Source of the DNA: an uncultured Dictyoglomota bacterium
Lineage (GTDB): Bacteria; Dictyoglomota; Dictyoglomia; Dictyoglomales; Dictyoglomaceae
Direction of reading: 5' to 3'
NCBI GenBank assembly: GCA_964654465.1
Contig: CAZZIO010000040.1
Location: 32,001-96,000, forward strand
Length of the DNA: 64,000 nucleotides
Below are positions 1 to 64,000 of this stretch, one piece after another. The notes below the pieces were generated by a model that saw only the letters and a program-made list of their open reading frames with translations, had not been told where the DNA came from and searched no databases. Every line of letters starts with the position of its first letter. Positions within the stretch are counted from its first letter, which is position 1. Made by a program: the position numbers and the translations under genes.

Positions 1-917
1 ATGCTATTTGTTCTCTTCTTTTCCTTTCTTCCAATTCCTCAAGACGAGCTCTCAAAACCCTTAAAGCCATCTCTTTATTAGCATGCTGTGACCTCTCGTT
101 TTGACATTGAACTACTATACCAGTTGGAATATGGGTTATTCTAACAGCTGATTCAACTTTATTTACATGTTGTCCCCCTGCTCCTCCTGCCCTAAAAGTT
201 TCTATTCTTAAATCTTCAGGTCTTATAACAATATTACTTTCAGGAATTTCAGGAATAACCTCTACTAAAGCAAATGATGTATGTCTTCTATGATTAGCAT
301 CAAAAGGGGAAATCCTTACAAGTCTATGAACCCCTTTCTCCCCCTTAAGATATCCATAAGCTCTCTCACCTTCTATTAACAAAGTAGCACTTTTTATTCC
401 AGCTTCTTCTCCTGGAGATATATCTAATATTTTTACGTTAAAGCCTTTTCTTTCTGCCCATCTTATATACATTCTTAAAAGAATTTCAGTCCAATCTTGA
501 GCATCAGTACCTCCTGTCCCTGCATGTAAAGAAAGAATAGCATTAGCATTATCATGTGGTTCTTTTAGGATTAAATTAATCTCAAAGTTTTTAAGTTTTT
601 CTCCAATTTCCTTTAATTTCCTTTCAAACTCCTCTCTAAATTCATCTCCCTCTTCAATAAGATCTTTCCATTCTTTCAATTCAATAATTTCTTTCTCTAT
701 TGAAAGCCAATCATTTAACTCCTTTTGCAAGTTGTTATATTCACTTAAAAGGGCTTTATTTTTCTCCGGATCATCCCAGCTACTCTTGGCAATTTTATTT
801 TCTAAATCCTTTAATCTTGACTTTATCCTATCTAAGTCAAAGATAACCACCCAATTTATTGAAAGTCTCTAGTATTTCTTCATATGATATTAACAAATCC
901 GCTACAGAAACTCCCAA
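1..917 (-). CDS. prfB: Peptide chain release factor 2, 3' end outside window, with programmed +1 frameshift
   Basis: Manual translation: TTG start at 917 after SD AGGAGG in the secA end; 26 codons (MGVSVADLL...KLGGYL), then CTT TGA C at 842-836. The +1 frame continues DLDRIKSRL...WDDP and contains VRISPFD (RF2 SPF motif, ~300-318) and [11 protein letters not shown] (GGQ, ~162-193). Confidence 0.97.
836..852 (-). other. RF2 programmed +1 ribosomal frameshift site (internal SD-like GGGTGGT, then TAT CTT TGA C)
   Basis: Minus strand reads TTG GGT GGT TAT CTT TGA C, matching the canonical prfB CTT-TGA-C site with an upstream SD-like element. Confidence 0.95.
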
Positions 918-918
918 A

Positions 919-3276
919 TCAACTCCTCCTTCCACGATTTGCTGTTTTTGTTTCTTCAGTAACACGGATATTAAATAAGTATCTTATACTTTCCCAATCA
1001 AAAGTATTTACCATATCTTGGAACATTTGATAAGCCTCTTTTTTATATTCTACTAAAGGATCATGATGAGCAATAGCTCTCAAACCAATACCTTCCCTCA
1101 AAACTTCCATATCATTAAGATGCTCTATCCAGAGTTTATCAATTACATATAAAAGTACTATTCTCTCAATTTCTTTCCAGGTATCTTCTCCAAATTTCAT
1201 CTTTCTCTCTTCATATTTTTCTTTAATTACCTTTTCTAATTTCTCTTTAATAGTCTCAAAATTATCTCCAGCTATAATCTCTTCCCAATTTGATGGTAAA
1301 AATCCGAATACCTCAAGAAACATATTTTTCCAGCTTTCCATTTCCTGAGAAGACATCTGATTAAAGAATCTTTCTAATACTCTATCTAAAATCTTCTGTA
1401 CTATTTCTTCCAAATTATCCATCGTTAATATTTTTCTTCTTTCAGAGTAAACTACTTCTCTTTGTTTATTAAGCACATCATCATACTCTAAAAGTTGTTT
1501 TCTTATTTCAAAATTTAACTTTTCCACCTTAGCTTGGCTATTTTCTATTAATCTCGTAAGTAAAGGAGATTCAATAGGTTGCCCTTTTTCCATTCCCAAT
1601 CTATCCATTAAAGCTTTTATCTGATCTCCTCCAAAAAGTCTTAAAAGATCATCTTCCAATGAAACGTAAAACCTCGAAGAACCGGGATCTCCCTGTCTAC
1701 CTGCACGTCCTCTTAACTGATTATCAATTCTTCTACTTTCATGTCTTTCTGTTCCTATAACATGAAGACCTCCAAGCTCAGCCACTCCTTCCCCTAAAAC
1801 AATATCTGTCCCTCTTCCTGCCATATTTGTAGCAATAGTTACAGCATATTTCTGGCCTGCTTTAGCAATAATTTCAGCTTCCTTTTCGTGGTATTTTGCG
1901 TTTAATACATTGTGGGGAATCCCCTTCTTTTTAAGCATTTTACTTAATCTTTCTGACTTCTCTATAGATGTCGTACCTACAAGCACAGGCCTTCCAATTT
2001 TGTATAACTTTTCAATTTCCTTTACCACAGCCTCAAATTTTTCTTCTTCTGTTTTAAAAACAAGATCAGGATAATTGGTTCTCCTTAAAGGTTTATTCGG
2101 AGGTATAACAACTACCTCTAATCCGTAAATCTTAACAAATTCTTCTTCCTCAGTAGCTGCAGTTCCCGTCATACCAGCTATCTTCTTATACATTCTAAAA
2201 TAATTTTGTATAGAGATAGTTGCTAAAGTAACATTTTCTTCCCTTATTCTTACACCTTCTTTTGCCTCAATAGCTTGATGCAATCCATCACTATATCTTC
2301 TTCCAAACATTAATCTTCCTGTAAATTCGTCAACAATTATCACTTCTCCGTCTTTAACTATATAATCCCTATCTCTATGATAAAAATTAAGAGCCTTTAA
2401 ACACTGAAGAAGAGCATGAGCTAAATCCATATTTTGAAAATCATATAGGTCCTTTACACCTAAAAATTTTTCTGCCTTTCTCAAACCTTCTTCTGTTAAA
2501 GATACTGTTCTTGTTTTCTCATCAGTAGTATAATCTTCATCCTTCTTCAAATATCTTGCAGTTCTAATCGCAAGCTTATATATCCGACTATCTCCCTTAG
2601 CTGGACCTGAAATAATAAGAGGAGTTCTTGCCTCATCTATTAGAATACTATCTACTTCATCAATAATCGCATAGTTTAATTCTCTTTGAACTAAATGATC
2701 AGCTGATAATGCTATATTATCCCTTAAATAATCAAATCCAAACTCATTATTAGTACCATATGTAATATCTGCCAAATAAGCTTTTTTCCTTTCTAAAATT
2801 GGAGTATTATTTTGTAAAAGACCAACTTCCAAACCTAAAAACTCATAAATTGGTCCCATCCAATATCTATCCCTTTTAGCCAAATAATCATTAACTGTTA
2901 CTATATGTACTCCTTTTCCCTCTAAGGCGTTCAAATAGGCAGGAAGAGTTGCTACCAGAGTTTTACCCTCTCCCGTTTGCATTTCAGCTATTTTTCCTTG
3001 ATGTAGAACAATACCACCCATTAGTTGTACATCAAAGTGTCTCATCCCAAGAGTTCTTTTTGCTACCTCTCTTACTACTGCAAAGGATTCTACTAATAAA
3101 TCATCAAGGGTAGCACCCCTTTCTAATCTCTGTTTAAACTCTGATGTTTTTCTTTTTAGTTCATCGTCAGATAATTTACTTATCTCAGGTTCTAAAGCGT
3201 TAATTTTCTTTACGTATTCTTCTAATCTTTTTAAAGTTCTTGAATTGGAATCAAATAATTTAGATAGTAATCCCAT
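919..3276 (-). CDS. secA: Preprotein translocase subunit SecA
   Basis: MQTGEGKT Walker [51 protein letters not shown]. Confidence 0.99.
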
Positions 3277-3285
3277 ATTATTTAC

Positions 3286-3828
3286 TTATTCTCCTTCGTC
3301 CGTAATAATTAATCCATAATTTCCATCTTTTCTTCTATATAAAATAGAAGTTTTATAAGTATCTGCATCTATGAAAACAAAGAAATCATGACCTAAAAGT
3401 TCCATTTGCAATATGGCTTCTTCTATATCCATAGGTTTCAATGAAAATCTTTTAACTTTAACAACCTTTTTCTCTCCTTCATCTTCCTCTTTTGTAAACA
3501 TTTCAGTCAAAGAAGGAGCCCTCTTTTCTCTGTCTATCATTTTTTCTTTATATTTTTTAAGTTGTTTTTCCAATTTATCAATTACCAAATCTATACTACT
3601 TCTAAAATCTTGATTGGCCTCTGATGCTCTTATTATCTTTCCATTTGCCCTAATAGTAACTTCTACTCTATGAGCTCGACTACCATCTTTCCAATCTTCT
3701 TCCGAAAAGATAACCTCTATATTTTCAATATTATCAAAAAAGCGAGATAGTTTTGAAAGTTTTTTCTCAGCATATTCTTGCAAATTAGGAGAAATAGACA
3801 CATTTTTACTTGAAAAGTTAATCTGCAT
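3286..3828 (-). CDS. hpf: Ribosome hibernation promoting factor, long form
   Basis: N-terminal RaiA domain plus C-terminal KPMDIEEAILQMELLGHDFFVF...YRRKDGNYGLI; comF-hpf-secA synteny. Confidence 0.95.
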   Translation of the reverse strand: MQINFSSKNVSISPNLQEYAEKKLSKLSRFFDNIENIEVIFSEEDWKDGSRAHRVEVTIRANGKIIRASEANQDFRSSIDLVIDKLEKQLKKYKEKMIDREKRAPSLTEMFTKEEDEGEKKVVKVKRFSLKPMDIEEAILQMELLGHDFFVFIDADTYKTSILYRRKDGNYGLIITDEGE

Positions 3829-3849
3829 AATCCAACCTCCTTGAAAATT

Positions 3850-4551
3850 TTATAAAAGAGCTCTTACAGCTACAAATACATAAATCTTATCCAAAATTTT
3901 TATATTGTTTTTTAAGGTATAAGCACACTCCTTTATTGTAGATCCAGTAGTATAGACGTCATCTACAATCAAAATATTTCTATAATGCAAATATTTTACC
4001 TCTTCTACTAAACCAAATGCTCCTTTAACATTTTCCTTCCTTTCCTTTAAACTAAGTGTTTTTTGTGGTTTTACCTCCTTATTTAATGACAAAAGAGAAC
4101 CATATGGTTTTTTAAGACTTTTACTTAAAAAATACGCTAAATATTCTGATTGGTTATAACCCCTCTCCACAAGTCTTTTATTACTCAATGGTACATAGGT
4201 GAGAAAATCAATGTCCCATTTCTTACTTAAGATTTTATCCTTAGCAAGATCTGCTATAAATTTAGCCACATTAGGTTTATTTCTAAATTTGAGGTTCTTA
4301 ATTACTGTTTCCCACATATCATCATAATATCCTAAAAATTCAAATCCGCTCCATATAGGGCTCTCTTTAGTACAATTATAACAGATTTCTGAAATACCTG
4401 TAAGAGGTCTTCCGCAAAACCTACAATATTTATTAGGAATTTTGAATTTACTAAAACATTCTGGACAAACATAACCTAATCCATATCTACCACAAAAAAT
4501 ACATCTTGAGGGAAATATTATATCTAAAATAAAGTCTAAATAATGTCTCAT
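3850..4551 (-). CDS. comF: ComF family protein (zinc ribbon plus PRTase-like domain)
   Basis: N-terminal CxxC motifs, RGYNQS, IVDDVYTTGST; lies upstream of hpf. Confidence 0.9.
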   Translation of the reverse strand: MRHYLDFILDIIFPSRCIFCGRYGLGYVCPECFSKFKIPNKYCRFCGRPLTGISEICYNCTKESPIWSGFEFLGYYDDMWETVIKNLKFRNKPNVAKFIADLAKDKILSKKWDIDFLTYVPLSNKRLVERGYNQSEYLAYFLSKSLKKPYGSLLSLNKEVKPQKTLSLKERKENVKGAFGLVEEVKYLHYRNILIVDDVYTTGSTIKECAYTLKNNIKILDKIYVFVAVRALL

Positions 4552-5702
4552 GAATGGTATGGATTAAATTCTTCTGGAAGAGAGGAGCTAAATCCGAAAT
4601 AATAAAGAAGAATATCTCTTATTCTTTCACTTGCCTTTCCGTCACCATAAGGATTTAGAGCTCTTGCCATTTTATTATACTCGTCTTCATCAATTAATAA
4701 TTTACTTACCTCTTCCACTATTCTTTTTCTCTCAGTTCCTATTATCTTCACTGTACCTGCCTCAACTGCCTCAGGTCTCTCAGTAACCTCCCTTAAAACT
4801 AATACAGGTTTTCCTAAGGATGGAGCCTCCTCTTGAAGACCCCCCGAATCTGTAAGAACTAAGTTGCAATTTGCTATTAGATATACCATTGTTACATAAT
4901 CAACAGGAGATATAAGAATAGCTCTCCTCTCATTACCTAATATGGAATTTACAGTTTCTCTTATAATAGGATTTGGGTGTACAGGATAAACTATGTAAAG
5001 ATCTTCAAATTCACTCAAGATTTCTTTTAATGCTAAGGCAACGTTTTCCAAAGGTTTTCCCCAGTTTTCTCTTCTATGAGAAGTAACTAAAATATATTTC
5101 CCTTTGGGAACTTCTTCAGGAAGTTTAACCTCAAATTTTTCAAGGTTGTTATATACAAATAAAAGAGCATCAATCACTGTATTACCAGTTACAAAAATAT
5201 TGTTAGATGGTACATTTTCTTTTAATAAATTTTCTTTTGCTTTCTTTGTTGGAGCAAAATGTAAATCAGAAAGTACACCTGTAAGATGTCTATTCATCTC
5301 CTCAGGATACGGTTGATATTTATCATAAGTTCTTAAACCAGATTCTACATGTCCAATGGATATCTTCTTATAAAAAGCAGCTAAACTGGCTGCAAAGGTT
5401 GTAGTCGTATCTCCATGTACCAATACCATATCAGGAGAATCTTTTTGCCATATTACATCTAATCCCTCAAGTACCTTTACGGTTATTTGAGTAAGGGTTT
5501 GTTTTTCCTGCATTATATTTAAATCGTAATCAGAATTTAATTTAAAGATTTCCATAACTTGATCTAATAGCTCTCTGTGTTGTGCAGTAAGGATAATCTG
5601 AAGTTCAAAAAACTCAACATTCCTTAAGGCATATGCTACAGGAGCCATTTTTATAGCTTCTGGTCTTGTACCAAATACTAATGCAATACGCTTTTTATCC
5701 AT
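4548..5702 (-). CDS. wecB: UDP-N-acetylglucosamine 2-epimerase (non-hydrolysing)
   Basis: FGTRPEAIKMAP, HGDTTT, GHVESGLR, TDSGGLQEEAP, NPYGDG. Confidence 0.97.
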   Translation of the reverse strand: MDKKRIALVFGTRPEAIKMAPVAYALRNVEFFELQIILTAQHRELLDQVMEIFKLNSDYDLNIMQEKQTLTQITVKVLEGLDVIWQKDSPDMVLVHGDTTTTFAASLAAFYKKISIGHVESGLRTYDKYQPYPEEMNRHLTGVLSDLHFAPTKKAKENLLKENVPSNNIFVTGNTVIDALLFVYNNLEKFEVKLPEEVPKGKYILVTSHRRENWGKPLENVALALKEILSEFEDLYIVYPVHPNPIIRETVNSILGNERRAILISPVDYVTMVYLIANCNLVLTDSGGLQEEAPSLGKPVLVLREVTERPEAVEAGTVKIIGTERKRIVEEVSKLLIDEDEYNKMARALNPYGDGKASERIRDILLYYFGFSSSLPEEFNPYHS

Positions 5703-6594
5703 TAGTTTTCTCCATGTTGTATTTTTTATAATATCCTATTATTTTATAAATAAGTCTCGCTGCTATATAATCTGCATAGTTAAGCCCAGGAATAGGAGAA
5801 AATTCTACGAAATCTACTCCTATTACTTTTTTATTTTTAAATATTTCCCTTAAAATACTCAGCACTTCATACCAAGATAATCCACCAGGCTCAGGTGTAC
5901 CTGTAGCTGGCATTTCAGAAGGATTAAACACATCAAAATCAAAGGTAATATAAACATTTTCATTTTCAATGCTCGTTAATATATCTTCAATCACCATATT
6001 AAAATCCTTTGTATGAATTTTAAAATCCCAAAAAACCTTAATATTTGCTTTCTTTTTAATATATTCTCTTTCTCCTTCACTTAAACTTCTTATACCTACC
6101 TGAACAATATTAAGCCTCTCTGAAGCTTCTCTCAGTGCACACGCATGACTATCTTCAGTACCTTCATACTCTTCCCTAAGATCTGAATGTGCGTCGAAAT
6201 GAAGAACAGAAAAATTATAACCCATACTTAGATAAGCTCTTAAAATTCCTTTTGTTATCGTATGTTCACCACCTAAAAATATGGGAAATTTATTCTTTTC
6301 AAGAATATCTTTTACTATTATCTCAATATTTAACAAACTCTTCTTTAAGTCTCCTAAAGGAAGAAAAAAATCAGGAAAAGTAAAGATACCTATTTTAGCA
6401 GGTATATCGTCAATCTCTTCATCATATAATTCAATATTGTAGGAAGCTAACAAAATGGACAGGGGACCCTCACGGGTCCCCTTTTTATATGTGGTTGTAA
6501 CTTCCAAAGGAAAAGGAACAATAACAACTCTTGAATTTTCGATAGTAAAAGACGAAAGTCCACCAAAGGAAGGAAGGGGTCTATACTGATCCAT
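5695..6594 (-). CDS. speB: Agmatinase / ureohydrolase (possibly N1-aminopropylagmatine ureohydrolase)
   Basis: GGEHT, HFDAHSD, DFDVF, ATGTPEPGG ureohydrolase metal motifs. Confidence 0.92.
   Translation of the reverse strand: MDQYRPLPSFGGLSSFTIENSRVVIVPFPLEVTTTYKKGTREGPLSILLASYNIELYDEEIDDIPAKIGIFTFPDFFLPLGDLKKSLLNIEIIVKDILEKNKFPIFLGGEHTITKGILRAYLSMGYNFSVLHFDAHSDLREEYEGTEDSHACALREASERLNIVQVGIRSLSEGEREYIKKKANIKVFWDFKIHTKDFNMVIEDILTSIENENVYITFDFDVFNPSEMPATGTPEPGGLSWYEVLSILREIFKNKKVIGVDFVEFSPIPGLNYADYIAARLIYKIIGYYKKYNMEKTNG
6461..6486. other. Perfect GC-rich hairpin inside speB (GNRA loop on the mRNA strand; terminator-like on the + strand)
   Basis: + strand AGGGGACCC-TCAC-GGGTCCCCT-TTTT; - strand AGGGGACCC-GTGA-GGGTCCCCT. 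Confidence 0.6.
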
Positions 6595-6982
6595 TTTTTC
6601 CTCTTTTTAAGAGATTGACCGGAAAATCTCTGCCTCTTACCAATATTTCCCAATCAGATCTTTCAGGTAAAAGTTTTTCTTCAAGTATTTCTTTAGCCTT
6701 ATCAATATTGAAGGTTTTGCACGAAAAGATATCAACACTCGCATAGTTTAAATCTGGCCATGTATGTATTGCAATGTGGCTTTCTGCAATAAGCACCACT
6801 CCTGAGATACCCCAATCTAAAGGATCATCCTCGGGTACATATCTCATTACATATGGTGGCATAATCTTTTGCATGCCTATCATATCAGGCAGTTCATCTA
6901 AAAGATCATAGATATATTGTACATCTTCCAACTTTTCCTTAGGACACCCATATAAGTCTAAAACTAAATGCGGTCCTAACAT
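6581..6982 (-). CDS. Pyruvoyl-dependent S-adenosylmethionine decarboxylase family proenzyme; probable arginine decarboxylase paralog
   Basis: GISGVVLIAESHIAIHTWP self-cleavage motif and DIFSC; overlaps the agmatinase start; a second paralog sits next to speE. Confidence 0.85.
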   Translation of the reverse strand: MLGPHLVLDLYGCPKEKLEDVQYIYDLLDELPDMIGMQKIMPPYVMRYVPEDDPLDWGISGVVLIAESHIAIHTWPDLNYASVDIFSCKTFNIDKAKEILEEKLLPERSDWEILVRGRDFPVNLLKRGKNGSV

Positions 6983-7027
6983 CTCCTCTTCCTTTTACCC
7001 CTTTCCTCAAAATTTTGTTCAACGCTA

Positions 7028-7056
7028 AATATAATACAATCAACCCCCTATGTCAA
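7028..7056 (-). promoter_or_regulatory. Sigma70-type promoter for the AdoMetDC paralog-speB-wecB run
   Basis: TTGACA (7056-7051), 17 nt, TATATT (7033-7028). Confidence 0.7.
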
Positions 7057-7083
7057 TAATTTTTGAAAATTTTTTTGTGAAAA

Positions 7084-8337
7084 TCACATATCTTCTACTT
7101 CTAAGGCAATATCTTTCCTATAATACATATTCTCAAAAAAGATATTTTGGATATTTTTATAAACCTTCTCCCTCGCCTCCTTAAAGGATTTACCTAAACC
7201 TACCACATTTAATACTCTTCCACCAGAAGTAACCAATTTACCATTCCTAAAGGAAGTTCCTGCATGAAAAATTATTGTCTCTTTTGTCTCCTTTACACTA
7301 ATTTCTTTACCGACTTCATACCTTTCTGGATATCCTTTAGATGCAAGTACAACACATACAGCTTTTTTTTCGGAATATTCATACTCATTATATGTTTTGA
7401 TATTTTTACCATCTTTAAGATCCAATAAAGAAAAACCAATAATAGGAAGAATAACTTGAGCCTCTGGGTCTCCAAGTCTAACATTAAATTCTAAAACATA
7501 TGGTTCGTTATTAACCAAAATCAATCCTCCATAAAGAAAACCCTCATATTTTAAATTATTCTTTTCAAGTTCAGATAATAATGGCTTAAATATCAATTTT
7601 AAAGATTTCTCTATTAAACTACTATCAATCCATGGTACAGGAGCAAAAGAGCCCATACCTCCAGTATTAGGACCAGTGTTTCCTTCTCCCACTCTTTTAT
7701 AGTCTTGAGCTGGTGGAAGTACATAGATTTCCCCGTCTTTAATAGCTACAATGAGAGAAAATTCTTTACCTTCAAGGAATTTTTCAATCACTACTCTCCT
7801 TCCAGCTTCTCCTAAAATACCTTCCTTTAATAACTTACCCAAGACTTCTACAGCCTCATTTTGAGAGTTAACAATAAAAACACCTTTACCAGCAGCCAAA
7901 CCATCAGCCTTAATTACTAAAGGATAATGCTCCTTTTCCACGAAACTTTTAGCAGATTCAAAATCATCAAATATCTTAAAATCTGCAGTAGGTATTTTTG
8001 CTTTCTCCATAATTTTCTTAGCAAAAGCCTTGCTTGCCTCTAGCATTGCTAGATTTTTAATTGGTCCCCATATACTTAAACCCTCCTCTAAAAATCTATC
8101 TACAATACCCATAGAAAGAGGCATTTCAGGTCCTACAATAGTCCAATCAATTCTATTTTCTTTAGCAAAACTTACAATTTCATTTATATTTTCAGATTTT
8201 ATAGGTACGCATTCCGCAAAACTACTGATACCAGCATTCCCAGGAAGAGCATAAATTTTTTCAACCCTTTTATCTTGGGATAATTTCCAACATATAGCAT
8301 GCTCTCTCCCACCACTTCCAATAACCATCACTTTCAT
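7084..8337 (-). CDS. purD: Phosphoribosylamine--glycine ligase
   Basis: GSGGREHA, KADGLAAGKGV, GPNTGGMG, EFNVRLGDPE. Confidence 0.98.
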   Translation of the reverse strand: MKVMVIGSGGREHAICWKLSQDKRVEKIYALPGNAGISSFAECVPIKSENINEIVSFAKENRIDWTIVGPEMPLSMGIVDRFLEEGLSIWGPIKNLAMLEASKAFAKKIMEKAKIPTADFKIFDDFESAKSFVEKEHYPLVIKADGLAAGKGVFIVNSQNEAVEVLGKLLKEGILGEAGRRVVIEKFLEGKEFSLIVAIKDGEIYVLPPAQDYKRVGEGNTGPNTGGMGSFAPVPWIDSSLIEKSLKLIFKPLLSELEKNNLKYEGFLYGGLILVNNEPYVLEFNVRLGDPEAQVILPIIGFSLLDLKDGKNIKTYNEYEYSEKKAVCVVLASKGYPERYEVGKEISVKETKETIIFHAGTSFRNGKLVTSGGRVLNVVGLGKSFKEAREKVYKNIQNIFFENMYYRKDIALEVEDM

Positions 8338-8963
8338 ATATTCTCAGCCCCCTTCTTCTTAAATACTACTCTTCTTCCTATTATCTTGTATTCTTCGGTT
8401 AGAATTTTTTTGACAGATTCTACTATTAACTTATGTTCTTCCTGCAATATTCTTTCAGCCAAAGTCTCTGGAGTATCATCATCATAGACAGGTACTGCTC
8501 TCTGACCTATTATTGGACCTGAATCTATACCCTCATCCACAAAATGAACAGTACATCCGCTTATTTTCACTCCATATTCCAATGCCTTTTTTTGAGCTTC
8601 CAATCCTGGAAAGGAGGGAAGAAGAGATGGATGGATATTAATAATTTTCCATGGAAAAGCATCAAGAAGGGTTTTACCTATAATCTTCATATATCCCGCC
8701 AATACTACTAAATCTACTTTATATTCAAGAAGAATTTCTCTTATTTTTTCCTCATATTCCCTTTTGGATCTGTAATCTTCTCTTTTTACAACATAAACGG
8801 GAATATTCTCCTTTTTTGCCCTCTCAATAGCATAAGCTTCTCTTTTATTACTAATAACAACTACTACCTTCGCTGGATAATCATCTTTTTTTGAAGCATC
8901 AATAAGAGCTTGTAAGTTTGAACCCCTACCTGAGACTAGAACTCCAAGTCTTTTCTTTTCCAT
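8334..8963 (-). CDS. purN: Phosphoribosylglycinamide formyltransferase
   Basis: SGRGSNLQA, LAGYM, NIHPSLLP, GCTVHFVDEGIDSGPII. Confidence 0.98.
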   Translation of the reverse strand: MEKKRLGVLVSGRGSNLQALIDASKKDDYPAKVVVVISNKREAYAIERAKKENIPVYVVKREDYRSKREYEEKIREILLEYKVDLVVLAGYMKIIGKTLLDAFPWKIINIHPSLLPSFPGLEAQKKALEYGVKISGCTVHFVDEGIDSGPIIGQRAVPVYDDDTPETLAERILQEEHKLIVESVKKILTEEYKIIGRRVVFKKKGAENI

Positions 8964-10012
8964 TCAATTTTTACGCCACCTTTCCCAGATTTTAATGATC
9001 CTATAATATAGCTCTTTTCTCCCATAGAATCTAAATCTTCCAATATCTTTTCTTCATTATCAGAAACCACAAGAATTAAGCCAATCCCCATATTGAAAAC
9101 TCTAAAAGCCTCCTTTATACTTATATTCCCTTTCTTTATAAAAAATTTAAATATCCATGGAATTTCCCAAGAAGATTCAACAATAGCGGTTAAATTATCT
9201 GGAATAATTCTTGGTAGATTACCCACAATTCCCCCACCCGTTATATGAGCAATGCCAAGAATATTTTCTCGATATCTCTCTAAGAGAGGCAAAATTTTAG
9301 GGGAATATATTTTCGTCGGTCTTAATAACTCCTCTAACAGATTATGTCCGTCTATATCTTTCTTCAAAGATATTTTCTTCTTTCTCAAAATATACCTTAT
9401 TAAAGAATAACCATTACTATGAAATCCGGAAGATGTGACCCCAATTAAAATATTACCATCCTTCATTTTATCTTTTTTAGGAAGCAAATTATCTTTTTCT
9501 ACAATTCCAAGTACAAAACCTACCAAATCAATCTCCTTACCCCTATATATACCCGGCATTTCAGCAGTTTCTCCACCAACCAAACTACAATTTGCTTCCT
9601 TGCAAGCTAAAGAAATACTCTTCAAAATTTCTTTATAGACATCTGGATCAATTTTTGATCCACCAAAATAATCTAAAAAGGCTAAAGGCTTACCGCCAGA
9701 GGTTAGAATATCATTAACATTCATAGCTACTAAATCAAAACCTATACCTGAAAACTTACGATATTTAACTGCAAGACTCAACTTAGTTCCCACTCCGTCA
9801 GTACTAAGTAAGAATAAAGGATTCTTAAATAGCTTAAAATCCAATTCTAAAATACTGGAAAAACCGTTCCAATAAGGTAATACATATGCCTGATGGGTAG
9901 ATTCAATATCCTTTCTAACCTCTTGTAATGCTCTTTCTACCTTAGAAATATTAACACCACTTAGACTATAAGTAATTTTTTTTCTTTTTTTACTATTTTT
10001 CTTCCAAAACAT
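8936..10012 (-). CDS. purM: Phosphoribosylformylglycinamidine cyclo-ligase (AIR synthetase)
   Basis: STDGVGTK, DLVAMNVND, GGETAEMPG, GFHSNGYS, HITGGG, FNMGIG. Start uncertain (ATG 10012 or TTG 10021); overlaps the purF end. Confidence 0.96.
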   Translation of the reverse strand: MFWKKNSKKRKKITYSLSGVNISKVERALQEVRKDIESTHQAYVLPYWNGFSSILELDFKLFKNPLFLLSTDGVGTKLSLAVKYRKFSGIGFDLVAMNVNDILTSGGKPLAFLDYFGGSKIDPDVYKEILKSISLACKEANCSLVGGETAEMPGIYRGKEIDLVGFVLGIVEKDNLLPKKDKMKDGNILIGVTSSGFHSNGYSLIRYILRKKKISLKKDIDGHNLLEELLRPTKIYSPKILPLLERYRENILGIAHITGGGIVGNLPRIIPDNLTAIVESSWEIPWIFKFFIKKGNISIKEAFRVFNMGIGLILVVSDNEEKILEDLDSMGEKSYIIGSLKSGKGGVKIEWKRKDLEF

Positions 10013-11352
10013 TCTCCACAATAACCCCTTTCTGGAAGTATACTAACTAAACCCTCCATACTTAAAAAAGCAACAGAATCAAAACCTAAAAGTCTGGCAA
10101 TCTCCTCAGGAGAGTAATGATAACTTATTAATTCTTTTGTATTAGGTATATCTACTCCATAATGGCAAGGAGAAATAAGGGGAGGTGAAGAAAGTCTAAG
10201 GTGTACTTCTTTAGCACCTTCTTCCCTAAATTTCTCAGCAAGGATTTTGGCAGTAGTACCTCTCACCAAAGAATCATCTACCAATACTATTTTTTTTCCT
10301 TTAATTAAATCGCTAACAAATAAAAATTTCATTCTTACTGACAATTCTCTTTCCTTTTGCCTTGGCTGTATAAATGTTCTGCCTACATAATGACTTCTCA
10401 TGAGAAGCATCTGTAGAGGTATACCTGACTCCTCACTATACCCAATAGCAGCAGGAATACCTGAATCAGGAACAGGAACAACCCAATCTGCAGATACAGG
10501 AACTTCTTTTGCTAATATTCTTCCCATTTGTTTTCTATAATAATAAACCGTCCTATCATCATAAAGACTATCTGGCCTCGAAAAATATATAAATTCAAAC
10601 AAGCAAAATCTGGAGGGTCTATCTTGAAATGATCTATAATTAAAAACATTTCCATCTTTACTGAAAAAAACCCATTCACCAGGATTCAATTCTTTAATTT
10701 CTATTATAGGTAAATCTTTTAAAGCTGATGTCTCAGATGCAAAAATAACTCCTCCATCTTGGAGCCTTCCCATAAAAAGTGGTCTAAATCCTGATGGATC
10801 TCTGATTGCATAAACACCTTCGTAGGTTCCAACTATTAGAGAGTAACTTCCTTCAACTTGATTAAGAGCCTCTTCAAGCCTTTCTTGTAAACTTTGCTTT
10901 TTTGATTTAGCTGTTAAATGTAATATAACTTCAGTATCTGAATCACTTTGAAATATTATCCCTTCTTTTTCCAAGTTTCTTCTTAAAGAATTAGCATTAG
11001 ATATATGACCATTATGGGCAAGAGCCATATAACCATACCTAGGAAGATTCACTACAAAGGGCTGAATACTTTGAGGTGATTTCTTACCAGAAGTAGAATA
11101 TCTAACATGTCCAACAGCAATTTTTCCCTTTAAGTTTTTAAGAGATAATTCATCAAAAACTTGAGAAACAAGACCAAAATTCTTATGAACATGATATCCT
11201 TCACTGGAAAAAGTTACAATTCCCGCGCTTTCTTGGCCTCTATGTTGTAATTTTAACAATCCTCTATAAGCCAAAAAACTTGCATATCTTTCACTAAAAA
11301 CTATAACTCCTATAACCCCACATTCTTCTTTTAAGGTCATTTGACCTTTCAC
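9961..11352 (-). CDS. purF: Amidophosphoribosyltransferase
   Basis: Propeptide then EECGV, LQHRGQESAG, GHVRYST, VDDSLVRGTT; Fe-S cysteines (CLFE, PCHYG, CGEC) as in the Bacillus-type enzyme. Confidence 0.98.
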   Translation of the reverse strand: MKGQMTLKEECGVIGVIVFSERYASFLAYRGLLKLQHRGQESAGIVTFSSEGYHVHKNFGLVSQVFDELSLKNLKGKIAVGHVRYSTSGKKSPQSIQPFVVNLPRYGYMALAHNGHISNANSLRRNLEKEGIIFQSDSDTEVILHLTAKSKKQSLQERLEEALNQVEGSYSLIVGTYEGVYAIRDPSGFRPLFMGRLQDGGVIFASETSALKDLPIIEIKELNPGEWVFFSKDGNVFNYRSFQDRPSRFCLFEFIYFSRPDSLYDDRTVYYYRKQMGRILAKEVPVSADWVVPVPDSGIPAAIGYSEESGIPLQMLLMRSHYVGRTFIQPRQKERELSVRMKFLFVSDLIKGKKIVLVDDSLVRGTTAKILAEKFREEGAKEVHLRLSSPPLISPCHYGVDIPNTKELISYHYSPEEIARLLGFDSVAFLSMEGLVSILPERGYCGECFGRKIVKKEKKLLIV

Positions 11353-11358
11353 CTTCTT

Positions 11359-13479
11359 TCAGAAAAGGGTCTTTATGTCTAATTCAAGAAAAGGTCTAAC
11401 TATAAATTTATCTGGAATTACTTTACCTATTTTTTGTACATTTAAGTTATATTTCTCTGCATATTTTAAAAACATAGTTTCTTTTTCTCTTGATACCTCC
11501 GCAATTAAAATAGAACCTTCACCAAAAAGCATTTCAGCTTTATCTTCTCTTGGGAGATTTACATACAATCCTTTATTTCCCCATATCGATAGTTCTAACA
11601 AAGAAGCCAACATTCCCCCCTCACTTACATCATGTAAAGAAAGAATAATTTTTTCCAACCTTATTTCCTCTAAAAAATATTTTAATTTTCTATCCCAAAT
11701 TAAATCTACATATGGGGGCTCACCTTCTATAACCCCATAAAGATCTTTCATAAATCTTGATCCATCTAAAGTTAATCTTGAAAAATCACCTATCACATAT
11801 ATAGGATTTTCATATTCTTTTAATCCCGGTGTTATTAAATATGAAAGATCCTCAATAATTCCAACCATACCAATAATAGGAGTAGGGAAAATTTTGTTAT
11901 CACCTTGACCATTATAAAAACTAACATTTCCACTTACTATAGGTATTTCCAATATTCTTGATGCCAAATTAATACCCTTTACTACTTCTTTAAATTGATA
12001 GAAAACATCCGGTTCATCGGGATCCCCAAAATTCAATCCATCAGTTATAGCTAATGGTTTGCCACCAACACAAAGAATGTTTCTACAGGCCTCTGCTACA
12101 GCATACATAGCCCCTTGTTTAGGATTCAAATAACAATATCTACCATTCCCATCTGTAACAATAGCAATACCCTTATTTGTATTTTTAATTCTCAAAACAG
12201 CAGCATCACCAAATCCAGGTGGTAAAACTGTATTTGTTTGCACGGAATAATCATACTGGGTATAGATTTTTTCCTTAGTTTTTATATCTTGAATTAAAAT
12301 CTCTATATATTTTTCCACATCTTCATTGGTGACTGTTACTACGTTTTCTTTCCTTTCCTTCTTGGGCCCCATTGATGGTGGATCAAATATAAGAGAACCA
12401 TCCACTAAAAGCTCAGTAGGTAGATCAACAACCTTTACTCCATTAAAATAAGCTATAAATCTTTCTTCTTTAATTACCTCTCCTATAACTTCTGCTTCAA
12501 GATCCCATTTTTTAAACACTTCAATAATATCCTTTACTTTATCTGGTCTAACTACAAAAAGCATTCTCTCTTGAGATTCCGATAACAATATTTCTTCTGG
12601 TGTCATATTTTCCTCTCTTTGAGGAACTTTATCAAGATAAACTTTTACTCCACTTCTTCCTCTACGTGCAGACTCTGATAAGGCACTCACAAGACCTGCA
12701 GCACCTAAATCTTGAATACCTATAACACCATCCTTAGCTGCAGCCTCTAAAGTTGCCTCAATAAGAAGCTTACCCAAGAAGGGATCCCCTACTTGAACTG
12801 ATGGTTTCTTTTTGTGAGTTTCATCATCAAGCTTCTCTGAAGCAAAACTTGCTCCTTGAAGACCATCCCTACCCGTTCTTGCGCCAACAAGTACTAGAAG
12901 ATTACCTTCACCTTCAGCTTTTCCTCGATAAGATTTTTGATTTGGAGATAATAATCCTAAACACATAACATTTACTAAGGGATTTGATGAATAACATTCA
13001 TCAAATACTATCTCTCCTCCCACAACAGGTACTCCAATACAATTACCATAAAAACTTATACCACTTACTACTCCCTCAAAAAGATACTTATTTTTTGGTT
13101 TATCAATTGAACCAAATCTTAATGAATCAAGTAGAGCAATAGGCCTTGCTCCAAGAGCCAATATATCCCTTACAATTCCTCCAACTCCTGTAGCAGCTCC
13201 TTGAAATGGTTCAACTGCTGAAGGATGATTATGGCTTTCTATCTTGAACACTATTTTATATCCATCTCCTAGATCTACAATTCCTGCATTCTCGCCTGGA
13301 CCTTGTTCTACCCACTCTGCTTTTGAATAAAAATCCTTTAGATATTTCCTTGAGTGTTTATAACTACAATGTTCAGACCATATTACAGATATAACAGACC
13401 ATTCTATATCATTTGGCTCTCTACCAAGCAATTCTCTTGCATGTTTTATTTCTTCTTCCTTAAGCCCAAAAATTCCCAT
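11359..13479 (-). CDS. purL: FGAM synthase subunit PurL (small form)
   Basis: WSEHCSYK, KIESHNHPSAVEPFQGAATGVGG, QDLGAAG, SESQERM, SGNVSFYN. Confidence 0.98.
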   Translation of the reverse strand: MGIFGLKEEEIKHARELLGREPNDIEWSVISVIWSEHCSYKHSRKYLKDFYSKAEWVEQGPGENAGIVDLGDGYKIVFKIESHNHPSAVEPFQGAATGVGGIVRDILALGARPIALLDSLRFGSIDKPKNKYLFEGVVSGISFYGNCIGVPVVGGEIVFDECYSSNPLVNVMCLGLLSPNQKSYRGKAEGEGNLLVLVGARTGRDGLQGASFASEKLDDETHKKKPSVQVGDPFLGKLLIEATLEAAAKDGVIGIQDLGAAGLVSALSESARRGRSGVKVYLDKVPQREENMTPEEILLSESQERMLFVVRPDKVKDIIEVFKKWDLEAEVIGEVIKEERFIAYFNGVKVVDLPTELLVDGSLIFDPPSMGPKKERKENVVTVTNEDVEKYIEILIQDIKTKEKIYTQYDYSVQTNTVLPPGFGDAAVLRIKNTNKGIAIVTDGNGRYCYLNPKQGAMYAVAEACRNILCVGGKPLAITDGLNFGDPDEPDVFYQFKEVVKGINLASRILEIPIVSGNVSFYNGQGDNKIFPTPIIGMVGIIEDLSYLITPGLKEYENPIYVIGDFSRLTLDGSRFMKDLYGVIEGEPPYVDLIWDRKLKYFLEEIRLEKIILSLHDVSEGGMLASLLELSIWGNKGLYVNLPREDKAEMLFGEGSILIAEVSREKETMFLKYAEKYNLNVQKIGKVIPDKFIVRPFLELDIKTLF

Positions 13480-13491
13480 GATTACACCCCT

Positions 13492-14145
13492 TTATTTTAG
13501 AAATGATAAGAACAGATTAATCCCATCAGAGCTTCCCAAAATATCTTCTACTGCTCTTTCAGGATGAGGCATCATACCCATTACATTACCCTTTTTATTA
13601 ATAATTCCAGCAATATTATCAATTGAACCATTTGGATTTTCATATTCATATTTAAGTACTATTTGATTGTTCTCCTTCAGATCTTCTAATCCCTTTTCTG
13701 ATATATAATATCTACCTTCTTTATGGGCTATAGGTATCTTAATAACCTGATTAACTAAATACCTATTCAAGAAGATATTTTGATTATTCAATACTCTTAT
13801 AAAAACAGGTTTACATATAAAAGTATTGGTAACATTTGGTAACATAGCTCCAGGTAAAAGACCTGCCTCTAAAAGTATCTGGAACCCATTACATATACCT
13901 AGCACATATCCACCTTTATTTGCAAAATCTATTACCTCATTCATGATAGGAGAAAATCTTGCAATAGAACCAGCTCTCAAATAGTCTCCATAAGAAAATC
14001 CTCCAGGGAGTATTACCATATCCACCTCTTGAAGATCATGATCTTTGTGCCAGAGAAAAACTGGGTCATGTCCTGTAATCTTTAAAGCATAAAAGGTATC
14101 CATATCACAATTTGTGCCTGGAAATACCACTACTCCTACCCTCAT
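13492..14145 (-). CDS. purQ: FGAM synthase glutaminase subunit
   Basis: [32 protein letters not shown]. Confidence 0.98.
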
Positions 14146-14396
14146 TCTCTTTCCACCCTTATTGAAAAATCTTCTGTAACTGGATTAACAAGTACAATTT
14201 CACTCATTTTTCTAACTTTTTCCATCACTTCCTCTTCAGAATTCCCCATCAGTTTAATTTTAAGGACCTTTCCAACCCTCACATCTTTTACTTCTTCAAA
14301 GTCTAAGGAATGAAGAGCATTTCTAATAGTTTTACCTTGAGGATCAAAGATCCCCTCTTTTAAAAAGATCTCTAATATCACTGTCCATTCTTTCAC
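14142..14396 (-). CDS. purS: FGAM synthase subunit PurS
   Basis: DPQGKTI...VRVGK...LVNPVTE; 84 aa, immediately before purQ. Confidence 0.95.
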
Positions 14397-15700
14397 TTTA
14401 ATTCCTCCTTAACTCCAGATCTCTGAAATATAAAATCTATATTTTTAAGGAATACTTGCGGAGAAAAACAACTTTCTATCTCTTCCTTAGAAAGTTTTTC
14501 TGTAACTCTCTTATCTTCTAAAACTACCTCTAAAAAATCTCTTTTTTCATTGATAGCCTTAAATGCATCCTCTTGAATCCATGAATAAGCAATATCCCTT
14601 AAAACCCCTTTTTGGGTAAGAGCTAATAATAAGTTTTGAGAATAAAATATTCTATAATTAGTATTCATGTTCTCTAGAATATTCTCTTCATTAACTTTTA
14701 AATCTTTAACTATCTCATAAGTTAGATTAAGTATATAATCAGTGAGGGTAGTAGCATCTGGAAATATTACTCTTTCTACAGAAGAATGACTAATATCTCT
14801 CTCATGCCATAAAGGAATGTTTTCAAAAGCAGAATTCATATATGACCTTATTACTCTTGACAGTCCACAAATTCTTTCAGAAAGAATAGGATTTCTTTTA
14901 TGAGGCATAGCTGACGATCCCTTTTGCCTCTCCCTAAAAGGTTCTTCCAATTCTCCTACTTCCGTTCTTTGGAGATGTCTAATTTCAAGAGCAATTCGTT
15001 CACAAGACGAAGCTATCATTCCTAAAACATAAATTACTTCTGCATGTCTATCTCTTGGAATAATTTGTGTAGCAACTGGTTCAGGTTCTAATCCTAAAAT
15101 CTTACATGCCAATTCTTCTACTTCAGGTGACAAATGACTTAATGTACCAACAACACCTGAAAATTTTCCATATCTTATGTTTTCTCTTGCCTTTCTCAAC
15201 CTCTCTAAATTTCTTTTAAGTTCTGACCACCATCCCAAAAACTTAAAACCTAAGGTGATTGGTTCTGCATGCATTCCATGAGTTCTTCCCATCATAGGCA
15301 AATCTTTGTATTGAATTGCTTTTTTTGCTATTTCATCTAACAATTTTAAGAGATCTGATTCTATATAATTAAGAGCTTCTAAAATTTGTAAAGAAAAAGC
15401 AGTATCCATAACATCTGATGATGTAAGTCCTTGATGGATGTATTCAGATCCTTCTCCTACATATTGAGCCACATTAGTTAAAAATGCTATCATCTCATGA
15501 TTATTAATCTTTTCTATCTCCTTAATTTCTTCGACTTTAAATCTTGCTTTCTTTTTTATTTTTTCAAATGCTTCACTTGGGATCTCTCCTAATTTAGCTC
15601 TTGCTTCTAATACTGCCTCTTCTACCTTCCACCAAAGAGAATATCTTTTCTCATCAGACCAAACTTCTCTTAATTCCTTTCTACTATATCTTTCTAACAC
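14393..15700 (-). CDS. purB: Adenylosuccinate lyase
   Basis: GRTHGMHAEP, GSSAMPHKRNP, WHERDISHSSVER. Start moved to GTG 15700 (SD AAGGAGG) because the ORF-track ATG 15739 lies within the riboswitch terminator. Confidence 0.97.
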   Translation of the reverse strand: MLERYSRKELREVWSDEKRYSLWWKVEEAVLEARAKLGEIPSEAFEKIKKKARFKVEEIKEIEKINNHEMIAFLTNVAQYVGEGSEYIHQGLTSSDVMDTAFSLQILEALNYIESDLLKLLDEIAKKAIQYKDLPMMGRTHGMHAEPITLGFKFLGWWSELKRNLERLRKARENIRYGKFSGVVGTLSHLSPEVEELACKILGLEPEPVATQIIPRDRHAEVIYVLGMIASSCERIALEIRHLQRTEVGELEEPFRERQKGSSAMPHKRNPILSERICGLSRVIRSYMNSAFENIPLWHERDISHSSVERVIFPDATTLTDYILNLTYEIVKDLKVNEENILENMNTNYRIFYSQNLLLALTQKGVLRDIAYSWIQEDAFKAINEKRDFLEVVLEDKRVTEKLSKEEIESCFSPQVFLKNIDFIFQRSGVKEELK

Positions 15701-15716
15701 TTTTTTTACCTCCTTT

Positions 15717-15778
15717 AAAAGCAAAAAGCCCAAGCTCATAGGTTCTCCTTACGAGGGAACCTACCCGCCTGGGCTTTT
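15717..15778 (-). terminator. Riboswitch-controlled intrinsic terminator (expression platform)
   Basis: AAAAGCCCAGGC...TAGGTTC...GAACCTA...GCTTGGGCTTTTT, then GCTTTT. The 5' arm is the conserved 3' part of the ykkC aptamer. Confidence 0.85.
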
Positions 15779-15857
15779 ATCCCTTCGGTGTAGCAAGATC
15801 AACAATCTTGCCAGCTCCGCTTGGATCTTTAGACCCTAAGGAGCTCTTCCGCTCGTA
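15750..15857 (-). ncRNA. ykkC-family riboswitch aptamer, probable PRPP subtype (2b)
   Basis: TACGAGCGGAAGAGCTCCTTAGGGTC...CCAAGCGGAGCTGGCAAGATTGTTGATCTTGCTACACCGAAGGGATAAAAGCCCAGGCGGGTAGGTTCCCTCGTA. Carries ykkC hallmarks TAGGGT, CCRAGCG, ACACC, GGGATAAAAGCCC; precedes de novo purine genes. Confidence 0.85.
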
Positions 15858-15920
15858 GTCAGGCAATTTACGGTTGCCTGGTAGAAACTCCCGAGCCATA
15901 TTCTCGGGATTATACGAAGC
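15851..15920 (-). ncRNA. Purine (guanine-sensing) riboswitch aptamer
   Basis: TCGTATAATCCCGAGAATATGGCTCGGGAGTTTCTACCAGGCAACCGTAAATTGCCTGACTACGAG. P2 CCCGAG/CTCGGG, J2/3 AGTTTCTAC, P3 CAGGCAA/TTGCCTG with loop CCGTAAA; discriminator C (GAC-TACG) indicates guanine. Confidence 0.96.
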
Positions 15921-15928
15921 TTAAGTAG

Positions 15929-17229
<1,301 letters not shown>

Positions 17230-17368
17230 CTAATTTAGATTTGTTTTTATTTTATTAAGGTTATTATAACACTTATTCTTAATAAAAACTTTAAATTTTC
17301 TTTTAAAAGAAGCCACTTTAATATAGAATATAATTAGAAAATAAAAATATTAAGCAAGGAGGCGAAAA

Positions 17369-17956
17369 ATGGAGTACTTGGCACCCAGCTGGGAAGAAAT
17401 TTATAATCTATGTCTTGATCTTGCAGATGAGATTAATAAGAATAAGTTTAATCCTGAAGTTATAGTTGGGATTGCACGAGGAGGATGGATTCCTGCAAGA
17501 ATACTATCTGATCTTCTTGGAAACTCTTATACAGCTAATCTTAAAATTGATTTTTATAGAGGGGTTGGAGAAACTAAAGAAAGACCAATTATAACTCAAA
17601 CTATCTCAACAATTGTTGAAGGGAAAAAAGTATTAATAGCTGACGATGTGGCAGATAGTGGAAAAAGCTTAAAGGTTGCTAAAGAACACTTAGAACAATG
17701 TGGGGCAACTCAAGTAAAAATTGCTACCATATATTACAAACCCTGGTCTATCATTAAACCCGATTTTTACATAAAAGAAACAGAAGCATGGATAATCTTC
17801 CCTTGGGAAAGAAAAGAATTTGTATCTAAAATGATAGAAAGCTTAAGAGCGAAAGGACTTAGACATGATGAAATAATGAAAGAAATAGAAAAAAGTGGAA
17901 TTCCTAAGGATCTAATATTAAGATTTGTAAATGATTTAATAGGAGAAGACTCATGA
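17369..17956 (+). CDS. Type I phosphoribosyltransferase, probable purine (hypoxanthine/guanine/xanthine) PRTase
   Basis: GIARGG, LIADDVADSGKS PRPP-binding loop, WIIFPWE; SD AAGGAGG. Confidence 0.85.
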   Translation: MEYLAPSWEEIYNLCLDLADEINKNKFNPEVIVGIARGGWIPARILSDLLGNSYTANLKIDFYRGVGETKERPIITQTISTIVEGKKVLIADDVADSGKSLKVAKEHLEQCGATQVKIATIYYKPWSIIKPDFYIKETEAWIIFPWERKEFVSKMIESLRAKGLRHDEIMKEIEKSGIPKDLILRFVNDLIGEDS

Positions 17957-19566
17957 AAAATGCCATTTCAGCAGGTGGAGTAATTATTAATCCTATCAAC
18001 AAAAAAGTTTTTATCCTAAAAAGAAAAAATTCTAATTGGGTTCTCCCTAAGGGACATATTGAAAAAGGAGAATCTCCAGAAGAAGCAGCTATAAGAGAGG
18101 TAAAAGAAGAAACAAATTTGAATGTGAAAATTATAGATTTTATAGGAAAGACCCACTATATTGCTCCCGCTACAGAAAGACATCCTGAAGAGGACAAAAC
18201 AGTATTATGGTTTCTTATGGAATCCTATGACTCTAATAATGTTAAAATCGAGGAAGATGTATTCTCAGATGGAAGATTCTTGTATTTTAATGATGCATAT
18301 AATCTTCTTACCTTCGAGCAAGAAAAAGAAATATTGAGAAGAGGATATGAATTATATATGCTTCAAAAAGGCGAAAAAAAACTTCATGTTTTAATGTTAA
18401 GCTGGGAATATCCACCAAGAATTGTAGGCGGACTCAGTAGACATGTGAAAGATCTCAGTGATGCTTTAGCAGAGAAATATACTAAAGTTTCCATCGTAAC
18501 ATGTGGTACAAAAGATGTCCCTTGGGAAGAGCATAAAGAAAATCTCTCTGTTTATAGAGTACCAGAAAAAATAATAGACACCCCCAATTTTATCTCATGG
18601 ATCTACTTTCTCAATATCTCCATGATGATTAAAGCCTTAGAAATAAACAGAACAAATCCCATAGATATCATACATGCTCATGACTGGCTATCTGCTTTTA
18701 CTGGATATGTACTAAAACACTCTCTTAAAAAACCTCTTATATCAACAATTCATGCAACCGAACATGGTAGAAATCAAGGGATATATACTGAAGAACAAAA
18801 ATTTATCCACAATGTGGAATGGTGGCTAACATATGAATCTTGGAAAGTAATTGTATGCAGTAACAATATGAAAGATGAAGTAAAATCTCTTTTTAACTTA
18901 CCGGATGACAAAATAAAAATTATCCCTAACGGTATAAACCCCGAAAACTTAAAAACCACATTAAATTATAATGAAATAAAAAGCAGATATCTTAGTCAAG
19001 ATGAAAAAATGATACTCTTCATTGGTAGAATGCATTATCAAAAGGGAGCGGAGTATCTTTTAAGATCTATACCCTATATTAATAATGATTATCCAAAAGT
19101 TAAATTCATCTTTGTAGGGACAGGGCCACAACTTGATTATTTAATTGAAGAAAGCAAGAATTTAGGTGTCAAAGAAAAAGTTATATTCACAGGCTTTGTA
19201 GATGATAACCTGAGAAATGCTCTACTCCATGCATCTGATATATGTGTTTTTCCCAGTATCTACGAACCCTTTGGGATAGTTGCATTAGAAGCTATGGCTT
19301 TAGGAAAGCCTGTAGTAGCAAGTAGGCTTGGTGGCTTTGCTGAGATAATTGAAGATGGAATAGACGGTATACTTTTTGAACCTAAAAATATATTAGATTT
19401 AGCAAATAAAATAAAAATGCTTTTATACAATGATGAGTTAAAAGAAAATATTGGAAAAATGGCAATGAAAAAAGCTTTGGAAAAATATTCTTGGAAAAGT
19501 ATTGCTGAAGAAACTAAAAAGGTTTACTTTGAGATTTATAGAGAATATCTAAAAACTGATTGGTAA
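17953..19566 (+). CDS. NUDIX hydrolase fused to GT4 glycosyltransferase
   Basis: N-terminal Nudix box GHIEKGESPEEAAIREVKEETNL; then MLSWEYPP, HAHDW, TIHATEHGR, PSIYEPFGIVALEAMA (GT4). Confidence 0.85.
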   Translation: MKNAISAGGVIINPINKKVFILKRKNSNWVLPKGHIEKGESPEEAAIREVKEETNLNVKIIDFIGKTHYIAPATERHPEEDKTVLWFLMESYDSNNVKIEEDVFSDGRFLYFNDAYNLLTFEQEKEILRRGYELYMLQKGEKKLHVLMLSWEYPPRIVGGLSRHVKDLSDALAEKYTKVSIVTCGTKDVPWEEHKENLSVYRVPEKIIDTPNFISWIYFLNISMMIKALEINRTNPIDIIHAHDWLSAFTGYVLKHSLKKPLISTIHATEHGRNQGIYTEEQKFIHNVEWWLTYESWKVIVCSNNMKDEVKSLFNLPDDKIKIIPNGINPENLKTTLNYNEIKSRYLSQDEKMILFIGRMHYQKGAEYLLRSIPYINNDYPKVKFIFVGTGPQLDYLIEESKNLGVKEKVIFTGFVDDNLRNALLHASDICVFPSIYEPFGIVALEAMALGKPVVASRLGGFAEIIEDGIDGILFEPKNILDLANKIKMLLYNDELKENIGKMAMKKALEKYSWKSIAEETKKVYFEIYREYLKTDW

Positions 19567-19579
19567 GGGAGGTTTTTTC

Positions 19580-22063
19580 ATGAAAGTTGTTGTAATGGCA
19601 GGGGGAGAGGGAACAAGATTAAGACCTCTAACCATCACACGTCCCAAACCTATGACCCACATTGTTGGTAAACCTATAATGGAACATATTATTAACCTTC
19701 TTTCAGAACAGGGTTTTAAAGAATTTATTGCCACTTTATATTATTTACCTGAAATCATCCAAGAATATTTTAATGATGGGTCCAATTGGAACATAAAACT
19801 CGATTATTCTATTGAAGAATCTCCTCTCGGTACAGCTGGAAGTGTAAAATATGCCCTTAAGGATAAGGAAAAGGGAAGAATTTTAATAGTAAGTGGAGAT
19901 GCCTTAACAGATTTTAACTTTCAAGAAATTATAAGATTCCATGAAGAAAAAAAAGCCTTAATTACAATTGTATTAACAAGTGTAGAAAATCCTCTAGAGT
20001 ATGGCGTGGTAATTACAGATGATGAGGGAAGAATAGTTAAATTTTTAGAAAAACCCAGTTGGGGAGAGGTATTTAGTGATACGGTTAATACAGGTATATA
20101 CATTTTGGAACCTGAGGTTTTAGATTATATACCAGAAAATGAGCCCTTTGATTTTAGTAAAGACCTATTCCCAATGCTTCTTGAAAAAGGTGCACCTTTA
20201 TATGGTTATATAGCAAATGGATATTGGTGTGATATAGGAAATTTAGAACAATTCCTCAAAGCCAATATTGATATACTAACTGGTAAAGTAAAAATAAAGA
20301 TTCCAGGTAGAGAAATTCTTCCTGGTATCTTTGTAAACGAAGATGTGGACATTTCTCACTCAGCCTTTATTAAGCCGCCCGTCTACATTGGCCAATTTTC
20401 AAAAATAAAAGAAAATGCAACTATTCTTGGACCAACAGTTTTAGGAGATTCTGTATTTGTAGATAGCGAAGCCAAGATTCAAAGAAGTGTGATATTTAAT
20501 AATACCTATATAGGTAAAAAAACAAATATTTATTCATCCATAATAGGTAGTAAATGTAATATAAAAAACTCCGTAAAAATAGAAGAAGGAGCAAGCATAG
20601 GTGACAACAATACAATAGGAGATAGAGTATTTATTAATACAGGAGTTAAAATATGGCCCAATAAATATATAGAGACTGGATCCATTGTTAATACAAGTAT
20701 TGTCTGGGGAAGCCATTGGAGAAAAACCCTCTTTGGTCAAAGGGGAATTACAGGAAAAATAAATATAGAAATAACCCCTGAATTTGCAACTAAAATAGGC
20801 GCGTCTTTTGGTACCATACTTCCCAAATCATCTTATGTGGTAATGAGTAGAGATGCAAGGCCAGCTTGTAGAATGATAAAAAGAGCTATTTTAACAGGTA
20901 TTCTCTCTACAGGTGTAAATGTGTTTGATATAAGGACCCTTCCAATACCCGTATCCAGATATGCTACCCCAAATTTGGATACTGTTGCAGGCGTTCATAT
21001 AAGAATATCACCTTATGATCCTGAAAAAATATTAATAGAATTTTTTGATAGATCAGGTATTAACATTGATAAAAATACTGAAAGAAAAATAGAAAATACT
21101 TTCTTCAGAGAAGATTTTAGAAGAACTTATACAGAAGAAGTAGGAGAAATAAAATTTCCTCCGCATGTAATAGAATATTATACATGGGGATTACTTAAAT
21201 CAATAGATAAATCAAGTATTGAGAAAAAAAGATATAAAGTTGTAATTGATTATCAAGGAAATAGCGCTTCTTTATTCTTACCCAATATACTCTCCCAATT
21301 AAAGATAGAAAACATATCTCTTAACATATATGGAGAAGATACACATAAAATAAAGGTTCCCAATGAAGAAGTTATTAAAATTACAAAGGCTGTTGGGGCT
21401 GATTTTGGCTTAATTATCAATAATGACGGTGAAAGTTTCTCAATCATAACACCAGGGGGAAAATATCTTGCAAAAGATGAGTTAATCGCAGTTCTCACCT
21501 ATCTTACATTAAAACTTTATCCAAACTCGCAAATAGTCATACCGGTGAATATTTCCCAATCAATAGAAAAGATAGCTAATAATTTAGGAGGAAGAATAAT
21601 AAGAAGCAAAATTTCACCTTCTGAATTAACAAAAACTTTATTAAGAACAGAATCCAAATTTGGAGCTAGTGAAGATGGCCTTATATTTCCTGATTTTCAA
21701 CCTGTTTTTGATGGAATATATGGTCTATTAAAGTTTCTTGAAATCTATTCAAAGAATAATCTCACACTAAAAGAATTAGTAGAAGAATTACCAGAATATT
21801 TCAAAGTAAAAGCTACGGTAGATTGTTATGCAGAAAATAAAGGAAAAATCATGAGAAAGCTTATAGAAGAGAATGCTGAAAAAAACATAGAATATATAGA
21901 TGGAATAAAAGTATATATAGATGATTCTTGGGTACTTATTATTCCACACCCAGAAGAGCCCGCTCTTATAATATATGCTGAATCTACAACTCTAAAGAAG
22001 GCTCAAGAACTATTGGAGGAATTCAGCCAAAAGATTAAAGATTTAAATATAGCTTTAACCTAA
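19580..22063 (+). CDS. Mannose-1-phosphate guanylyltransferase-like nucleotidyltransferase fused to a phosphohexomutase-like domain
   Basis: MAGGEGTRLRPLT, PLGTAGSV, FLEKP, left-handed beta-helix repeats, then LFGQRGITG...PGM/PMM fold. Confidence 0.9.
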   Translation: MKVVVMAGGEGTRLRPLTITRPKPMTHIVGKPIMEHIINLLSEQGFKEFIATLYYLPEIIQEYFNDGSNWNIKLDYSIEESPLGTAGSVKYALKDKEKGRILIVSGDALTDFNFQEIIRFHEEKKALITIVLTSVENPLEYGVVITDDEGRIVKFLEKPSWGEVFSDTVNTGIYILEPEVLDYIPENEPFDFSKDLFPMLLEKGAPLYGYIANGYWCDIGNLEQFLKANIDILTGKVKIKIPGREILPGIFVNEDVDISHSAFIKPPVYIGQFSKIKENATILGPTVLGDSVFVDSEAKIQRSVIFNNTYIGKKTNIYSSIIGSKCNIKNSVKIEEGASIGDNNTIGDRVFINTGVKIWPNKYIETGSIVNTSIVWGSHWRKTLFGQRGITGKINIEITPEFATKIGASFGTILPKSSYVVMSRDARPACRMIKRAILTGILSTGVNVFDIRTLPIPVSRYATPNLDTVAGVHIRISPYDPEKILIEFFDRSGINIDKNTERKIENTFFREDFRRTYTEEVGEIKFPPHVIEYYTWGLLKSIDKSSIEKKRYKVVIDYQGNSASLFLPNILSQLKIENISLNIYGEDTHKIKVPNEEVIKITKAVGADFGLIINNDGESFSIITPGGKYLAKDELIAVLTYLTLKLYPNSQIVIPVNISQSIEKIANNLGGRIIRSKISPSELTKTLLRTESKFGASEDGLIFPDFQPVFDGIYGLLKFLEIYSKNNLTLKELVEELPEYFKVKATVDCYAENKGKIMRKLIEENAEKNIEYIDGIKVYIDDSWVLIIPHPEEPALIIYAESTTLKKAQELLEEFSQKIKDLNIALT

Positions 22064-22070
22064 TTTTAAC

Positions 22071-22099
22071 TTGACATTAATATATCTTCAAATTATCTT
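22071..22099 (+). promoter_or_regulatory. Sigma70-type promoter of hppA
   Basis: TTGACA (22071-22076), 17 nt, TATCTT (22094-22099). Confidence 0.65.
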
Positions 22100-22136
22100 A
22101 AAATGAGGTAAAATTTTTTAAAAGGAGGATTAAGAA

Positions 22137-24128
22137 ATGCAGAACCTACTGTGGATTACACCCATTTCAGGCACAATCGGTCTCTTAGTAGCTTTTCTTA
22201 TTGCAAGAAATATTCTTAAAGAAGAAGTGGGACCTACAGAGATCCAAAAAATCATGAAAGCCATACAACAAGGAGCAGATGCATTTCTAAATCGTGAAAT
22301 AAAAACTGTATCAATATTTGCAATAATATTCGGTATTTTTATGGCAATAGTATTACAACCTCTATTAGGATTAGCCTTCATCATTGGTGCAGCCTTTTCT
22401 ATGCTTTCTGGATATATAGGAATGAAGATAGCAACAAGGGCAAATGGAAGAACAACTTATGCTGCCTCTAAATATGGAGTAGGTAAATCTTTGGATATTG
22501 CATTTTCTGGTGGAGCAGTTATGGGACTTATGGAAGCAAGTCTAGGAATCTTTGGTTCAAGTTTAATTTACCTCATTCTTAGCAATTTTATGCCAGATCC
22601 AAGATTAAAGCTTGAAATTATCAGTGGATATGCATTAGGAGCAAGTTTTATTGCCCTTTTTGCTCGTGTGGGTGGTGGTATTTATACAAAGGCTGCAGAT
22701 GTAGGAGCAGATCTTGTTGGTAAAGTGGAAGCAGGAATTCCTGAAGATGATCCAAGAAACCCTGCTGTAATAGCTGATAATGTAGGAGACAATGTAGGAG
22801 ATGTGGCAGGAATGGGAGCAGATTTATATGAATCCTATGTAGGAGCCATACACGCTGGTGCGGTATTAGGATTTGCATACGCTGAGATGAAAGGTCTCCT
22901 TTATCCATTCCTTTTTGCAGTAATAGGTCTTTATGCATCTATTATAGGAATCATCTTTACAAAAGTATATGCTGCAAGGAAAAATGCTGATCCTGCTAAT
23001 GCCTTAAGAAATGGAACCTTTATTGCAGCTATCATCACTATTATTGGATCTTTCTTTTTATCCCAATCACTATTAGGAAATTTAGGTCCTTTCTGGGCAG
23101 GTACTATCGGAATTATTGTGGGTATAGCAATAGGTTTAATAAGCGAATACTATACATCTAATAAACCAATAGAAAGAATTGCATATGCCAGTACTACAGG
23201 TCCAGCTACTAACATTATAACTGGTCTTTCTGTAGGAATGGAAAGTACATTTCTTACTATAGTTGTTTTAGCAATTGGTATATATTTAGCTTATTTAGCT
23301 AATGGCATGTGGGGAATAGGAATCGCAGGAGTTGGAATGCTTGCAACCTTAGGTATTACCCTTTCTGTTGATGCTTATGGACCAATAGCTGATAATGCTA
23401 GTGGAATAGCAGAAATGGCCCACCAAGGAGAAAAAGTCAGAGAAATAACAAGCTCTCTTGACGCTTATGGAAACACTACTGCAGCTATGGGTAAAGGCTT
23501 TGCTATAGGTTCAGCCATATTAACTGCTCTATCTTTGTTTGCTGCTTTTAAAGAATGGGCTCAGATCCAATATATAGATGTATCAAAGGCATCAGTGCTT
23601 GCAGGTACTCTTATTGGTGGAATGCTACCATTTTTATTCTCCGCCCTATCTTTAAAGGCAGTAGGTGAGGCAGCCACTCATATGGTAGAAGAGGTAAGAA
23701 GACAATTTAGAGAAATAAAAGGACTTCTTGAAGGAAAATCAGACCCAGATTATGCAAAATGTGTAGATATAAGTACTCGCGGTGCATTAAAAGCTATGAT
23801 ACTTCCAAGTTTAATTATGATATTATCTCCCTTTATTATTGCATTCTTATTAGGAAAAGAAGCCTTAGGTGGTATGCTTACCGGAGCAACTGTATCTGGA
23901 GGACTTTTAGCCATATTTATGGCAAATGCTGGTGGAGCCTGGGATAATGCTAAAAAACTAATTGAACATGGTAAATTTGGGGGTAAGGGTTCTGATGCTC
24001 ATAAGGCAGCTGTAGTAGGAGATACAGTAGGAGATCCTTTCAAAGATACTGCTGGACCTTCAATCAACATATTAATAAAACTTATGGCTGTAATTTCCCT
24101 TGTATTCTTACCAATATTCTTTCATTAA
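22137..24128 (+). CDS. hppA: Membrane-integral cation-translocating pyrophosphatase, K+-dependent (likely Na+-pumping)
   Basis: [56 protein letters not shown]. Confidence 0.96.
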
Positions 24129-24143
24129 AAATTAAAAGACAAG

Positions 24144-24178
24144 AAAGGGGTGGAAGATATTCTTCCACCCCTTTTTTT
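24144..24178 (+). terminator. Intrinsic terminator after hppA
   Basis: AAAGGGGTGGAAGA-TAT-TCTTCCACCCCTTT followed by a T-run. Confidence 0.9.
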
Positions 24179-24182
24179 ATTC

Positions 24183-24210
24183 TTGACATAAATCTCATAT
24201 ATAATATACT
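24183..24210 (+). promoter_or_regulatory. Sigma70-type promoter of ileS
   Basis: TTGACA (24183-24188), 16 nt, TATACT (24205-24210). Confidence 0.6.
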
Positions 24211-24250
24211 AACCTAAGTCTTTACATATATTTTTGGAAGGAGGGATAAC

Positions 24251-27175
24251 TTGTTCAAGAAACTACCATCACTAATAAACTTCCCACAGATGGAAGAAGA
24301 GATAATGAAATTTTGGAAAGATAGAGATACATTTAAAAAATCCTTAGAAATAAGAAAGGGATCACCCAGATTCAATTTCTATGAGGGACCACCCACTGCC
24401 AACGGTAAACCCCATGCAGGTCATGTTCTACCCAGAATATACAAGGACCTTTTCCCAAGATACAAAACCATGCAAGGATATTACGTGCCAAGAAAAGCAG
24501 GATGGGATACCCATGGGCTTCCTGTAGAGCTTGAGGTAGAAAAAGAGTTGGGTATTAACAGCAAACAAGAAATAGAAAAATACGGGATAGAAGAGTTTAA
24601 TAAAAAATGTAGAGAAAGTGTATTTAGATACGAAAGAGAATGGCGACTATTTACAGAGAGAATTGGTTTCTGGATTGATATGGATAATCCCTATATTACA
24701 TTAAGCAATGACTATATAGAATCAGTCTGGTGGCTTTTAAAAAAAATTTGGGAAAGAGGCTTACTTTATAAAGGATATAAAATTGTCCCTTGGTGTCCAA
24801 GATGCGAAACAGCCCTATCAGATCACGAGGTAGCTCAAGGTTATAAAGAAACAGAAGATCCATCTATTTTTGTAAAATTTAAGATAAAAAATCAAAATGA
24901 TACATATTTTCTTGCATGGACTACAACTCCATGGACCCTTATATCTAATATAGCATTAGCTGTACATCCTGATGAAGATTATGTGAAAGTGAAATATAAT
25001 AACGAATACTACATATTAGCAGAAAAAAGATTAACTTATGTATTTCCAGAAGGAAACTACGAAATAATAGAAAAGTATAAAGGCAAAGATTTAGAAAAAA
25101 CTTATTATGAACCCCTATTCAATTTCTTACCCATCGATAAAGATTCTCATTATGTTGTACTTGGAGATTTTGTAACCTTAGAAGATGGTACAGGAATTGT
25201 CCATATTGCACCAGCCTTTGGAGATGAGGACTTCCAAATAGGGAAAAAATATGATCTTCCCTTCTTACAACCTGTAGATCAAAATGGCAAATTTATAAAA
25301 GAGGTTGAACCATGGGCAGGAATGTTCATAAAAAAAGCTGATCCCTTAATCATTGAAAATCTAAAAAATAGGGGCTTATTATTTAAAGAAGAAAAATATC
25401 TACACTCATATCCATTCTGTTGGAGATGTGATACTCCTCTAATTTATTATGCCAGAGCCTCATGGTATATAAAAACTACCGCAGTAAAAGAAGATTTACT
25501 GAGAAATAATCAAAAAATAAATTGGTATCCAGAACATATTAAAGAAGGAAGATTTGGTAATTGGCTAGCTAATAATATTGATTGGTCGCTAAGTAGAGAA
25601 AGATATTGGGGTACTCCACTACCCATATGGATATGTGAGTCTTGTGGACACCAAGAATGTATAGGAAGCTATAAAGAATTAGGTATCACTGATACAAAAA
25701 ACTTTGATCCTCATAAACCTTATATAGACAAAATTACATTAAAATGTCCAAAATGCGGGGGTACAATGTATAGAGTACCTGAAGTTATTGACTGTTGGTT
25801 TGATTCAGGAGCTATGCCAGTAGCCCAATGGCATTATCCTTTTGAAAATGAGGAAGAATTTAAAGCTTCTTTCCCCGCAGATTTCATATGTGAAGCTATT
25901 GATCAAACAAGAGGATGGTTCTATAGTCTTCTTGCCATATCTACCTTAGTATTTAACAAGCCTGCTTATAATAATGTTCTCGTGACGGAATTAGTGTTAG
26001 ATGAAAAAGGCGAAAAAATGAGTAAACATAAAGGTAATGTAGTTGATCCCTGGCTAATATTGAATAAATACGGGGCAGATGCTTTAAGATGGTATATCTT
26101 TACTGTAAGTCCTCCATGGGTACCACTAAGATTTTCTCCTGATGCTGTAAATGAAGCCCTTAAAAAATTCCTTTTAACCTTATGGAATACTGTTTCTTTC
26201 TTCTCCATTTACGCAGAAATAGATGGTTTTGATCCAACACAAAATAGTATCTCCTTAGAAACACTTGAAGATGTCTCTGATAGATGGATTATATCAAGAC
26301 TAAATAGCTTAATATTAAAAGTAAAAGATGATATGGACAAATTTAATGCTACTTCTGCAGCAAGATCAATACAAAGTTTTGTCATAGATGACCTAAGTAA
26401 CTGGTATATTAGATTAAATAGAGAAAGATTCTGGAAATCTGAAAAAGACAATGATAAATGGTCAGCTTATACAACCACTTATACTGTAATAAAAGAGCTT
26501 ACTAAGCTTTTAGCTCCTTTTATCCCATTTACAACAGAAAAAATATATCAAGAAATAGTTAGGGTAGCAGAAAAGGAAGCTCCCGAAAGTGTGCATCTTT
26601 GTGATTATCCTCAAGGAGAAATTAAATATATAGATCCTGCATTAGAAGCAGATATGGAAATAGTTAGAAATATTGTTACTATAGGAAGAATGCTTAGAAA
26701 TCAAGCAAACATAAAAATAAGACAACCGTTATCAAAGATATGGATAAACACGAAAGGAAATAAAGAAAATCTTGAAAAACTTTATAAATACATAAAGCAA
26801 GAACTTAATGTCAATGACGTAATTTTCGATAATCCAGAGGCAAAAGACAATATATTAATTCATCAAGATGATAATCTCCAAGTAGGATTGGACATAACAA
26901 TAACAGAAGATTTATTAAAGAAAGGAATATTGAGAGAGTTAGAGCATAAAATTCAAATGCTAAGAAAAGAAGCAAAATTAGATTATGCAGATAGAATAAA
27001 ATTCTACTATCAAGGATCTCCTAAAATAAAGGAAATCATAGAAGAAAACAAAGAAGAACTCTCAGAAGAAATTTTGGCTATTGAAATACATGAAGGAGAA
27101 ATACCAGATACTGCTTATAAAAAGAATATAAAAGTGTATGATGAAGAGATATTAGTAGGTTTTGAAAAATTATAA
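24251..27175 (+). CDS. ileS: Isoleucine--tRNA ligase, type 2 (eukaryote/archaea-like)
   Basis: FYEGPPTANGKPHAGH, GWDTHGLPVE, WTTTPWT, DQTRGWFY, KMSKHKGN; TTG start. Confidence 0.96.
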   Translation: MFKKLPSLINFPQMEEEIMKFWKDRDTFKKSLEIRKGSPRFNFYEGPPTANGKPHAGHVLPRIYKDLFPRYKTMQGYYVPRKAGWDTHGLPVELEVEKELGINSKQEIEKYGIEEFNKKCRESVFRYEREWRLFTERIGFWIDMDNPYITLSNDYIESVWWLLKKIWERGLLYKGYKIVPWCPRCETALSDHEVAQGYKETEDPSIFVKFKIKNQNDTYFLAWTTTPWTLISNIALAVHPDEDYVKVKYNNEYYILAEKRLTYVFPEGNYEIIEKYKGKDLEKTYYEPLFNFLPIDKDSHYVVLGDFVTLEDGTGIVHIAPAFGDEDFQIGKKYDLPFLQPVDQNGKFIKEVEPWAGMFIKKADPLIIENLKNRGLLFKEEKYLHSYPFCWRCDTPLIYYARASWYIKTTAVKEDLLRNNQKINWYPEHIKEGRFGNWLANNIDWSLSRERYWGTPLPIWICESCGHQECIGSYKELGITDTKNFDPHKPYIDKITLKCPKCGGTMYRVPEVIDCWFDSGAMPVAQWHYPFENEEEFKASFPADFICEAIDQTRGWFYSLLAISTLVFNKPAYNNVLVTELVLDEKGEKMSKHKGNVVDPWLILNKYGADALRWYIFTVSPPWVPLRFSPDAVNEALKKFLLTLWNTVSFFSIYAEIDGFDPTQNSISLETLEDVSDRWIISRLNSLILKVKDDMDKFNATSAARSIQSFVIDDLSNWYIRLNRERFWKSEKDNDKWSAYTTTYTVIKELTKLLAPFIPFTTEKIYQEIVRVAEKEAPESVHLCDYPQGEIKYIDPALEADMEIVRNIVTIGRMLRNQANIKIRQPLSKIWINTKGNKENLEKLYKYIKQELNVNDVIFDNPEAKDNILIHQDDNLQVGLDITITEDLLKKGILRELEHKIQMLRKEAKLDYADRIKFYYQGSPKIKEIIEENKEELSEEILAIEIHEGEIPDTAYKKNIKVYDEEILVGFEKL

Positions 27176-27194
27176 AAGGGGGTTTAGGAAAGTG

Positions 27195-28085
27195 ATGAAA
27201 TTTAAAAAACTATCAATTATATTTATCATAGTAATTTTAGTAACTACTATCTTTTCCTTTTCTTCAACCTTACCAATATCTATAAAAGATGATATAGGAA
27301 GAGAAATAACCATTAAAGAGTATCCTAAGAGAATTATATCTCTTGCTCCTTCATCAACTGAAATACTTTTTGAAATAGGCGCTGGAGATAGAGTGGTTGG
27401 AGTCACTGATTTTTGTAACTACCCAAAGGAAGCTCAAACAAAAGAGAAAGTAGGAGGTTTTAGCAATCCTAACATAGAAAAAATTATCTCCTTAAAACCA
27501 GATTTAATCGTTCTATACAAAAGTTTTCCAAAGGAAGTTTTTAACCAATTGGAAAAATCTCTACCAAATACTTCATTTATTGTTCTTGATCCAAAAACTT
27601 ATGAAGATGTAATGAAAAATATCATATTAGTAGGTAAGGCCGTAGGAAAAGAAAATGAAGCAAGAAAAGTTTACAACAATATGCTTAATGGATGGTTAGA
27701 GATACAAAAAAGAGTTGCTTCTATAAAGAAATCTCCAAAGGTTCTTTTCTTAATTTGGAATGATCCATTTATATCTGTATCACCTTCCACCTTTCTGGGT
27801 GATCTTTTGAAAAAACTAAAAGCCAAAAATATTGTAGAAAATAATGAGCCAGAATACCCTGTTCTTAGTTTAGAGTCTATTATCTCAAAAAATCCTGATG
27901 TTATAATTATTGGAGAAATGTCAGGTATATCAAAAGAATCCATAATGAATCACCCAATCTTAAAAGATACGAATGCAGTAAAAAATAAAAAAGTTTTTAC
28001 AGTAAATGATGATTTAGTTTTCAGACCAGGCCCAAGACTTGTGGATGGACTTAAAGTACTCTACAAAACTTTATATGAAAATTAA
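27195..28085 (+). CDS. ABC transporter substrate-binding protein, BtuF/FhuD family
   Basis: Signal peptide, PKRIISLAPSSTE, NIEKIISLKPD, RPGPR. Start ATG 27195 preferred. Confidence 0.85.
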   Translation: MKFKKLSIIFIIVILVTTIFSFSSTLPISIKDDIGREITIKEYPKRIISLAPSSTEILFEIGAGDRVVGVTDFCNYPKEAQTKEKVGGFSNPNIEKIISLKPDLIVLYKSFPKEVFNQLEKSLPNTSFIVLDPKTYEDVMKNIILVGKAVGKENEARKVYNNMLNGWLEIQKRVASIKKSPKVLFLIWNDPFISVSPSTFLGDLLKKLKAKNIVENNEPEYPVLSLESIISKNPDVIIIGEMSGISKESIMNHPILKDTNAVKNKKVFTVNDDLVFRPGPRLVDGLKVLYKTLYEN

Positions 28086-29010
28086 GCTTTCTTTTTTATT
28101 AATACTTTTACTTTTTTTAAGTATTATCTCTGTAAAAATAGGAGATATAAAAGGAAATAATGAGGTCCGGGGAGTCATTATATATAACATAAGGTTGCCC
28201 CGGACTCTTTTATCTATTTTTGTCGGTGGAAATCTTGGTATTGCAGGAGCTATTCTTCAGAGTCTTTTCCACAATCCATTAGCAGAACCTCATATTATAG
28301 GCTTATCTTCCGGAGCACTATTAGGTACTACCATATATTTTCTTATGGCTGGAAGTACTTGGGATATTGATCCCCTTTTGACACCTTGGTTTGCTATTTT
28401 AGGTTCGATTTTCGTGCTATTTTTACTTTTAATCTTTAATCAAAGATTTCAAAGTTCAAATACCTTAATACTTTTAGGTGTATCATTAAACTCTTTATTA
28501 TCTTCCTTTACTTCTTTATTACTTTTTTTAAAACAAAAAACTTTTCAAGGTGTTTATTTTTGGATTCTTGGAGGCTTTAATGGCAAATCATGGAATCACT
28601 TTTATATTCTACTTTATTACTCATTAATAAGCATACCATGGGCTTTCTTGTGGAGAAAAAAATTTAATATTCTATTCCTAAGTGAAGAAGAGATATATAG
28701 TCTTGGAATTTCTTTAAAAAAGATCCAACCATTAATAATAATACTTTTAACTATTTTAATAGCCCCATCAGTTGCAGTATCTGGAATGATAGGATTTGTT
28801 GGCCTTATTTCTCCCCATCTAATGAGAGTATGGGAAACAGCAGACTACAAGTGGCTAATACCATCAAGTTACCTTGCAGGATCCATCCTTTTATTATCAT
28901 CGGACATTTTATCAAGAATTCTTTTTTATCCAACAGAAATACCAGTAGGTATAATAACGTCTTTCTTAGGCGTACCATTCTTTATCTATCTTCTTATCAA
29001 AAGACAATGA
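28075..29010 (+). CDS. ABC transporter permease, BtuC/FecCD family
   Basis: IRLPR, LQSLFHNPLAEP, GMIGFVGL, EIPVGIITSFLG. Start ATG 28075. Confidence 0.88.
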   Translation: MKIKLSFLLILLLFLSIISVKIGDIKGNNEVRGVIIYNIRLPRTLLSIFVGGNLGIAGAILQSLFHNPLAEPHIIGLSSGALLGTTIYFLMAGSTWDIDPLLTPWFAILGSIFVLFLLLIFNQRFQSSNTLILLGVSLNSLLSSFTSLLLFLKQKTFQGVYFWILGGFNGKSWNHFYILLYYSLISIPWAFLWRKKFNILFLSEEEIYSLGISLKKIQPLIIILLTILIAPSVAVSGMIGFVGLISPHLMRVWETADYKWLIPSSYLAGSILLLSSDILSRILFYPTEIPVGIITSFLGVPFFIYLLIKRQ

Positions 29011-29792
29011 TAAAATTTTTAAATGTAAGTGCTGGCTACGAAACCAAGAAAATAGTATTAAAGAATTTTACCTGGGAAACACCCGAAAAGGGTTTTATAG
29101 GAATAATTGGCCCTAATGGGGCTGGAAAAAGTACTATTTTTAGATTAATTATAAGGTATATTGTACCTACTTTAGGTGAGATATATTTAAATAATATCAA
29201 TATTAAAAAATATTCACAGGAAAATTTAGCAAAAATTATAGCTCTTCTTCCTCAAAAGCCTATATGGGAACCCTCTTTATCAGTAGAAGAATATATATCC
29301 TTAGGTAGGTATCCTCATCATCCCTCATGGAGACCATTAAGTAAAAAAGATATTATAAGAGTAAATGAAATCATGATATCAACAGATACCATAATGCTTA
29401 AAAAGAAAAAATTACATCAACTTTCGGGAGGAGAATTACAAAGGGTTATTATCGCAAGAATATTAGCCCAAGACCCTCAAATTATCCTTCTAGATGAACC
29501 TACAAATAACTTAGATCCATATTATCAAATAAGCATCTTAGATAAGATTAGAGAATTAAGCAAAGAAATACTTATTATAGCTAACCTACATGACATAAAC
29601 TTAGCCTCTTTTTATACAGACTATATCTTAGCTTTAAGAAATGGTATGGCTCTATCCTTCGGGAAGACAAAAGAAGTATTAAATTGTAATCTTTTAAATC
29701 AACTCTTTAACATAAGATATACAGAAATAAATTATAAAAATAAAAAAATATTTTTACCTTTTCACATTACCAATCAGGAAGAGAAATCTTAG
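29007..29792 (+). CDS. ABC transporter ATP-binding protein, BtuD/FecE family
   Basis: GPNGAGKS, LSGGELQR, LLDEPT, LHDIN. Start ATG 29007 overlaps the permease stop. Confidence 0.9.
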   Translation: MIKFLNVSAGYETKKIVLKNFTWETPEKGFIGIIGPNGAGKSTIFRLIIRYIVPTLGEIYLNNINIKKYSQENLAKIIALLPQKPIWEPSLSVEEYISLGRYPHHPSWRPLSKKDIIRVNEIMISTDTIMLKKKKLHQLSGGELQRVIIARILAQDPQIILLDEPTNNLDPYYQISILDKIRELSKEILIIANLHDINLASFYTDYILALRNGMALSFGKTKEVLNCNLLNQLFNIRYTEINYKNKKIFLPFHITNQEEKS

Positions 29793-30357
29793 AAAGCCTT
29801 CTATCTATAAGCCAGATTCGTATTATAAGGGCAAGTATACCCCCAAATATCACTTGGGAGAACGTTAGAAGATAAAAGAAAGAAAGAACAACTAAAAAAA
29901 TCTTCGTTTCATTTTTTTTTGAAGCAAAAATGAAATGTTTACTTAGAGTAATCTCTCCCTTTACACTACCTGGATATTCTCTGTATATCCAAATATTACT
30001 TAAAAATCCAGGAATATCTAAATAAAAGAAATATAAAGATAGAGTAAATCCTACAATAACCTCATAGATCTCTTTACTGAAACCTTTTTGAGTTGTAAGA
30101 TACCATACAAAAAGTACATATATTATAAGAAACAAATTAAGAAACCAAAATATTAGTCCTCTCTTTTTGGGTGTTTCTTTTTCTTTCTTCTCATCCTTTC
30201 TCCAAGGGGGGACACTCTCTCCTACTCCTTCTACTTTTATATATTTCTTAGCATCCTCTTCATAAGACATACTTTCCCTTTTTTCCAGTATATCATGAAA
30301 TATAATCATAAATAAGACTGCCAAAGGAATAAACCATGGTTCATAAATAAGTCCCAT
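29767..30357 (-). CDS. Hypothetical membrane protein
   Basis: Several hydrophobic segments; SD AAGGAGG at the end of rpe; no recognised motif. Confidence 0.7.
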   Translation of the reverse strand: MGLIYEPWFIPLAVLFMIIFHDILEKRESMSYEEDAKKYIKVEGVGESVPPWRKDEKKEKETPKKRGLIFWFLNLFLIIYVLFVWYLTTQKGFSKEIYEVIVGFTLSLYFFYLDIPGFLSNIWIYREYPGSVKGEITLSKHFIFASKKNETKIFLVVLSFFYLLTFSQVIFGGILALIIRIWLIDRRLSKISLPDW

Positions 30358-30360
30358 TTA

Positions 30361-31023
30361 TTATACCTCCTTATAAGTGAGAGTCTTCATTCTTAAAATA
30401 ACATTTTTAGGATCTTCCGAACCAAAAATTCCTTGCCCACTAATCAATATGTTTGCCCCAGCGCTAACCACCAAAGGAGCAGTTTTTAAATCAATACCCC
30501 CATCTACCATTATATCTAAATTTATCCCCTCCTTAATAGCTCTTTCTCTTAGATCCCTTATTTTTTTAAGACAAAAAGGTAAAAATTCCTGCCCCCCATA
30601 ACCAGGATTTACAGTCATAAGTAGAACTAAATCCACCTCTCCAAGAAGATAATCCAAAGTAGACAGAGGAGTTGCTGGATTTAAGGTTATAAAAGGACGA
30701 ACTTTATGCTCTCTTATATATTTTAATAATCTTTGAGGATGATAGGTATTTTCAATATGAAATCCTAAATGATCAGCTCCAGATTCTATAAACATATCTA
30801 CAAAAAGTTCTGGCTTTTCAACCATAAGATGTACATTAAGAAGTAAATTAAATCTCTTTTTTATCGCCTTCACTAAAGATGGACCATAACTTAGATTAGG
30901 GACAAAATGTCCATCCATAATATCAACGTGTAATGCATCAGAATATTCCTCGACAAGTCTTATAGATTTTTCCATATTTAAAAGATCAGCTGAAAGAATT
31001 GAAGGAAAAACTTGGACTTTCAT
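30361..31023 (-). CDS. rpe: Ribulose-phosphate 3-epimerase
   Basis: PSILSAD, HVDIMDGHFVPN, MTVNPGYGGQ, VDGG. True start ATG 31023. Confidence 0.97.
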   Translation of the reverse strand: MKVQVFPSILSADLLNMEKSIRLVEEYSDALHVDIMDGHFVPNLSYGPSLVKAIKKRFNLLLNVHLMVEKPELFVDMFIESGADHLGFHIENTYHPQRLLKYIREHKVRPFITLNPATPLSTLDYLLGEVDLVLLMTVNPGYGGQEFLPFCLKKIRDLRERAIKEGINLDIMVDGGIDLKTAPLVVSAGANILISGQGIFGSEDPKNVILRMKTLTYKEV

Positions 31024-31024
31024 T

Positions 31025-31570
31025 TTACTCTTCCTCAGAAGTATATGTAGATTCAGGAGTATTTCCATAAGAAGACGTGGTAAAGGTATATAAAAGAACC
31101 GTTCCACCCTTTTCCATATATATATTAGCTTGAGGGACTTGTTTTACCACATATCCCTCCTTATTTCCAGCAAAATCAACCACAAAACCTGCCCTCTCAA
31201 GAATATTCAAAGCCTCTCCCATATCTTTATACCTAACATCTGGAACTTTAGCAAAAGAGGCAGGCATATTTATCCATAAAATTATACTACTTCCTATTGG
31301 AACCTTAGTAGTCAATGGATTCTGATCTAAAACCAATAAAAAATCTTTTTTTCTATCCATTAATATACCACCAATCACAATTTTAAAGTTTTTTTCCGAT
31401 AATATCTTAGAAGCTTCCATAATATTTTTTCCTCTTACATCAGGAGGAACAACAGATTCTACATTTGAAGATACAGTATTCTTAAAAAGGATTATAAAAA
31501 GGATAAAGATTAATAGATTTATTCCTATAAGGATATAAAGTATAAGTTCCTTAATTGAAATTTTTTTCAT
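31025..31570 (-). CDS. Membrane-anchored PASTA domain protein
   Basis: N-terminal TM helix and two PASTA-like repeats (PPDVRGK..., VPDVRYK...QVP). Confidence 0.75.
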   Translation of the reverse strand: MKKISIKELILYILIGINLLIFILFIILFKNTVSSNVESVVPPDVRGKNIMEASKILSEKNFKIVIGGILMDRKKDFLLVLDQNPLTTKVPIGSSIILWINMPASFAKVPDVRYKDMGEALNILERAGFVVDFAGNKEGYVVKQVPQANIYMEKGGTVLLYTFTTSSYGNTPESTYTSEEE

Positions 31571-32618
31571 AATTCATCCCCCTCATAATTAAATAAGTTG
31601 CTCTTAATTGGCCACATCCAGCCCTAATTTTACTTCCATAAGAAATTCTCAATGTATTATTTATACCATTCTTATCTAAAATCTCTTTAAACTTCCTAAT
31701 AGAATAAATATCAGAAGGTTCCCATGGATATTCCTTTACTTTATTCCAAGGAATTAAATTCACATGAGCAGGTTTACCCTTAAGAAGTATAGATAGTTTA
31801 TCTGCATGTTCAATTCTATCATTAAAATCTTTTATAAGCACATATTCAAAAGTTATTCTTCTTTTTGTAACATTTGCATAAAACCAAGCACTTTCTAATA
31901 ACTCTTCTATGGGATATTTCTTATTAATGGGAATTATTTGATTTCTCAATTCATTGTCAGGAGCATGTAAAGAAATAGCAAGCCTTACTTTAACTTTTTC
32001 ATTTGCAAGATTATATATCTTTGGAACTATTCCAACAGTAGAAATAGTTATATGTTTACTACCTATTCCAAACCCCCAATCACTGTTGAATATCTCTATA
32101 GATCTTATTACTGCATCATAATTAGCTAAAGGTTCACCCATTCCCATAAAAACAATATTGGAAATTCTTTCTCCTTCTTTCCATAACTCTTTTTGAATTG
32201 TCAATGCCTGCCCAATAATCTCTTCAATCTTTAAATTTCTTTTCAAACCTATTAGTCCTGTAGCACAAAATTTACAAGAAAAAGAACAACCTACCTGCAC
32301 TGATATACATATGGTATTTCTATTATGATGTCTTATAAGAACGGTTTCTATATTTTCACCATCTGATAATTGTAAAAGATATTTGAAGGTATTACCTGCA
32401 TCTTTCTTATCAACAACATGAGGAAGGTCAAAAGAGAAAAACTCTTTTAATTTATTTCTTAGATTCATAGGCAAATTACTCATCTTCTCAGGATCCCATT
32501 CTCCTTTTTTATATATCCAATTCAAAATCTGATCTACCCTATAGGATAGCTCATTCCATCCTTTCAATATCTCTAAAAGATTTTCTTTATTTAGTGAAAA
32601 TATATTTTTAGTACTCAC
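31551..32618 (-). CDS. rlmN: 23S rRNA (adenine(2503)-C2)-methyltransferase, radical SAM
   Basis: CSFSCKFC, FMGMGEP, AISLHA, AGCGQL. Confidence 0.95.
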   Translation of the reverse strand: MSTKNIFSLNKENLLEILKGWNELSYRVDQILNWIYKKGEWDPEKMSNLPMNLRNKLKEFFSFDLPHVVDKKDAGNTFKYLLQLSDGENIETVLIRHHNRNTICISVQVGCSFSCKFCATGLIGLKRNLKIEEIIGQALTIQKELWKEGERISNIVFMGMGEPLANYDAVIRSIEIFNSDWGFGIGSKHITISTVGIVPKIYNLANEKVKVRLAISLHAPDNELRNQIIPINKKYPIEELLESAWFYANVTKRRITFEYVLIKDFNDRIEHADKLSILLKGKPAHVNLIPWNKVKEYPWEPSDIYSIRKFKEILDKNGINNTLRISYGSKIRAGCGQLRATYLIMRGMNYEKNFN

Positions 32619-33903
32619 GGCTCAACAAGCTAATAAAAAAACCATCAGTTTTATATTTATAGGGTAAAACTCTAAATATCCCATTAAACTCCTCATATCT
32701 ATAGGAGAATTTTTCTAAAATAAAATTGGGATTATTTTGGAGAAAAGATAAAACCACACCTTCATTCTCACTCCAAGTAAGCGTACATGTACTATAAAGA
32801 ATTTTTCCTCCTCTTTTAACTAATTTTCCTGCTCTCTCTAAAATCTTTAATTGTAATTTAGAATTTTCATAAATTTGATCCTTTGATAACCTCCACTTTA
32901 TTTCGGGTTTATGACTTAAAACCCCTAAACCTGTACATGGAGCATCTAAAAGAACTTTATCAAAAATACCATTAAAAGATTCTGGAATAGATGTAGCATC
33001 TATATTTAAAGTCTCTATTATTTTAACTCCTAGCCTTTTTGCATTCTCTTCTACCAAACCTATCCTATTTTTATTAATATCCACAGATACAATTTTTCCC
33101 TCATTTTTCATTAATTCAGCCATATGTGTACTTTTAAGCCCTGGAGCAGAACAAAGATCAATAACTTTTTCTCCTGGTTTTGGATTTAATATTAAAGCAG
33201 GTAACATAGAAGCTTCACTCTGTACAATGAAATAACCTTCTCTAAATAGGTCCAAATTTTCTAAAAAAACTCCATTTTTCACTATTAAGGCTTGATCAAC
33301 CAAATAACCATCTTCTACATCAATACTTCTTTTTGTTAATTCTCTTTTCAATTCTTCTTTATTTGTTTTCAATGTATTCACCCTTAAAGAAAATCTCTGA
33401 GGTCTATTACTCCAAGACGCTATCTTAATCTTTTCAGTTGTGCCTAAATAATCGTCCCATTCATCTAATATAAAATCTGGAATAGCATATTTTAAATTTT
33501 CAGGAAAAGATCTTAAATCAACATTATTTCTATTTTCAATGATTCTTCTTGCAACGGCGTTTATTAATTTAACTTCTCTAGGAGCTTTTTCTTTTGCTAC
33601 TTCAACGATTTCATTTATTGCAATAGGAAGAATAGTATTTCTAATAAAATATACATGATATACTACTAATCTTAAAAGAATTTTTGCATATAAAGAAAGA
33701 TTATTTTTTTTAACATATTTTCTCCATATAAAATCTAATGTATCTCTCCACCTCGTAACTCCATAAACTAACTCGGTAATAAGATGTTTTTCATTGATAG
33801 AAAGATTATAAATAGGAAGCCTATTCCTCAGAAGAATATTTAAATAGGCTTCCTTCTTTTCTAATTCATATAAAATCTCAGCTGACCTTTTTCTTACCTC
33901 CAT
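32608..33903 (-). CDS. rsmB: 16S rRNA (cytosine(967)-C5)-methyltransferase
   Basis: NusB-like N-terminus, DLCSAPG, DAPCTG, YSTCT, DGFF. Confidence 0.93.
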   Translation of the reverse strand: MEVRKRSAEILYELEKKEAYLNILLRNRLPIYNLSINEKHLITELVYGVTRWRDTLDFIWRKYVKKNNLSLYAKILLRLVVYHVYFIRNTILPIAINEIVEVAKEKAPREVKLINAVARRIIENRNNVDLRSFPENLKYAIPDFILDEWDDYLGTTEKIKIASWSNRPQRFSLRVNTLKTNKEELKRELTKRSIDVEDGYLVDQALIVKNGVFLENLDLFREGYFIVQSEASMLPALILNPKPGEKVIDLCSAPGLKSTHMAELMKNEGKIVSVDINKNRIGLVEENAKRLGVKIIETLNIDATSIPESFNGIFDKVLLDAPCTGLGVLSHKPEIKWRLSKDQIYENSKLQLKILERAGKLVKRGGKILYSTCTLTWSENEGVVLSFLQNNPNFILEKFSYRYEEFNGIFRVLPYKYKTDGFFISLLSREY

Positions 33904-34592
33904 TAGTCGCGATTTCTCATATTTGCAAGTAAAATAAGACGGAAGAGGTTCAATAATGCAGTTAAAGCAGCAGCAAGATAAGTAAGAGCTGCAGCATTTA
34001 AAACTTGCTTTACTCCCTCTGCTTCTTTAGGTGTAACAATTCCCAAAGATAATAAAATCTCACGAGCTCTTTTACTTGCATTAATTTCCACAGGAAGAGT
34101 AACAATATAGAAAAGTACAGCCAAAGAGAAGGCCAATATACCGATATTCATGAGACTGGGGCTACCAAATAAAAATCCTAAGAAGAAAAGTGGAAAAGCA
34201 AGATTAGTCCCTAAATTAGCTATAGGTACAAGAGAAGATCTAAGAGCAAGAGCATAATAACCTGTAGCATGTTGAACAGCATGTCCAATTTCATGAGCAG
34301 CTACACCTACTGCTGCCACAGAATAAGAAGAGTAAACAGGTTCGGAAAGCCTCAAAACCTTTGATGATGGATCATAATGATCTGTGAGACTTCCTGGAGC
34401 CATTTCTATTCTCACATCATTTAAACCAAGAGCTCTCAATATTATTTCAGCCGCTTCTCTTCCCGTTAATCTCTTAGAGTTAGGTATCTCTGAATAATAT
34501 GTAAAGGTCGATCTAACTTTTAAGCTCGCATATATAGACAATAACAATGCAGGTAGCAATATAATATATGTAGGATCCCAAAAGAAAAACAT
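33903..34592 (-). CDS. Putative neutral zinc metallopeptidase (YugP-like), membrane
   Basis: LTDHYDP, AAHEIGHAVQH, TLPVEINASKRA, AAALTY. Confidence 0.88.
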   Translation of the reverse strand: MFFFWDPTYIILLPALLLSIYASLKVRSTFTYYSEIPNSKRLTGREAAEIILRALGLNDVRIEMAPGSLTDHYDPSSKVLRLSEPVYSSYSVAAVGVAAHEIGHAVQHATGYYALALRSSLVPIANLGTNLAFPLFFLGFLFGSPSLMNIGILAFSLAVLFYIVTLPVEINASKRAREILLSLGIVTPKEAEGVKQVLNAAALTYLAAALTALLNLFRLILLANMRNRD

Positions 34593-34621
34593 TTATATAT
34601 CACCTCCCAATTAATATATTA

Positions 34622-35563
34622 TTAATCAAATTTTTCACCTATACTTAGACGATAACCATTTAAAAATTCTTTATAAGTCATCTTTTTTTTATTTTCAGGT
34701 TGAAGCTCCAATATATATAATATTCCATTTGTAGCTTTAATACCAATGCCTTTATTTCTATCTATAACAGAAATAGTACCATTTTCATATTCTAAATAGT
34801 TATTAGTAATCTCGTAATTTGCCTTGTAAACTTTAAGAATTTTACCTCTAAAAAAGGTAAAAGCACCAGGTTCTGGAGACAAAGCTCTAATCTGACACCA
34901 TATTTTTTTAACATGATTATTCCAGTCTATTCTCTCCTCTTCTTTAGAAATCTTAGGAGCATAAGTTGCCTCACTATCATTTTGAGGTGTAGGTTTTAAA
35001 GTACCATCTTTTATTTTAGGAAGCACCTCTAAAAGTAAATCTGCCCCTAAATTAGCTAATTTTATAGTTAAGGATTCCCTGTTGTCTTCAGGAAGAATAG
35101 GAATCTTCCTTATTGCATAAACTGGTCCTGTATCTAAGCCTTTTTCCATTTGCATAATAGAAATTCCTGTCTCATCTTCACAATTCATTAGAGCTCTTTC
35201 GATAGGAGATGCACCTCTATACTTAGGTAAACAAGATGCATGGATATTAATACCACCAAAAGATGGTATAAGCAAAAGGTTTTCTGGTAGTATCTTTCCA
35301 TAAGCTGCAACTATAAAGGCATCAGGATTAAGATTTTTTATAATTTCATCTATTTCAAAATTATTCCTTAATCTCTCTGGCTGATATAGAGGAATATTTT
35401 TCTCCTTAGCAAAAAGTTTAACAGGAGATGGAATTATTTTTTTACCTCTTCCTTGCGGTTTATCAGGTTGAGTTACTACTGCCAATATATTTAATTTCTC
35501 GTATATTTTTTCTAATATAATTCTTGCAAAAATTGGAGTACCGAAAAATATTACCCTCATCAT
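34622..35563 (-). CDS. fmt: Methionyl-tRNA formyltransferase
   Basis: FFGTP, TQPDKPQGRG, AAYGKIL, NIHASCLPKYRGASPI. Confidence 0.97.
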   Translation of the reverse strand: MMRVIFFGTPIFARIILEKIYEKLNILAVVTQPDKPQGRGKKIIPSPVKLFAKEKNIPLYQPERLRNNFEIDEIIKNLNPDAFIVAAYGKILPENLLLIPSFGGINIHASCLPKYRGASPIERALMNCEDETGISIMQMEKGLDTGPVYAIRKIPILPEDNRESLTIKLANLGADLLLEVLPKIKDGTLKPTPQNDSEATYAPKISKEEERIDWNNHVKKIWCQIRALSPEPGAFTFFRGKILKVYKANYEITNNYLEYENGTISVIDRNKGIGIKATNGILYILELQPENKKKMTYKEFLNGYRLSIGEKFD

Positions 35564-36018
35564 ATATTGTTTCCTACCTCTTCTGCTATACCTCTATCCA
35601 CAATTAAAAATCCATCTAAATGATCTATCTCATGTTGAATAATCCTTGCTAAAAGACCCTTTGCTCTATATTTTTTCACTTTTCCACTTAAATCTTGAGC
35701 CTTAAAAACAATTCTTTCATATCTTTTTATTTTTAACTCTATACCTGGAATACTCAAACAACCCTCTAAATCAATAACCTCTCCTTCAGCCTCCAATATT
35801 TCAGGGTTAATAAAAGCAATAGGTTTATTTTCATAATCGACCACTATAATTCTAAGAGATTCTCCTACTTGAGGAGCAGCAAGTCCTACACCATTTGCAA
35901 ATTTCATCGTCTCAATCATATCCTCTACAAGTCTCTTAATCTTTGTATCTATACTCTCAACTTTATGAGCTTTTTGCTTTAACACTGGATCTCCAATCTT
36001 TCTTATTTCAAGTATCAT
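35560..36018 (-). CDS. def: Peptide deformylase
   Basis: GVGLAAPQ, EGCLS, QHEIDHLDG. Confidence 0.98.
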   Translation of the reverse strand: MILEIRKIGDPVLKQKAHKVESIDTKIKRLVEDMIETMKFANGVGLAAPQVGESLRIIVVDYENKPIAFINPEILEAEGEVIDLEGCLSIPGIELKIKRYERIVFKAQDLSGKVKKYRAKGLLARIIQHEIDHLDGFLIVDRGIAEEVGNNI

Positions 36019-36030
36019 TTTTATATCACC

Positions 36031-38148
36031 TCATAAATTAGTTTCCTTCATATCTACATTTATTATAAATTTTACATTAGAAAAAGGAGTTTTACTATCC
36101 TCACAAATATTCTTTAGCATCCTACTCTCTATAATTCCTTTTCTGTCTTTTATCAATATCTGATATCTAAACTTATCCTTTATAAGATAAGGATAAAAAG
36201 GAGCTGGTCCTAAAACCTCCAAATCAGCATATTTTTCCTCCAATATAGCTACCATCTTTTTACCCTCATCCACAACCTCGTCTTCATCCGAACCTTCTAC
36301 TATAATCTGATGTAAAATAGAAAAGGGAGGATAAAAAAGTGATTTTCTTAATTTCAACTCATAATTTAAAAAGGTACCATAAGAATTGCTTTTTATAGCT
36401 TTTACCACATAATGGGAAGGAGAATAAGTTCTTAATATGATTTCTTCACCTTTAAAGAAAGATTTAATTCTATTTAACATATTGAAAGCCTTTTCAGGCA
36501 TAGAAAAATCAGGGATATGAATGAAATTATCCAAATTATATATTATAAGAACTCCTGCATCTTCAAGATCTAACCAAGGTTCTATCATTTTTGTACCTAC
36601 AATAATATCAGCCTCTTTTATTAAGGATTCACCCTGAAGCTCTATCTCACTATCTATTCTTAGAACCTTATAATTCTTGAAAGTTTTAACCAAATATCTC
36701 TCAAGTTTTTCAGTACCGATACCACCAAAAATAAAATTATATCCTTGACATACAGGGCACATGGTAGGTGGAAGAGAAGTAAAACCACAGTAATGACATT
36801 TTAAAACTTTGTCTTCATCTTGATGAAAAACTAACGGTGATCTACAATGAGGACACATAAAAATATATCCACAATCTACACATTGAATATATGTAGAAAA
36901 ACCTAAGCGATTTAACAATATCAGAACTTTCCTCTTTATCCTCATATTATCATTTATTCTCTTTGTGGAATAGCTATCTAAAAAATCTTCGTTTCTAATT
37001 CTTCTTAAATCAATTATCGTAATTTTTTTCTTTATTAAATCGGGAATTCTGACAAAATTAAACATTTTTTTAGAAATAGCCTGATAAAAATCCCTTATAG
37101 AGGGAGAACTAGATCCCAATATGATGGGAATTCCCTCAAACTCTGCCCTTTTTAAAGCTACTTTAACACCATCATATTTGGGTTCTTTCTCTCTTATATC
37201 ATAAAACTCATTCTCTTCTTGATCAACAATAATTACCCCAAGATTATTAAAGGGTAAAAAAAGTCCTTTAGTTGTACTAAGAATAATAGCCCTTTCAGTT
37301 CCTGCAATTTTATATACTCTATATGCCTGAGCCTCTGTTAAAAGTCCATGGTAAAAGTAAAAGGGGACTGGAACTAAATCTGATAAAAATTCACCAAATT
37401 TAATTAAAGTCTTTATAGTTGGAAATACCAAGAGGACACTTTTTCCTTTCTGATAAAAATATTTTAATAACTCAAAATACATTTTCCATCTTTTTTTCTG
37501 AGATTCAACAAAAAGCAAAAGAGGTTTATTAACAATTTTAAGTATATTATCCATATCTATTTCAAGGTTTCCCCAACTATCGCTGATCTTTTCACTTTGA
37601 AAAACAGTTTTTCTTGGTGCCTTCTCCTTTATTACAATTTCAAATCTCTCCTCTATGGCCCCTTTTTTAATAAGCTCATTTATAACAGATTCAGAAATCT
37701 TTCCTACTTCTTTTTTTAGTTCTTCCACTGTTTTTTCCTCAAAAAGGCTTATAAAAACTTTTTCTTGCTTTTTTGTCATATCTACAGCCACATCCTTAGC
37801 TACTAAATATCTTTTAACATCTAAATCAATTCCTGTAGGAAATATATAATTTGCGGTCCTATATAAAGAATTCCCATAGTAATCACTTACCCAATTAACT
37901 AAATTAATAAGAGGTGTTCCAAGAGATGGAACCTCTGTAAGCCGAGCATGTATCGGCTGAAGATTATATTCTATGCTATTATCTTCTAAGATATCCCAAA
38001 TATAACCAATTTTTTTAGATTTTTTTAGAGGAACAATAACAGGACTACCTATTTCAATATATGAAAATTCCTCTGGAATTGAATAGTATAAAAAATCTCT
38101 TTCTGGAATATAGGTTTCAAAAAGAATTACTTTTGCTACCTTCACCAA
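36031..38148 (-). CDS. priA: Primosomal protein N' with degenerate helicase motifs
   Basis: 8-Cys CRR intact, LNRLGFS, GIGTEK, YPPFS, GPAP; rpoZ-priA-def-fmt synteny; Walker A and DExH not conserved. Confidence 0.85.
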   Translation of the reverse strand: MVKVAKVILFETYIPERDFLYYSIPEEFSYIEIGSPVIVPLKKSKKIGYIWDILEDNSIEYNLQPIHARLTEVPSLGTPLINLVNWVSDYYGNSLYRTANYIFPTGIDLDVKRYLVAKDVAVDMTKKQEKVFISLFEEKTVEELKKEVGKISESVINELIKKGAIEERFEIVIKEKAPRKTVFQSEKISDSWGNLEIDMDNILKIVNKPLLLFVESQKKRWKMYFELLKYFYQKGKSVLLVFPTIKTLIKFGEFLSDLVPVPFYFYHGLLTEAQAYRVYKIAGTERAIILSTTKGLFLPFNNLGVIIVDQEENEFYDIREKEPKYDGVKVALKRAEFEGIPIILGSSSPSIRDFYQAISKKMFNFVRIPDLIKKKITIIDLRRIRNEDFLDSYSTKRINDNMRIKRKVLILLNRLGFSTYIQCVDCGYIFMCPHCRSPLVFHQDEDKVLKCHYCGFTSLPPTMCPVCQGYNFIFGGIGTEKLERYLVKTFKNYKVLRIDSEIELQGESLIKEADIIVGTKMIEPWLDLEDAGVLIIYNLDNFIHIPDFSMPEKAFNMLNRIKSFFKGEEIILRTYSPSHYVVKAIKSNSYGTFLNYELKLRKSLFYPPFSILHQIIVEGSDEDEVVDEGKKMVAILEEKYADLEVLGPAPFYPYLIKDKFRYQILIKDRKGIIESRMLKNICEDSKTPFSNVKFIINVDMKETNL

Positions 38149-38154
38149 AAGCTC

Positions 38155-38358
38155 TTATAGTTCGCTCTCTTCTCCCTCTTTAAAGGTAACCTTTCCTTTA
38201 GCTATTTCTTCCATAGCAAGAATTAATGGATCCTTAGCCACAGTCTTTAAGAACTTTAGTTCCTCAAAAATTTGTCTTGCCCTTTTTGAAACTGTTACTG
38301 TCAATACATATTTATTTGAGATTTTTTCTAAAAGTTCATCAATATTAAGTTCTTTCAT
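38155..38358 (-). CDS. rpoZ: RNA polymerase omega subunit
   Basis: [24 protein letters not shown]...AMEEIA; start ATG 38358 after GGAGGTG. Confidence 0.92.
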
Positions 38359-38974
38359 TAAACTCACCTCCAAATAATTTTAAAAAATATTCAATTTTCT
38401 CCCTACAAAGTTTATGCCTCTCTGCTATTATAATACTTCTTACTCTATCAACTGCATTTTCTAGATCATCATTTATAACAGCATAATCATAATAAGAAAT
38501 TTTAGAAATTTCAAGAGGAGCATTCTTAAGACGGATTTCTAAATCTCTTAGATTCTCTGTTTCTCTGCCTATAAGTCTTCTTTTTAATTCTTCAAAATCA
38601 GGTGGTAAAACAAATATTAATATGGCTTTATCATAAATCTTTTTCACATTTATTCCACCTTGCACATCAATTTTTAATATAACATCAACCCCTTTATTCA
38701 CAAACTCCTCTATTATTCTCTTGGGAGTACCATATAGATATCCATGCACCGCTGCCCATTCTAAGAACTCTCCCTTTTCAACCATTTCCTTAAAAGTTTT
38801 TTCATCTGTAAAATAGTAACTTTTACCTTCTACCTCTCCTAATCTTTTGGGTCTTGTGGTAAAAGATACAGATTTTACTAAGTTTGGTACCAATCCAAGA
38901 AGTCTTTCTAAAATAGCATCCTTACCAACTCCAGAAGGGCCAGAAAGAACAAAAAGATTCCCTTTAAAAATCAT
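38345..38974 (-). CDS. gmk: Guanylate kinase
   Basis: [28 protein letters not shown]. Confidence 0.97.
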
Positions 38975-39231
38975 TTTTCATTCTCCTCTAATTTTTCTCC
39001 ACCCTCTATTCTTGCTGCAATAGTTTCTGGATGTAAAGCAGACAAAACTATATGACCACTATCTAATACAAGTACAGCTCTTGTCTTTCTCCCATAAGTT
39101 GCATCTATAAGTTCATTACGATTTTTAGCATCAGATAAAAACCTTTTTATGGGTGCAGAATCAGGACTTATAATAGCCACAACTCTCGAGCTCACCACCA
39201 TATTACCAAACCCAATATTAATAAGTTTCAT
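38971..39231 (-). CDS. remA: RemA / DUF370 family regulator
   Basis: INIGFGN...SPDSAPIKR...[12 protein letters not shown]...HIVLSA; start ATG 39231. Confidence 0.92.
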
Positions 39232-39249
39232 AATTAGTTCCACTCCCCT

Positions 39250-40107
39250 CTATTCAATATTTAATGTTAATTCTCTAATTTTTTCCAATTCTTTTTTTAG
39301 ATCAATAGCATAAAACATAATAGACGTTTTTGCAGTTTTACTTGATAAAGTATTTATTTCTCTATTCATTTCTTGAAGTATAAATTCCAATGTTTTCCCT
39401 ATAGACCCATCCTTTTTTATCTCTTCATAAAATCTTCTTATAAATTCATCAATCCTAGTTATCTCTTCATTGATATCAGTTTTCATAAGAAGAAGAGCAA
39501 TTTCTTGATAAAGTCTATCCTCATTTATAATGTTGAATTCAAATTCCTTTAACTTCTTTTCTAAAAAAAGTTTTGCCTCTTTTTGCCAATTCTCTTCTTC
39601 CCTTTTAACATTAGAAAGGAGTGTTTCTATTTTATTTAAACTTTCTAATATAGCCCTTTTAATGCTTTCTCCTTCTTCCCTTTTATATCCATCAAACTCT
39701 TCTATTAACAATTTTGTCTCGGAAATTATTTTTTTACAATCCTCTTCATTAAAAATTCTATTTTCTGTAAAGAATACTTGAGGGTTAGCAAGAATCTCTT
39801 TCCAATTATATATAGCCTCTGAATTTCCAGTAATTTTACCAAGATCTTTTAAGATATTACTAAGAAGATCTATATTTAACCTTGAATAATTTTCAGGTGA
39901 TTTATGAATCTTTAAGGAAAAAACCACATATCCCCTTTTTACATAGCGTTTTATCTCAGCAATTATTTCCCTTTCTAAAAAAGAAAGAGCATCAGGTAGG
40001 TTTACCTTAATTTCTAAAAACCGATGATTATAGCCTTTTATTTCTAAAAAAAAAGTAAGGCTATCAATAACAAATTCTCTAAATGCTGAAGAAGTCATAC
40101 TTTTCAT
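39250..40107 (-). CDS. yicC: YicC/YloC family endoribonuclease
   Basis: MKSMT, NHRFLE, DINEEITR, GKTLEFILQEMNREINTLSSK, IRE...NIE. Confidence 0.9.
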   Translation of the reverse strand: MKSMTSSAFREFVIDSLTFFLEIKGYNHRFLEIKVNLPDALSFLEREIIAEIKRYVKRGYVVFSLKIHKSPENYSRLNIDLLSNILKDLGKITGNSEAIYNWKEILANPQVFFTENRIFNEEDCKKIISETKLLIEEFDGYKREEGESIKRAILESLNKIETLLSNVKREEENWQKEAKLFLEKKLKEFEFNIINEDRLYQEIALLLMKTDINEEITRIDEFIRRFYEEIKKDGSIGKTLEFILQEMNREINTLSSKTAKTSIMFYAIDLKKELEKIRELTLNIE

Positions 40108-40116
40108 TTTACTATA

Positions 40117-40166
40117 ATTTTACTTCACCACTTTACATTTGCCAAGTGGAAAAATATATTTATAAT
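40117..40166. promoter_or_regulatory. Back-to-back divergent promoters with overlapping -35 boxes (yicC and rsmI)
   Basis: +: TTGCCA 40139-40144, 16 nt, TATAAT 40161-40166. -: TTGGCA 40145-40140, 17 nt, TAAAAT 40122-40117. Confidence 0.6.
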
Positions 40167-40177
40167 TTAAGGTAAGT

Positions 40178-41041
40178 ATGGGAAAATTATATGTAGTAGC
40201 AACACCAATAGGAAATTTAAAAGATATTACTTTTAGAGCTATAGAGGTTCTAAAAAGCTGTCCAATAATTGCTGCTGAGGATACTAATCATACTAAGATT
40301 TTATTAAAAAAATACGAGATTGAAAATAAAACTATCATCTCTTATCACAAATATAACGAGGAAAAAAGGGTAAAATTATTTTTAGATTTACTTATTAAAA
40401 AAAATTTAGATATTGCTTTGGTTTCAGATGCTGGAACACCATGTATATCTGATCCTGGTTATCAAATAGTAAAAACTGCTAGAGAAAATAATATAGATGT
40501 AATTCCAATTCCTGGCCCCTCATCACTAATAGCAGCTCTTTCCATATCAGGACTCCCTCTTAATACCTTCTACTTTGCAGGTTTTTTGCCTAAATCATCA
40601 AAAAGAACAGAGTATTTAAAAAAGATAGAAGAAAAAGAGATAGAAACTTTTGTTATATATGAATCTCCCAAGAGAATTGATGAACTTTTACAAGATATAT
40701 TAAAAATATTTCCCAATTCTATATTATGCGTATGTAGAGAACTTACAAAAACCTTCGAAAAGGTATATTATGGTAATATAGAAAAGGTAATAGAGGAAGT
40801 TAATAAAGATCCATATAAAGAAAAAGGAGAATATACTATCATAGTACACCGGGAAAGAAAGGCTAAAAAAGACTTCAAAAAAGATATTTCTATTGAAGCT
40901 ATACTTTTTGATGAACTTATTAAACAAGACCTTTCTTTAAAAGATGCAATTGAGAAAGTATCTAAAAAATTAAATATACCTAAAAAGGAAGTTTATAAGG
41001 CGTCAATAAACCTAAAAGAGAAAATTAAGAGAATATTATAA
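40178..41041 (+). CDS. rsmI: 16S rRNA (cytidine(1402)-2'-O)-methyltransferase
   Basis: LYVVATPIGNL, AAEDT, SDAGTPCISDPG, YESP, RELTK. Confidence 0.96.
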   Translation: MGKLYVVATPIGNLKDITFRAIEVLKSCPIIAAEDTNHTKILLKKYEIENKTIISYHKYNEEKRVKLFLDLLIKKNLDIALVSDAGTPCISDPGYQIVKTARENNIDVIPIPGPSSLIAALSISGLPLNTFYFAGFLPKSSKRTEYLKKIEEKEIETFVIYESPKRIDELLQDILKIFPNSILCVCRELTKTFEKVYYGNIEKVIEEVNKDPYKEKGEYTIIVHRERKAKKDFKKDISIEAILFDELIKQDLSLKDAIEKVSKKLNIPKKEVYKASINLKEKIKRIL

Positions 41042-41067
41042 CATTTAGAAAGGAGGAACTTTATTTT

Positions 41068-42075
41068 ATGAAAATAGCTCTTGACGCAATGGGGGGAGAT
41101 TATGCTCCTATAGAGATTGTAAAAGGAGCCATTGAATCACTACCTGAAATAAAATCAACAATTGTACTTGTAGGGAATAAAACGTTAATTGAATACGAGT
41201 TAAACAAATACAAATTTGAGAAACATAGAATTGAAATAGTTCACGCAGAAGAAGTAATAGAAATGCACGAACATCCAGCTTTTGCAGTAAAAGAAAAAGA
41301 AGATTCCTCAATTGTAAAATCTATTAAATTAATAAAGGAAAAAAGCGTAGATGGAATGGTATCTGCAGGTAATACTGGAGCAGTAATGAGTAGCGCATTA
41401 CTCTATTTGGGAAGGCTAAAGGGAATTAAAAGACCAGCTATAACTACAGTTCTTCCTACTATAAACAACATACCCACTATTATGTTAGATATAGGGGCAA
41501 ATGTAGATTGTAAAAAGGAATATTTAGTACAATTTGCCTTAATGGGTAAAATATATATGGAATCAATTTTTAATGTAGAAAATCCTAAAATAGCATTACT
41601 AAATATAGGTGAAGAAGAGGGAAAAGGTAATCAGTTAGTTCAAGAAACTTATTCTTTATTAAAGAATACACCTTATTTCAATTTTTATGGAAATGTGGAA
41701 GGAAAAGATTTATTTAAAGGAATAGTTAATATAATTATATGCGACGGCTTTGTAGGGAATATTGCTATAAAAACAGCAGAGGGGGTTGCAGAAACCTTAC
41801 TTGAATTAATATCAAAAGAATTAAAGAGTTCATGGTGGAGTATTATTCTTGCATTACTTCTAAAATCAAAATTCAGAAATATAAAAAAAAGTATGGATTA
41901 TAGTGAATTTGGTGGAGCTCCTCTTCTTGGGATAAATGGTAATGTTATCATATCCCATGGAAGATCAAAGTCCAAAGCTATTAAAAATGCACTAAAATTA
42001 GCAGAAAAGGTGATTAACTTAAGAATTAATGATAAAATTATGGAAGGATTAGAAAAACTTTCCATAGAGGGGTGA
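41068..42075 (+). CDS. plsX: Phosphate acyltransferase
   Basis: DAMGGD, SAGNTGA, DIGAN, LLNIGEEEGKG, DGFVGN, GGAPLLG, SHGRS. Confidence 0.97.
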   Translation: MKIALDAMGGDYAPIEIVKGAIESLPEIKSTIVLVGNKTLIEYELNKYKFEKHRIEIVHAEEVIEMHEHPAFAVKEKEDSSIVKSIKLIKEKSVDGMVSAGNTGAVMSSALLYLGRLKGIKRPAITTVLPTINNIPTIMLDIGANVDCKKEYLVQFALMGKIYMESIFNVENPKIALLNIGEEEGKGNQLVQETYSLLKNTPYFNFYGNVEGKDLFKGIVNIIICDGFVGNIAIKTAEGVAETLLELISKELKSSWWSIILALLLKSKFRNIKKSMDYSEFGGAPLLGINGNVIISHGRSKSKAIKNALKLAEKVINLRINDKIMEGLEKLSIEG

Positions 42076-43157
42076 GAAAAATTAGGCCTGATAAATTTGA
42101 AAAAATTATCAATCTTGCAATAAATCTTGATGCTTCAGATATCCATCTTAAAGTGGGAACACCTCCTGCAGTAAGAATCATGAAAGATATAGTCTTATTA
42201 AAAGAGGATCCTTTAACTTCAGAGGAGGTAGAAAACTTAGCCTTCAGTATAATGCCTCCAACAGCAAGAGAAATATTTCAAAAGAACAAAGAAGTAGATT
42301 TTCCTTTTGAAAAAAAAGGATTAGCAAGATTTAGAGTAAACGTCTATACCCAAAGACAAACCATAGCCATTTCCATGAGATTAATAAAAATTAATATACC
42401 ATCAATAGAGGAATTAGGTCTCCCTCAAATAATAAAAAGTCTTGTAATGAAGAGAGCGGGTCTCATATTGGTTACTGGCCCATCTGGTTCTGGGAAGTCT
42501 ACCACATTGGCAGCAATGATCGAATATTTAAATCAAAATGAGAACCTAAATATCATCACTATTGAAGACCCTATTGAATATGTCTTTACAGACAAATTAT
42601 CTCTCATCTCTCAAAGAGAAATAGGTATTGACACTGCTTCTTTTTCTTCAGCTCTTAAAATGGCTTTAAGGGAAGACCCAAACGTAATTATGGTAGGAGA
42701 GTTAAGAGATCTTGAAAGCGTTTCTGTAACCCTGCAGGCGGCTGAAACTGGACATTTGGTACTAAGCACCTTGCATACTATAGATGCTGTTTCTACAATA
42801 AGTAGAATCGTAGATATGTTTCCTCCCCACCAGCAAAATCAAGTTAGATTTCAGCTTGCAAGTACCTTAGTAGGAATTATTTCCCAAAGGCTTCTTAAAC
42901 GAAAAGATAAAATGGGCTTAGTTCCTGCATGCGAAGTTCTAATAGGGAATTCTACTGTAAGAAAATGGATAAGAGAGAATAAACTAACAGAGATTCCAAA
43001 GATTATTCAAGAAGGTCAATTAGAAGGAATGCAATCCTTCAATCAACACTTATTAGAGCTCTATAGAAAAAACATAATAGAAGCAAGTGAGGCTTTGATG
43101 GCAAGTCCTAATCCTTCAGACTTAGAACTTGCCATCAAAGGCATCACAGCAGGCTAA
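42072..43157 (+). CDS. pilT: Type IV pilus retraction ATPase PilT/PilU family
   Basis: SDIHL, RFRVN, GPSGSGKSTT, TIEDPIE, LREDPNV, AETGHLVLSTLHT. Confidence 0.9.
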   Translation: MRKIRPDKFEKIINLAINLDASDIHLKVGTPPAVRIMKDIVLLKEDPLTSEEVENLAFSIMPPTAREIFQKNKEVDFPFEKKGLARFRVNVYTQRQTIAISMRLIKINIPSIEELGLPQIIKSLVMKRAGLILVTGPSGSGKSTTLAAMIEYLNQNENLNIITIEDPIEYVFTDKLSLISQREIGIDTASFSSALKMALREDPNVIMVGELRDLESVSVTLQAAETGHLVLSTLHTIDAVSTISRIVDMFPPHQQNQVRFQLASTLVGIISQRLLKRKDKMGLVPACEVLIGNSTVRKWIRENKLTEIPKIIQEGQLEGMQSFNQHLLELYRKNIIEASEALMASPNPSDLELAIKGITAG

Positions 43158-44215
43158 ACTACAGTTAATTCTTTTCTAACACTTAGCAAATCCATCATTG
43201 TAAAATATGCTAATAGATAGGAAAGCAAGCTTTCAGACCCTTGATTCAGGTTAACTCCATCAGGAGTTATAGCATCGTAGCATCCATATGTCTCATTATC
43301 TATAAGAGACACTTTCCTTGAGTTTTTTCCATGAAACCACATAAAGACATCTTTAGCTTTACCAATATAACTTACATCTTTTAGAACTTCATAAGCCTCT
43401 TTGTAAAGCAATATCATTTCTCCTGCTTCTAGTGGTTGTTCATCATATTCCGCTATAGTTCCACCTCTTATATACCAACCATTACAACCTATGGGTTTAA
43501 AATATCCATATCTAAATACAATTTTCTCTAAAAACTCCATACTATCTAATGCTACATCCCAGATATCTTTTTCTCTTAACACCTTATAAGCCACAAAAAG
43601 AGAGAGAGGAAGAATCGCATTACTATACGCCATTATATCTTCAAACCATTTCCATGATTCATCCATATTTTCTCTAAATTGCCTTACCAAGGATTTGGAA
43701 AGGTGAGAAACATATTCCTTAATTTGAGCTCTATCTAAGGTGCTTTCTTTTAAAGAATAGTATAACCCTAATATAACATATGCTTTAGCTCTTGGAGATT
43801 TTATATATTCAATATATTTCAAAGCATTATGCAAAAGTTCTTTATAAAGCATTCTTACATTTAAAGGTAGTATATTCTCAGAAACACAGTAACCAAGAGC
43901 CCATATTGTTCTTCCAAAACTATCTTCAGAACCTTCATCTTCCAAAAATCTTCTATCATAACTCATAAAATTTCTAAAGTTACCTTTTGGGGTTTGAGCA
44001 TTTAATATAAAAGATGAATATCTATATATAAGATCCAAATATTTTTCATCTCTAAAATTTCTATAGAACATAGTAGCAACAATTAATGCTCTTGAATTAT
44101 CATCGGTAGTATACCCAAAACGGGGATCTGGAACTCCAAACTTTGAGTGTTGAATAATTCCAGTATCATCAGTTAATCTGAATAAATGTTCATCTCTGGG
44201 GCGAATAAGTTCCAT
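43154..44215 (-). CDS. GT4-associated uncharacterised protein, probable (alpha/alpha)6 glycosidase-like fold
   Basis: HLFRLTDDTGIIQHS, GYTTDDNSRAL, SEDSFGR, WFEDIMAYSNA, YDEQPLE, NQGSES: motifs resembling the C-terminal half of large GT4 fusion proteins. Start ATG 44215 after AGGAGG. Confidence 0.65.
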   Translation of the reverse strand: MELIRPRDEHLFRLTDDTGIIQHSKFGVPDPRFGYTTDDNSRALIVATMFYRNFRDEKYLDLIYRYSSFILNAQTPKGNFRNFMSYDRRFLEDEGSEDSFGRTIWALGYCVSENILPLNVRMLYKELLHNALKYIEYIKSPRAKAYVILGLYYSLKESTLDRAQIKEYVSHLSKSLVRQFRENMDESWKWFEDIMAYSNAILPLSLFVAYKVLREKDIWDVALDSMEFLEKIVFRYGYFKPIGCNGWYIRGGTIAEYDEQPLEAGEMILLYKEAYEVLKDVSYIGKAKDVFMWFHGKNSRKVSLIDNETYGCYDAITPDGVNLNQGSESLLSYLLAYFTMMDLLSVRKELTVV

Positions 44216-45411
44216 TTTTTCCACCTCCTTCCACTAAATGTTTCTATCTTTTTATTTACAACTTCGTCAAACAACTTTATATATTTCTCTGCCACTACAT
44301 TCCACCACATACTTTTGCCATATTCAAAAGCTTTTTTCTCAATACCTTCTCTAAGATCTCTATTGTAGTAAACTTCTTTAATAGCTTCAGCAATAGCATT
44401 AGAATCTCTAAAATCAACTAATATTCCTCTTCCATCTGAAAGAAGTTCCTCTGCATATCTATAAGCCGTTGATATGATAACTTTTCCAGAAGCAAGAGCA
44501 TAACTCAATGTGCCACTTACTGCTTGTTCTTTACTTAAATATGGCGTCACATAGATATCTGATAATTGTAAATATTTCAAAATCTCATCTAATGTTAAAT
44601 ATCTATTTACGAACATTACATGATCCTCTAAATTATACTCCTTAACCATATTCATCAATTTATCTCTATAACTTTCTCCAGAATGCTTAATTACACCAGG
44701 ATGAGTTCTGCCAAGAATTAAATATATGATACTGGGAATCTTATCTTTTACTTTAGCAATAGCTTCAATAGCATATTCAATTCCCTTTCCCGGTCCAATA
44801 AGTCCGAATGTGCTTACTACAAATCTTCCTTCTAAACCAAGCTCTCTCTTAAGTTTCTCTCTATCTACTTTAGTATTTATTGGAACACCATGAGGAATAT
44901 GTAAAATCTTTTCCTCAGGTATATTGTAAATATTCACCAATAATTCAATTGTATTTCTAGCCATTGTTACCACTTTTACTGCTTTTGACCCGATATAACT
45001 TACAATGTACTTTTGTTTGTCGATTGGATTTAATAGGACTGTATGCAAAACAAATATAAATGGTTTCTTAGTATTATCAACTAAATGAAGAAGATATTCT
45101 CCATATTCCCCACCATATATACCATACTCATGTTGTATTACCAAAAGATCTATATCTGATTCATTGATAAATTGTGCAACTTCAAAATAACTTTCCTCTT
45201 CAAATTGTTTTAATTCTTTAATAACTTTCTCATCATAAAGATAAAAATCATCACTTATAGCAATAACATTTGTATTAACAAAAGGATTATATAAAGGAGC
45301 AATTTTATCTATTTCAGATACTAAATCTTCAGTAAAAGTTGCTATACCACATACTCTTGGAGGATAAGTACTCAAAAAAGCTACATTTATAACTACCCTA
45401 TCTTTTACCAT
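44173..45411 (-). CDS. Glycosyltransferase family 4 protein
   Basis: STYPPRVCGIATFT, QHEYGIYGG, IPHG, TFGLIGPGKGIE, QAVSGTLSYA. Confidence 0.88.
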   Translation of the reverse strand: MVKDRVVINVAFLSTYPPRVCGIATFTEDLVSEIDKIAPLYNPFVNTNVIAISDDFYLYDEKVIKELKQFEEESYFEVAQFINESDIDLLVIQHEYGIYGGEYGEYLLHLVDNTKKPFIFVLHTVLLNPIDKQKYIVSYIGSKAVKVVTMARNTIELLVNIYNIPEEKILHIPHGVPINTKVDREKLKRELGLEGRFVVSTFGLIGPGKGIEYAIEAIAKVKDKIPSIIYLILGRTHPGVIKHSGESYRDKLMNMVKEYNLEDHVMFVNRYLTLDEILKYLQLSDIYVTPYLSKEQAVSGTLSYALASGKVIISTAYRYAEELLSDGRGILVDFRDSNAIAEAIKEVYYNRDLREGIEKKAFEYGKSMWWNVVAEKYIKLFDEVVNKKIETFSGRRWKKWNLFAPEMNIYSD

Positions 45412-45555
45412 AAGTCCCCACCTCCTTTATAGAGTGAGAATATCAAAAGATTTGTTTTTAGATGAAACTTTAAATCAGATTGTAGTCTACCGATTTTTGT
45501 GGTACCAAAATAGTTACTTTTTTTATATATTTACATCATATATCTATCTATAAAA

Positions 45556-45597
45556 ATTATATATAATAACAGAAAAATAGTCAAGTTGTATACTTGA
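45556..45597 (-). promoter_or_regulatory. Sigma70-type promoter for the GT4 pair, with an inverted repeat over the -35
   Basis: TTGACT (45584-45579), 17 nt, TATAAT (45561-45556); palindrome TCAAGT-N5-ACTTGA at 45581-45597. Confidence 0.65.
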
Positions 45598-45628
45598 GAT
45601 GATAATAGTATGAATAAAAGATTTCTAA

Positions 45629-46072
45629 TCAAGAGTTACAAATGTAAGAAATATAATCTAAGGCAAGAAAATAACTATAAATTCCAAATCCTGATATTTG
45701 ACCTATACATACTGGAGCAATAACTGACTTATGTCTAAAATCTTCTCTTGAATAAATATTACTTAAATGAACTTCTATAGTGGGCTTTTTTACGGCAGTT
45801 ATAGCATCTCTTATTGCATAACTATAATGGGTTAAAGCCCCTGCATTAATAATAATAAAGTCTACTTTACTACCTAAATCCTGAATCCAATCTATAATCT
45901 GACCTTCCCAATTAGATTGCAAAATAGTTATCTCAAACCCCTTCTCCTGTGCTTTTTTTATAATAATATTATTCAAAGTTTTAAAATCTAAATCCCCATA
46001 AATATGGGGTTCTCTAATACCCAAAAGATTAAGGTTTGGACCATGTATTAATAATATTTTACACTTTTCCAT
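45629..46072 (-). CDS. aroQ: Type II 3-dehydroquinate dehydratase
   Basis: HGPNLNLLGIREP, QSN, NAGALTHYS, EVHLSNIYSRE. Confidence 0.97.
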   Translation of the reverse strand: MEKCKILLIHGPNLNLLGIREPHIYGDLDFKTLNNIIIKKAQEKGFEITILQSNWEGQIIDWIQDLGSKVDFIIINAGALTHYSYAIRDAITAVKKPTIEVHLSNIYSREDFRHKSVIAPVCIGQISGFGIYSYFLALDYISYICNS

Positions 46073-46589
46073 ATGCTTGCAGACCTTTAACTATCTCTTT
46101 AACAATTAAATTAGGATTTTTCCCCTCTGTATCTAAAATCAAATGGGCAGTCTCTCTATAATACTTTTGTCGCATTTCATATATCTCTTTAACTTCTTTT
46201 ATATCTCTTTTAAGAATTGGTCTTTTTTCAAACTCTTCTTCTTTTTGCAATCTATTTATTAAGGTATCAAAATTACTATATAAGTAAATAACAAAGGATT
46301 TTTCTTTTAATAATTTTCTATTCTCTTCCTTTAGTATAATTCCCCCTCCTGTTGAGATTATAACTTTTTCATAATCCTCTATCACTTTATTAAGATAAAA
46401 TGACTCCCTTTCTCTAAAATAATCTTCACCCTTATCAGAGAAAATTTTAGTTATTTTTTCCCCCTCTTTTTCTTCTATATAACAATCCAAATCAATAAAA
46501 GGATAACTCAACTCTTTCGACAAAAATAAACCTACTGTGGTTTTCCCACTACCCATGAAACCTATAAGGGCTATCCTATTTATATTCAT
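46059..46589 (-). CDS. aroK: Shikimate kinase
   Basis: GFMGSGKTT, GEDYFRERE, STGGG, RPIL. Confidence 0.96.
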   Translation of the reverse strand: MNINRIALIGFMGSGKTTVGLFLSKELSYPFIDLDCYIEEKEGEKITKIFSDKGEDYFRERESFYLNKVIEDYEKVIISTGGGIILKEENRKLLKEKSFVIYLYSNFDTLINRLQKEEEFEKRPILKRDIKEVKEIYEMRQKYYRETAHLILDTEGKNPNLIVKEIVKGLQAYGKV

Positions 46590-46714
46590 CTACCAATAAA
46601 ATACATTCCCCAAAGTATGAATATGCTTGCTAAAAAAAATACCGACACAATCAGCGCAACTATCCTGATAATTTGCATTTTCTTTTCTTTTTTGGTTTTT
46701 GCTTTCTTTGCCAT
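46586..46714 (-). CDS. Small single-pass membrane protein, 42 aa (not in ORF track)
   Basis: MAKKAKTKKEKKMQIIRIVALIVSVFFLASIFILWGMYFIGR; SD GGAGG; stop overlaps the aroK start (ATGA). Confidence 0.75.
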   Translation of the reverse strand: MAKKAKTKKEKKMQIIRIVALIVSVFFLASIFILWGMYFIGR

Positions 46715-46718
46715 AAAA

Positions 46719-46844
46719 TTATCCCTCCGAATTATATCCTTCTCTCACATCATAACAGTTATTATAGTGAGGACACTTCTGACAACATCCTATCTTGTGA
46801 TTCAAACACTCATTATAATATGGGCATTCATCACAACAAAACAT
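46719..46844 (-). CDS. Cysteine-rich microprotein, 41 aa, two CCxxCPxYxxC repeats (not in ORF track)
   Basis: MFCCDECPYYNECLNHKIGCCQKCPHYNNCYDVREGYNSEG; SD GGGAGG just after the speE stop; fills the intergenic gap. Confidence 0.75.
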   Translation of the reverse strand: MFCCDECPYYNECLNHKIGCCQKCPHYNNCYDVREGYNSEG

Positions 46845-46858
46845 TAAAAACCTCCCTT

Positions 46859-47773
46859 TTAATCCTCTACCGCATATAGAGGAGCATTATCATATGCTAC
46901 TCTGTTTTCCTTTTCAATTATATTTCTTAGATTTTTAGGTAATGAAAACATCATTTTATGGGTTTCCCCATCATAAAACTTCAGCCCCTCTAAGCCTTTA
47001 TTTTTCAATATATCATCAATTTCTTTTTCCGAATATTCTTTTGGATCTATTTTATCACTTGCAAATATAAAACTCCATATGAAATCATAAGCAGGTACAT
47101 AAGCTTGGTAAGATCTAACCTTTTTAAAAATAGCTCTTAATGTTGAGTTCATCACTGTATGGAAATATATCTTTAAATGATGTGTGGTACCCGCCTGCAT
47201 TACAAAAATTCCATCTTCCTTTAAATGTTGTTTAACAATATTATAAAACTCATAAGTAAACAATTTAACGGCTGGACTTCCTTCCATAGGTTCAGATAAA
47301 TCACTTATAATTACATCAAATTGATCCTCTGTTCTTTCTAAGTAAGCCCTTGCATCATCTATAATAAGTTTTGTTCTATGGTCTTCAAAAGAACCTTGAT
47401 GCCACTCTGGCAAAAACTCTTTTGAAACCCTAACTACTTCTCCATCTATATCCACCATTACCGCTTCCTTTACATCTTTATGTCTTAAAACTTCACGCAG
47501 AGTGGCACCTTCAGCTCCTCCCATAATCAAAACTTTCTTTTCTTTGGATGGATTTAAAACAAGAGCAGGATGTACTATTGCCTCGTGATATATAAACTCA
47601 TCCTTTTCACTGGATTGAATTCTTCCATCCAAAACTAAACACTTCCCATAAAAACTACTTTCTATAATATCAATCTTTTGAAAAGGTGATTGCCCTGTAT
47701 AATAAAACCTACTTATACCATGCCAGTGAATCTCACTGGGATGATTTTTTTCAATTATCCAATAAGCATCCAT
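46859..47773 (-). CDS. speE: Polyamine aminopropyltransferase (Thermus-like SpeE)
   Basis: LVLDGRIQS, YHEAIVHP, GGAEGATLRE, VDIDG, DDARAYL, DVIISD. Confidence 0.93.
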   Translation of the reverse strand: MDAYWIIEKNHPSEIHWHGISRFYYTGQSPFQKIDIIESSFYGKCLVLDGRIQSSEKDEFIYHEAIVHPALVLNPSKEKKVLIMGGAEGATLREVLRHKDVKEAVMVDIDGEVVRVSKEFLPEWHQGSFEDHRTKLIIDDARAYLERTEDQFDVIISDLSEPMEGSPAVKLFTYEFYNIVKQHLKEDGIFVMQAGTTHHLKIYFHTVMNSTLRAIFKKVRSYQAYVPAYDFIWSFIFASDKIDPKEYSEKEIDDILKNKGLEGLKFYDGETHKMMFSLPKNLRNIIEKENRVAYDNAPLYAVED

Positions 47774-47808
47774 AAATTGTCCACCTTTCCAATATTATTT
47801 TTTACCAG

Positions 47809-48237
47809 TCAACCTACAGTCTCTTTTTCCTTTTCCTTCTCCTCCTTAGGTTTATAATTAAAATTACCTTCCTCTATTGGGAGAATACCACGCTTGGCCT
47901 CAAAAGTTATTACTTGTTCTGCCTGCAAATAATTATTTAAATATTCAAAAGCCTTCCATGGATTAACATGATCTCCACAAGTAAAAAGATCACAAGCAGC
48001 AAATCCATATTCTGGCCATGTATGTATAGCAAGATGAGATTCAGATATAACTACTACCCCGCTTACACCGTATGGACTAAATTTGTGAAATACAACCTCA
48101 ACCACTTCTGCTCCAGCAACAACAGCTGCATTTACCATTATTTCCTTAATCTTTTCAACATCATTTAATATTTCACGGTTGCAATTGTACATCTCAGCTA
48201 AAATATGTCTTCCTAAGGATTTCCCAGTGATATTCAC
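47809..48237 (-). CDS. speD: S-adenosylmethionine decarboxylase proenzyme
   Basis: [42 protein letters not shown]; directly upstream of speE. Confidence 0.95.
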
Positions 48238-48276
48238 CTCGGTCCCGCCTCCTTTCTCAAAAATTTTACGAAAGCA

Positions 48277-48305
48277 ATTTTATCACTAACACCATCATTT
48301 ATCAA
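48277..48305 (-). promoter_or_regulatory. Sigma70-type promoter of speD-speE operon (extended -10)
   Basis: TTGATA (48305-48300), 17 nt, TAAAAT (48282-48277) preceded by TGn. Confidence 0.65.
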
Positions 48306-48400
48306 GAGATTTTCTAGGAAAAATAACTAAAAATAGGAGTTTTTTGAAAATTTATTCTTCTTTATCCTATTTTTTGCATTATTTTAAGATTTTTTTCTAT

Positions 48401-48982
48401 TTATATATGTTTTTTAAGAGTTACTTTATAAATTGGTTGATATATAGGTCCTTGAGGAGTAAGAGTACTTTCAAAAAGTACAATTTCTTCAACTAAAATC
48501 TCTTCCTTTTTAAAATCAAAATCCTGTAAAATTCTAATATTCTCTTTAACCCTTCCAAGAGTTAGATGAGGAGAAAAAGGCTTTTTCTCTTTTGGTATTC
48601 CTTTTTTTACCAAACGTCGTTCAATAAGATCAAAGATCTTTTCCAAATTTCCTAATCCATCTTTAATTCCTATCCATAATACTCTTGGAGAACTAAGAGA
48701 CGGAAATCCCCCAAAACCCTCTAAAGTTATAGAAAAAGACTCTACATAGTGACTTACCTCATCCAAAACCTCTTTAATTTCATCAACATACTTTTCAGAA
48801 ACTTCTCCTATAAACCTTAAAGTAAGATGAAAATTCTCTTTTTCGACCCATTTTACATTACCAATTATGGAATTTCTTACACTTTTCTGAAAAACAAAAA
48901 TCTTTTCCTTTAGATCTTCTGGAAAATCTATGGCTATAAATAATCTTTTATAACTTATGTCTTTAGAAGATTTCTTTGCCAT
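48401..48982 (-). CDS. thpR: RNA 2',3'-cyclic phosphodiesterase (2H family, LigT-like)
   Basis: RLFIAI, HLTLRF and PHLTLGR 2H motifs, FESTL...GPIY. Confidence 0.92.
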   Translation of the reverse strand: MAKKSSKDISYKRLFIAIDFPEDLKEKIFVFQKSVRNSIIGNVKWVEKENFHLTLRFIGEVSEKYVDEIKEVLDEVSHYVESFSITLEGFGGFPSLSSPRVLWIGIKDGLGNLEKIFDLIERRLVKKGIPKEKKPFSPHLTLGRVKENIRILQDFDFKKEEILVEEIVLFESTLTPQGPIYQPIYKVTLKKHI

Positions 48983-49460
48983 ATTTGTAAAAATAATAAG
49001 CTCCAGAATATAAAGTCAAAATTAAAGCAATTCCTATCAAATACTCTTTTAAAGGTAGGCTTAGAATAAAAAAAATTATAGCCATATCTTGAAAAACTGT
49101 TTTTATCTTGCCTGATCTTAATGCAGGGAGAATTATATTTTTTTGTAGTAATGCCATTCTCAATCCCGTAACCATAAATTCTCGGAAAAGAATAAATATT
49201 ACAATCCAAGGCGAAATCAAATTCATACTAACAAAATATATTAAAACACTTATAACCAAGATCTTATCAGCTAACGGATCCAAAAATTTACCTAAATTAG
49301 AAATTTTGTTATACCTTCGAGCAATTTCTCCATCTAAATAATCAGTCAGAATAGCTAATAAGAATAAAGCAAAAGATAAAAAAGGACTCTTCGGAAAAAG
49401 TAAAAGGATAGGAAAAGTTAAGAAAATACGGAAAATAGTAAGGAAATTAGGAATATTCAT
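48963..49460 (-). CDS. pgsA: CDP-diacylglycerol--glycerol-3-phosphate 3-phosphatidyltransferase
   Basis: NIPNFLT, TDYLDGEIAR...GKFLDPLADK, GKIKT. Confidence 0.93.
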   Translation of the reverse strand: MNIPNFLTIFRIFLTFPILLLFPKSPFLSFALFLLAILTDYLDGEIARRYNKISNLGKFLDPLADKILVISVLIYFVSMNLISPWIVIFILFREFMVTGLRMALLQKNIILPALRSGKIKTVFQDMAIIFFILSLPLKEYLIGIALILTLYSGAYYFYKYGKEIF

Positions 49461-50776
49461 ACTATCTCTCCTAATAAATCATAAGATTTGTATTTTTTAA
49501 TTCTAACCTTTACTTTTTCGCCCATTTTAATTTTCTTTTTTTCTGCCCCTACTATGTAGATAAGACCATCTACTTCTGGAGCTTCTCTCCAACTTCTTCC
49601 GTAAAAATATCGCCCATCAAAACCTTCTACTATAACTTCTAACTCTTTATTTACCATCTTTTTATTTAAATCCTTAGATATTTCCTTTTGTGTACTCATA
49701 ATAATATCTACCCTTTTTTTCTTTTCTTCTTCATCTATTTGCTCTGGAAGATTTTGGGCTTTGGTACCATCCTCCGGATAATATGGAAAAACTCCAAGTC
49801 TATCAAAATAGTATTCTTGTATGAAATTATATAATTCCTCAAACTTTTTTTCTGATTCTCCTGGAAATCCAACAATAAATGTAGTTCTAATTATAGCATC
49901 AGGAAAATTTTCACGAATCTTATTCCAAATATTAATTATTTCATTTTTTCCATAACTTCTATTCATATTTTTAAGGATCTCATCATTAACATGTTGTAAG
50001 GGAATATCAAAATAAGGCACAATCTTCTCAGAATTCTTTATAAGTTGGATAATTTCATTACCTAATCTACTTGGATACAAATATAGCAATCTTATATAAA
50101 AATCTCCTTCAATTTTTTCAAGCTTACTAAGAAGTCTTGCTAAGGAAGGTTTTCCATACAAATCTTCACCATATCTTGTGGTATCTTGAGATATCATATT
50201 AATCTCTTTTACACCATTTCTTATTAATTTCTCTACCTCATTTACAATATCTTCTATCTCTCTACTTCGCATCCTACCCCTTATATACGGAATAGTACAA
50301 TAACTACAAAAATTATTACATCCTTCTGATATTTTCACATATGCACTATAAGGAGTAAAAAGTAATCGGGTCATTGCAGAAGTATAAAGAAAGTTAGAAG
50401 CTGGAGAGGTAATAACTTTTTCCGTAAATCCGTTATCCTTATTCAACAAATTTTTGAAATTCATATATTCACCAGGACCTATAAACAAATCTACAAATGG
50501 GAATTTACTCTCCAAATCCTTTTTAAATCTTTCCACAAGGCAACCTGTAACTACTATCTTTTTACCTAATTTCTTATATTTTTCTAATGAACGTATACTA
50601 CTTTCCGATTCCTCTAAAGCAGGTTTTATAAAAGCGCAAGTATTAACTAATAGAATATCTGCCTCTTCTTCTGAGGATGTAAGAGTATATCCTAATTCTT
50701 TCAAAAATCCTAAAATTATTTCTGTATCCACTTGATTTTTAGCGCAACCTAAATGTATTATACCTGCCTTTTTCAT
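49457..50776 (-). CDS. rimO: Ribosomal protein S12 methylthiotransferase
   Basis: LGCAKNQVD, NTCAFI, GCNNFCSYCTIP, FIVGFPGE, APEVDG TRAM domain. Confidence 0.95.
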   Translation of the reverse strand: MKKAGIIHLGCAKNQVDTEIILGFLKELGYTLTSSEEEADILLVNTCAFIKPALEESESSIRSLEKYKKLGKKIVVTGCLVERFKKDLESKFPFVDLFIGPGEYMNFKNLLNKDNGFTEKVITSPASNFLYTSAMTRLLFTPYSAYVKISEGCNNFCSYCTIPYIRGRMRSREIEDIVNEVEKLIRNGVKEINMISQDTTRYGEDLYGKPSLARLLSKLEKIEGDFYIRLLYLYPSRLGNEIIQLIKNSEKIVPYFDIPLQHVNDEILKNMNRSYGKNEIINIWNKIRENFPDAIIRTTFIVGFPGESEKKFEELYNFIQEYYFDRLGVFPYYPEDGTKAQNLPEQIDEEEKKKRVDIIMSTQKEISKDLNKKMVNKELEVIVEGFDGRYFYGRSWREAPEVDGLIYIVGAEKKKIKMGEKVKVRIKKYKSYDLLGEIV

Positions 50777-51516
50777 GGTACCTTTACTTTTATTACTTCT
50801 CCTCTTTTTCCTAAAACTCCCATGCTTTGTTCATTATAAAATATTTCTATACCCCCTGCATTTCCTATATGAAAATATAAAGATGTATAAGTCCAAGTTA
50901 ATGTATCTCCCTTATTTAAAATTCCCTCATAAATAATTTTTTCATCATTGAAAACCCTAATCCAAGTTCTTTCATTGGCACATACCTTTATAGTAGAACT
51001 TAATGTATTTTCACCCTGGGGAAAGATCGTCTCAGTAGAAGTATAAGTAAAGCTTCCAAGGAAATATGTATATGAACTTTCTTGCTGATTACTTATAGAA
51101 TAAAGAGTATATGTAGGTTCTTTTTGAGTTATTGATCTTGATTGAAAATATGATGATATAAAAATAGTTGTTAAGAGTATAACAACAACCAAGATATATA
51201 CTCCATATTTCCACTCACAACTACTTCTATCCTTATTTTGTAAAGGTATCTCTATTTTATCTTCCTTTCTCCCATACTGTGAGTAGTATAAATCTATGAT
51301 ATTACTTTCATTTAGGCCAATAATATTTGCATATTTCTTAATGATTGCCTTTTTATAAAAATCAGATAGATTAACCTTATCAAAAGTATCATTCTCTATA
51401 GCTTCTAAATATCTATAACTTATCTTTAAAAGAGAAGAAACCTCTTTTAAATCTAATCCTTTCTTCTCTCTCTCTTCTCTAAATATCTCTCCTAAGCTTT
51501 TAGTCTCTCCAACCAT
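50773..51516 (-). CDS. rodZ: RodZ-like protein (HTH, TM, DUF4115)
   Basis: N-terminal HTH (YLEAIEN), one TM helix, C-terminal WIRV...IGNAGG; rodZ-rimO-pgsA synteny. Confidence 0.82.
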   Translation of the reverse strand: MVGETKSLGEIFREEREKKGLDLKEVSSLLKISYRYLEAIENDTFDKVNLSDFYKKAIIKKYANIIGLNESNIIDLYYSQYGRKEDKIEIPLQNKDRSSCEWKYGVYILVVVILLTTIFISSYFQSRSITQKEPTYTLYSISNQQESSYTYFLGSFTYTSTETIFPQGENTLSSTIKVCANERTWIRVFNDEKIIYEGILNKGDTLTWTYTSLYFHIGNAGGIEIFYNEQSMGVLGKRGEVIKVKVP

Positions 51517-52211
51517 GTCAACTCTCTTTTACTCAAAAACCTAATATCTCCTGGTTTTAAATTTCCAAGCTTTATTTCTCCTATTTGTATCCTTTTCAAT
51601 TTTAACACTTCATAATTAAACAAGGATAACATTCTCCTTATCTGTCTTTTCCACCCTTGATATAAAACCACTCTAAGCATGCTTATATTTCCTTTAGCCC
51701 AAAGTATTACAAATTCAGCTGGTAATGTTTTTCCTTCTTCTAAAATAACACCTTCTCTCAGTTTTTTCAACTCTTCTTCTTTCGGAATTCCTTTTACCAT
51801 TACTTCATAAACCTTAGGTATTTTATATTTCGGATGAATAATATAATTAGCAATCTCCCCATCATTAGTACAAAGTAAAAGACCTTCGCTATCTTGATCT
51901 AATCTTCCTACAGGATATACCCTATAGGATATATTTTTGATTAATAAAAGATCTTTTACTGTTTTTCTTCCAAAGGGATCATATAAGCTTGATATATAGC
52001 CCACAGGCTTATATAAAGCCAAATAGATCTTTTTTTCTGGAATTAAAATTTTTCCTTCTACTTCTACTCTATCTTTCTCTGGATCTATTTTATAACCTAA
52101 GGTAGTTATTACATTTCCATTTACTTTTACCTTACCTTGAATAATAAGTTCCTCTGCTTTTCTACGAGAAGCAAAACCGCATTCTGCAATATATTTTTGA
52201 AGTCTTTCCAT
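51492..52211 (-). CDS. rluB: Ribosomal large subunit pseudouridine synthase B family
   Basis: ERLQKYIA...SRRKAE S4 domain, GRLDQDSEGLLL, QIRRM; follows scpB. Confidence 0.9.
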   Translation of the reverse strand: MERLQKYIAECGFASRRKAEELIIQGKVKVNGNVITTLGYKIDPEKDRVEVEGKILIPEKKIYLALYKPVGYISSLYDPFGRKTVKDLLLIKNISYRVYPVGRLDQDSEGLLLCTNDGEIANYIIHPKYKIPKVYEVMVKGIPKEEELKKLREGVILEEGKTLPAEFVILWAKGNISMLRVVLYQGWKRQIRRMLSLFNYEVLKLKRIQIGEIKLGNLKPGDIRFLSKRELTWLERLKA

Positions 52212-52213
52212 AC

Positions 52214-52723
52214 CTATTTTTTAACTCTTTCCTCTAATTCTTTTTTATCTTCTATAATAAAATATCTAAAGAATTCTTCTCCAATTCCATATATAAAGGG
52301 TCTTCCAATAGTCTCTTTTCTTCCTATAATCCTTATAAGCCTTCGCTCTAATAAATTAGAAAGAATTCCATCAACTTTTGTTCCCTTTATAGCTTCTATC
52401 TCAGTCTTTGTTATAGGTTGATGATAATAGATTATAGCAAGCACCTCTAAAGCTGATCTTGATAATCTCTCAGTACCCTTAGATGTATATCTCCATACAG
52501 CTTCTGCAGCATCTGGAGAGGTTGCAAATTCATATCCATCATTTATTTTATAAATATTAATACCTCTTTCTTCATACTCTTTTTTAAGTTCTTCCAATAA
52601 TTCCTCCACCTCTTTATCATCTATATCCAAGATTTTAGCTATCTCCTTAGAAGAAATAGGTTTCTCAGAAACAAAAAGAATAGCTTCTATCTGTTTTTTA
52701 TACTTTTGTCTCAACTCTCTCAT
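52214..52723 (-). CDS. scpB: SMC-Scp complex subunit ScpB
   Basis: IEAILF, LSRSALEVLAIIYYHQPITKTEIEAIKG, GRPFIY. Confidence 0.93.
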   Translation of the reverse strand: MRELRQKYKKQIEAILFVSEKPISSKEIAKILDIDDKEVEELLEELKKEYEERGINIYKINDGYEFATSPDAAEAVWRYTSKGTERLSRSALEVLAIIYYHQPITKTEIEAIKGTKVDGILSNLLERRLIRIIGRKETIGRPFIYGIGEEFFRYFIIEDKKELEERVKK

Positions 52724-53372
52724 CTTCCACCACTTTAAAAATTATCTCTCCTAAATATTCATTTTGGAAAACCACAACCTTTCCTTTATTTGCTAAATCA
52801 CATAAAGCAAGAAAATAACAGATTTTATCTATTTTATTTTTCCCCTTCACTATCTCCGAAAATTTTCCTTCTTTTTTAGCCATAATATCCAAAGCTTTAT
52901 TTTCAATATCTATTGTAAAATGATCCTCTAAATAATTTAAATTCTGTATTAAGCTTTTTTTTCTTTCCAGAAAGAGAAGATAAATTTCTGTCAAATTTAT
53001 TTTTTCATTTTGATTCAAAATTAATACGTCTTCCTTTTTGCTAAAATCTCGTCTAAATATGAGAAGGCTCCTTTCCTCTTTTTCCTTTAGATAAGGAACC
53101 AATTCTCTCCAATCATCAGAAAAAAGCAAAAATTCATCTTCCTTTTTCTCTCCGTCAGATATATCCTTCTTTCTTAAACCGAATAATCTTTTAATTTTAC
53201 TCTCTAATATTTCTACTGTTACATCTAAAAAAGATGTCGTAAGCTCAAGATCATTCCACTTATTTTCTCCCAATGAGTAATACTGATCAATCAAATCCTT
53301 AAGAGGAAAAATAGATATATCAATCTCCTTTTGCAAAAATTCTTTTATTGTGAGAAATGGATTAATTACCAT
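52698..53372 (-). CDS. scpA: Segregation/condensation protein A (divergent kleisin)
   Basis: EIDI..FPL..LIDQY, ESKIKRL, C-terminal YFLALCDL...Q...GEI; trpS-scpA-scpB-rluB synteny. Confidence 0.7.
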   Translation of the reverse strand: MVINPFLTIKEFLQKEIDISIFPLKDLIDQYYSLGENKWNDLELTTSFLDVTVEILESKIKRLFGLRKKDISDGEKKEDEFLLFSDDWRELVPYLKEKEERSLLIFRRDFSKKEDVLILNQNEKINLTEIYLLFLERKKSLIQNLNYLEDHFTIDIENKALDIMAKKEGKFSEIVKGKNKIDKICYFLALCDLANKGKVVVFQNEYLGEIIFKVVEDERVETKV

Positions 53373-54358
53373 TTTACCTTTAATCCCATAGCTTCTCTAA
53401 CAATATCCATGGTTTTTTGGGCTTCTTCTCGAGCCTTTTTATTTCCTTCAAATAGAATATCCCAAGTAGTCTTTTCATCATTAAAATAAACCTTACGTTT
53501 TTCCCTAATAGGTGTCAAAAAACTATTTAATTTTTCTGAAAGTTTCATTTTACACTCCACACATCCAATCTCAGCCCTTCTACAGGCCTCTGCAATCTCT
53601 TCAGTTTCCTCTTTATTAAAGATTTTATGATAAGCAAAAACAGTACAAACTTCTGGATGTCCTGGATCATTTCTCCTTATACGTGCAGGATCAGTTACCA
53701 TCCCTCTTATTATCTTTTTAAGTTCTTCCTCCTCTGTATCTAAAGGAATTGTATTGCCATAACTTTTTGACATTTTTCTCCCATCTGTCCCTACAAGTTC
53801 TGGGACATCAGAAAGTTTAGCTTGAGGTTCTGGAAATATGGGAGAATAAAAATAATTAAATCTTCTTGCTATCTCTCGAGTAAGTTCTAAATGAGGTAAC
53901 TGATCCTCTCCAACAGGGACAGTATCAGCTCTATAAATTAAAATATCTGCAGCTTGGAGAACAGGATACCCTAAGAATCCATATGTAAAAAGGTCTCTTC
54001 CTTCCATCTCTCTTAACTGCTCTTTATAGGTAGGATTTCTTTCTAACCATGGTAAGGGTACAAACATGGAAAATAACAGAAAAAGTTCAGCATGCTCAGT
54101 TATATCTGATTGCCTAAATATCACAGCTTTGTTAGGATCTATTCCCACTGCTAACCAATCACATATCATATTAAAAACATTATCTTTCACCTCTTCTGTC
54201 TCCCTATAATGTGTGGTCAAGGCATGCCAGTCAGCAATTTCAAAAAAACATTCATAGGAATCTTGAAGTTCTACCCAATTCTTTAAAACTCCCAAAAGAT
54301 GCCCCAAATGCAATTTCCCCGTTGGTCTCATACCACTTAATATTCTCCCAGCCTTCAT
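53366..54358 (-). CDS. trpS: Tryptophan--tRNA ligase
   Basis: SGMRPTGKLHLGH, YPVLQAADIL, VPVGEDQ, KMSKS. Confidence 0.97.
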   Translation of the reverse strand: MKAGRILSGMRPTGKLHLGHLLGVLKNWVELQDSYECFFEIADWHALTTHYRETEEVKDNVFNMICDWLAVGIDPNKAVIFRQSDITEHAELFLLFSMFVPLPWLERNPTYKEQLREMEGRDLFTYGFLGYPVLQAADILIYRADTVPVGEDQLPHLELTREIARRFNYFYSPIFPEPQAKLSDVPELVGTDGRKMSKSYGNTIPLDTEEEELKKIIRGMVTDPARIRRNDPGHPEVCTVFAYHKIFNKEETEEIAEACRRAEIGCVECKMKLSEKLNSFLTPIREKRKVYFNDEKTTWDILFEGNKKAREEAQKTMDIVREAMGLKVKW

Positions 54359-54405
54359 CCAAAACCCTCCTAGATAATTCAGTATTTTTTCAAGATAGGA
54401 TTATA

Positions 54406-55011
54406 TCAAAAATTTAGTCCTAAAAGATAAAAGAAGAAACTTAAAAAGGGACTCATAATTATATAAAGAACATTAGTCAAAATAAGAATCATTAGGATAA
54501 ATATGCCATAAATTCCTAAAGATCGATAATACCTTCTATATTTATAAGGAAGAATCGCTTCTAATACATGAGAACCATCTAAAGGGGGAATAGGTATTAA
54601 ATTAAAAACGCCTAAAAAAACATTAAGAATAGCAAGCTCTATACAGAATCTGATAAAACCAATCGGAATATATAATCCTTCTATTCTCCAAAACATACTT
54701 ACTAAAAAAGCTAAGGTAAAATTAGCAAAAGGACCAGCCAAAGATACTAAAACTATACTTTTTTCTCCCCTTCTTAAATTATCAAAATTAACTGGAACAG
54801 GCTTTGCCCAACCAAACCTAAAAAGAAGTAGCATTAAAAAACCAATAGGATCTATATGAGCTAAAGGGTTCAAGCTTAACCTACCTGAAAGACGAGGAGT
54901 AGGATCTCCTTCTATTTCAGCCATCTTTCCATGAGCATATTCATGAACTGTTATTGCTATCAATATGGCTACTATTCTCCACAAATATAATACTAAGTTA
55001 TTAAATACCAT
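54406..55011 (-). CDS. Site-2 protease family (M50) membrane metalloprotease
   Basis: HEYAH, GDPTP, AGPFAN, FNLIPIPPLDGS. Confidence 0.92.
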   Translation of the reverse strand: MVFNNLVLYLWRIVAILIAITVHEYAHGKMAEIEGDPTPRLSGRLSLNPLAHIDPIGFLMLLLFRFGWAKPVPVNFDNLRRGEKSIVLVSLAGPFANFTLAFLVSMFWRIEGLYIPIGFIRFCIELAILNVFLGVFNLIPIPPLDGSHVLEAILPYKYRRYYRSLGIYGIFILMILILTNVLYIIMSPFLSFFFYLLGLNF

Positions 55012-55020
55012 AAATACCTC

Positions 55021-56322
55021 CTACATAATTATATCCAATATTAATGGTAATGGCTCCCTTTTATGGGGACCTATTTTTATCGCTTCTTTAAATATCTCTT
55101 GAGCTTTTCTTAATTTTTCAGCATCATTAGCATAAAAAGTTACTATAGGTTCATTTTTAGTAACTTTATCTCCTATCTTCTTATGCAATTTTAAACCAAC
55201 ATAAAGATCAATTTTATCATCCTTTTTAGCCCTTCCTGCACCTAAGGTCATCACCGTTTGAGCTACCCTGTATGCATCTAACTCTTCAATATACCCTTCT
55301 TCTAAGGTATATATCTCCTTTTGTACTTTGGCATTTAAAAGAGGAGAGTAATCATCAATAATCTTAAAATCTCCACCCTGATAAATTATTAAATCTCTAA
55401 GTTTATTCAAAGCCTTTCCACTTAGCAAAGCACTCTTAACTTTTTCTCTCAAAATCTCGTCATCTTCTTCTCCAGCAACTTTAAGGGCAACAATTGATAA
55501 AACCGTTACTAACTCTATTAGATCTGAAGGGCCTCTACCCTTTAATACCTCTATTGCCTCTAATACTTCTAAAGAATTACCAACAGCGTTTCCTAAGGGC
55601 TGGTCCATTTGAGATATTACAGCAGCCATTTTTCTACCCATATTTTTTCCAATCTCAACCATGATTTTAGCCAACTCCTTAGCTGAATTTATATCTTTCA
55701 TAAATGCACCTTTACCTACCTTAACATCCAATACAATTACATCCGAACCTCCTGCTATCTTTTTACTCATTACGCTACTTGCGATAAGAGGAATAGAATC
55801 AACAGTTCCTGTTACATCTCTTAAAGCATATATTTTTTTATCAGCTGGTACTAAATTCTCTGTTTGACCTACTATAGCTATTCCTATTTCTTTAACTTGC
55901 TTAATAAATTCTTCATCGGATAAATAAGTTCTAAAACCTGGGATTGACTCTAATTTATCAATAGTACCTCCTGTATGTCCCAGACTCCTTCCTGACATTT
56001 TTGGTACAGGATACCCTAAGGATGCAATAAGAGGAGCAAAAACTAATGTTGTTTTATCACCTACACCCCCTGTACTATGTTTATCTATTTTTGTTCCTGG
56101 AATATTTGATAAATCTAAAACCTTACCTGAAAAAGCCATTTCCTTTGTTAAAGAAACAATCTCTTGAATATTCATACCTCTAAAATAAATTGCCATAAGC
56201 AAAGCCGACATTTGATAATCTGGTATATCTCCCTTTACATAACCATTAACTATATATGATATTTCATCGTCAGTTAATGGATATCCATCTCTCTTTTTAA
56301 TAATAAGATCTACCATATTCAT
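55021..56322 (-). CDS. pdp: Pyrimidine-nucleoside phosphorylase
   Basis: [41 protein letters not shown]; start ATG 56322 preferred. Confidence 0.96.
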
Positions 56323-57503
56323 AATATATTCCACCCTTTCTGAATAATACTTAAGAAACTCTCCCCATCAAGATTATTTTCAACCTTAAAGTAATCTGCT
56401 ATCGTCTTTCCTAAATTAGCAAATGTCCTTTGTATCCCTAAAGAATAGTTGTTTTTAAAATCTGGAGAATAGATAAGCAGAGGAACATACTCTCTTGAAT
56501 GATCCGTACTTGGAGTTGTAGGATCACATCCATGATCTGCGGTTATTATTAAAAGATCTTTATCAGATAATAATTTCATAATCATTGGTAAGGCTTTATC
56601 AAACTCTTCCAAAGCTTTAGCCATACCCAAAGGATCATTTCTATGACCGTAAAGGGTATCAAAATCTACTAAATTTACAAAAATGAGACCCTCTTTTAAT
56701 TCGTTCCAAGCAAGAAAAATATTTTCTATACCCTCTGCATTATTTTTTTGATGAAGAGAATATGTTAATCCTCTTCCTGCAAAAATATCTTCTATCTTTC
56801 CTACCCCAATTACATCATAATCATTATTTTTTAAAAGATCTAAAAGAGTATTACGGGGCGGAGGTAATGAAAAATCTTTTCTCTTAGGAGTACGATAAAA
56901 ATTTCCAGAGGTTCCTGCAAAAGGTCTCGCAATAACCCTTGCAACCGCATGTTCACCATGTAAAATACTACGAGCTATTTCACACATTCTATATAACTCT
57001 TCTACAGGGATAATATCCTCATGAGCTGCAATCTGAAACACACTATCTGCTGATGTGTAAACAATAGGATAACCAGTTTTAATATGTTCTTCTCCCAATT
57101 CCTTAATTATCTCTGTTCCTGAAGCAGGCTTATTCCCTAAAACTTTCCTCCCAATAGCTTTTTCAAATTTTTCTATTATTTCTTTTGGAAATCCATTTGG
57201 GTAAGTAGGAAAGGGTTTATCCAAAATTATACCTGATATTTCCCAATGACCAGTAGTAGTATCTTTTCCTGGAGAAGCTTCAGCCATCTTTCCATAAAAT
57301 GCCAAAGGCTTTTCTTCGTAAGGAATTCCTTTTATAGGATATATATTAGATAAACCTAATTTACCCATATTAGGTAAATTTAATCCTCCCACTGCTTCTG
57401 CTGTATTTGCTAATGTGTTACTTCCTTCATCTCCATACTTAGAAGCATCAGGAAGCTCACCAATTCCCACTCCATCTAATACTATTAATATTACACGTTT
57501 CAT
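56319..57503 (-). CDS. deoB: Phosphopentomutase
   Basis: [44 protein letters not shown]. Confidence 0.97.
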
Positions 57504-58390
57504 TTTTCTTGCCTCCGCCCCAAAGGATGTGCTCTTCTATAAACTTCATGTAATTTACTAGAAACTACATGAGTATATATTTGCGTCGTAGATATATCAG
57601 AGTGACCAAGAAGCTCCTGAACAATACGGATATCAGCACCATTCATCAGTAAATGAGTAGCAAAGGTATGTCTAAAAGTATGTGGAGATACTTTTTTAGA
57701 TAAACCTAAGACCTTAGAATATACTTTTATGATATACCAAACACCTTGTCTTGTAATCCTATATCCTTTTTTATTTAAAAATAAAGCATCGCTATCTACA
57801 GGCTTAAAATATTCCCTTACTTTAAGATATTTCTCAATACTCTCTGAAGCGTACTCTCCTATTGGAACAATTCTTTCCTTTTCTCCTTTTCCAAAACACC
57901 TTATATATTTTTCTTTCAAGTTAACATTGTATAAATTTAGATTAACTAACTCAGAAACCCTTATACCTGTACCGTATAGGGTTTCCAAAATAGCCTGATT
58001 CCTAATACCTAAAGGAGAGGAAGGATCAGGAAGATCTAAAATACTATCTATCTCTTTTTTATCTAAAACCTCAGGAAGATAAATAGGTATTTTAGGAGTC
58101 AGTATTATACTTCCATAATTTTTAGAAAGATAGCCTTCTCTTATGAGAAATTTCAAAAAAGTTCTTATAGCTGAAATCTTTCGGGCAATAGATTTTATCT
58201 TATACTCCTTATATAAGGTAGATAGATATTTCTGCCAATCTTCTCTATTAAAATCCTTTAAATTCTTCTTCTCTCCTTTTAAGAATGAAATAAAATGTTC
58301 TAAATCCCTTTTATATGCTTCTAAAGTATTAGAGGATAAATTTTTTTCGAATTTCAAATAAAAAAGAAAATCTTCTAATTTATCCCTCAT
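57500..58390 (-). CDS. xerD: Site-specific tyrosine recombinase XerD
   Basis: [42 protein letters not shown]; xerD-deoB-pdp synteny. Confidence 0.9.
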
Positions 58391-59106
58391 AGACTTTCTC
58401 TTATCTTATACAAAATAATTCCAAGAGCAACTGATACATTCAATGAGTTCACTTTTCCATAGGGTGATATCTTCACTAAAAAATCACAAGATTCTTTAAC
58501 AAGCCTGTGAAGACCCTCACCTTCGCTCCCTATTACTAAAGCCAAAGGAAATCTGTATTTTACTTTATCGAATTCAATATCAGTATCCAAATCCGCGCCT
58601 ACTATAAAGAAATTCTCCTCTTTAAGATCCCTTAAAAAATTTGCCACATTAGATACTCTAACAACAGGTATAAAAGATAAAGCACCAGCTGAAGCCTTAA
58701 AAACAGTAGGAGTTAATCCAACACTTCTAAATTTAGGGATTACAATAGCAGATGCCCCTAAAAACTCACAGGTTCGAGCAATCGCACCTAAGTTTCTCGG
58801 ATCTTGAATATGATCTAAAATTACGATTATGCTATTATTATCCAACTTTGTTTTTAAGTCTTCCCAAGAAACATATGGAACAGATGAGACAATAGCTAAT
58901 ATACCTTGAGAATTATCTTTTACTTCATTATCAATAAAATTTCTATCCACATATTGAATAGGTATATTTTTCTCTTTAGCAAGGTTTATTATCTCCTTGA
59001 ATTTTTTATCAAAATGAATACCCTTTGCAATATAAATCTTGTTTATATTCAAATCTCCTTTTAAAGCCTCTAAAACAGGATTTTTTCCATATATTTTCTC
59101 TTCCAT
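58387..59106 (-). CDS. rlmB: 23S rRNA (guanosine(2251)-2'-O)-methyltransferase, TrmH family
   Basis: YGKNPVLEAL, DPRNLGAIAR, GSEGEG, SLNVSVA; start ATG 59106. Confidence 0.92.
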   Translation of the reverse strand: MEEKIYGKNPVLEALKGDLNINKIYIAKGIHFDKKFKEIINLAKEKNIPIQYVDRNFIDNEVKDNSQGILAIVSSVPYVSWEDLKTKLDNNSIIVILDHIQDPRNLGAIARTCEFLGASAIVIPKFRSVGLTPTVFKASAGALSFIPVVRVSNVANFLRDLKEENFFIVGADLDTDIEFDKVKYRFPLALVIGSEGEGLHRLVKESCDFLVKISPYGKVNSLNVSVALGIILYKIRESL

Positions 59107-59123
59107 AAAAACTCTCCTTTTAT

Positions 59124-59618
59124 TCAATATGCAATTAAAACTACTGCAAAGGCTGCAATTCCCTCTTTTCTCCCAATAAAACCCAATCCTTCGTTAGTAG
59201 TAGCCTTTATATTTACAGCTGATTTATCTATTCCTAAAGTAAAAGATATTTTCTCAATAATAGCTTCTCTATAAGGTAAAACCTTTGGCTCTTCTGCAAT
59301 AATCATACCATCAATATTAATAATTTTTATCTTTCTTTCCTCTAAAAGACTTCTTACTTTTTCTAGTATGAGTATACTTGATATGCCTTTATAATTTATA
59401 TCCGTATTTGGAAAATAATATCCAATATCATAAAGTCCAGAGGCACCAAGAAGAGCATCCGAGATAGCATGAATAAGTACATCTCCATCAGAATGTCCCT
59501 TTAATCCCTTTGGATAAGGAATCTTTACCCCACCTATATATAAATCTTTTCCTTCTTCAAAAGGATGTACGTCATAACCTAAACCAACTCTAATATTTTG
59601 GAAATGTAATCTATCCAT
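59124..59618 (-). CDS. ispF: 2-C-methyl-D-erythritol 2,4-cyclodiphosphate synthase
   Basis: [29 protein letters not shown]. Confidence 0.97.
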   Translation of the reverse strand: MDRLHFQNIRVGLGYDVHPFEEGKDLYIGGVKIPYPKGLKGHSDGDVLIHAISDALLGASGLYDIGYYFPNTDINYKGISSILILEKVRSLLEERKIKIINIDGMIIAEEPKVLPYREAIIEKISFTLGIDKSAVNIKATTNEGLGFIGRKEGIAAFAVVLIAY

Positions 59619-60271
59619 ATTAAATCTTCCTTTGTAGTAATTTTTATGTTAAAAGGATCTCCTTCCACTATGTATACTGGATAACCCAATCTTTCTAATA
59701 ATACAGCATCATCGGTGCCTAAAAATCCATCTTGAAGAGCCTTATTATGAGCTTCTAATAATAAATTATATGGAAACATTTGGGGTGTTTGAATAAGCCA
59801 TATCTTTTTTCTTTCTAAGGTAGCCTCTACCCTTCCTTTTTCATCTACTAACTTTACTGTATCTTTTGAAGGGATACCTAAAATACCAGAAGTTTTTCTT
59901 TCAATACAAAAATCTATTAATTTCTCTATATTCTCTATCTTTACAAAGGGTCTTGCTGCATCATGTATTATTACATATTCACATGGTTCCTCGATACTCC
60001 TAATCCCATTACAGACAGAATGTTGCCTTTCTTTGCCCCCTACTACTAATTTTATTTTTTTTGATAAATTCCATTCTTTAATCTTTTCTTGATAAAAATT
60101 TATCTTATCCTCTCTAACTACTAATATTAACTCTGATATTCTTTTGACCCTATCAAAAGTCCTCAAAGAATAGTAAATCAGAGGCTTATCTTTAATTTCC
60201 ACAAGAAGTTTATCATCCCCAAATCTTACACTCTTTCCTCCAGCCACAATTATACCTACTATTTTTTCCAA
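59579..60271 (-). CDS. ispD: 2-C-methyl-D-erythritol 4-phosphate cytidylyltransferase
   Basis: [39 protein letters not shown]. Confidence 0.95.
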
Positions 60272-61068
60272 TGATCCTTATCCTCCCTTACCCTACCAAA
60301 GATAAGTCTTCCTGCAGCAGTTTGAAAGACACTTGTAACAACAACTTTTACAGTTTGTCCTATATATTTTCTTCCATTTTCCACTACCACCATAGTTCCA
60401 TCCTCTAAATAGGCAACCCCTTGTCCAGCCTCTTTTCCTTCTTTAACAATATTTAGAGTAAGCTCTTCTCCTGGTAAATATATTGGTTTTACAGCATTCG
60501 ATAACTCATTTATATTTAACACCGTTATACCTTCTATTTTAGCAAGTTTATTTAATCCATAATCATTAGTTACTATTTTACCCTTCAAAAGTTTCGCTAA
60601 CTTTACCAATTTAGAATCCACACTTTGAATTTTAGGAAAGTCCATATCTACAATTACTACTTGATCTCCCAATTCTTTTCTTATTTGATTTAGATTATCA
60701 AGTCCAAATCTTCCCCTATTCTTTTTTAAAGATTCTGAAGAATCGGCGAGTTGTTGCAATTCCTTTAAAATAAAGCGGGGAATAATTATTTTCCCTTCTA
60801 TAAAATTTGTCTTCAATATATCTACTATTCTTCCATCTATAATTACACTTGTATCAAGTATTTTTACATACGGGAAATTATTAAAATCAAAAAACCTCAT
60901 TCTGAAAATAAAATAAATATATATAGCAAAGACTAAAAAGGCAAAAATAAAATTTAATATATAAAGAGTATTGCATTTGTTATAAAAAAAAGACATGAAT
61001 GAAAAAACTAAGAGACCTACAAATAACAAAGAAACTATTATAAACCATAATTTCCAAAGTTTTTTCAT
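60259..61068 (-). CDS. PIN/TRAM domain membrane protein (YacL-like)
   Basis: [45 protein letters not shown]; disA-yacL-ispD synteny. Confidence 0.9.
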
Positions 61069-61123
61069 AAAATCTCAGTCCCCCAAAAAAAATATTTAAA
61101 TAAATCCCCTAAAAAAATAAATA

Positions 61124-62182
61124 TTAAAAAACTGAAGAAATTCTTTGTAACCTGCTTAAAGCCTCTCTTATTTTTTTAGCTCTCACCTCCCCAACCCCTT
61201 CTATATTATCAAGATCCTCGAAACTACTTTCTATAATTTTAGGCAAACTACCAAAATATTCTACAATATTATCAATAATAGCAGACGGAATAGATGTTAT
61301 TCGATTTAGAATTCTATAACCTCTTGGTGTTACTAATATACTTATTTCTATCTCTTCTTTCTTGTATCCCAATATCTCACCTGCAACTATAGCAAACTCT
61401 TGAAAATTTCCTTTGAAATTATCTAAAAGCTCCTTCAAAATTTCATCTGCTTCAGTAGGCTTCCTCTTGTAATCTTTTATAACCAAAATTGTCTCTTCCT
61501 TAACACCTGCAAGTAAAGCTTCTAACTGTATTTCAATTAACCTTCCTTCTATGCCAAGTTCTATAAGATAATTCTCTACTTCTTTATGAATTGTGAATAG
61601 CATACATGCCCTATGCAAAAATATAAGCACATCATAAAGGTTGACTTGATTTTCCAATTCTAAAGAATTTAACCTATTCAAAAGATCATCATATATATTC
61701 CTGTATCTTTCCATAGTTTGAAGCGCTTGAGAGGCTTTAGTTAATATTTCTCCTACATCTCTTAGAACATACTTCCAATCATTCTGAAAAAGGGTAATCG
61801 TATCCTTTCTTTGAGAAACACTAATAACTAAACATCCTATCTGCCTTGCCACTCTTTCTGCTGTAGCATGTCTTGCTCCTGTTTCAGAAGAAGGAATATT
61901 GGGATCAGGTAATAACATCACATTTGCATAAAGAATTTTCTTTGCTTCTTTACTCAGTATTATTGCTCCATCCATCTTTGAAAGCTCATAAAGCCTATTG
62001 GGGGTAAATTCTATATCTAGTGGAAATCCACCATTCATAATTGGTTTAAGTTTCTCTGACTCTCCTATTACTATTAATGCTCCGGTTTTTGCTTTTACAA
62101 TCTGCTCTAAGCTTTCCCTTAAGGGTGTACCTGGAGCCACAAACTTCAATGCTTGTACAACAAATTTTTTTGGCTCTGCCAT
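61124..62182 (-). CDS. disA: DNA integrity scanning diadenylate cyclase
   Basis: APGTPLRE, ELSKMDGAII, PRGYR, C-terminal HhH GVGEVRA; the RHR motif reads RHA. Confidence 0.93.
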   Translation of the reverse strand: MAEPKKFVVQALKFVAPGTPLRESLEQIVKAKTGALIVIGESEKLKPIMNGGFPLDIEFTPNRLYELSKMDGAIILSKEAKKILYANVMLLPDPNIPSSETGARHATAERVARQIGCLVISVSQRKDTITLFQNDWKYVLRDVGEILTKASQALQTMERYRNIYDDLLNRLNSLELENQVNLYDVLIFLHRACMLFTIHKEVENYLIELGIEGRLIEIQLEALLAGVKEETILVIKDYKRKPTEADEILKELLDNFKGNFQEFAIVAGEILGYKKEEIEISILVTPRGYRILNRITSIPSAIIDNIVEYFGSLPKIIESSFEDLDNIEGVGEVRAKKIREALSRLQRISSVF

Positions 62183-62183
62183 T

Positions 62184-63533
62184 TTAACCCCACACCTTCT
62201 CTATTTCTAAAATATTAGAAACAGGAATGAAATAAAAATCCTCTTGATCTATAATTTTACTTTTAGAAGGAATTATTGCTTTTATAAAACCAAATTTCTT
62301 TGCTTCCAAAATTCTCTTTTCTAAATGTGGTATACTTCTTACTTCTCCTCCTAATCCTATCTCACCTATTGCTATCAAATCATGGGGAAGAGGTTTATCC
62401 TTTAGAGCAGAGAGTATGGCCAACACTATCCCTAAATCAATTGCAGGCTCTTCAATTTTTAAGCCTCCTACTACATTGAGAAAAACATCTTTATCAGAAA
62501 AATTAATTCTAAGTTTTTTCTCTAAAACTGCTAAAAGAAGTATTACCTTATTCAAATCTATTCCTGATGTAATTCTTCTTGGATACGTTGTATTGGTTTT
62601 ACTAACCAATGCTTGTACTTCAACTAATAAAGGCTTTGTACCTTCCATTATTGGTATAACTATTGATCCTGATATAGCTAAATTCCTATTCTCAAGTAAT
62701 CTTTGAGAAATATCTTCAACTTCAATTAAACCCTCATCCTTCATCTCATAAAGCAGAAAGTCATTAGTTGGTCCAAACCTATTTTTTACAACCCTAAGTA
62801 CTCTCAAATCACTATATCTTTCCCCTTCCAGATACAAGACCACATCCACTAAATGTTCTAATAATTTTGGACCTGCTATATCTCCTTCCTTTGTTACATG
62901 GCCTACTAAAATTACAGGGATCTTTGTTTTTTTTGCAAAATTTACCATCTTATTAGTACATTCCCTTACTTGAACTACATTACCAGGAGATGTAGGAAAT
63001 TCAGAGGAATAAACAGTTTGAATAGAATCCACAATTACCAAAGAATAATCAGATTTTTCTATAAAGGGTAAAATCGCCTCAATATCCCTTTCACATACAA
63101 AATCTATTTGAAGATTTGAACTATTTTTTGAAACTCTCTTAAGCCTAATTCCTACTTGCGAAAGAGTCTCTTCTGCCGATAAATATAAAACCTTTGCATT
63201 TTTACTCTGAATAGCAACAGCAATTTGTAAAAGTAGAGTAGATTTTCCTATCCCTGGTTCTCCACTTAATAAAATTACAGCCCCCTCAACAATCCCCCCT
63301 CCCAATATAAAATCAAATCCTCTTAACCCACTTTGTAGTCTTTTCTCTTCTAGTTGTGATATAGAATCTAATCTTACAACTTTTAAATTTTCTTCACCTT
63401 TTAATGTTTTACTTTCCTTTTCAGAAATTTCTATAAAGGAATTCCAACTTTGACAGTTAGGACATCTGCCAAACCATCTTATACTTTCGTATCCACATAC
63501 TTGACATACAAATTTAGTTTTGATTTTCGTCAT
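62184..63533 (-). CDS. radA: DNA repair protein RadA/Sms
   Basis: CxxC-CxxC zinc finger, GEPGIGKSTL, DSIQ, KNRFG, GEIGLGGEVR. Confidence 0.97.
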   Translation of the reverse strand: MTKIKTKFVCQVCGYESIRWFGRCPNCQSWNSFIEISEKESKTLKGEENLKVVRLDSISQLEEKRLQSGLRGFDFILGGGIVEGAVILLSGEPGIGKSTLLLQIAVAIQSKNAKVLYLSAEETLSQVGIRLKRVSKNSSNLQIDFVCERDIEAILPFIEKSDYSLVIVDSIQTVYSSEFPTSPGNVVQVRECTNKMVNFAKKTKIPVILVGHVTKEGDIAGPKLLEHLVDVVLYLEGERYSDLRVLRVVKNRFGPTNDFLLYEMKDEGLIEVEDISQRLLENRNLAISGSIVIPIMEGTKPLLVEVQALVSKTNTTYPRRITSGIDLNKVILLLAVLEKKLRINFSDKDVFLNVVGGLKIEEPAIDLGIVLAILSALKDKPLPHDLIAIGEIGLGGEVRSIPHLEKRILEAKKFGFIKAIIPSKSKIIDQEDFYFIPVSNILEIEKVWG

Positions 63534-63541
63534 TTACATTT

Positions 63542-64000
63542 TTATTTAGATGGCTCCTTTGCTAAAGTGACTTTTTTGAAAACAATATTACCATCTTTAC
63601 TAAGTTCTGCCTTTATAATATCTCCTTCATTAAAATCGCCCTGAAGGATAAACTCAGCAAGTGGATCTTCAATATAATATTGAATAGTTCTCTTCAATGG
63701 TCTTGCACCATATTGAGGATCATACCCTTTTTCTAATAAGAATTCTTTTACATCATCAGAAAGTTCTATATCTAATTTTTTTTCTCTCAATCTTTCTCTA
63801 ACTGGTTTCAAAAGAAGATCTAATATTTTTCTAAGATCTTCCCTTGTTAATGGTCTAAAGAAGACAATCTCGTCCAATCTATTCAAGAATTCAGGTCTGA
63901 AATATTTCTTCATTTCCGAAAGGATAGTTTCCTTTATCTTATCAAAGGATTTTTCTCGATCCTCTTTTGAGGCAAACCCTATTGTAGCTTCTTGTTTGAA
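63542..64000 (-). CDS. clpC: ATP-dependent Clp protease ATP-binding subunit, C-terminal part (5' end outside window)
   Basis: Frame open to the window edge: FKQEATIGFASKE...FRPEFLNRLDE...YGARPLKR. IGF ClpP-docking loop; clpC-radA-disA synteny. Confidence 0.88.
   Translation of the reverse strand, partial: FKQEATIGFASKEDREKSFDKIKETILSEMKKYFRPEFLNRLDEIVFFRPLTREDLRKILDLLLKPVRERLREKKLDIELSDDVKEFLLEKGYDPQYGARPLKRTIQYYIEDPLAEFILQGDFNEGDIIKAELSKDGNIVFKKVTLAKEPSK

Follow-up and report, generated by a model that had tools for sequence, protein, structure and literature searches.

The leader of purB in the Dictyoglomaceae probably (we put the chance at about 0.83) carries a tandem guanine-PRPP riboswitch, made up of a guanine aptamer and a ykkC subtype 2b aptamer that share one intrinsic terminator and control transcription of the purBSQLFMND operon. 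Both elements have the sequence and secondary structure of their aptamer classes, they overlap each other and the terminator, and their conservation, covariation and gene context are seen in the leaders aligned here. The class, its tandem form, the common terminator and the competition between helix P0 and guanine P1 are already published; the host appears to be new for the tandem guanine-PRPP class. Apart from the tandem guanine-PRPP switch, no natural riboswitch is known to have two different aptamers that interact by way of a single expression platform.

The purB leader and its operon

The window, which is the whole stretch of 64,000 nucleotides that was analysed, comes from an uncultured bacterium of the Dictyoglomaceae. 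The leader of about 220 nt lies on its minus strand between eno (enolase, 15940-17226, TIGR01060) and purB. Its features are given below; alignments A1 and A2 and the covariance model R1 are described in the following section.

15929-15957, minus strand: promoter-like pair, -35 TTGAAC and -10 TATAAT separated by 17 nt, 10 of 12 matches
15852-15918, minus strand: guanine aptamer (Rfam RF00167), with P1 15918-13/15857-52, P2 15909-03/15895-89 and P3 15880-74/15866-60
15852-15857, minus strand: common strand UACGAG, either the 3' side of guanine P1 or the 5' end of the extended P0 (sequence)
15750-15857, minus strand: PRPP-type (ykkC subtype 2b) aptamer (R1 over its full length; helices covary in A1 and A2)
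15850-47/15759-56, minus strand: P0 of the PRPP-type aptamer, with its extension 15857-52/15755-50 and a bulge at 15851 (sequence)
15845-40/15818-13, minus strand: P1 of the PRPP-type aptamer, with the P1a/b hairpin 15836-32/15827-23 and P2 15812-05/15799-92
15788-86/15767-65, minus strand: CCG/CGG helix of the PRPP-type aptamer, with P3 15783-81/15773-71
15769, minus strand: discriminator G, equivalent of G96 of Thermoanaerobacter mathranii, with its partner C15790 (A1 and A2 alignments)
15717-15778, minus strand: intrinsic terminator (folding), with lower stem 15778-67/15735-24, upper stem 15764-54/15749-38 and U tract 15727-15717
15698-15715, minus strand: Shine-Dalgarno AAGGAGG (15715-15709) and purB GTG start (15700-15698) (sequence)
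7084-15700, minus strand: operon purB-purS-purQ-purL-purF-purM-purN-purD (NCBIfam equivalog models, all above their cut-offs)

The promoter-like pair ends 10 nt ahead of guanine P1. A promoter scan returned two sites against 1.0 expected in shuffles, the pair at 15957-15929 being non-significant alone. Three relatives of the same genus have a similar hexamer pair at the equivalent upstream position, as read from their sequences, and in the genus labelled g3 a TTGACA and a TATACT 17 nt apart stand immediately upstream of P1. The purB start at 15700 aligns with a GTG or ATG in all eight relatives, and the TIGR00928 match begins at residue 1. The longest purB ORF starts at an ATG at 15739, within the terminator stem, and encodes 448 aa; the GTG at 15700 (435 aa) agrees with the Shine-Dalgarno sequence, the family alignment and the purB model. 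Automatic gene calling by longest ORF would place the terminator inside the purB coding sequence.

The eight pur genes downstream, the ORFs of which adjoin or overlap one another, associate the leader with de novo purine synthesis, and their order follows that of the Bacillus-type pur operon. The genes purE, purK, purC and purH are absent from the operon and must be elsewhere in the genome, where there is no second copy of either aptamer to precede them. A SAM decarboxylase gene (TIGR03330, 6581-6982) lies on the same strand as purD and follows it after a gap of 100 nt.

The guanine aptamer was recognised by the Rfam Purine model (RF00167) between 15937 and 15836 with a score of 90.9 bits, the cut-off being 37 (whole-window E 2.4e-15; model positions 1-102), and folds as the purine three-way junction P1-P2-P3. 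The specificity position in J3/1 is C15858 (GACUA), invariant in 9/9 family rows, and a C at this place (GACUA, not GAUUA) marks a guanine-type purine aptamer. P2 covaries within the family (AU in four rows, GC in four). An Rfam Purine search of the genome gave no further Purine matches, and Guanidine-I and R1 searches of the genome gave no second copy of the PRPP-type aptamer. The two aptamers are adjacent, with 6 nt (15851-15846) between their P1 stems.

An earlier note on this DNA had placed a promoter, a guanine aptamer, a ykkC-type aptamer, a terminator and the purB Shine-Dalgarno sequence on the minus strand, and all are present where it put them. The guanine identity that it gave the first aptamer agrees with the Purine score and C15858, the pur context that it cited is confirmed by the NCBIfam assignments of purBSQLFMND, and the host, which it took to lie outside the Firmicutes, belongs to the Dictyoglomaceae.

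Identity of the second aptamer

One genome per species of a named genome collection was scanned for the 3' half of a guanine aptamer followed by a ykkC core at 62-92 nt. The scan gave at least 119 stretches, among which 117 proved on reading to be tandem guanine-ykkC leaders; L067 and L093 were rejected as chance matches, a count about as expected by chance. Alignment A1 holds 110 distinct tandem leaders among the matches listed, mostly from Bacillota-labelled genomes, and is not an unbiased sample because the search pattern was taken from the window's own conserved motifs. It was made without the Dictyoglomaceae-type leaders L061, L080, L126 and L130, the chance matches L067 and L093, the leader L101 at a contig end, and duplicates. 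Covariance model R1 was built from A1 and thus holds no Dictyoglomaceae sequence; its E-values are rough. Alignment A2 holds nine family leaders, that of the window and eight others.

R1 matched the window at 15860-15750 with 92.3 bits (E about 2e-24) over 122 of 122 positions, in keeping with the ykkC-type identity that the earlier note had assigned, and scored 87.4-93.9 bits on the eight other family leaders. RNAalifold, run on A1 with no structure supplied, returned P1, P1a, P2, P3 and a terminal helix between GAAA in the 5' tail and UUUC in the 3' tail, which gains three more pairs into the 3' strand of guanine P1. Compensatory changes are found in 16 of the 24 pairs of this fold, and 98.1% of cells are paired compared to 88.3% in shuffles, of which 0/500 reach any of five measures. 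The window has the same ykkC scaffold of P1, P1a/b, P2 and P3 with the conserved core, and its P0 tails pair GGAA (15850-47) with UUCC (15759-56). This differs from the commoner GAAA/UUUC by a compensatory change which is also seen in 12 of the 110 A1 rows; the P0 columns are paired in 109-110 of the 110, with GC-for-AU swaps in those 12. The CCG/CGG helix (15788-86/15767-65) covaries in A1 as well (GC in 90 rows, UA in 12). The 36-nt 3' half of the aptamer (15793-15758) is identical to the A1 consensus letter for letter. The short P1a/b arm was considered as a unique feature and rejected, being equally short in several A1 rows, e.g. L047, L078 and L112.

Guanidine-I (RF00442, ykkC subtype 1) is the sole Rfam family that matches the second element, and it does so over 107 of 107 model positions (15851-15764, E 1.4e-5) on a like scaffold of P1, P1a/b, P2 and P3 with a GGGAUAAAAGCCC core, the P1a/b arm having 6 nt here and 26 in the model. 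A guanidine-I riboswitch at this place nevertheless has a negligible likelihood in our view. The score of 38.8 bits lies below the curated cut-off of 63, and true guanidine-I aptamers from other genomes behave in the opposite way on the two models: L147 and L148 reach 84.2 and 80.0 bits on Guanidine-I and only 37.4 and 36.8 on R1, the reverse of the 38.8 and 92.3 bits of the window. The pocket bases differ too, the core of the window reading ACACCG...CCCAGGCGG and that of the true guanidine-I aptamers ACACGG...CCCGGGAG, and P0 tails, which guanidine-I aptamers lack, are present here. Guanidine-I aptamers stand before genes of guanidine detoxification, not purine synthesis, and the genes downstream here are purine genes.

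A reading of the second element as a sensor of ppGpp (subtype 2a) or of another nucleotide derivative (subtype 2c) has more to recommend it. Published descriptions find subtypes 2a and 2b strikingly similar (Sherlock et al. 2018, eLife 7:e33908; Knappenberger et al. 2018, eLife 7:e36381), the wild-type T. mathranii PRPP aptamer binds ppGpp weakly (Kd 91 uM; eLife 7:e36381), and the set scored by R1 held no subtype 2a or 2c sequences. It is still highly unlikely. In the crystal structure of the T. mathranii PRPP aptamer, G96 pairs with C75 and sets specificity for PRPP; the mutation G96A turns the aptamer to ppGpp, a switch of about 40,000-fold, and natural ppGpp aptamers are described as having A, C, U or no base at this position, and never G (Knappenberger et al. 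2018, eLife 7:e36381). The window has G15769 paired with C15790 at the same 21-nt spacing, and this pair is C-G in 110/110 A1 rows and invariant in 9/9 A2 rows; the earlier note had read the G before GCGG as favouring PRPP over ppGpp, and the published G96 rule bears this out. Next to the discriminating G, on its 5' side, the window has A where T. mathranii has G95, and the A1 rows have A, G or U. Subtype 2a lies upstream of branched-chain amino acid, glutamate synthase or natA genes, whereas the fusion to a guanine aptamer and the purine biosynthesis operon are traits of subtype 2b (eLife 7:e33908), and the exact agreement of 15793-15758 with the A1 consensus also argues against the ppGpp or subtype 2c reading.

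The PRPP-type assignment has a bearing on annotation. At curated thresholds Rfam reported nothing in the window besides Purine, and with permissive thresholds (451 nt) Guanidine-I was the sole other credible match, with no separate PRPP or ppGpp family. Rfam cut-offs thus see only the guanine half here, and purine regulation would be misread as a simple OFF switch. The warning that pipelines miss or mislabel the second aptamer was therefore apt, since it falls below the Rfam cut-off in the window and is labelled Guanidine-I in another tandem leader, L151 (125-318, genome G070). There the second aptamer scores 67.6 bits on Guanidine-I, above the cut-off, beside a Purine match of 73.9 bits, and annotation by cut-off would here give a PRPP-type aptamer the guanidine-I label.

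Terminator, competing helices and predicted gate logic

The terminator hairpin has a predicted energy of -39.9 kcal/mol (z -6.2), and 0/200 shuffles were as stable. Its 5' arm, AAAAGCCCAGGC (15778-15767), pairs with 15735-24, and UUUUUGCUUUU follows the hairpin. This arm takes in the final four bases of loop L3, P3's 3' strand, the discriminator G and the first part of the CGG strand, so 15778-15767 belongs both to the aptamer core and to the stem of the single common terminator, as the earlier note had pointed out. A simple terminator scan of the window found nothing at the leader because its loop limit was 8 nt. Folding and the scan gave no hairpin with a U tract between the two aptamers. 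In A2 the lower stem contains a compensatory change from G-C to A-U between genera (columns 160/207; GC in five rows, AU in four) which involves a base unpaired in the aptamer fold and so speaks for the terminator itself, and the upper stem varies among genera. In genus g3 the 3' strand of P0 falls within the terminator loop, yet it is invariant, a pattern that fits selection for P0.

The strand TACGAG (15857-15852) is complementary to CTCGTA (15755-15750), and GGAA (15850-15847) to TTCC (15759-15756). The extended P0 therefore makes 10 pairs with UUCCCUCGUA (15759-50), leaving C15851 bulged, and it excludes guanine P1 since 15857-52 is common to both helices. This competing fold is as the earlier note drew it; the idea itself is not new, being already in print for T. 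mathranii, where P0 forms from the 5' and 3' tails and, by prediction, cannot coexist with guanine P1 (Knappenberger et al. 2018, eLife 7:e36381). Nearest-neighbour duplex energies are -4.2 kcal/mol for guanine P1 against -11.5 for P0 with its extension at 37 C, and -1.5 against -5.4 at 70 C, while the 4-pair P0 core alone has -2.1 at 37 C and -0.6 at 70 C. Contiguous pairing of the tail with the guanine P1 strand covers three bases in 63 of the 110 A1 rows, four or more in 32 and all six in 7. In the family the overlap is six bases in 9/9 rows, which is the upper end of the known range.

Whole folds with the terminator have -90.7 kcal/mol against -74.5 with the PRPP aptamer at 37 C, and -35.2 against -23.9 at 70 C. 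The terminator fold is thus favoured by 16 kcal/mol at 37 C and 11 at 70 C in terms of secondary structure energy only, and read-through must therefore rest on the ligand, tertiary energy and kinetics. Parts of the window stretch were found in three metatranscriptome runs, as contigs of a relative about 93% identical. A contig of 1150 nt in run X1 spans eno, the leader and purB (15308-16458); these contigs carry no strand or ends, and the library may have contained DNA. Two contigs in run X2 break at 15751 and 15779, and being assembled contigs they do not resolve transcript ends or strand.

The nearest published counterpart is the Bacillus megaterium codA tandem (Sherlock et al. 2018, eLife 7:e33908), which likewise has a guanine aptamer directly upstream of a subtype 2b aptamer, one terminator overlapping the PRPP aptamer, and purine-related genes. 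P1 stems in published tandems are 5-7 nt apart, and 6 nt apart here. Compared by published description, the leader described here differs in its regulated genes (purB and the eight-gene pur operon), in its host (Dictyoglomaceae, not Firmicutes) and in that P0 overlaps the guanine P1 3' strand over its full six bases. The T. mathranii tandem is also that of a thermophile (eLife 7:e36381); the P1a/b arm here is short by comparison, a 5-pair hairpin. A singlet PRPP switch of Heliobacterium modesticaldum also has purB as its first regulated gene and uses P3 and the aptamer core as an antiterminator against an intrinsic terminator, but no guanine aptamer stands in front of it and it has a single input (eLife 7:e33908).

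By analogy with these systems, the first aptamer would bind guanine, and the second would bind PRPP and bring about read-through. During transcription the guanine aptamer (15918-15852) would fold first, the PRPP aptamer would be complete only once its last strand (15759-15750) emerged, and the terminator 3' arm (15749-15724) would emerge immediately after that strand; read-through would have to be settled within the short time before 15749-15724 was made. With PRPP bound, P0 and its extension, P3 and the C15790-G15769 pair would hold 15783-15750, so that the terminator 5' arm (15778-15767) and the upper stem would be occupied and RNA polymerase would read into purB. Because the extended P0 occupies the whole six-base 3' strand of guanine P1, PRPP would override guanine, and the operon would be on at any guanine level. 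With guanine bound and PRPP scarce, P1 would retain 15857-15852 and P0 would be down to four weak pairs; the PRPP aptamer would then be weakened, the terminator would form and the operon would be off.

The order of dominance in this scheme is the point on which the earlier note and the literature part. The note had guanine overriding PRPP, and the published direction is the reverse: in B. megaterium codA, PRPP overrides guanine, the switch is off only with guanine and without PRPP, and termination falls close to zero at high levels of both ligands (Sherlock et al. 2018, eLife 7:e33908). The IMPLY reading, PRPP over guanine, is repeated in a review (Sherlock 2022). The note's expectation that guanine would reverse read-through brought about by PRPP thus runs contrary to published behaviour. 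An IMPLY output with these ON and OFF senses may be expected here from the B. megaterium data, and the greater stability of P0 with its extension compared to guanine P1 fits override by PRPP. The state without either ligand is uncertain, being on in the published truth table and largely off by the calculated energies.

A gate built from the same two aptamers with guanine dominant (NOT-guanine AND PRPP) has some arguments of its own. The guanine aptamer is made first, and its P1 is complete about 100 nt before the P0 3' strand exists, so guanine could lock 15857-15852 beforehand and gain a kinetic advantage. In the family, guanine P1 covers six of the 10 P0 pairs, compared to three in 63 of the 110 A1 examples, and the P0 core without its extension is the weak 4-pair helix given above. 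The logic of such tandems may also depend on relative helix stabilities (Knappenberger et al. 2018, eLife 7:e36381). However, the extended P0 duplex outdoes guanine P1 at both temperatures, termination is near zero in B. megaterium with both ligands high (eLife 7:e33908), and the review repeats the IMPLY reading (Sherlock 2022). We regard the reversed logic as decidedly unlikely, and it is the head start of about 100 nt that earns it this much weight.

Distribution and origin in the Dictyoglomaceae

The source genome has 1.9 Mb in 72 contigs, and its family contains 10 other species genomes in three genera; the genomes compared beyond the family are related to it at the domain level only. A DNA search together with R1 found the switch in eight of the 10 other family genomes, and one Dictyoglomaceae leader (L061) is 99% identical to that of the window over 171 columns. 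In one of the remaining two (G004, 72% complete) the leader is not assembled because purB is cut by a contig end. In the other (G006, 99% complete) neither a guanine nor a PRPP aptamer was found ahead of an intact purB (71% identity), where there is an AT-rich spacer of about 170 nt (L133, 2794-2960). This appears to be a real absence through loss within genus g3, in which four other species carry the switch. Among 90 genomes of other families, three had PRPP-type matches (69.9-84.2 bits on R1) and one had only a guanidine-I cross-match.

In the published survey every one of the 257 PRPP aptamers is from Firmicutes (Sherlock et al. 2018, eLife 7:e33908), and the review counts 192 tandems (Sherlock 2022). 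The text of the review contains no word beginning 'Dictyoglom', and the supplementary alignments of 2018 and 2022 may list such sequences. By title and abstract, the papers found on Dictyoglomus, Dictyoglomi or Dictyoglomota and riboswitches do not deal with purine or PRPP switches. Conservation in three genera of a different phylum, which is small and thermophilic, widens the range of the known class and leaves knowledge of its mechanism unchanged. The compact, heat-adapted sequences, with their short P1a/b arm and long P0, may suit structural or kinetic work on aptamer competition.

Among the 117 tandem leaders listed, 65 are followed by one of the eight pur genes within 2.5 kb. Three come from genomes titled Dictyoglomaceae, one titled 'uncultured bacterium' falls in the same clade, two have odd titles, and the rest have Bacillota-type names. 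PurB downstream of other tandem switches is about 48% identical to window PurB over the full length, and this identity does not point to recent co-transfer. In a quick maximum-likelihood tree of 118 leaders (made without L067 and L093, which are chance matches, L126, which has an N gap, and three rows with less than 75 nt of upstream flank), the eight Dictyoglomaceae-type rows form one clade with an SH-aLRT of 100 on a long branch of 0.78. Support for the sister of this clade is only 8, so that the family may have the switch by descent or by old transfer.

It is conceivable, though we hold it doubtful, that the composite gate has long been present and evolving separately in the Dictyoglomaceae, and is not a recent loan from Bacillota. 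On that view, the complete overlap of P0 and guanine P1 (10 pairs, six P1 bases) would be an adaptation to growth at about 70 C or above which makes the two aptamers strictly exclusive and possibly shifts the truth table from IMPLY. The family would then provide a first natural variant of the sole interactive two-aptamer logic gate on record, from a second phylum.

Some records in these searches were misleading. L082 and L110, the two oddly titled entries, are typical tandem leaders in bins titled Mycobacterium leprae and Chitinophagales, and their titles probably reflect mis-binning or mislabelling and not a wider host range. A 'triple' arrangement suggested by two DNA matches in G005 was rejected as an assembly artefact, an N gap with the same sequence repeated on both sides. 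In that genome (L007, 1401-1500), and also in L126, a run of 100 N inside the guanine aptamer mimics two aptamers.
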